Assembly (NCBI GenBank): GCA_036351155.1
Contig: JAZBOO010000021.1
Span: 1-16,001 of the forward strand
Reading direction: 5' to 3'
Length of the DNA: 16,001 bases
Origin: Candidatus Krumholzibacteriia bacterium
GTDB taxonomy: Bacteria > Krumholzibacteriota > Krumholzibacteriia > LZORAL124-64-63
A model generated the notes under the pieces. It was not told the DNA's origin and did no database searches. It saw only the letters and a list, made by a program, of their open reading frames with translations. Positions 1 through 16,001 of this stretch are shown in pieces. Numbering within the stretch: the stretch's first letter is position 1; every line of letters starts with the position of its first letter. Both the position numbers and the translations under genes were made by a program.

Positions 1-88
1 CTTCAGGAGGAGCATTCTTGTCCACCGAATCGCCGCAACCAGAGAACACCAGGGTCAGAATCAGGGCCAGCACACTGTAAATACGCAT
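1..88 (-). CDS. Lipoprotein, N-terminal part only (runs off the window)
   Basis: ATG at 88 with AGGAGG SD (95-100). Translates MRIYSVLALILTLVFSGCGDSVDKNAPPE..., a hydrophobic signal with lipobox FSGC. Not in the ORF track. Confidence 0.8.
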   Translation of the reverse strand, partial: MRIYSVLALILTLVFSGCGDSVDKNAPPE

Positions 89-226
89 CGCAAACCTCCT
101 GGCCGGATCATAGCACGGCCACGGGCGAAGACCAGCCCGAGGTCCGGGGAATGTCATTTGTTAACCGGGAAAAGATGATGGGCGCGTGACAAGGGACCTT
201 GCCAGGTTCAAACTCGGGTGAGCAGG

Positions 227-454
227 TCAGGAAGCCTTGCGCTCAAGCATTTCGGCAATCCACACCTTGATGATGGACTGACGAGTCACACCAACTCTCT
301 TCGCTTCGCGGTCGAGCGATTCGATCATCCACGTGGGAAAGTCCACATTGATGCGCTTCGTTTCCTGATTCAACCTGCGAGCTTTCGAAGTATCCAGTTC
401 CGAAGTGATGTCTCCACCACTCTCGAATTTCTTGTCAAAATCGCTAGCCTTCAT
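227..454 (-). CDS. brnA: BrnA/CopG-family (RHH) type II antitoxin, 75 aa
   Basis: MKASDFDKKFESGGDI...KRINVDFPTWMIESLDREAKRVGVTRQSIIKVWIAE is the characteristic CopG-type BrnA sequence. GAGGAGG SD precedes ATG 454, so the start is 454 rather than 550. Confidence 0.88.
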   Translation of the reverse strand: MKASDFDKKFESGGDITSELDTSKARRLNQETKRINVDFPTWMIESLDREAKRVGVTRQSIIKVWIAEMLERKAS

Positions 455-496
455 AAATCCGAACCTCCTCTTTTCGGGAACGAATTCGAACTCCAC
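444..496 (-). pseudogene. brnT: Internally deleted BrnT-family toxin remnant
   Basis: GTG GAG TTC GAA TTC (MEFEF, BrnT-like N-terminus) is joined out of frame to CGT TCC CGA AAA GAG GAG GTT CGG ATT TAT GAA GGC TAG (RSRKEEVRIYEG*, BrnT-like C-terminus), which overlaps the antitoxin start as in intact brnTA operons. Confidence 0.7.
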
Positions 497-515
497 TTCG
501 CCCCCTGATGAGTTT

Positions 516-550
516 AGGTATAATTTATATACCTTTTTGAATCCTGTCAA
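516..550 (-). promoter_or_regulatory. Sigma70 promoter of the brnTA operon with palindromic operator
   Basis: TTGACA (545-550), 17 nt spacer, TAAATT. Inverted repeat AGGTATA-N5-TATACCT (516-534) overlaps the -10. Confidence 0.7.
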
Positions 551-675
551 CTATAAATACGAGATCAAAAACACTTTTTGTCTGAAACACTTTTCGCAAA
601 ACTCCTGGACAACCTCCGGACCACCGGAAGAAAATGGGCAAGGTATTAAGACCTTTTTACAGCAGGAGGCCCCGG

Positions 676-816
676 ATGAATGACAAAACTGACAGGCGCA
701 ACGCTCTCGGCATCTTGAAGCTGGCCGCCCAGGGTGAAGAGGATATCCGCAAAGGGAAGGCCAGTCCGCAGGACGAGGTTTTCGCCAGGATCAAGAAAGG
801 GCTCACGCAAAAATGA
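676..816 (+). CDS. Short protein resembling the C-terminal half of a Phd/YefM-type antitoxin (46 aa, probably truncated)
   Basis: AGGAGG SD at 664-669. RNALGILKLAAQGEEDIRKGKASPQDEVFARIK resembles Phd/YefM C-terminal helices. No N-terminal DNA-binding domain and no toxin gene follows. Confidence 0.55.
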   Translation: MNDKTDRRNALGILKLAAQGEEDIRKGKASPQDEVFARIKKGLTQK

Positions 817-854
817 CCACTGCGCGCGAAGTTTTGCGGACTCCAGCGCCGCAA

Positions 855-1041
855 CATCGCAAACCTTCTGCTAGCCCGACTCCTCCGCTGATGTCAGCGC
901 AACAGGACAACTCGCCCGGCAGTGTCTCCGTCTTTTGACACCAGACGGATCAGGTAAACCCCCGACCCCAGCTCCTGCCCATGATAGTCCCTCCCATCCC
1001 AGACAACCTGGTGCTGGCCGGCACTGAACCACGCCTCGACC
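855..1041. repeat. Direct repeat copy 1 (187 bp; partner at 1845-2031)
   Basis: Ungapped alignment at offset 990; I count 27 mismatches in 187 bp (~86% identity). Confidence 0.95.
894..1040 (-). pseudogene. Orphan 3' fragment of a FlgD-Ig-type C-terminal domain
   Basis: Reads VEAWFSAGQHQVVWDGRDYHGQELGSGVYLIRLVSKDGDTAGRVVLLR*, a paralog of the last 48 aa of the gene ending at 1884. No start codon or SD at the fragment boundary. Confidence 0.85.
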
Positions 1042-1147
1042 CTTGCCCATGTCAGGGATGTGACCGGTGACTTGGCATGGTGCCAGCTAGTGTTGTTGTC
1101 AAACTGGCTCCACAGCGCCGGAGGCGGAAGCTTTCCTTTTCAACCCC

Positions 1148-1176
1148 TTGACATTATATCCGATTGGGCATAATGT
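1148..1176 (+). promoter_or_regulatory. Sigma70 promoter and operator of the HigBA-like operon
   Basis: TTGACA (1148-1153), 17 nt spacer, TAATGT (1171-1176). Inverted repeat ACATTAT-N12-ATAATGT (1151-1176) spans the promoter. Confidence 0.75.
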
Positions 1177-1182
1177 GACTCC

Positions 1183-1527
1183 GTGAATCCCCACGACAAA
1201 CATGTCGTTTGGCTCGGTGGGGAAATCAAATCTCCCCCCATGAGCAAGGAAGCTCGACTGAAAGCAGGCTTCCTGTTGCGCCAAGTTCAGGGTGGGGAAA
1301 CCCTGGCGATGCCGGATTCAAAACCCATGCCCTCCATTGGCTCACATTGCCACGAATTGAGGGTGCAGGACGGGAGTGAATCGTGGAGGTTCATCTACAG
1401 AATGGACCCCGGAGCCATTATCCTGGTGGATGTGTTCTCCAAAAAGACCCAGAAAACCCCAAAAAGGGTGATCGATACATGCAAGGCCCGGCTGAAGGGG
1501 TTCGATGCTGAGCGAAAGGGTAGATGA
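1183..1527 (+). CDS. Type II toxin, RelE/ParE superfamily, phage Gp49-like (DUF891/HigB-like)
   Basis: KHVVWLGGEIKSPPMSKEARLKAGFLLRQVQ...CHELRVQD...WRFIYR...VDVFSKKTQKTPKRVIDTCKARL; lies directly upstream of an XRE HTH gene. Confidence 0.9.
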   Translation: MNPHDKHVVWLGGEIKSPPMSKEARLKAGFLLRQVQGGETLAMPDSKPMPSIGSHCHELRVQDGSESWRFIYRMDPGAIILVDVFSKKTQKTPKRVIDTCKARLKGFDAERKGR

Positions 1528-1528
1528 A

Positions 1529-1837
1529 ATGGACAGCAAAACCAAAAAGCGCCTTCAGGACAAAGGTTGGGTCTTTGGTGATGCCGCTGACTTTCTTGAA
1601 CTGTCGCCCGAAGAAGCCAGAATCATTGACCTGAAACTCGCTCTTCGGGCCAGTATTCGTGAGGAGAGAACCAAGCAGGGGATGACCCAGGCCGAGCTGG
1701 CCAAAGCCATGGGATCCAGTCAGTCACGAATCGCCCGGATTGAGCGCGGCGACCCGTCCGCCAGTTTGGATTTGCTCCTGAAGGCACTCATGGCCCTGGG
1801 GATGTCCAACAAGCAGATTTCCAAACTCATGGAGTAG
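1529..1837 (+). CDS. XRE-family HTH antitoxin (HigA-like), 102 aa
   Basis: ATG 1529, 1 nt after the toxin stop. HTH_3 motif RTKQGMTQAELAKAMGSSQSRIARIERGDPSASLDLL. Confidence 0.9.
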   Translation: MDSKTKKRLQDKGWVFGDAADFLELSPEEARIIDLKLALRASIREERTKQGMTQAELAKAMGSSQSRIARIERGDPSASLDLLLKALMALGMSNKQISKLME

Positions 1838-1844
1838 ACCCCAT

Positions 1845-2031
1845 CATCGCAGACCTTCTGCTGGCCCGACTCCTCCGCTGACGTCAGCGCAACAAGACAA
1901 CCCGCCGAGATGTGTCCCCCACCCTCGACACCAACCGGATGAAGTAAACCCCCGACCCCATGTCCTGCCCCTGATCATCCCTCCCATCCCAGACAACCTG
2001 GTGCTGGCCGGCACCGAACCAGGCCTCGGCC
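1845..2031. repeat. Direct repeat copy 2 (3' end plus ~39 bp downstream of the beta-helix/FlgD gene)
   Basis: Matches 855-1041 at offset 990. Confidence 0.95.
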
Positions 2032-3323
2032 AGGGATCGGATCTTCAAACCCCGCAAATCATAAACCCCCATGCTCACCTGGCCGGAGTTCACCAGTTCA
2101 AACGAAACCGTGGTCCTGGGATTGAAGGGATTGGGCGCGCAGGACAGGCCCACGCCAAGCGCCAGCGGGGCAGGCTCGACCACTCCGGTCAGACCCCCGC
2201 AATACTCGTACGCCCCACGATCGATGGCCGCGCCGCACCAGCGGGGATGTCCCGCCAGGTCTTCACTGGCCAGCTGAACGGAAAGGGCATGGTCCAGGCC
2301 GCGGTCAATCCCGGGCGAACCGGCGGTGAGCTGGTAGGGAGCTGTTCCCTGCCCCGCCCAGCCCGGATCCTGGTCCACGTTCGTCGCGTTGCCCGCGTAG
2401 CTTTCCAGGTTGTTCCCGAAGTTGTAAAAATCCTTGGTCTCGACCACCTGGGCGCCGGAATAGTGGTTCGTTATGTTGTTCCGGATAATGTTGTTGATCA
2501 GGGGAATCTTGCCGTTGAAGTTCTCGACCGCCCCGCAGACGAAGAAGGCGCTCTCCTCCTCGCACACATTGCCCACGATGGTGTTGTTGATAAGCTTGGG
2601 GTAGCTGTAGACGCTGAACAGGGCGCTGCCGCGCAGGGAAACCACATTGTCCCGGAACAGGTTGCCTGCCAGGACTGGCGACGCCCCGTATCCCACATAA
2701 ACCGCGCCGCCATAGACCGCCCGGTTCCCGCGTAAATCGCAGCTGGCCACCGCCACCTTGTCGACACCCACGAAGGACACGGCCCCACCCGTTTCCGGAC
2801 GCATGGTGCCCCCAGTGGCTCCGGCTCCTCGGTCTTCCCCGGCTCGCGCCACGGCCCCTTCGAAGAGACAATGTTCGAGGCGCGACCAGCCCAGCTGTGC
2901 CGGAATATTGTGGAAATCGACGCCATCCCAGCCCTCGGCTGCGAAACCCGCAGCCGGCCGGAATGCAATGCGCTGTTCAGGCTCCCCCACGGCCCACAAC
3001 CGACCGTTAACCAGAACACGATAAAACCCCGCGAACTCGACAATTGTGCCCGGCGCAATGGTCAAGGTGGCCTCGGCTTCCACCAGCACATCTCCGGTCA
3101 CCCGCACCACATCTGCGGCCCAGGTGGTGGGTTCAGAGATGGCTCCCGCCACGGTGATGTAGGACCCCGACAGCACCGCCCCAGGGTCCGGCGCCACCCC
3201 CTGGCTGGGTGCAGAAGGAGCACTTGCCGGCCCCGTCACGCTCTGGCAGCCATACCCTTCGGCATCGAAGCCCGGTTCCACGCGGAAATCGAGGTTTTCG
3301 GGATCTCGCAGCCTCACTTCCAC
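1884..3323 (-). CDS. Conventional gene call for the C-terminal part: right-handed beta-helix repeats, choice-of-anchor-Q-like motif, FlgD-Ig-type domain
   Basis: GGAVYV/GNRAVY/NNTIVGN repeats; YQLTAGSPGIDRG...DLAGHPR...IDRGAYEY; APNPFNPRTTVSFEL...VYDLRG...VWDGRDDQG...SGVYFIRL. It has no signal peptide of its own. Confidence 0.85.
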   Translation of the reverse strand: MEVRLRDPENLDFRVEPGFDAEGYGCQSVTGPASAPSAPSQGVAPDPGAVLSGSYITVAGAISEPTTWAADVVRVTGDVLVEAEATLTIAPGTIVEFAGFYRVLVNGRLWAVGEPEQRIAFRPAAGFAAEGWDGVDFHNIPAQLGWSRLEHCLFEGAVARAGEDRGAGATGGTMRPETGGAVSFVGVDKVAVASCDLRGNRAVYGGAVYVGYGASPVLAGNLFRDNVVSLRGSALFSVYSYPKLINNTIVGNVCEEESAFFVCGAVENFNGKIPLINNIIRNNITNHYSGAQVVETKDFYNFGNNLESYAGNATNVDQDPGWAGQGTAPYQLTAGSPGIDRGLDHALSVQLASEDLAGHPRWCGAAIDRGAYEYCGGLTGVVEPAPLALGVGLSCAPNPFNPRTTVSFELVNSGQVSMGVYDLRGLKIRSLAEAWFGAGQHQVVWDGRDDQGQDMGSGVYFIRLVSRVGDTSRRVVLLR

Positions 3324-4064
3324 CCCGACGATGTTGTTCCAGGGAGCCGAACCGGCTTCCCGCCATTCCTGGGGAATGACTCAGCCGTATTCTCACAAGA
3401 AGGAATAGTGATGCAGCGGAATGGGGTTCAGATCGGGGTCCCCGTAGTAGGTCCAGTTGTCCCGCACATCGGGCAGACCATAATCACCGGTCTGCACCGA
3501 GGCGGCGATGGCCGTTCCGGTGGGAATCAGATCGCCGGCCACCCCGTTGGTGGGGATGTAGTCGAGGCCCGTGTCCTGCGTGTCGATGATGAGGTTGCGC
3601 TCGACGGTGATCCCTTGCCCCGCACCCTGCAGCCTGACCCCGTAATCGTGGGCTTGATAAAACGTGACAAACTTGACCGACCCGGTGGGGCGAATGCTGA
3701 GCCCTGGATCGTTGTCTCCCCGAAACCGGATATTCCCGTTGATGATGATGCAGTCGGAGATATCCATTCTGTTGTCGCAATAAGACAGGCAGATCTGTTC
3801 GCCCTGCAGGTCGAGCACCGCGCCGTTGCCCACGATGCGTACATCGGCCCCCTCTTCTTCCATGATGAAGCGGTTGGATACCGGGCTGAAGACACGCCCG
3901 ACCAGCAGGCCTCCGGTGTAGGTGACCCCGTTCTCGAGTTCAACATAACGGTCGTAGCCATTGGCTGCGGGGGCGGCCTCGTAGGCTTCCTTGAGGGTGA
4001 TGGCCGGCGACTGCGCCACAAGGAAGGTCATCACAAAAAGCAGGGCGAGATAAACCGAGCGCAA
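1884..4064 (-). CDS. Candidate secreted selenoprotein, 726 aa: signal peptide, beta-helix domain with U-E-Y-G-U (U224, U228), second beta-helix/choice-of-anchor-Q-like domain, FlgD-Ig-type C-terminal domain
   Basis: TTG start at 4064 with GGAG SD. One reading frame to TGA at 1884, interrupted only by TGA at 3393-3395 and 3381-3383. Hairpins lie directly 3' of the UGAs. Confidence 0.7.
3342..3380 (-). promoter_or_regulatory. Putative bacterial SECIS element(s): two adjacent hairpins 3' of the in-frame UGAs
   Basis: mRNA GUCAUUCC-CCA-GGAAUGGC (3380-3362; alternative fold UUCCCCA-GGAA-UGGCGGGAA), then GGG-A-AGCCG-GUU-CGGCU-CCC (3361-3342). Confidence 0.55.
3393..4064 (-). CDS. Conventional gene call for the N-terminal part: secreted beta-helix-like protein ending at the first UGA
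   Basis: Signal peptide MRSVYLALLFVMTFLVAQSPA, followed by beta-helix-like strands (VRIVGNGAVLDL, MDISDCIIINGNI, ITVERNLII). Confidence 0.8.
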   Translation of the reverse strand: MRSVYLALLFVMTFLVAQSPAITLKEAYEAAPAANGYDRYVELENGVTYTGGLLVGRVFSPVSNRFIMEEEGADVRIVGNGAVLDLQGEQICLSYCDNRMDISDCIIINGNIRFRGDNDPGLSIRPTGSVKFVTFYQAHDYGVRLQGAGQGITVERNLIIDTQDTGLDYIPTNGVAGDLIPTGTAIAASVQTGDYGLPDVRDNWTYYGDPDLNPIPLHHYSFL

Positions 4065-4112
4065 GTCATTCTCCAGGGCTGCAGAAGCAAGCTGAACTGT
4101 TGTTCCCACTCA

Positions 4113-4136
4113 ATTATACACGTTCCCCATGAGGAA
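4113..4136 (-). promoter_or_regulatory. -10 box for the beta-helix gene plus an imperfect palindrome in the divergent intergenic region
   Basis: TATAAT on the minus strand (4113-4118) puts the transcription start near 4106, favouring TTG 4064 over ATG 4109. TTCCCCATGAGGAA at 4123-4136. Confidence 0.45.
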
Positions 4137-4220
4137 TTGTAAGTGAAAGAGGGCAACCATTTCCGAGAGTTTTCGTCTGTACAAGCGGTCCCCAACGACC
4201 CCCAACCCCGGAGAGTTACG

Positions 4221-5447
4221 ATGTTCCGCGCGTTAAACCTTCTCGTAGTTCTTCCCTTGCTCATTCTTGGCATTTCCACCCCAGCCCCGGCGGGTGCACC
4301 AAGCATCGCCAGCGGCGCACAGCCCCGCGATGGGATAAAGCACCTCCAGCTGGAAGAGCTGTGGCGTGCGGGCGGCGAGGACGACGAACTGTTCTTCGGC
4401 CTGGTGGCCAAGGTGGCCACCGACCGGGAAGGTCGCGTGTACATACTCGACTCGCAGACCTGCCAAGTTCACATGTACAGCCCGGAGGGCAACTTGATCC
4501 GCACCCTGTTCCGCGAGGGAGAAGGTCCGGGCGAGGTGCGCCAGGCGCGCGACATGTTGATTCGCGGTGACGGCCGCATCGGGGTCATCCAGGAAATTCC
4601 AGGCACCGTGTCCTATGTGTGGCCTGACGGCACGCCGGCCGGACGCGTACAATTGACAGGGCCTGAAGGCGGCGTGGTCAATCTGACCTCTTGCGGAGGT
4701 CGTGATGACATCGTGCTGGTGGCCGGCAACCACAGCCGCGAGGGCCGCGCCCCGGAAATCCGCGAACGCGTCAATTGTCTGGAACGGTACGATGACGAAG
4801 GTCAGCTGATGGCCCGATTCGAGAAGAATGTGGCCGAGTATGATTTTGCCGACTTCCACTTTCGCGAGGACGACCACCTGCCCCCGTTCTGGTTCACCTA
4901 CGATGTGGACCGTCAGGGCAGGATCTACTCCATCAGCAACCATACCGACTACGCGATCAACGTGCACCAGTCGGACGGCCAGCTCCTGCACATCATCACC
5001 CGTGACTACCCTCAGCAGGAGCGGCCCAAGGATGCCGTCCGCCGCCTCGAGCGCATGGTGGAGTCGGCCTTCAACGGCGTGCCTTTTCAGCCCACCATCC
5101 ACATCAACAATACCGAATCGCCGTTCGCCTATTTCCAGCGTGCGCTGCAGGTTCATGAGAACGGAGATCTGTGGGCCTTGACGGCCGTGGGTGCCCGGCC
5201 CGAAGAGCCCGGAGTGATGGCGGTGTTCGATGTGTTCAATCCCGAGGGCCAGTTCATCCATCAGGCCGCCCTGCATGCCGATCATGATGGGCGCGAAGTG
5301 GGGATCTTCCTGGCCGGATCCGACCGCATCCTGGTGGTGCAGGGGTACATGGATTCCCTGGCGGCCCAGTTCGGCAACGGCACAGCAGTGGCGGACGAGG
5401 GTCACGAACCCCAGGTGCCCGAGGTGGTGTGTTACCGGGTGAATTAG
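4221..5447 (+). CDS. Secreted 6-bladed beta-propeller (NHL/TolB-like) protein, 408 aa
   Basis: ATG 4221 with GGAG SD and signal peptide. LEELWRAGGEDDELFFG...VATDREGRVYILDSQ...YSPEGNLIRTLFREGEGPGEV; DVFNPEGQFI near the C-terminus. Confidence 0.85.
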   Translation: MFRALNLLVVLPLLILGISTPAPAGAPSIASGAQPRDGIKHLQLEELWRAGGEDDELFFGLVAKVATDREGRVYILDSQTCQVHMYSPEGNLIRTLFREGEGPGEVRQARDMLIRGDGRIGVIQEIPGTVSYVWPDGTPAGRVQLTGPEGGVVNLTSCGGRDDIVLVAGNHSREGRAPEIRERVNCLERYDDEGQLMARFEKNVAEYDFADFHFREDDHLPPFWFTYDVDRQGRIYSISNHTDYAINVHQSDGQLLHIITRDYPQQERPKDAVRRLERMVESAFNGVPFQPTIHINNTESPFAYFQRALQVHENGDLWALTAVGARPEEPGVMAVFDVFNPEGQFIHQAALHADHDGREVGIFLAGSDRILVVQGYMDSLAAQFGNGTAVADEGHEPQVPEVVCYRVN

Positions 5448-5470
5448 AACAAAATACCATCACCACCGCT

Positions 5471-6028
5471 TCATCGCAGCTCCCGCACCACCGCGCCCTG
5501 GGTCGTGAACGAGATGCCCTGTTGACCAGCGGTGGAGATCATCAAGGCCTCGATGATGGGCCGAGACACCCGCGCTTCCGCCTCCCATTTCACCAGGAAG
5601 TTGGCCCCGGCCCCGCCGGACCGGTCCTTGTCCGGAACCACAAACTGCCGGGTCGACAGCGGCGGCAGAACCACGCTCTCGTCCAGGAACTCCCGGACCA
5701 GCTTTCCCTCGGTGTCGAAGTAGGACACGGCGGAGATCTCGATGCTTTCGCTCAGATCGATGTTGTGGATTCTCAAGGTTGAAGTCAGCAGGTATTCCCT
5801 GTCACCTTTCTGGTGCAAGGCACTGGAGAAAATGGGCACATAGACAAGTTCCCCGGCAATGCTCCTCGGATTGGAAAATGAGGCCAGGGCCTCCCGGTCC
5901 ACGTCGGCGCCCTGCGACATGTTTTTGGATTTCCGATTATCTTCCCTGCCACACCCCGCCAGCACGAGGGCCCCCATGACCAGCAACCCAACGATATAAG
6001 ACCTGCGCACCAATGATTGACTGAGCAT
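5471..6028 (-). CDS. DUF3124-domain lipoprotein
   Basis: AGGAG SD before ATG 6028; lipobox LAGC; VYVPIFS...LTSTLRIHNID...YFDTEGKLV...GGAGANFLVKW...PIIEALMI...GISF. Confidence 0.88.
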   Translation of the reverse strand: MLSQSLVRRSYIVGLLVMGALVLAGCGREDNRKSKNMSQGADVDREALASFSNPRSIAGELVYVPIFSSALHQKGDREYLLTSTLRIHNIDLSESIEISAVSYFDTEGKLVREFLDESVVLPPLSTRQFVVPDKDRSGGAGANFLVKWEAEARVSRPIIEALMISTAGQQGISFTTQGAVVRELR

Positions 6029-6205
6029 ATGATACTCCTGTGCTCTGCTGAATTTGGCCATGGTTTAGTCAAATGGGATTGTATCTCCTGGTGTTTCCTG
6101 GTTCAACTCATTGCTCATATTCCATGGTCGGCTTCGCACCCAGGAAGCAACGGAGTACCCCCATGGCCACGATCCATCTGGCCAACCGGATGCCCGGCCG
6201 GAAGT

Positions 6206-6237
6206 AAAAAGCCGGTCCGGGCCTAACCCGAACCGGC
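6206..6237 (-). terminator. Rho-independent terminator downstream of the MBL gene
   Basis: GCCGGTTCGGG-TTAGG-CCCGGACCGGC followed by TTTTT on the minus strand, 20 nt after the stop at 6258. Confidence 0.8.
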
Positions 6238-6257
6238 CGTACAGCTGGTAGCTTTCT

Positions 6258-7691
6258 CTAGTTCACCGTTTCCTTCGCCTTGATTTGCGCCAGCATTTCG
6301 GCGCCCGTAGGACTCTCCGGGTTCAGCTCCAGAGACTTTTCATACATGGCAATGGCTTCCATGTTATCGCCCATGGCATACAGGGCTTCGCCCAGGCTGT
6401 CGTACACATTCCACGAATCCGGAAACAACTCCACGTTGATGCGGAACATGGTCACTGCCTGTGCCGGCCGATCAGTTTGCAGGAAGTGATAACCATAAGT
6501 GTTGATCTGGGATTCCTGGAAGTAATGGGTCGGTTTGTCGGCCTTGTGCTGGGCCACGATATTCCGGATGGCAGACTCGTCAGCCCCTTCCTCCAGCAGA
6601 GCAAAGAGGGCCGGAGCCGCAGCCTCCTGGCCGGTGACCGCAGCCCACATCTCGGTCATGGTGGTGGTGTTGTTCCCCTGGCTGCAGCCCGGGCTGTCCA
6701 CCAGCTCGGGAAAACGATCAGCCAGGGTGTAGCTGGTGAGATACTCGGCAAGGCTGGCATGGTCCAGGGCGGCCTGGTGGGCGCCTTCCCAAAGGGCCTC
6801 CACGTACTTCACCCGGTTCTCGAAGCCGTCGAAAGTCAATTCGCCATTCCAGTGTCCGGGAATGAGGGTGCGGATTTCGTCTTTCCGCGCCAGCAGGGTG
6901 TTCCAGTTCTTGAGCAGCAGGGGAAAGTCGTGCTGGACCCCGGGCCGGGCGATGAACGAGGCCAAACAGCCGGGCGTGTCGGTGAGCCAGACATCGGCCA
7001 TGGTATCCCCCGTCATGAGCAACCCGTGTTCAGGTACCAGAATGGCGATGTCGCTGTCCGAGTGCATCCCGCCGATGTAATACATCTCGAATGTGGTGTC
7101 CCCCATTTTCAGGACCTTGCGATCCTTGAAGGTCTGGGTCGGGACCACGAGGGGATTGTTGGCCTGGGCTGCTTCCAGTACCATGCGGTTGAGGGTCAGG
7201 TTTTCCTCGAGCGCGGCCCGTTGTGGCGCGTCGGCAGCCATGGCCGCCAGCTCAGATTCCTGTTCTGCCACCCGGGTGGTCAGCCAGTCCACCATGCGCT
7301 GCAGTTGCTCCGGATCGCGATTCATGCCTGCGGCCACCAGTTCGTGGCCCACGATGGTGCAGTCCTTGTAGACGGCATTGCCGCCGGTATGGTCCTCGTG
7401 CTGGTGGGTGTTGATGAGCACCTTGAAGTCGTCGCGGCCCAGCTCCCGCGCAATGACCTTGCGCAGTTCAGCATCGACCTTGGGGTTGCCGGTGGTGTCG
7501 ATGATCACCAGCCCGTCCGACGTGGGAAAGGCCATGACGGCTGTGGAGGAAACGTGGTCCCCGATCCAGACGCGGATGGCACCCGAATCGTACTTGTGAA
7601 CGTGAAGGGGAAGGCCCGCCACCATTTCGGCGGAGGCACTCGCGGCGGCCAGAATCAGACACAGGGCAAGCAGGGCAGCGGCTCTGGACAT
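6258..7691 (-). CDS. Secreted metallo-beta-lactamase-fold hydrolase with C-terminal TPR repeats
   Basis: Signal peptide; IIDT, THQHEDHTGGN (HxHxDH), GMHSDSD, TGD and PGH metal-ligand motifs; TPR INTYGYHFL...WNVYDSLGEALY...YEKSLELNPES. Confidence 0.9.
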   Translation of the reverse strand: MSRAAALLALCLILAAASASAEMVAGLPLHVHKYDSGAIRVWIGDHVSSTAVMAFPTSDGLVIIDTTGNPKVDAELRKVIARELGRDDFKVLINTHQHEDHTGGNAVYKDCTIVGHELVAAGMNRDPEQLQRMVDWLTTRVAEQESELAAMAADAPQRAALEENLTLNRMVLEAAQANNPLVVPTQTFKDRKVLKMGDTTFEMYYIGGMHSDSDIAILVPEHGLLMTGDTMADVWLTDTPGCLASFIARPGVQHDFPLLLKNWNTLLARKDEIRTLIPGHWNGELTFDGFENRVKYVEALWEGAHQAALDHASLAEYLTSYTLADRFPELVDSPGCSQGNNTTTMTEMWAAVTGQEAAAPALFALLEEGADESAIRNIVAQHKADKPTHYFQESQINTYGYHFLQTDRPAQAVTMFRINVELFPDSWNVYDSLGEALYAMGDNMEAIAMYEKSLELNPESPTGAEMLAQIKAKETVN

Positions 7692-7852
7692 GGCATCGAC
7701 TCCTCACTGAGTGGGGAAATCATCAAGTCCGGTGGCCGGGGCACCTCGGGACTGACGGGAACAGGAATTGTTCCAGTGGGAGTATACGGGCTATTGATAT
7801 TTGTGTTTCAAAACAAATGATGCGAGCCATCCTGGAGTAGCTGATGAAGAAC

Positions 7853-9265
7853 TCACCGCACCAGCATCAACTTCTGACTGGCCACCCCGGCGGTCGATTC
7901 AAGACGCAGCAGGTAGGTCCCCGACGGCCCATGGCGGCCATCATTCCCGGTCCCGTCCCAGACCAAGGTCCGGGCACCCGATGGGCTCCACCCCTCCTCC
8001 AGGGTGCGCACCAGACGGCCTGAAAGGTCGTACACGGCCAGCGTGATCCCACCTGGGGCCTCGAGTTCAAAGCTGATGGTGGTCCGGGGGTTGAACGGAT
8101 TCGGTGAAGCCGGATGGAGCGCGATCATGCTCCGGTTAAGGTCCGGCACCGCGGACAGATCCTCCCGCTGCTGCACGACCTGCAACACCAGGAACTCGGC
8201 CGGCAACAGGGGCGCCCATCCCACCTGCATGATGGTGCGTCCCTCGGCGATGTCCAGCTCGGTCATGGTCGAGAAGTCACAGCGGGCGAAGTAGGCGTCG
8301 CTGCCCGTGGTGCCCTGGAACCAGCCCGACAGGAAAAGGGACTGCAGGAATACCTCAAGCTCGCTCTCGATCGCGAACCAGGTGAGCGGTTCGTTGGGTT
8401 CGGTCAAGCACCAGGCCGTCCCCTCGACAATGGACTCTTCGATGCACAGCCCCATGCGCCGCACGGCCACGTATTTCCACTCGGGATCGGTGGCCAGGGT
8501 CCGGGAGCCCCAGATGCGGATGCCCGACAGGTTGCGGATGGCGTTGACACCCAGGGGGTTCAGCTGATCCTGCTCCGGGGTGGTCACCGGGTAGGTCACC
8601 CCCGTGGCGGTGGCGATCACCCCGATGGGGGAATCGTTGGCCTCGGTGGCGCTGAAGGCCCCGGCCACGAATCCGCTGGGCGGCAGGGTCAGGGTGGTGC
8701 CCGTGGGAGAGGCCTCGATCCAGGGAAAATACAGAGCGGCAAACCCCTGGTCAGATCCCAGCAGGGCGCGCTGGGCCAAAATGTCGTTGATGGTGTCGGT
8801 GGGCGCAGCAGGGTCCAGGATCGCGATCCGGTCACCCGCGCTCTCGCAGTGGGCAATCATCGCCGCCTGGACCGCGGGGCTCGCGGCCCCCGGAATCGCC
8901 ACGATGGCAACCTCGTCCACATCCAGCAGCGCCTGCAACCCTGTCCGGGAACCGGGGCCGCCGTCGAACCCGATGAGGGTGGGGTCATCGGCGGCGCTCA
9001 CCCGCACCACCGCACACCGCACGCCGCCGTTGGCAAAAAACCCGGCCACCGAGGGGGCCAGATAGGGGTTGGTCAGCCCGGCGGTCGAGGCCCCGAACAC
9101 CGCCACGAACTCGGCGTAGCTGTCCAGCAGGACCGCCTCGTCCAGGGGGCCTTGTTCGGCCATCCCCACGAATCCCGCCTGCTCGGTGGGCACGCGGGAA
9201 ATGGGGACAGCAAGGGCGGGATACGCCGACACGAGCAGCAGAAGCAACAGGGCGAAGGATTTCAT
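7853..9265 (-). CDS. Phage tail-sheath-family domain fused to an N-terminal signal peptide and a C-terminal FlgD-Ig-type domain, 470 aa
   Basis: Signal MKSFALLLLLLVSAYPALA. Sheath motifs AGFVGMAEQGP, YLAPSVAGFFANGG, HCE...DRIAILD, AALYFPWI, PPSGFVAG, EQDQLNPLGVNAIR, IWGSRTL, WKYVAVRR, EPN, PAEFL (8168-9208). C-terminal domain SPNPFNP...VWDG...SGTYLLRL (7853-8167). Confidence 0.9.
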   Translation of the reverse strand: MKSFALLLLLLVSAYPALAVPISRVPTEQAGFVGMAEQGPLDEAVLLDSYAEFVAVFGASTAGLTNPYLAPSVAGFFANGGVRCAVVRVSAADDPTLIGFDGGPGSRTGLQALLDVDEVAIVAIPGAASPAVQAAMIAHCESAGDRIAILDPAAPTDTINDILAQRALLGSDQGFAALYFPWIEASPTGTTLTLPPSGFVAGAFSATEANDSPIGVIATATGVTYPVTTPEQDQLNPLGVNAIRNLSGIRIWGSRTLATDPEWKYVAVRRMGLCIEESIVEGTAWCLTEPNEPLTWFAIESELEVFLQSLFLSGWFQGTTGSDAYFARCDFSTMTELDIAEGRTIMQVGWAPLLPAEFLVLQVVQQREDLSAVPDLNRSMIALHPASPNPFNPRTTISFELEAPGGITLAVYDLSGRLVRTLEEGWSPSGARTLVWDGTGNDGRHGPSGTYLLRLESTAGVASQKLMLVR

Positions 9266-9339
9266 GATTCTTCCGATTCCGGGGTGATGGCCAAGGTCGA
9301 TGAACCCTGATGATACCACAACCGGAGAATTTTGGTCGG

Positions 9340-10494
9340 CTATTTCAGATCAAAGCCGGCAGCCAGGAGCTGCTCCTGGATCGCTTTGACCACCGCATCG
9401 CCCAGGGTCGCCTCGCCGGTCTCCTCCGCCTTCTTCAGCCGTTCCGCCTCCAGAAATTTTTCTCGCGCGACGGAAAGCTCGCCGATCTTCTTTCTCAGCT
9501 CCGCCCTCTGGGCGGCCACTTCCTGCAGGTGGATCTTGCGCTCCTCGGCAGTCATTTCCTGCATCTCATCGGGCAGCTCCTGGTCGGAAACCTTGGCCAG
9601 GATATCCGCATCACTTTCCAGGGCATCCACCAGGTCGCGGCTGCGGTTGTCGTACATCTTGCTGGATTTGGTGACCGACCGACTGACCGCCACCGAAGAA
9701 GACAGCTTGCCGGCATTGGCGTCCTGAGCCGCCTGGTTGCTCAAGTAATACTCCCGCTTTTCACGCGAGCCATACCAGAGGTAAGTGGCGTTCAGGTCCT
9801 CGTTCAGCCGCATGATGTCCTGGTCCTGGGGACAGGGAATGGGGGCCACCACCCGGTCCTGATCGATGTTAAAGTACTTCCCATGACCCAGCATGGCACC
9901 GTGCTGCCATTTCCCTTTGATGCCCTCCTGGTTCGGACCGCAGTGGATGGTGTTGACGACAACCCCCTGCCCCACCGCCCGCTCGCAGGAATTCTTGTAA
10001 TACACTCCGCCCTGGGTGAAGGGCTCATTCCCGGCAATGAATATGGCCCGGTAGGCGCCCGACCTTTCGGACCAGTCCAGTCGGGTGATCGCCTCGTCGA
10101 TGACCTGCCCGCAATACTCGTCGCCGCCTTGAGTGGTCAGGGAAAACAGGGCCTCCGAGAGGGCGTCCAGATCGTCGGTCAGCGGAACCACCTGGCGCAG
10201 GTAACCTTCATTCACCGGCAGATTGGTGTTGCCGTACTCGAACAGAGCCACCCTCAGGAACGGAGCCTGGTGGTACTTCCGCGCACGGGCAAACTGCTGC
10301 ACGATGGTCCAGAGCTGGCTCTTGGCCTGGCTGATGAGGCCGTCCATGGAGTTGGAGGTGTCCAGGAGAAGGGCCACGTCCACCATCGCATGGTCCCGGG
10401 GAGCCGAACGCGCTGTCGAGGTGGAGGGAAGAGTCGTGATCGCCATCGCCATCGTCAGGATGATGGCCGGGTAGAATGCTTTAGAAATTTGCAA
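9340..10494 (-). CDS. Secreted von Willebrand factor A (vWA) domain protein
   Basis: TTG start with GGGGAGG SD; signal peptide; MIDAS motif VDVALLLDTSNSMDGLI; GGDEYCG; IFIAGNE. Confidence 0.9.
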   Translation of the reverse strand: MQISKAFYPAIILTMAMAITTLPSTSTARSAPRDHAMVDVALLLDTSNSMDGLISQAKSQLWTIVQQFARARKYHQAPFLRVALFEYGNTNLPVNEGYLRQVVPLTDDLDALSEALFSLTTQGGDEYCGQVIDEAITRLDWSERSGAYRAIFIAGNEPFTQGGVYYKNSCERAVGQGVVVNTIHCGPNQEGIKGKWQHGAMLGHGKYFNIDQDRVVAPIPCPQDQDIMRLNEDLNATYLWYGSREKREYYLSNQAAQDANAGKLSSSVAVSRSVTKSSKMYDNRSRDLVDALESDADILAKVSDQELPDEMQEMTAEERKIHLQEVAAQRAELRKKIGELSVAREKFLEAERLKKAEETGEATLGDAVVKAIQEQLLAAGFDLK

Positions 10495-10626
10495 TGTGGG
10501 ACCTCCCCCAATGAGAACGGATGTGAGGGAGGTGGTTACCCCGCGGTGGCGTATCGGGTTCCCGTTTTAGGATTGGGGTTTCAATTGAGGGAGTCAAGGA
10601 CACCTGGTTTTCGGGGACCAGTCCTG

Positions 10627-10661
10627 AAAACAAAAACGACCTGCATTGCTGCAAGTCGTTT
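10627..10661 (-). terminator. Rho-independent terminator after tRNA-Lys 3' fragment (copy 1)
   Basis: Minus strand AAACGACTTGCA-GCAA-TGCAGGTCGTTT, then TTGTTTT. Confidence 0.75.
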
Positions 10662-10727
10662 CTGCTCTTAAATTTATTTGGTACGCCGCCAGGGAATCGA
10701 ACCCCGAATCTATCGACTTAGGGGCAC
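10627..10727 (-). repeat. Older att site: tRNA-Lys 3' fragment (10679-10708 intact) plus downstream flank; direct repeat of 13626-13726
   Basis: 78/82 identity for 10627-10708 vs 13626-13707, then 12/19 over the decayed anticodon-arm part. Offset 2999. Confidence 0.9.
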
Positions 10728-13439
10728 GCCGGCACTACATTGTGCTACCGCTACCTGCCACAACCACCGAATTACGGGCACCCGCAGGGCAAAAGCTCTA
10801 TTTTCGCGACTTGGCTGAGCCAACACATCCTCTAGTCCCTGAAGGCGACCAAGGTCATCTGAACCGCCATGCATGGCCAGCACCTGCAGCGCCCAAAACA
10901 GCCGTATCGTATCGGTTTCATATCTCCCCACAAGCCTCCCCTTCTCCACGATGCCATCAACGGCCCGGCGACAATAGTCCAATACCCCATTCTGGTTTCC
11001 GTGGCGAGATAGTTCCCTGGCCACGAAGCGCAATAGGTCTGGATGGATGTCCTCACGGACAGCCAATTCAATCAGCATAGCAACGTCAGAACCATTGACC
11101 CGAATCCCCACCCAAGGCAAAATGGGATGACTTCCAGGAATCCGCGTAGCCCAAGGAGGCCCAGTTAGACCTGCAGGGCGTCCGGGGGGAGTCCCAACAA
11201 TTGATTCCAACTCCTCAGGCGAAGGACGGGGCTGATAGTAGAGTGGCGAAGATCCTTCCAGCCATGGCCCTCGGCCGAAGACAACTGTACCCGAGGAAAC
11301 ACCCGCCCACACGGAATCATCAAGTCGGTTCGGAAGTGGTAGTAAAAACTCGTAGTATCCATAAACACTTCCCCGACAAACGACCGTTTCACCTCCGTGG
11401 TTAACGGCTACAAAAACTGCGTGTGCCTTGCCAGCCCCCACTTCGAGTACTTGCCCGGATTGGTACTCTGTAGCAACGTCAATAATTCTCGACATTGGCT
11501 CTTCCGAATTGTTCATACTGGAGTGATTGAAGCAGAGATTGCGCAGTCTGGTTCCGAGACGCTTCAAAAACTTGGCATCGGCATCAGTTTGAGGGTCACC
11601 ACGCAGTTCGCTCTCGGAGATCAGAGCCAACCGGTCCAGTATCTCCATGAATTCCGGGAACCGTCCGTCATCCAATCGGTGTGTTTCTGGGTCAGCCTGG
11701 ATCTGATCCGCAGCCATTTTGTACACACCGATTTCGCGACAAAGGTTGTCCCAGCGATGAGCCTCTTCTTTCAAGCGGCGGTAAAAAAGGGGGAATGGTT
11801 CGACATAGCCCTGGAATTGCGGTTCGGCCATGGAGATGCCCAAATATACGTGGGCACTCTTAAGATATGGCGCAGCAGCATGGCGAGATTCTGCCCAGGC
11901 TCCCAGAGCAGCATTCACCTGCTTGTCTCGCCATATGGGGGACCGGAAAAGGCTGGGAATACCCGCGGGCATATGAAAAAGAGCTTCGTGGCAGTTCCTA
12001 AATCCGCTCATCAGGCCAATTGAGTCTGTGGCTACAGTGGAGGCAGATTGTGGGAGTTTCAATCCCGCGCGCTTCAACAGGCCGGCTTCGTCTGGGATAT
12101 CGAACAGGCCCGCCATGACCTGAAGGCCCGAAATCGGCCAAGTTGAATGTTCGGCGATTTCCTGCAACAACACCCCATCCGCTGATCGACGCTGCGCGAG
12201 GATTCGTAAGCCGAGCACTTCTTTCCGCCCCCTGGCAGGGCTATCATCGATCAACGGAACTTCCCAGGTACCAGACTGGTTGAGGAATTGGTCGAAGTCC
12301 TTGTCGCCCTCCAAAACTGCCCGAATGGCAGCTGAACCGGGCTTCGCCGTCACTTCTTCGGCTAGATCCAGGTACATCCGGACATCTGGATCGTCTCGCG
12401 GACCCGCAATCTGAGAGGTCGTTCCATCAAGGAGTTCCCACCGCTCCCAGCTGCTTCGATGCCTTATTAGCGCTTCGACAAGTAACAAGGCTCGCCTCGT
12501 CGCCAGGGGGTCATCGACAGGGAAAACCGCTCGCGAGAGCCAGTGCCTTGCTCGGAAATAGCCTATCCCAAGCTCTCCCGAAGCCCTCCCCCGCGCACGA
12601 TACTCCGAATAATCTTCATTTTCCCCCAACAGGGGGCTAGACCCGAAATAGCTAGCCTCCCGAACCCTGGCGACCTCGGACTCCACGAGCGATCGTCGAA
12701 CAGCATCAAGACCTAAACTGTCAACGAACTTGGTATCGCCGTCAGAAGCGAGAATCACGGCGACAGATAGGAGAGCTGCATTGTCTTTCGACAGCTCGGC
12801 ATCATGCGGGGCAAGGCTCATCGCAAGGTCAAGACAGGAGTTTGACCAATCCCTCGCCAGGGCGATCAGTTCCTCATTGAACGATAGGTTTTCCAGTTCA
12901 TCGATGGCCGCTCGAACCAGGATCATGAATGTGTGATAGACTAAATCGGTCGTGACGAATGGATAGTTCTCGTCGTACCACTCGTACATTTCATTCTTGG
13001 TCCAAGGCATGACGACTGCACCCTGGCCGGCCAGCATCGCAAGTGCACTGTCAGGCAGGTCGAAGGCACAGTGAATGTTTTCATCCCGCATGAACGCTAA
13101 TCGCCGCGCCACTCCCTGGGCTGAATCAAGTACCTTTGCAACCTCTTCCAAAGCCATCCGATGATCACGATCGAAATTTTCTTCACGTCCAGCGGCCTGC
13201 CGTTGGTCGGCAAAATGTCCCTGAACCCGCTCCACGAGGGTGGTGTCTGCCAACAGAGCTCGCAGGGCTTCCACAGCGTCTAACTGTTCCTGACGATTCA
13301 ACTCTTTGATCGCATCATGCAAATCACGGGGGTCCGATGCATCAAGGCCATACAGTTCGAGATCAGATGGTAATTGAGCTACCGAAGTGCCAGGGAAGAC
13401 AACAACCAAAAGGATTAAGAAGCTGAGTCTACAGATCAT
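10710..13439 (-). CDS. DUF3160-domain secreted protein, 909 aa (island cargo)
   Basis: GGGAGG SD; signal peptide; PFVTTDLVYHTF, EDYSEY, YFRARHWL, AALGAWAESRH, GYVEPFPLFY, IIDVAT, VLEVGAG, GSVYGYYEF, RLDDSVW. Visibly more A/T-ending codons than neighbouring genes. Confidence 0.88.
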   Translation of the reverse strand: MICRLSFLILLVVVFPGTSVAQLPSDLELYGLDASDPRDLHDAIKELNRQEQLDAVEALRALLADTTLVERVQGHFADQRQAAGREENFDRDHRMALEEVAKVLDSAQGVARRLAFMRDENIHCAFDLPDSALAMLAGQGAVVMPWTKNEMYEWYDENYPFVTTDLVYHTFMILVRAAIDELENLSFNEELIALARDWSNSCLDLAMSLAPHDAELSKDNAALLSVAVILASDGDTKFVDSLGLDAVRRSLVESEVARVREASYFGSSPLLGENEDYSEYRARGRASGELGIGYFRARHWLSRAVFPVDDPLATRRALLLVEALIRHRSSWERWELLDGTTSQIAGPRDDPDVRMYLDLAEEVTAKPGSAAIRAVLEGDKDFDQFLNQSGTWEVPLIDDSPARGRKEVLGLRILAQRRSADGVLLQEIAEHSTWPISGLQVMAGLFDIPDEAGLLKRAGLKLPQSASTVATDSIGLMSGFRNCHEALFHMPAGIPSLFRSPIWRDKQVNAALGAWAESRHAAAPYLKSAHVYLGISMAEPQFQGYVEPFPLFYRRLKEEAHRWDNLCREIGVYKMAADQIQADPETHRLDDGRFPEFMEILDRLALISESELRGDPQTDADAKFLKRLGTRLRNLCFNHSSMNNSEEPMSRIIDVATEYQSGQVLEVGAGKAHAVFVAVNHGGETVVCRGSVYGYYEFLLPLPNRLDDSVWAGVSSGTVVFGRGPWLEGSSPLYYQPRPSPEELESIVGTPPGRPAGLTGPPWATRIPGSHPILPWVGIRVNGSDVAMLIELAVREDIHPDLLRFVARELSRHGNQNGVLDYCRRAVDGIVEKGRLVGRYETDTIRLFWALQVLAMHGGSDDLGRLQGLEDVLAQPSRENRAFALRVPVIRWLWQVAVAQCSAGVPLSR

Positions 13440-13624
13440 GTCCCGCCTCCCAAAATGTATGTGTGGGAAGAATTAAGAATTGAAAAAGACATCAAACTTT
13501 GCGTGTAACTCAAACTACGAAGGCTGAAAACCCTGAGTCAAGTATCTCGGAGATCAGGTTTCAAACCCAATGAAAAAGATAGGGAATTTTTTTACTTTAT
13601 TTTTTACTTCTTCTAGCTTCACCC

Positions 13625-13660
13625 AAAAACAAAAACGACCTGCATTACTGCAAGTCGTTT
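13625..13660 (-). terminator. Rho-independent terminator after tRNA-Lys 3' fragment (copy 2)
   Basis: Minus strand AAACGACTTGCA-GTAA-TGCAGGTCGTTT, then TTGTTTTT. Confidence 0.75.
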
Positions 13661-13677
13661 CTGATCTTGTATTTATT

Positions 13678-13722
13678 TGGTACGCCGCCAGGGAATCGAA
13701 CCCCGAACCTACTGATTAAGAG
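13678..13722 (-). tRNA. 3' half of tRNA-Lys(CTT) only: an att-site duplicate, not a functional tRNA
   Basis: CTCTTAA anticodon loop, TCAGT, AGGTT, CGGGG-TTCGATT-CCCTG T-arm, GCGGCGT-A-CCA. The upstream sequence cannot form the 5' anticodon stem, D arm or acceptor strand. Confidence 0.9.
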
Positions 13723-13744
13723 ACACCCTGAGCGCCATATTTCT

Positions 13745-13774
13745 ACGTTCAGCAATGTCCAACCATGTCCAACA
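13745..13774. repeat. Three tandem 10-bp repeats, putative integrase arm-type binding sites
   Basis: ACGTTCAGCA / ATGTCCAACC / ATGTCCAACA, starting 22 bp from the att core. Confidence 0.6.
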
Positions 13775-13916
13775 ACTACAATTCAACTTGCAGTGCATGA
13801 ATAACATACGCTATTTCAGGTTAACCTTGTTGTCGCTGCCGGTTTTACGATATGCCTGACACTGGAAGGAAGCTGGCAAGGTAGCTACCGGACCTGCTTA
13901 GCCCACGGAGATCACC

Positions 13917-15155
13917 ATGGCACGCCTTACTAATCGCCTCCACGACAAGACCGTCAAGACCGCGAAGCCGAAGGACAAGAAGTACGAACTGCGCGACGGC
14001 AACGGCCTGGTCCTGCGCATCTACCCGAACGGCGAGAAGCGCTGGTACTACAACTACGACTTCCAGGGACGGCGTCGGAATATGATGCTGGGAGCGTATC
14101 CAGGCGTGACGCTGGCTGACGCCCGCCAGTTGCGCGACGACGCCCGCGGGCTCGTCAGTCAGAAGATCGACCCGCTGACGGCCAGGCAGGAGGCCGAGCG
14201 GGCTGCGAGGCTCAACCCGACTCTCCAGGAACTCGCAGCGCAGTACATGGCCTCAGCCGCCTTCAGGGGACTCTCGCAACGCTCCCAGGCCGACTACAGG
14301 CGCACATACGTGACCTACACCCCAGATCGGATCGCCCGGTTGAAGGTCAACGAGTTGGAGCCCTTCCACATCAAGGCGATCACGACCCCGATCCGTAAGC
14401 GCGGCGCGATGGTTGCGGCACAGCGCGCCCTGGCCCACCTGAAGAGCCTGTTCTCCTGGGCCAACGATGAGGCCGACATCGCGGTCAACCCGTGTGTGAC
14501 GCTTAAGATCAAGGTCACCCAGGTCTTCGACCAACGCGTCCTGGCTCCCGCGGAGATCCACACCTTCTGGCACACGCTCGACGGGTTCGAGACCCACCAC
14601 AGCATCAAGAACGCGCTCCGGCTGCAGCTCCTTACACTCACCCGCCGCGCCGAAGTTTGCATGGCTGAATGGAGTCACGTGGACTGGACCGAGCGAATCT
14701 GGACCGTCCCCAGCGCGAATGCCAAGAACAGCCGGGAGCACCGGCTCTACCTGACCGACACTGCCATCGCGGTCCTCAAAGCTCAGAAGAGCATCGCGGG
14801 CCGAAGCAAGTGGGTCTTTCCCAGCGTGCAGGATCCCCGAAAGCACCTTCCAGCCGACAGCGTCACCCAGGCCGTCATCAACAACCGGGGACTGTGCGCC
14901 TTCGAAAAGCCCTTCAACACGCACGATCTTCGACGGACTGCCGCGACCGAAGCCACCGGCAGCGGAGCACCCCGAGACCACGTCAAGCGCACCCTGAACC
15001 ACTCGCGGGCCGGGGATGTGACCGACCGGTACGACCGGTACAGCTACGACCGCGAGAAACAGGAGGTACTGAAGATCTGGGAGCGGCGGCTACTCGAGAT
15101 CGTTGCTTCGAATGACGAGAAGGGCGAAACGTCATGCAACACTATGGTCGTTTGA
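13917..15155 (+). CDS. P4-like tyrosine integrase with N-terminal arm-DNA-binding (DUF4102-type) domain
   Basis: YELRDGNGLVLRIYPNGEKRW...LGAYPGVTLADAR; catalytic residues in TLTRRAE (R), AKN (K), HDLRRT (H, R), LNH (H) and YDRYSY (Y). Confidence 0.95.
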   Translation: MARLTNRLHDKTVKTAKPKDKKYELRDGNGLVLRIYPNGEKRWYYNYDFQGRRRNMMLGAYPGVTLADARQLRDDARGLVSQKIDPLTARQEAERAARLNPTLQELAAQYMASAAFRGLSQRSQADYRRTYVTYTPDRIARLKVNELEPFHIKAITTPIRKRGAMVAAQRALAHLKSLFSWANDEADIAVNPCVTLKIKVTQVFDQRVLAPAEIHTFWHTLDGFETHHSIKNALRLQLLTLTRRAEVCMAEWSHVDWTERIWTVPSANAKNSREHRLYLTDTAIAVLKAQKSIAGRSKWVFPSVQDPRKHLPADSVTQAVINNRGLCAFEKPFNTHDLRRTAATEATGSGAPRDHVKRTLNHSRAGDVTDRYDRYSYDREKQEVLKIWERRLLEIVASNDEKGETSCNTMVV

Positions 15156-15519
15156 CTAGCACTCACACTTGCCATATTTCCGTAGTTTGTTTAATACCAG
15201 CCTGTTAACTCCTTACACCGGACAACCAGCCAGGCCCGGAATTCCTCCCGGAGGGTTGGCAATGAACATTCGTAAAGAAATCTCCAAAAAAATCCAGGAA
15301 GATTGGCGAAGCAACGCCAATTCGAGGCCAGTATAACTCCTTTGTTTTCAGGACCCGACCTTCGGAATCTATACAAAAAGATGTTGACTAACAACGACTT
15401 AGGGCATTTTGCAATCCCCCACCCACTTGCACAGCTAGACTCACCGCGTCATCATGATGCCCATGGAGAGCACTTCACCGCCACGGAACACCGGGGCGTA
15501 GCATTCAGGAGAAGGATCT

Positions 15520-15750
15520 ATGGATAGCGACATCAGGATGATGAACGTCAAAGAGGTCATGGACCTCACCGGACTGAGCCGCACAACGCTCTGGCGGCGC
15601 GTCCGCCGGGGTGATTTCCCCACTCCCCGCCAGTTGGGGCCTCGCCGCTTCGCCTGGCTCAACACTGACATCACCGAGTTCATGCTCAACCTGCCGCCGG
15701 TTCCGTATGCCAAGGTCGAGTGGATGAACGGGGAGGTGAGGCCCTCCTAA
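15520..15750 (+). CDS. alpA: AlpA-family regulator / recombination directionality factor
   Basis: AGGAG SD; MMNVKEVMDLTGLSRTTLWRRVRRGDFPTPRQLGPRRFAWLNTDITEF. Confidence 0.92.
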   Translation: MDSDIRMMNVKEVMDLTGLSRTTLWRRVRRGDFPTPRQLGPRRFAWLNTDITEFMLNLPPVPYAKVEWMNGEVRPS

Positions 15751-16001
15751 TCTGACCGAACCTGAAGCGGGCCAGGTTAAGATCCGCGTTCTGCACAATC
15801 GTCGTAGCCGACTACAGGATTGCCACTTAGAGGATCCCACGACGGCGCAACAAAGCGGCGGGGCAGTCGAAAAAGAGAAGAAGGAGATGTTCATTTTGAA
15901 TGTAACCCCTTCACTTCAACTACGAAAAAGATCGCAATAGAGAGTGTTAGTAATTAGTTGCTGGACACTCGTCGGCGAGGGCCGGCTCGGCCGGCCCCGC
16001 C

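Follow-up and report, generated by a model that had tools for sequence, protein, structure and literature searches.

Two in-frame UGA codons within one gene for a probable exported beta-helix selenoprotein of Krumholzibacteriia and other bacteria

Two apparent stop codons that interrupt a reading frame of a Krumholzibacteriia bacterium almost certainly lie inside one real gene and, to judge from the sequence, encode two selenocysteines. The minus-strand interval 4064-1884 of the window (the whole stretch of DNA that was analysed, 16,001 nucleotides in length) is very probably a single gene for an exported protein of 726 residues, in which both UGAs would be read as selenocysteine (Sec) by means of SelB and tRNA-Sec, directed by stem-loops in the ~55 nt that follow them.

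The frame is open on the minus strand from 4109 to 1884 apart from two TGA codons (Table 1). Its probable start is the TTG at 4064, with GGAG 7 nt on the 5' side, and numbering from this codon places TGA at positions 224, 228 and 727, the last being the stop. The junction reads ...LHHYSFL-TGA-EYG-TGA-VIPQEWREAGSAPWNNIVGVEVRLRDPENLDFRVEPG, in translation …HHYSFL-U-EYG-U-VIPQEW…, and contains neither TAA nor TAG. The initial annotation had described one shared frame with two in-frame UGAs, a product of 726 residues and a gene that callers would split, all of which agrees with the sequence: public gene calls are broken exactly at both UGA codons, and the databases hold mostly halves, which either stop at query residue 238 or 242 or start at 244-262. 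Contigs from two DNA runs (~93% alike) cover 1927-4005 and 2104-4064 and are free of indels, and the open frames of homologs run to ~720-780 aa.

Table 1. Coordinates of the gene and its predicted features in the window
Feature	Position	Strand	Remarks
Whole gene	1884..4064	-	726 sense codons plus TGA stop (1884-1886)
Signal peptide (predicted)	4002..4064	-	Residues 1 to ~21 (MRSVYLALLFVMTFLVAQSPA); hydrophobic helix in the model, cleavage site approximate
N-terminal right-handed beta-helix domain	3240..4001	-	Residues ~22-275; bears the Sec loop
Conserved loop H219-x4-U224-E-Y-G-U228-x2-P231-x2-W234	3363..3410	-	Alignments A4 and A3
First UGA, codon 224	3393..3395	-	Cys or Sec in homologs
Second UGA, codon 228	3381..3383	-	Sec in nearly all homologs
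Hairpin A	3362..3380	-	GUCAUUCC-CCA-GGAAUGGC; RNAfold per sequence
Hairpin B	3342..3360	-	GGGAaGCCG-GUU-CGGCUCCC; loop begins 28 nt after UGA2
Second beta-helix domain, GGA-type repeats	2199..3179	-	Residues ~296-622; ends in choice-of-anchor Q motif
C-terminal beta-sandwich sorting domain (FlgD_ig / T9SS type A-like)	1887..2147	-	PF13860

The evidence that carries this reading is the recurrence, well beyond chance, of the same two codon positions in all of the 110 homologous loci examined, which come from metagenome-assembled genomes (MAGs) mainly of Krumholzibacteriia, Eisenbacteria, Cloacimonadota and Planctomycetota; the homolog sets overlap, and the 110 loci represent 92 distinct junctions. 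Homologs occur in 36/208 genomes of the window's phylum and 56/232 Cloacimonadota genomes, with 133 relatives among GTDB species representatives. Each of the 37 junction-spanning matches in the window's phylum (44-67% identity) has in-frame TGA, two in 29 cases and one in 8, and the aligned loci from this phylum divide into U-x3-U (24/30) and C-x3-U (6/30). The codon pairs in 80 loci from other MAGs are TGC/TGA (40), TGT/TGA (19), TGA/TGA (20) and TGT/TGC (1), and a further 11 AT-rich loci follow the same pattern, with TGG absent. The second position is TGA in 30/30, 79/80 and 11/11 of these loci, TGC being the lone exception, and the first is exclusively Cys or TGA in the loci examined, with at least eight changes between Cys and Sec on the family tree. 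Counted as distinct junctions, 63 are CU, 28 UU and 1 CC. C-x3-U is the commoner form in the family (63/92), and U-x3-U is found mainly in Krumholzibacteriia, with further U-U junctions in MAGs labelled as Cloacimonadota or Planctomycetota. The natural Cys-Cys form (P0003, locus L106) is an uninterrupted protein of 698 aa.

The EYG tripeptide between the UGAs is conserved, as is the sequence downstream, for which dN/dS in six U-U pairs is 0.14-0.45 (one value being saturated) compared with 0.07-0.45 upstream. Two expectations of the initial annotation are therefore borne out, namely that homologs would have TGA or Cys at both positions, with Trp, Arg and other residues never seen in the loci examined, and that conservation would continue across the junction, where purifying selection acts on both sides.

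The upstream half had been said to hold a signal peptide and the downstream half a FlgD-type tail, and both assignments are plausible. In the model, a hydrophobic helix spans residues 2-15 at the N terminus, consistent with a signal peptide, and homologs start with similar leaders; FlgD_ig (PF13860, cut-off 27) scores 27.1 bits on the C-terminal ORF and 26.2 bits on the full protein. This C-terminal beta-sandwich tail resembles that of T9SS type A cargo (TIGR04183 / PF18962; FlgD_ig-like), with the difference that TIGR04183 scores 20.5 bits on it, under the cut-off of 23. A homolog of PorU, a T9SS component, is encoded in the genome (499 bits, cut-off 420), and the sorting domain should bring the protein to the cell surface. 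A search within the genome returned 148 matches, mostly to the C-terminal tail; no paralog of the N-domain was found there, tails being all that match. Some database proteins (the short forms P0014, P0021 and P0030) consist of the N-domain and the T9SS tail only.

Modelling of the U-to-C fusion, a check suggested at the outset, gave a high-confidence beta-helix, with pLDDT 94.3 and pTM 0.92 for the N-domain in AlphaFold2 and 87.8 and 0.81 for the full-length protein. The N-domain is predicted to be a right-handed parallel beta-helix. Among known structures, VIA-align places it closest to a PL6 alginate lyase, BcAlyPL6, whose C-terminal domain (PDB 7dmk, chain A) shares its fold (Z 14.4; rmsd 3.4 Å for 196 residues) at a sequence identity of just 13%. 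Many other beta-helix proteins, including pectate lyases, tailspikes, epimerases and NosD, follow at Z 10-12.5 with a pectate-lyase-like fold. In all, 92 chains reach Z>=8, and the 50 listed among these 92 are all of beta-helix type; to go by the listed titles, none of the matched beta-helix entries is a selenoprotein. Foldseek gave no match at E<=0.001, and a profile search of the PDB found a 30-residue end motif only (E 0.097).

Beta_helix (PF13229) reaches 19.8-20.1 bits on the window's protein (20.1 on the upstream ORF), below the gathering threshold of 25.9, and matches 33/95 family members at E<=0.01, a level at which NosD (PF05048) matches 0/95. The choice-of-anchor Q motif NF041518 scores 27.2 bits (cut-off 25), and NCBIfam (release 20.0) has no match at E<=0.1 to residues 1-588, the Sec-bearing part, of P0001. 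Queried with the Cys-Cys homolog P0003, the Protein Atlas returned only generic clusters, of NosD/Beta_helix type, that have few features in common with it.

The Sec loop sits near the C-terminal end of the first beta-helix. Alignment A4 shows no variation at H219, L223, P231 and W234 and at least 90% conservation of C224, E225, Y226 and C228, and alignment A3 agrees. The functional centre would be built from the invariant His and the two chalcogen residues, which are spaced four positions apart, and the beta-helix would present a long surface to which a polymer or a partner on the cell surface could bind. As to the chemistry, our first choice is a redox-active selenenylsulfide or diselenide, in which the near-universal second Sec would attack and the Cys or Sec at the first position would be its partner, a proposal that we place just short of even probability, and our second, held more tentatively, is a soft-metal site made up of His, Cys/Sec and Sec. 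The fullest form of the proposal is a cell-surface enzyme with a selenenylsulfide/diselenide (or His/Se/Se metal) centre on a polysaccharide-lyase-like beta-helix, in which overlapping or shared SECIS elements would serve the two Sec insertions of the U-x3-U forms, 12 nt from each other; taken as a whole it is speculative and rather unlikely to be right in every part.

The soft-metal alternative leaves the gene model unchanged. It would have Cu, Ni, Zn, Hg or a similar metal bound through His219, Cys/Sec224 and Sec228, without redox cycling, in a surface metal-binding protein or metal-dependent enzyme, and we regard it as a serious minority possibility. A stretch of 10 residues contains three potential ligands at the invariant spacing H-x4-[C/U]-x3-U, with a conserved Glu and Tyr between them. 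The copper loop of azurin, C-x4-H-x3-M, has a similar spacing, which counts in favour of metal binding. So do the double-Sec UxxU motifs given in the accessible part of Table 1 of PMC13188914, of which one belongs to a protein that binds metal and another to a putative regulator of FmdB type. As a lead only, the Protein Atlas clusters nearest to P0003 carry NosD, a 'periplasmic copper-binding protein' (scores 0.94-0.95, with only 130-151 shared features). However, a match to a metal-binding family is absent from Pfam and NCBIfam, NosD itself (7o0y) at Z 10.2 does not stand above dozens of other beta-helices, and the second position keeps its Sec in every locus except one, which is the usual pattern of a catalytic redox Sec. 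Nor is there a metal transporter or chaperone among conserved neighbours: clustering of the ORFs in the 3-kb flanks of 63 loci found no family in more than 7 loci.

Decoding of the UGAs as Sec would depend on RNA structure, and the segment that follows them folds more stably than tiles taken elsewhere in these genes (mean z -0.72). Hairpins with G-rich loops are much commoner 3' of UGA2 than in the rest of the genes. Hairpin A lies directly 3' of UGA2 and is a possible SECIS for UGA1, although its covariation cannot be counted because its register shifts between lineages. Hairpin B is the best SECIS candidate in the window's lineage. Under a strict rule (>=5 bp, with a GU-containing loop that begins 16-37 nt after UGA2), a hairpin is present in 53/92 junction sequences, compared with 9.2% of other in-frame positions, and absent from the remaining 39/92; under a looser rule the figures are 82/92 and 26%. 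For hairpin B there is covariation at the pair 39-51 of alignment A2, which joins two wobble positions: the combinations are GC (19), AU (9), UA (9), CG (5), GU (5) and UG (1), with 27 unpaired. A family-wide conserved SECIS did not emerge from RNAalifold, which recovered only four weak pairs from an ungapped alignment of 30 sequences, as hairpin register differs from one lineage to the next. An Rfam scan of 3200-3500 gave no match at E<=10, and an alternative hairpin, II, performed no better than its own control slid by +1.

This variability bears on whether UGA1 is decoded as efficiently as UGA2. If UGA2 alone were efficiently read as Sec, UGA1 of the U-x3-U forms would be mostly a leaky stop or attenuator, and little full-length protein would therefore be made. 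In support, a hairpin at the usual distance from UGA1 is found in only 13/28 (strict) or 15/28 (loose) of the U-U forms, and the loop of the window's best hairpin lies ~40 nt from it. Nevertheless, we judge this improbable, since there are 28 distinct U-U junctions, mostly from Krumholzibacteriia but also from Cloacimonadota- and Planctomycetota-labelled MAGs, the codon switches between Cys and Sec at least eight times with other stops or residues never seen in the loci examined, and dN/dS is as low downstream as upstream. Furthermore, hairpin A begins 12 nt after UGA1, near the ~13 nt that separates UGA from hairpin at the genome's own selD.

Whether the genome has Sec machinery had been raised as a check, and it does: selA, selB, selD and tRNA-Sec (66.5 bits, anticodon UCA) are all present above curated cut-offs, and selD itself carries an in-frame UGA and is Sec-containing. 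More widely, selA is above its cut-off in 199/208 genomes of the phylum. The window has a G+C content of 58.6%, and the 726-codon gene contains 11 TGG codons. TGA terminates ORFs at 227, 1527, 1884, 5471 and 7853, in agreement with its earlier description as a true stop elsewhere in the window, and TAG those at 1837, 6258 and 10710.

These features weigh heavily against a reassigned code or near-cognate read-through in which UGA would specify Trp, Gly or Cys, a reading that we consider very improbable. It draws on five junction-spanning database proteins (P0004, P0108, P0014, P0021 and P0030) that have W at the junction positions, as seen in protein entries alone. A metagenome scan with P0004 found no locus, and P0108 shares only 36-57% identity with its nearest relatives in 232 Cloacimonadota genomes. 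Against this, tRNA-Sec is the sole tRNA with a UCA anticodon among the 37 tRNAs of the genome and tRNA-Trp has CCA; TGA ends this gene and, by our count, five other ORFs of the window; and TGG occurs at either position in 0/121 loci examined. The W forms are themselves gene calls, apparently made on AT-rich DNA to judge by their amino-acid make-up, for which the caller may have applied table 4. As for decay into a pseudogene through nonsense mutations, or the chance sharing of one frame by two independent genes, the splitting of the gene by callers and the preponderance of halves in databases are what such a history might leave, but it is contradicted by the recurrence of the two codons in 110/110 loci from MAGs of several phyla, the conserved tripeptide between them, the uninterrupted Cys-Cys form and dN/dS <0.5 upstream and downstream of the junction alike, so that its probability is close to nil.

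The dual Sec reading thus preferred finds partial parallels among known selenoproteins. A 2026 review (PMC13188914) counts 119 prokaryotic selenoprotein families, and its Table 1, in the part available, includes the double-Sec families NF041115 (UxxU, metal-binding), an FmdB-type protein (UxxU) and TsoB (rhodanese/DsbD-like, UxxxxU). Like the window's protein, these have two UGAs a few codons apart, presumably served by nearby RNA structure, and show alternation of Cys and Sec in relatives. They differ in that the window's protein has another fold, an x3 spacing and the character of a surface T9SS cargo, and matches none of the NCBIfam models of those families; the strings CxxxU, UxxxU and UxxxC are absent from PMC13188914. 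A second point of comparison, from the accessible portion of the deep-Sep study (PMC12013277), is a TonB-dependent receptor of FCYXU type, a cell-envelope selenoprotein that likewise places Sec beyond the cytoplasmic membrane and was likewise found by the pairing of Cys with TGA. The receptor, however, is a beta-barrel with one Sec in CxxU, whereas the window's protein would be a beta-helix with C/U-x3-U, either soluble or anchored at the surface.

No family like the window's protein appears in the 119-family table of PMC13188914, as far as that table was available; BSepDB Table S2 lies outside this comparison and may bear on novelty. Literature searches found nothing related on bacterial beta-helix selenoproteins and no work that joins selenocysteine or selenoproteins to type IX secretion, and for the phyla concerned there was nothing relevant on selenoproteins among the matches listed. 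We therefore put forward, as a candidate, a widespread family of beta-helix, T9SS-exported selenoproteins that is absent from the family lists checked, with the families of Haft and Tolstoy 2025 compared only as they appear in Table 1 of PMC13188914.

In the lists compared, to the extent that these were available, known selenoprotein families are mostly thioredoxin-like redox proteins. The gene described here is systematically entered as two separate hypothetical proteins, each a half of the true product, and is consequently overlooked by annotation pipelines and in surveys of the secretomes of these uncultured degraders. Switching between Cys and Sec at the partner position, together with UGAs only 12 nt apart, provides a natural system for dual Sec insertion by one short stretch of mRNA. 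If the proposal is correct, selenium-dependent chemistry would take place on the outside of anaerobic cells, with extracellular selenium chemistry acting on polymers or on chalcogen or metal species in anaerobic bacteria of the FCB group and in Planctomycetota.

The gene runs in a single minus-strand frame from 4109 to 1884 that is interrupted only by TGA at 3395-3393 and TGA at 3383-3381 (UGA1 and UGA2 in the message), and its junction reads …LHHYSFL-U-EYG-U-VIPQEWREAGSAPWNN…, where U marks a predicted selenocysteine (Sec). The probable start is TTG at 4064, with GGAG 7 nt upstream; from here there are 726 sense codons, with TGG used 11 times and TGA found as codons 224, 228, and 727, the last being the stop. 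A hydrophobic leader and a weak Beta_helix signal lie upstream of the junction, and a FlgD_ig-type tail lies downstream. The initial annotation, which described a shared frame, two in-frame TGAs, a leader upstream, and a FlgD-type tail downstream, was accurate in all details checked.

Features of the protein, of the window, and of selD in the same genome (G000)
Feature	Location	Strand	Basis
Leader helix	residues 2-15		full-length model
Beta-helix 1	to ~residue 275, then linker		full-length model
Beta-helix 2	residues ~296-622		full-length model
C-terminal beta-sandwich	residues 640-724		full-length model
CopG-like ORF	227-550	-	
Gp49 (DUF891) and HTH_3 overlapping ORFs	1183-1527 and 1505-1837	+	domain matches
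Tail-bearing ORF	7853-9319	-	FlgD_ig 40.2 bits, Phage_sheath_1 subtilisin-like domain 46.2 bits
Tyrosine integrase ORF	13917-15155	+	Arm-DNA-bind_3, Phage_int_M, Phage_integrase
selD (L019)	G000:C334:1256-2173	-	itself a selenoprotein

The Gp49/HTH_3 pair looks like a toxin-antitoxin-type module. Beyond it, ~850 bp past the stop of the gene, minus-strand positions 897-1040 encode 48 residues that are 77% identical to the last 48 of the gene's sorting tail, within an 81-aa open frame; this stretch may have been left behind when a tail was duplicated or displaced. No tRNA genes were found within the whole window.

The expectation that homologs would have TGA or Cys aligned at both positions was borne out in all loci examined, none of which encodes Trp or Arg there. 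A six-frame search of 208 genomes of the phylum, with stops read through and the first 342 residues as query, found relatives in 36 genomes, G000 included, distributed over family f1 (27/90) and family f3 (8/12); the remaining seven families have none. The junction is spanned by 37 of the 39 matches, at 44-67% identity, and in-frame TGA is present in all 37 (two in 29, one in 8); the two stop-free matches are contig-end fragments ending before the junction. Among 30 aligned loci of the phylum, 24 read FL-U-[E/S]-Y-[G/S]-U and 6 read L-C-[E/D]-Y-G-U, and conservation 3' of the junction is unbroken through …P..W..AG.AP.NN..G.DP.L.DP..GDFR. Two genomes of the phylum, G166 (contigs C10 and C6) and G010 (C538 and C253), each hold two copies of the family, with two in-frame TGAs per copy.

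Relatives among GTDB species representatives number 133, and the best 80 of these loci come from MAGs labelled Krumholzibacteriia, Eisenbacteria, Cloacimonadota, Fibrobacteraceae, Phycisphaerales/Planctomycetota, Latescibacterota, Gemmatimonadetes, Acidobacteriota, and Armatimonadota. At the two positions these 80 loci have TGC/TGA in 40 cases, TGA/TGA in 20, TGT/TGA in 19, and TGT/TGC in 1. Together, the overlapping phylum and GTDB sets comprise 110 loci with 92 distinct junctions: 63 Cys-Sec (C-U), 28 Sec-Sec (U-U), and one Cys-Cys (C-C). A relative at E<=1e-60 is present in 56 of 232 Cloacimonadota genomes, mostly with one TGA, several with two, and one with none. Eleven AT-rich loci (29-38% G+C) pair TGT or TGC with TGA in nine cases and TGA with TGA in two. 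Neither TGG nor any other residue occurs at either position in the phylum, GTDB, or AT-rich sets. On an N-domain tree built with both motif columns masked, the first position has undergone at least eight Cys/Sec changes. This TGA-or-Cys pattern is the Sec/Cys pairing by which selenoproteins are recognized in the literature (PMC13188914, PMC12013277).

Conservation was also predicted to continue across the junction, as it does in the residues 3' of UGA2 and in dN/dS values (NG86, six pairs of U-U forms) of 0.14-0.45 downstream, one downstream value being saturated, and 0.07-0.45 upstream. The natural Cys-Cys form, P0003, is an uninterrupted 698-aa protein matching locus L106. Only 105 proteins among 1.84 billion representatives match at E<=0.001, and because most of these stop at query residue 238 or 242 or start within 244-262, most entries are evidently products cut at the two UGAs, the splitting by gene callers that had been foreseen. 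Among 5.8 billion clusters, a word-indexed search gave four hits, just two of them full-length and none named in any source. Five junction-spanning entries show W at motif positions: P0004 (LWEYGW), P0108 (LWEHGW), P0014 (LCDTGW), P0021 (LWATGW), and P0030 (MCNTGW), the last three being short forms of 319-355 aa with only the N-domain and T9SS tail. This W is probably TGA from AT-rich contigs to which table 4 was applied.

A reassigned genetic code can be dismissed as the cause of the in-frame TGAs because of the Sec machinery and tRNA set of G000 (4.19 Mb, 405 contigs, 97.6% complete) and the spread of selA in the phylum. tRNA-Sec (66.5 bits against a cut-off of 47; anticodon UCA by ARAGORN) is the only UGA-reading tRNA among the 37 that ARAGORN found, and tRNA-Trp has anticodon CCA. 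The machinery that the initial annotation had left to be confirmed is present as this tRNA, selA (452.7 bits), selB (329.7 bits), and selD (362.3 bits), the last with its own in-frame UGA (…FAKSAG-U-AAKLSPG…). Across the phylum, 199 of 208 genomes have selA above cut-off, as do all 125 of high quality. TGA is, as first proposed, a true stop elsewhere in the window, ending the ORFs at 227, 1527, 5471, 7853, and 15155; three others end in TAG.

Two hairpins are predicted by RNAfold in the window. Hairpin A, GUCAUUCC-CCA-GGAAUGGC, begins directly after UGA2 and hence 12 nt after UGA1, and the loop of hairpin B, GGGAaGCCG-GUU-CGGCUCCC, starts 28 nt after UGA2. The same stretch forms different hairpins in other lineages, CUGGCC-GGA-GGCCGG in many Eisenbacteria-type sequences and …GUC-AGUUG-GGC… in Cloacimonadota. 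In an ungapped alignment of 77 sequences, 64% of hairpin B cells are paired, and its wobble-wobble pair (columns 39/51) is GC in 19, AU in 9, UA in 9, CG in 5, GU in 5, UG in 1, and unpaired in 27; its covariation score of 0.136 compares with 0.079 in shuffles (0/500 reach 0.136) and <=0.090 when slid. Alternative hairpin II is 79% paired in this alignment, yet is no better than its own +1 slid control. A strict rule (perfect stem of >=5 bp with >=3 G-C pairs; 3-8 nt loop containing GU and starting 16-37 nt after the UGA) and a looser one (G in the first two loop positions) take their distance window and loop G from what are reportedly the criteria of bSECISearch. At UGA2, 53 of 92 sequences satisfy the strict rule, versus 3003/32568 (9.2%) of the remaining in-frame positions in these genes, and 82 of 92 the looser rule, versus 26.1%; at UGA1 of the U-U forms the figures are 13/28 and 15/28. 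Compared with other tiles from these genes, the 45 nt after UGA2 fold more stably (mean z -0.72, 28% in the lowest decile), a statistic that overstates support because related sequences are non-independent. The selD of G000 has a small G-loop hairpin, AGUCC-GGG-GGACU, ~13 nt after its UGA. Thus, SECIS-like structure is probably present after the UGAs of the family and may serve both of those lying 12 nt apart.

Modeling of the U-to-C fusion, as initially suggested, gave a confident right-handed beta-helix for the N-domain (95-row alignment; pLDDT 94.3, pTM 0.92) and a full-length model with pLDDT 87.8 and pTM 0.81. Foldseek returned no match at E<=0.001. The best VIA-align match is the C-terminal domain of PL6 alginate lyase 7dmk (Z 14.4, rmsd 3.4 Å, 196 residues), with tailspikes, pectate lyases, epimerases, and NosD at Z 10-12.5; such matches are generic across beta-helix proteins, so the fold assigns no function. 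Pfam finds only Beta_helix (33/95 members) and DUF5123 (12/95) on the N-domain itself, the few remaining matches being sorting-tail families in short database forms, and NCBIfam matches only the choice-of-anchor Q motif and tail. Export to the cell surface by T9SS is plausible, given 148 matches to the protein in G000, mostly to its C-terminal FlgD_ig/T9SS-like tail, and a PorU homolog above cut-off at C99:19423-22842. The same matches and homolog imply a very large predicted T9SS secretome.

The C/U-x3-U motif follows strand 220-223, in the loop preceding a short helix of the full-length model. His219, Leu223, Pro231, and Trp234 are invariant in the homolog alignment, and conservation of Cys224, Glu225, Tyr226, and Cys228 reaches 90% or more. 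With a single exception, every locus has Sec at the second position, and the partner position four residues before it holds either Cys or Sec, for which reason we tentatively favor a chalcogen pair close to His219 that would open and close as a selenenylsulfide or diselenide. The main alternative, somewhat doubtful, is a soft-metal site formed by His, Cys-or-Sec, and Sec, and in its favor the H-x4-C-x3-U spacing recalls the copper loop of azurin. The UxxU double-Sec families listed in a 2026 review, a metal-binding protein and an FmdB-type regulatory protein, count toward such a site (PMC13188914). Conserved charged and aromatic residues repeating at similar positions in successive coils suggest a putative binding groove leading to the motif. 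The family has no conserved neighboring gene.

The family is absent from the entries compared in Table 1 of the 2026 review, which holds 119 prokaryotic selenoprotein families, and the review's text contains none of "helix," CxxxU, UxxxU, or UxxxC (PMC13188914). It is not among the new deep-Sep families (PMC12013277), is absent from the BSepDB main text, has no model in NCBIfam 20.0, and left no trace in targeted literature searches. Set against these sources, and subject to BSepDB Table S2 and Haft and Tolstoy (2025), the beta-helix C/U-x3-U proteins would form a new selenoprotein family. Its Sec encoding is of the ordinary kind; what sets it apart is the fold, the location, the C/U-x3-U motif, and, in the lineage of the window, two adjacent Sec codons.

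Follow-up and report, generated by a model that had tools for sequence, protein, structure and literature searches.

Results

A sheath gene framed by export and sorting signals

On the reverse strand of the window, i.e. the whole stretch of 16,001 nucleotides analysed here, positions 7853 to 9265 hold an intact reading frame for a 470-residue protein, at the place where a preliminary description of this DNA had put it. The layout claimed there, a signal peptide followed by a sheath and an additional C-terminal domain, holds in our analysis and is resolved into the following features.

7853..9265, (-) strand: whole gene, 470-aa exported sheath-derived protein (from the ORF list; stop codon 7853-7855)
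9270..9274, (-) strand: RBS-like motif GGAAG, 5' of the ATG at 9265 (read from the sequence)
9209..9265, (-) strand: signal peptide, residues 1-19 (MKSFALLLLLLVSAYPALA), assigned by inspection and a hydrophobicity rule; SPase I is predicted to cut after ALA
8168..9208, (-) strand: CIS/phage tail-sheath core (domains 1 and 2), residues 20-366; 36.5 kDa, pI 4.06
8618..8647, (-) strand: TEANDSPIGV, residues 207-216, decayed and shortened remnant of D..RGVHKAPAN (joint alignment)
8330..8389, (-) strand: helix, residues 293-312, with net charge inverted relative to canonical sheaths (helix charge comparison)
8168..8203, (-) strand: retained C-terminal strand PAEFLVLQVVQ, residues 355-366, the 'C-arm' that is swapped in assembled sheaths (conservation and structure alignment)
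8126..8167, (-) strand: linker, residues 367-380 (low pLDDT)
7856..8125, (-) strand: T9SS type A C-terminal sorting domain, an Ig-like beta-sandwich, residues 381-470 (TIGR04183 and FlgD_ig)

The longest open frame, 7853..9319 (-), encodes 488 aa from a GTG start; the ATG at 9265 yields 470 aa with the N-terminus MKSFALLLL. We took this ATG as the start because homologues are likewise 470 aa long; the closest relative (P0001, 93% identity, 470 aa) begins with MKFFALP. Extending the frame upstream adds only 18 unrelated residues and no PGVY strand. In the structure model, the block mean of pLDDT falls to 54 over the linker and exceeds 90 on either side. An assembly chimera is excluded, as independent contigs from other runs cross both domain junctions. 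The preliminary description had further found the codon style to match that of the host genes, which is only roughly the case: GC3 is 0.851, the 93rd percentile against a host value of 0.735 +/- 0.09 taken from 918 ORFs at least 600 aa long. Among 15 runs of 10 studies, no RNA run was listed as containing the sequence, the ESM Atlas gave no usable match for the protein, and no Rfam family was detected in the window.

The C-terminal domain as a type A sorting domain

The N-terminus follows the pattern of a Sec/SPase I substrate, with MK, a 13-residue hydrophobic, Leu-rich core and ALA at the cleavage point, as judged by eye and by a rule demanding an N-terminal 10-residue window with a Kyte-Doolittle mean of 1.9 or more. 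By the same hydrophobicity rule, signal-peptide-like N-termini occur in 94 of 99 aligned family members.

The C-terminal domain, previously described as a FlgD-type tail, turns out to be a T9SS type A sorting domain instead. The NCBIfam model TIGR04183 scores 32 bits (cut-off 23), its match spanning profile positions 2-70 of 72 and stopping 3 residues short of the C-terminus, and Pfam FlgD_ig scores 40.2 bits; Por_Secre_tail (PF18962) remains under its cut-off (17.9 versus 27 bits). We rejected an identity with the FlgD hook cap: the best of the FlgD equivalog models reaches 30.9 bits where 230 are required, on the Ig-like part alone, and the remainder of FlgD is unmatched. The sorting domain is present on 126 ORFs of this genome, at the extreme C-terminus in 118 of them, and a PNPF-type motif of such domains is found in 88 of the 99 family members. 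Outer-membrane parts of a T9SS are encoded as well, namely PorU (499 bits; cut-off 420), PorV, which adjoins PorU (62.4 bits; cut-off 27), and SprA (483 bits summed; cut-off 200). For the motor, GldM matched nothing in the genome in a search whose control likewise matched nowhere, and all GldK-like matches were under the cut-off. The literature searched contained no report of T9SS secretion in this phylum. Because the same tag occurs on 126 ORFs and PorU, PorV and SprA are encoded, the sequence evidence indicates that the C-terminal domain is a secretion and anchoring signal, expected to be removed, and not a functional FlgD-like appendage.

No injection-system partners detected

Scanning all 18 ORFs of the window bore out the earlier statement that it contains no other tail genes, and we extended the search for tube genes to the whole genome (97.6% complete, 405 contigs). 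A local profile search found a single sheath ORF, and genes for tube, Hcp, gp25, baseplate-J and VgrG were not detected in this assembly. The best E-values were 0.38 for PF06841, 0.5 for PF04965 and 0.32 for PF05954, with no match to PF04865, PF05638 or PF04985, yet these negative whole-genome family searches carry less weight than they seem to because the corresponding PF04984 search overlooked the window's own gene; local phmmer and blastp and a positive control in relatives served as backup for them. Three eCIS tube proteins gave a best E of 0.041 against the genome. We also queried the genome by blastp with 644 plus-strand ORFs from 20 canonical CIS loci. Among the 303 ORFs lying downstream of the sheath gene in these loci, 11 found a match; seven of them are second sheath genes that match the window gene, and four match other ORFs. 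With a sole sheath gene and no partner found by six Pfam families, the tube proteins and the CIS-locus ORFs, a normal subunit of a CIS encoded elsewhere in the genome is very improbable.

As a positive control, PF06841 detects tubes in 7 of 14 genomes of the phylum. Among relatives that carry the exported type of sheath, 7 of 11 show no tube; G086, G097 and G185 have theirs next to a further sheath match of canonical-like type, and in G070 the tube and the exported gene are on separate contigs.

What the sheath core has lost, changed and kept

The two-domain sheath fold is present in the window protein. Pfam Phage_sheath_1 (PF04984) passes its gathering score (46.2 versus 31.4 bits), while Phage_sheath_1C (PF17482) does not (19.4 versus 26.9 bits), so that of the Pfam assignments anticipated for the protein, those of Phage_sheath_1 and FlgD_ig were obtained and that of Phage_sheath_1C was not. 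The latter region is nevertheless clearly homologous by profile comparison and fold, and the Phage_sheath_1C threshold is passed in many family members as well as in L022, L024, L012 and P0115. Altogether, the two sheath scores drop stepwise from 83-89 and 65-73 bits in canonical relatives to 46 and 19 bits in the window protein.

At the N-terminus, close canonical relatives start with MPEYLSPGVYVEEIEIGAKPIEGVSTSTVGF, and the signal peptide replaces this stretch up to 'AK'. The proposed replacement of the PGVYVEE arm is thus confirmed, canonical relatives having kept the arm; the PGVY donor strand is absent from the window protein and from all 99 exported family members (0/99). A joint alignment of these 99 exported and 22 canonical sheaths likewise supports the reported shortening of an RGVWKAPAN-type segment to EANDSPIG. 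In the canonical set, D..RGVHKAPAN is conserved at 86-100% overall (D, K and A 100%; V 95%; G and A 91%), whereas its positions are deleted or substituted in the exported T9SS subclade; the motif persists in the exported forms P0115, L012, L022 and L024. Furthermore, helix 293-312, the putative tube 'attachment helix', carries a net charge of -1.55 +/- 1.3 in the exported proteins (n=99) versus +2.77 +/- 1.2 in the canonical ones (n=22), a difference that five other helices do not show. The canonical GALMG has become GWFQG, with W in 98% of the exported members, and the pI of the sheath domain is 4.1-4.4 in exported forms versus a median of 5.75.

Much of the core has been kept. Fifty-six alignment columns, conserved at 85% or more, are identical in exported and canonical sheaths and include PPSG, WGARTL, VRR, EPN and PAEF. 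PAEF itself is conserved at 70-90% across the exported family and is followed, as had been claimed for the C-terminal strand, by an extra portion, here the linker and the sorting domain; strand residues past PAEF show a conservation of 0.3-0.6 in the exported family versus 0.7-0.9 in canonical sheaths. In alignments with the window model, chains of assembled sheaths reach no further than residue 354, while the crystal forms 6gkw, 3lml and 3hxl, which are monomeric or pre-assembly, continue through residues 365-367.

An exported clade with several anchors

Among the homologues listed, 106 of 120 carry PF13860, which excludes a one-off fusion; the search for the same architecture elsewhere was equally positive, given the frequencies of signal-peptide-like N-termini and PNPF-type motifs noted above. 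In the tree, a branch with 100/100 support, recovered in 100% of 200 bootstrap trees, sets all exported forms (29 of 29 sampled) apart. The clade spans at least Krumholzibacteriota, Eisenbacteria, a bin labelled Fibrobacteraceae and Planctomycetota, and its anchors differ. Planctomycetota L022 has Dockerin_1 (26.7 bits; cut-off 22.9), and by eye L024 has the same dockerin repeats. L012 and P0115 end in a hydrophobic tail and then basic residues; we call these tails only that because no NCBIfam model for PEP-CTERM, which we had considered, matched them. P0118-P0120 possess a signal peptide but no recognisable anchor, so that they may be released or have a periplasmic role.

Selection on the gene, which the preliminary description had left to be computed, is purifying, with dN/dS of 0.22 over the sheath core against a 75%-identical orthologue and of 0.25 over the whole gene against the orthologue in L001. 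Its occurrence is patchy: 15 of 201 genomes from the phylum contain the exported sheath, and the other same-genus genomes searched do not (0/6; 0/7 by DNA). The earlier impression that no such system had been described agrees with our finding no published account of an exported sheath in the literature searched.

Genomic neighbourhood

Comparing the window with 16 related loci, we found no gene besides the sheath gene that is common to more than 3 of the 17. In L010, L013, L014 and L022 a hybrid histidine kinase is encoded close to the gene, but these kinases form a very common family and were rejected as a partner. The window also contains toxin-antitoxin-like genes and an integrase, the latter together with two att-like tRNA-Lys 3' fragments at 1.4-4.7 kb from the sheath gene, which itself is outside the repeat-bounded segment. 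Between its beta-propeller and VWA genes, the window diverges from the same-genus genome G055. PADLOC assigned no family to the sheath protein or to six neighbours, and gave weak matches only, for the integrase, a Gp49-like ORF and an HTH ORF.

Discussion

With this in mind, we consider it likely that the protein is a T9SS cargo whose passenger is a domesticated eCIS sheath subunit, acting outside the cell without tube, baseplate or contraction. What was formerly the sheath protein of a cytoplasmic injection machine seems to be exported now and turned to a new use outside the cell, because it has gained export and sorting signals and no other tail part accompanies it. The earlier proposal of a repurposed, exported sheath thus survives with regard to a core flanked by such signals, but not with regard to a FlgD-like appendage. 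Along the route that we infer from the architecture, Sec would export the protein and signal peptidase would cut after Ala19, upon which the two-domain sheath core would fold in the periplasm. The T9SS, with the SprA translocon and the PorV shuttle, would then recognise the type A sorting domain, and the PorU sortase would remove it, leading to release or to covalent attachment at the cell surface. The core, strongly acidic and 36.5 kDa in size, would then probably be part of that surface, with a structural or binding role. Most likely, as far as can be judged from the sequence, it would be displayed there as a monomer or small oligomer rather than as a contractile sheath, because the N-terminal donor strand, D..RGVHKAPAN and the basic helix are gone or changed. 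This is the weakest part of our explanation: given the retention of the conserved PAEF strand and of 56 common columns, the protein may yet self-assemble.

Indeed, the exported cores might self-assemble on the surface, each inserting its C-terminal strand into a neighbour to give a tube-less filament, ring or lattice, although we regard this as rather unlikely. The strand that such a polymer would use is kept and conserved, and its equivalent is not aligned in cis in assembled sheaths but lies in cis in monomeric and pre-assembly crystals. Strand intercalation is an established way in which sheaths assemble (PMC12546770). Between the strand and the sorting domain lies a flexible linker, and the cut by PorU would free the strand and thereby time assembly to the cell exterior. 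The subunits would then be monomeric in the periplasm, their N-arm lost and their sorting domain still on, and the PorU cut would give rise to a new T9SS-dependent, tube-less surface structure, a picture that we put forward as tentative. It has to be set against the loss of the N-terminal donor strand in 99 of 99 members, the deletion of the most conserved canonical motif in the T9SS subclade and the weaker conservation of the strand past PAEF. The patchy spread (15/201; 0/6 and 0/7 in the same genus) is also unlike that of a core envelope structure.

This accessory, patchy distribution, together with a genomic region that is variable relative to G055 and holds toxin-antitoxin-like genes and an integrase, would suit a surface decoy, in which the displayed core binds and blocks the tube, baseplate or fibres of attacking phage tails and foreign CIS particles. 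We judge such a defensive role improbable, since PADLOC families match neither the protein nor its neighbours and the related loci have no conserved partner gene; moreover, the arms and the basic helix, which would bind other tail parts, are precisely what was lost.

There is also little probability that the protein simply stays in the periplasm, with a real signal peptide and an Ig-like domain that is merely a structural or binding module. P0118-P0120, with their signal peptide and no anchor, would fit such a location, as would the Por_Secre_tail score under the cut-off and the T9SS motor, for which GldM was unmatched (its control also being silent) and GldK-like matches were below the cut-off. 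Yet TIGR04183 lies above its cut-off, the domain ends the protein just as it does in 118 of the 126 ORFs carrying it, and PorU, PorV and SprA are encoded; the dockerin and hydrophobic-tail variants, too, suggest an extracellular or surface site. Finally, a decaying prophage-tail or CIS remnant, or a cytoplasmic sheath with a miscalled start, is very improbable and already contradicted by the evidence: the nearby integrase and att-like fragments and the Phage_sheath_1C score below cut-off would agree with a remnant, but the frame is intact, dN/dS is 0.22, the aligned relatives (n=99) have the architecture in common, the gene is outside the repeat-bounded segment, and the upstream frame adds no PGVY strand.

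To our knowledge, all sheaths described so far, whether of myophages, tailocins, eCIS, T6SS or thylakoid and cytoplasmic CIS, are produced in the cytoplasm and put together there around a tube. Under the T9SS-cargo reading, a whole sheath clade would have moved across the membrane, with lineage-specific anchors, purifying selection and no tail partner, clearly exemplifying how a structural fold of phages is given another cellular use and adding a new type of passenger to the T9SS cargo. As a natural 'arm-less' sheath core, the protein lets structural biologists ask what this fold does besides contraction. In genome annotation, such genes will be miscalled as tail remnants wherever a pipeline, or a finder of CIS or prophages, counts matches to 'phage tail sheath protein FI'. 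If the cores did polymerise, the result would parallel donor-strand-exchange pili, reached from a phage-tail protein.

Comparison with known systems

The closest counterparts of the core are the short sheath subunits of eCIS, i.e. those of the Afp2/Pvc2 type and of the Streptomyces coelicolor CIS (PDB 8bky/9gts/9gtp), which have a homologous two-domain core. Archaeal and bacterial eCIS sheaths, each followed by gp19-type tube genes, share 41-45% identity with the window core. In contrast to them, the window protein has a signal peptide in place of the PGVYVEE donor strand, has D..RGVHKAPAN deleted and carries an added sorting domain, and its family shows the change of the helix from basic to acidic and GWFQG for GALMG; a tube, baseplate, spike or cap gene was found neither adjacent nor elsewhere in the genome.

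The pre-assembly sheaths CD1363 of Clostridioides difficile (6gkw), Lin1278 (3lml) and DSY3957 (3hxl) hold the C-terminal strand in cis, as does the window model. These are, however, cytoplasmic precursors that later assemble around a tube, whereas the window protein has neither tube nor N-terminal arm. With FlgD, the flagellar hook cap, it shares the Ig-like beta-sandwich alone (PDB FlgD chains, E 3.8e-9 over about 70 residues), and unlike in FlgD this domain stands C-terminally on 118 unrelated ORFs of the genome.

Type A cargo of the T9SS is known from Bacteroidota and related phyla and includes gingipains, SprB and secreted glycoside hydrolases. The window protein resembles such cargo in its order of Sec signal, passenger and C-terminal beta-sandwich of roughly 80-90 aa matching TIGR04183. 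It departs from the known examples, none of which in the literature searched is of this kind, in that its passenger is a phage-tail sheath fold.

Domain layout of the sheath protein

The longest frame of the sheath gene opens at a GTG 18 codons upstream of the ATG. The start Met-Lys is the same in the closest relatives, which are also of 470 aa (homologue P0001, 93% identity, among the matches listed), and GGAAG lies directly upstream of the ATG. The gene and its product are laid out as follows, where "exported" denotes the signal-peptide-bearing sheath family.

7853-9265, minus strand: exported sheath gene, 470 aa
residues 1-19: signal peptide, MKSFALLLLLLVSAYPALA, which looks like one of the Sec/SPase I type
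residues 20-366: tail-sheath core
residues 367-380: flexible linker
residues 381-470: beta-sandwich (C-terminal domain)

The anatomy given in the preliminary description (signal peptide, sheath core, linker and C-terminal domain, residue counts included) is correct, because this four-part layout is recovered and Pfam and family-profile matches identify the sheath core. Phage_sheath_1 scores 46.2 bits (cut-off 31.4) and Phage_sheath_1C 19.4 bits, under its cut-off of 26.9. The best match of the 99-member family profile is the contractile injection system (CIS) sheath of Streptomyces coelicolor (E 5.5e-105), followed by Haloferax-type, Anabaena, Algoriphagus, PVC, Afp, pyocin and T4 sheaths. Homology and fold alike place the protein in the tail-sheath superfamily.

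A sorting domain at the C-terminus

The last domain had been described as a FlgD-type tail, and this assignment has to be replaced. Pfam FlgD_ig (PF13860) gives 40.2 bits, the NCBIfam model TIGR04183 (type A sorting domain of the type IX secretion system, T9SS) scores 32 against a cut-off of 23, and the FlgD models all stay far under their own cut-offs (best 30.9 vs 230). Judged by these profiles, the domain is a T9SS sorting signal. In a profile search of all six-frame ORFs, the sorting domain is found on 126 ORFs of the window's genome, at the very C-terminus in 118, and the neighbouring gene 1884-3323 is among them. The genome also encodes a PorU sortase (499 bits, cut-off 420), an adjoining PorV (62.4 bits) and SprA (483 bits summed). 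GldM gave no match in this genome, yet the model's control also matched nowhere, and GldK-like matches were all under cut-off. Hence, the profile matches show only the outer-membrane half of a predicted T9SS, the motor not being among the parts seen. In Bacteroidota, type A domains direct Sec-exported proteins through the T9SS, after which PorU cuts the domain off and the cargo is attached to a surface glycolipid or released. To the extent that sequence can tell, the sheath protein qualifies as a T9SS type A cargo.

Family and distribution

Out of 7999 candidates scored in a protein search, 768 matched at E <=1e-3. PF13860 is present on 106 of 120 homologues among the matches listed, most of them 460-490 aa long, and source labels of members include Krumholzibacteriia, Eisenbacteria, "T9SS type A sorting domain-containing protein" and "phage tail sheath protein FI". 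A signal-peptide-like hydrophobic N-terminus is seen in 94 of the 99 aligned family members and a PNPF-type start of the sorting domain in 88, while the PGVY strand occurs in none. Among contigs taken one genome per species, the same architecture is found in Krumholzibacteria, Eisenbacteria and a bin labelled Fibrobacteraceae (loci L001-L015 and L021). Other members end differently: two Planctomycetota loci (L022, 7896-9341; L024, 7857-9326) combine signal peptide and sheath core with dockerin-type repeats and a Cys-rich end (Dockerin_1 on L022, 26.7 bits, cut-off 22.9; the L024 repeats are alike by eye), locus L012 and homologue P0115 have a hydrophobic segment and then basic residues at their ends, and homologues P0118-P0120 are without recognisable anchor.

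A maximum-likelihood tree was built from 86 sheath cores (200 bootstrap trees, midpoint root). One of its branches, with 100/100 support and present in 100% of the 200 bootstrap trees, has all 29 signal-peptide forms on the same side, and the Planctomycetota forms are, under this root, the first to branch in the exported group. The exported forms make up one clade only under a root placed within the canonical sheaths. Both domain junctions are bridged by contigs of other public runs, and dN/dS of the sheath core is 0.22 (vs a 75%-identical orthologue). The fusion first noticed in the window thus holds across the family, and its family-wide architecture, the bridging contigs and the dN/dS value exclude a chimera, a one-off or a pseudogene. 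A search of 201 genomes of the phylum found the gene in 15, and no other genome searched from the same genus had a match (0/6 by protein search, 0/7 by DNA); it is an accessory gene.

Origin and sequence changes

The nearest relatives without signal peptide are 41-47% identical over residues 19-365, and begin with MPEYLSPGVYVEEIEIGAKPIEGVSTSTVGF. Those in L019 and L025 sit in eCIS-type loci: gp19-type tube genes lie 3' of the sheath in both, and in L019 Pvc16_N precedes it. The exported family therefore goes back to short eCIS sheaths like Afp2/Pvc2.

When 99 exported sheaths are aligned together with 22 canonical ones, the signal peptide occupies the exact place of the donor strand PGVYVEE, as expected from the earlier proposal that it replaced this arm, and in the linker behind it only "PI" is still conserved in the exported family. 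Shortening of the RGVWKAPAN-type segment, also proposed before, is seen as well: D..RGVHKAPAN, 86-100% conserved in canonical sheaths (n=22), is four residues shorter in the window's subclade and rewritten as T-E-A-N-D-S-P-I-G. The motif is still kept in the early-branching Planctomycetota (GVWR(S/A)P(A/T)G in L022 and L024) and in the hydrophobic-tail forms. Furthermore, canonical GALMG has become GWFQG (W in 98%), and the helix at residues 293-312 has changed in net charge from +2.8 to -1.6, whereas five other helices are without such a difference. The median core pI is 4.41 in exported vs 5.75 in canonical sheaths, with 4.06 in the window protein. The two Pfam sheath scores step down from 83-89 and 65-73 bits in canonical sheaths to 75-81 and 38-51 in exported Planctomycetota forms, 36-43 and 33-36 in hydrophobic-tail forms, and 46 and 19 in the window protein.

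According to PMC12546770, sheath assembly needs N- and C-terminal strands intercalated between subunits and also an "attachment helix", which touches the tube via charged residues. We infer that helix 293-312 is this attachment helix, whose description there is given without residue numbers. One assembly element, the C-terminal PAEF strand, is kept in the exported sheath. Crystal forms of monomers or of the pre-assembly state (6gkw, 3lml, 3hxl) can be aligned to the structural model through residues 365-367, but with chains from assembled sheaths the alignment ends at residue 354; the predicted structure thus looks like a monomer before assembly, its C-arm folded back.

Four loci from Acidimicrobiia and other Actinomycetota (L031, L036, L037 and L041; near position 8001) carry sheath homologues that apparently start MATSTAGFVG and, like the exported family, are without PGVY donor strand, but also without signal peptide. 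They form their own branch (100/100 support) and are a second, independent "arm-less" lineage that is presumably cytoplasmic. A Syntrophobacterales locus (L017, 7950-9209) encodes a canonical-looking sheath with a PGIYVEE strand and a 40-residue C-terminal extension; a tube gene is absent from the 1.5 kb after it on the contig, and its neighbours encode an FHA-domain and a PBP/Secretin_N protein.

Search for tail partners

ORF annotation of the window shows no tail gene other than the sheath, in agreement with the preliminary description, which had listed tube, baseplate and spike genes as missing there. The whole genome (4.19 Mb in 405 contigs, completeness 97.6%) has the gene as its sole sheath-like ORF. 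Tail genes elsewhere in it were found neither with three eCIS tube proteins as queries (best E 0.041) nor with Pfam gp19, gp25, Baseplate_J, Phage_GPD, Hcp and Phage_tube (nothing under E 0.3). Of 303 ORFs downstream of the sheath in 20 canonical loci, 11 match this genome, seven being second sheath genes that match the window gene and four matching other ORFs.

A whole-genome search with PF04984 (Phage_sheath_1) reported nothing, though the window gene reaches 46 bits in hmmscan; negatives from this search for divergent members therefore need a second method, and its tube model was checked on relatives. Of 14 genomes examined from the phylum, 7 gave tube matches above cut-off. Seven of the 11 relatives that have an exported-type sheath show no tube (four of the seven are at least 93% complete); in three of the remaining four (genomes G086, G097 and G185) the tube lies beside a second, canonical-like sheath match, and in G070 tube and exported sheath gene are on different contigs. 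When the window is compared with 16 related loci, no neighbour gene is common to more than three of these 17.

Hybrid sensor histidine kinases lie near or adjoin the exported sheath in four loci (L010, 5623-7806; L013, 7074-8945; L014, 7727-10039; L022, 5376-6920), probably by coincidence, since this is a common family.

Genomic neighbourhood

The gene is accompanied in the window by:

227-550, minus strand: CopG-like ORF, under cut-off
1183-1527, plus strand: Gp49/HigB-like toxin ORF
1505-1837, plus strand: HTH_3 (Xre-type) ORF, overlapping the Gp49/HigB-like ORF
1884-3323, minus strand: choice-of-anchor-Q protein with sorting domain
in the window: beta-propeller gene
between beta-propeller and VWA genes: DUF3124 gene
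between beta-propeller and VWA genes: metallo-beta-lactamase-fold (MBL) + TPR gene
in the window: VWA protein gene
bracketed by repeats 10615-10720 and 13614-13719: DUF3160 gene, GC3 0.553 vs genome mean 0.735
13917-15155: integrase gene, just beyond the repeat-bracketed segment

Window 5471-9265 holds the DUF3124, MBL-TPR and sheath genes between the beta-propeller and VWA genes, unlike the same-genus genome G055 (C5:298852-301885, locus L101), where the gap is ~1.15 kb with one unrelated 200-aa ORF inside. Given this difference in gene content, the interval is a variable spot.

The Gp49/HigB-like and HTH_3 ORFs look like a toxin-antitoxin pair. The choice-of-anchor-Q protein is without signal peptide, and a signal-peptide-bearing ORF (3393-4109, minus strand) is found upstream of it in that frame. 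Two in-frame TGA codons, 12 bases apart, separate these ORFs (3393-3395 and 3381-3383); a broken gene, an error of sequencing or read-through could account for the split of 1884-4109. The repeats are direct copies (92% identical over 106 columns) consisting of a hairpin and a reverse-complemented tRNA 3' end, their core overlaps the 3' end of a tRNA-Lys(CTT) gene in G055, and the window has no intact tRNA. They resemble att-type scars left by integrated elements, and the segment they bracket does not include the sheath gene.

Discussion

We propose a mechanism in which the sheath protein would be exported by Sec, lose its signal peptide and fold its core in the periplasm; the C-terminal domain would then direct passage through the T9SS and be removed, leaving an acidic, non-contractile sheath core that would be displayed or released and act without a tube. 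This export route is quite probable, given the conserved signals and the presence of machinery. With the N-arm, the motif and the basic helix lost, the protein is more probably a monomer or small oligomer, which may serve as a surface structural or binding protein. A strand-swapped extracellular polymer is unlikely, staying in consideration because the C-arm with its PAEF strand is retained. A role as decoy or in defence, which has circumstantial support but no PADLOC match, is more doubtful still.

Among open-access papers and bioRxiv, we found no paper joining tail sheath, signal peptide and T9SS, none with PF04984 and PF13860 together and none linking Krumholzibacteria to the T9SS; among the matches listed there, "tail sheath" is absent from the papers on C-terminal sorting domains and type IX secretion, and "secreted sheath" is absent from those listed in a separate search. 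Altogether, a known fold is joined here to a known type of secretion tag, and we found no earlier description of this pairing or of a sheath at this location. Of the five features tested that define a working contractile sheath, four fail in this protein, namely the N-arm, the conserved motif, the partner genes and the cytoplasmic location.
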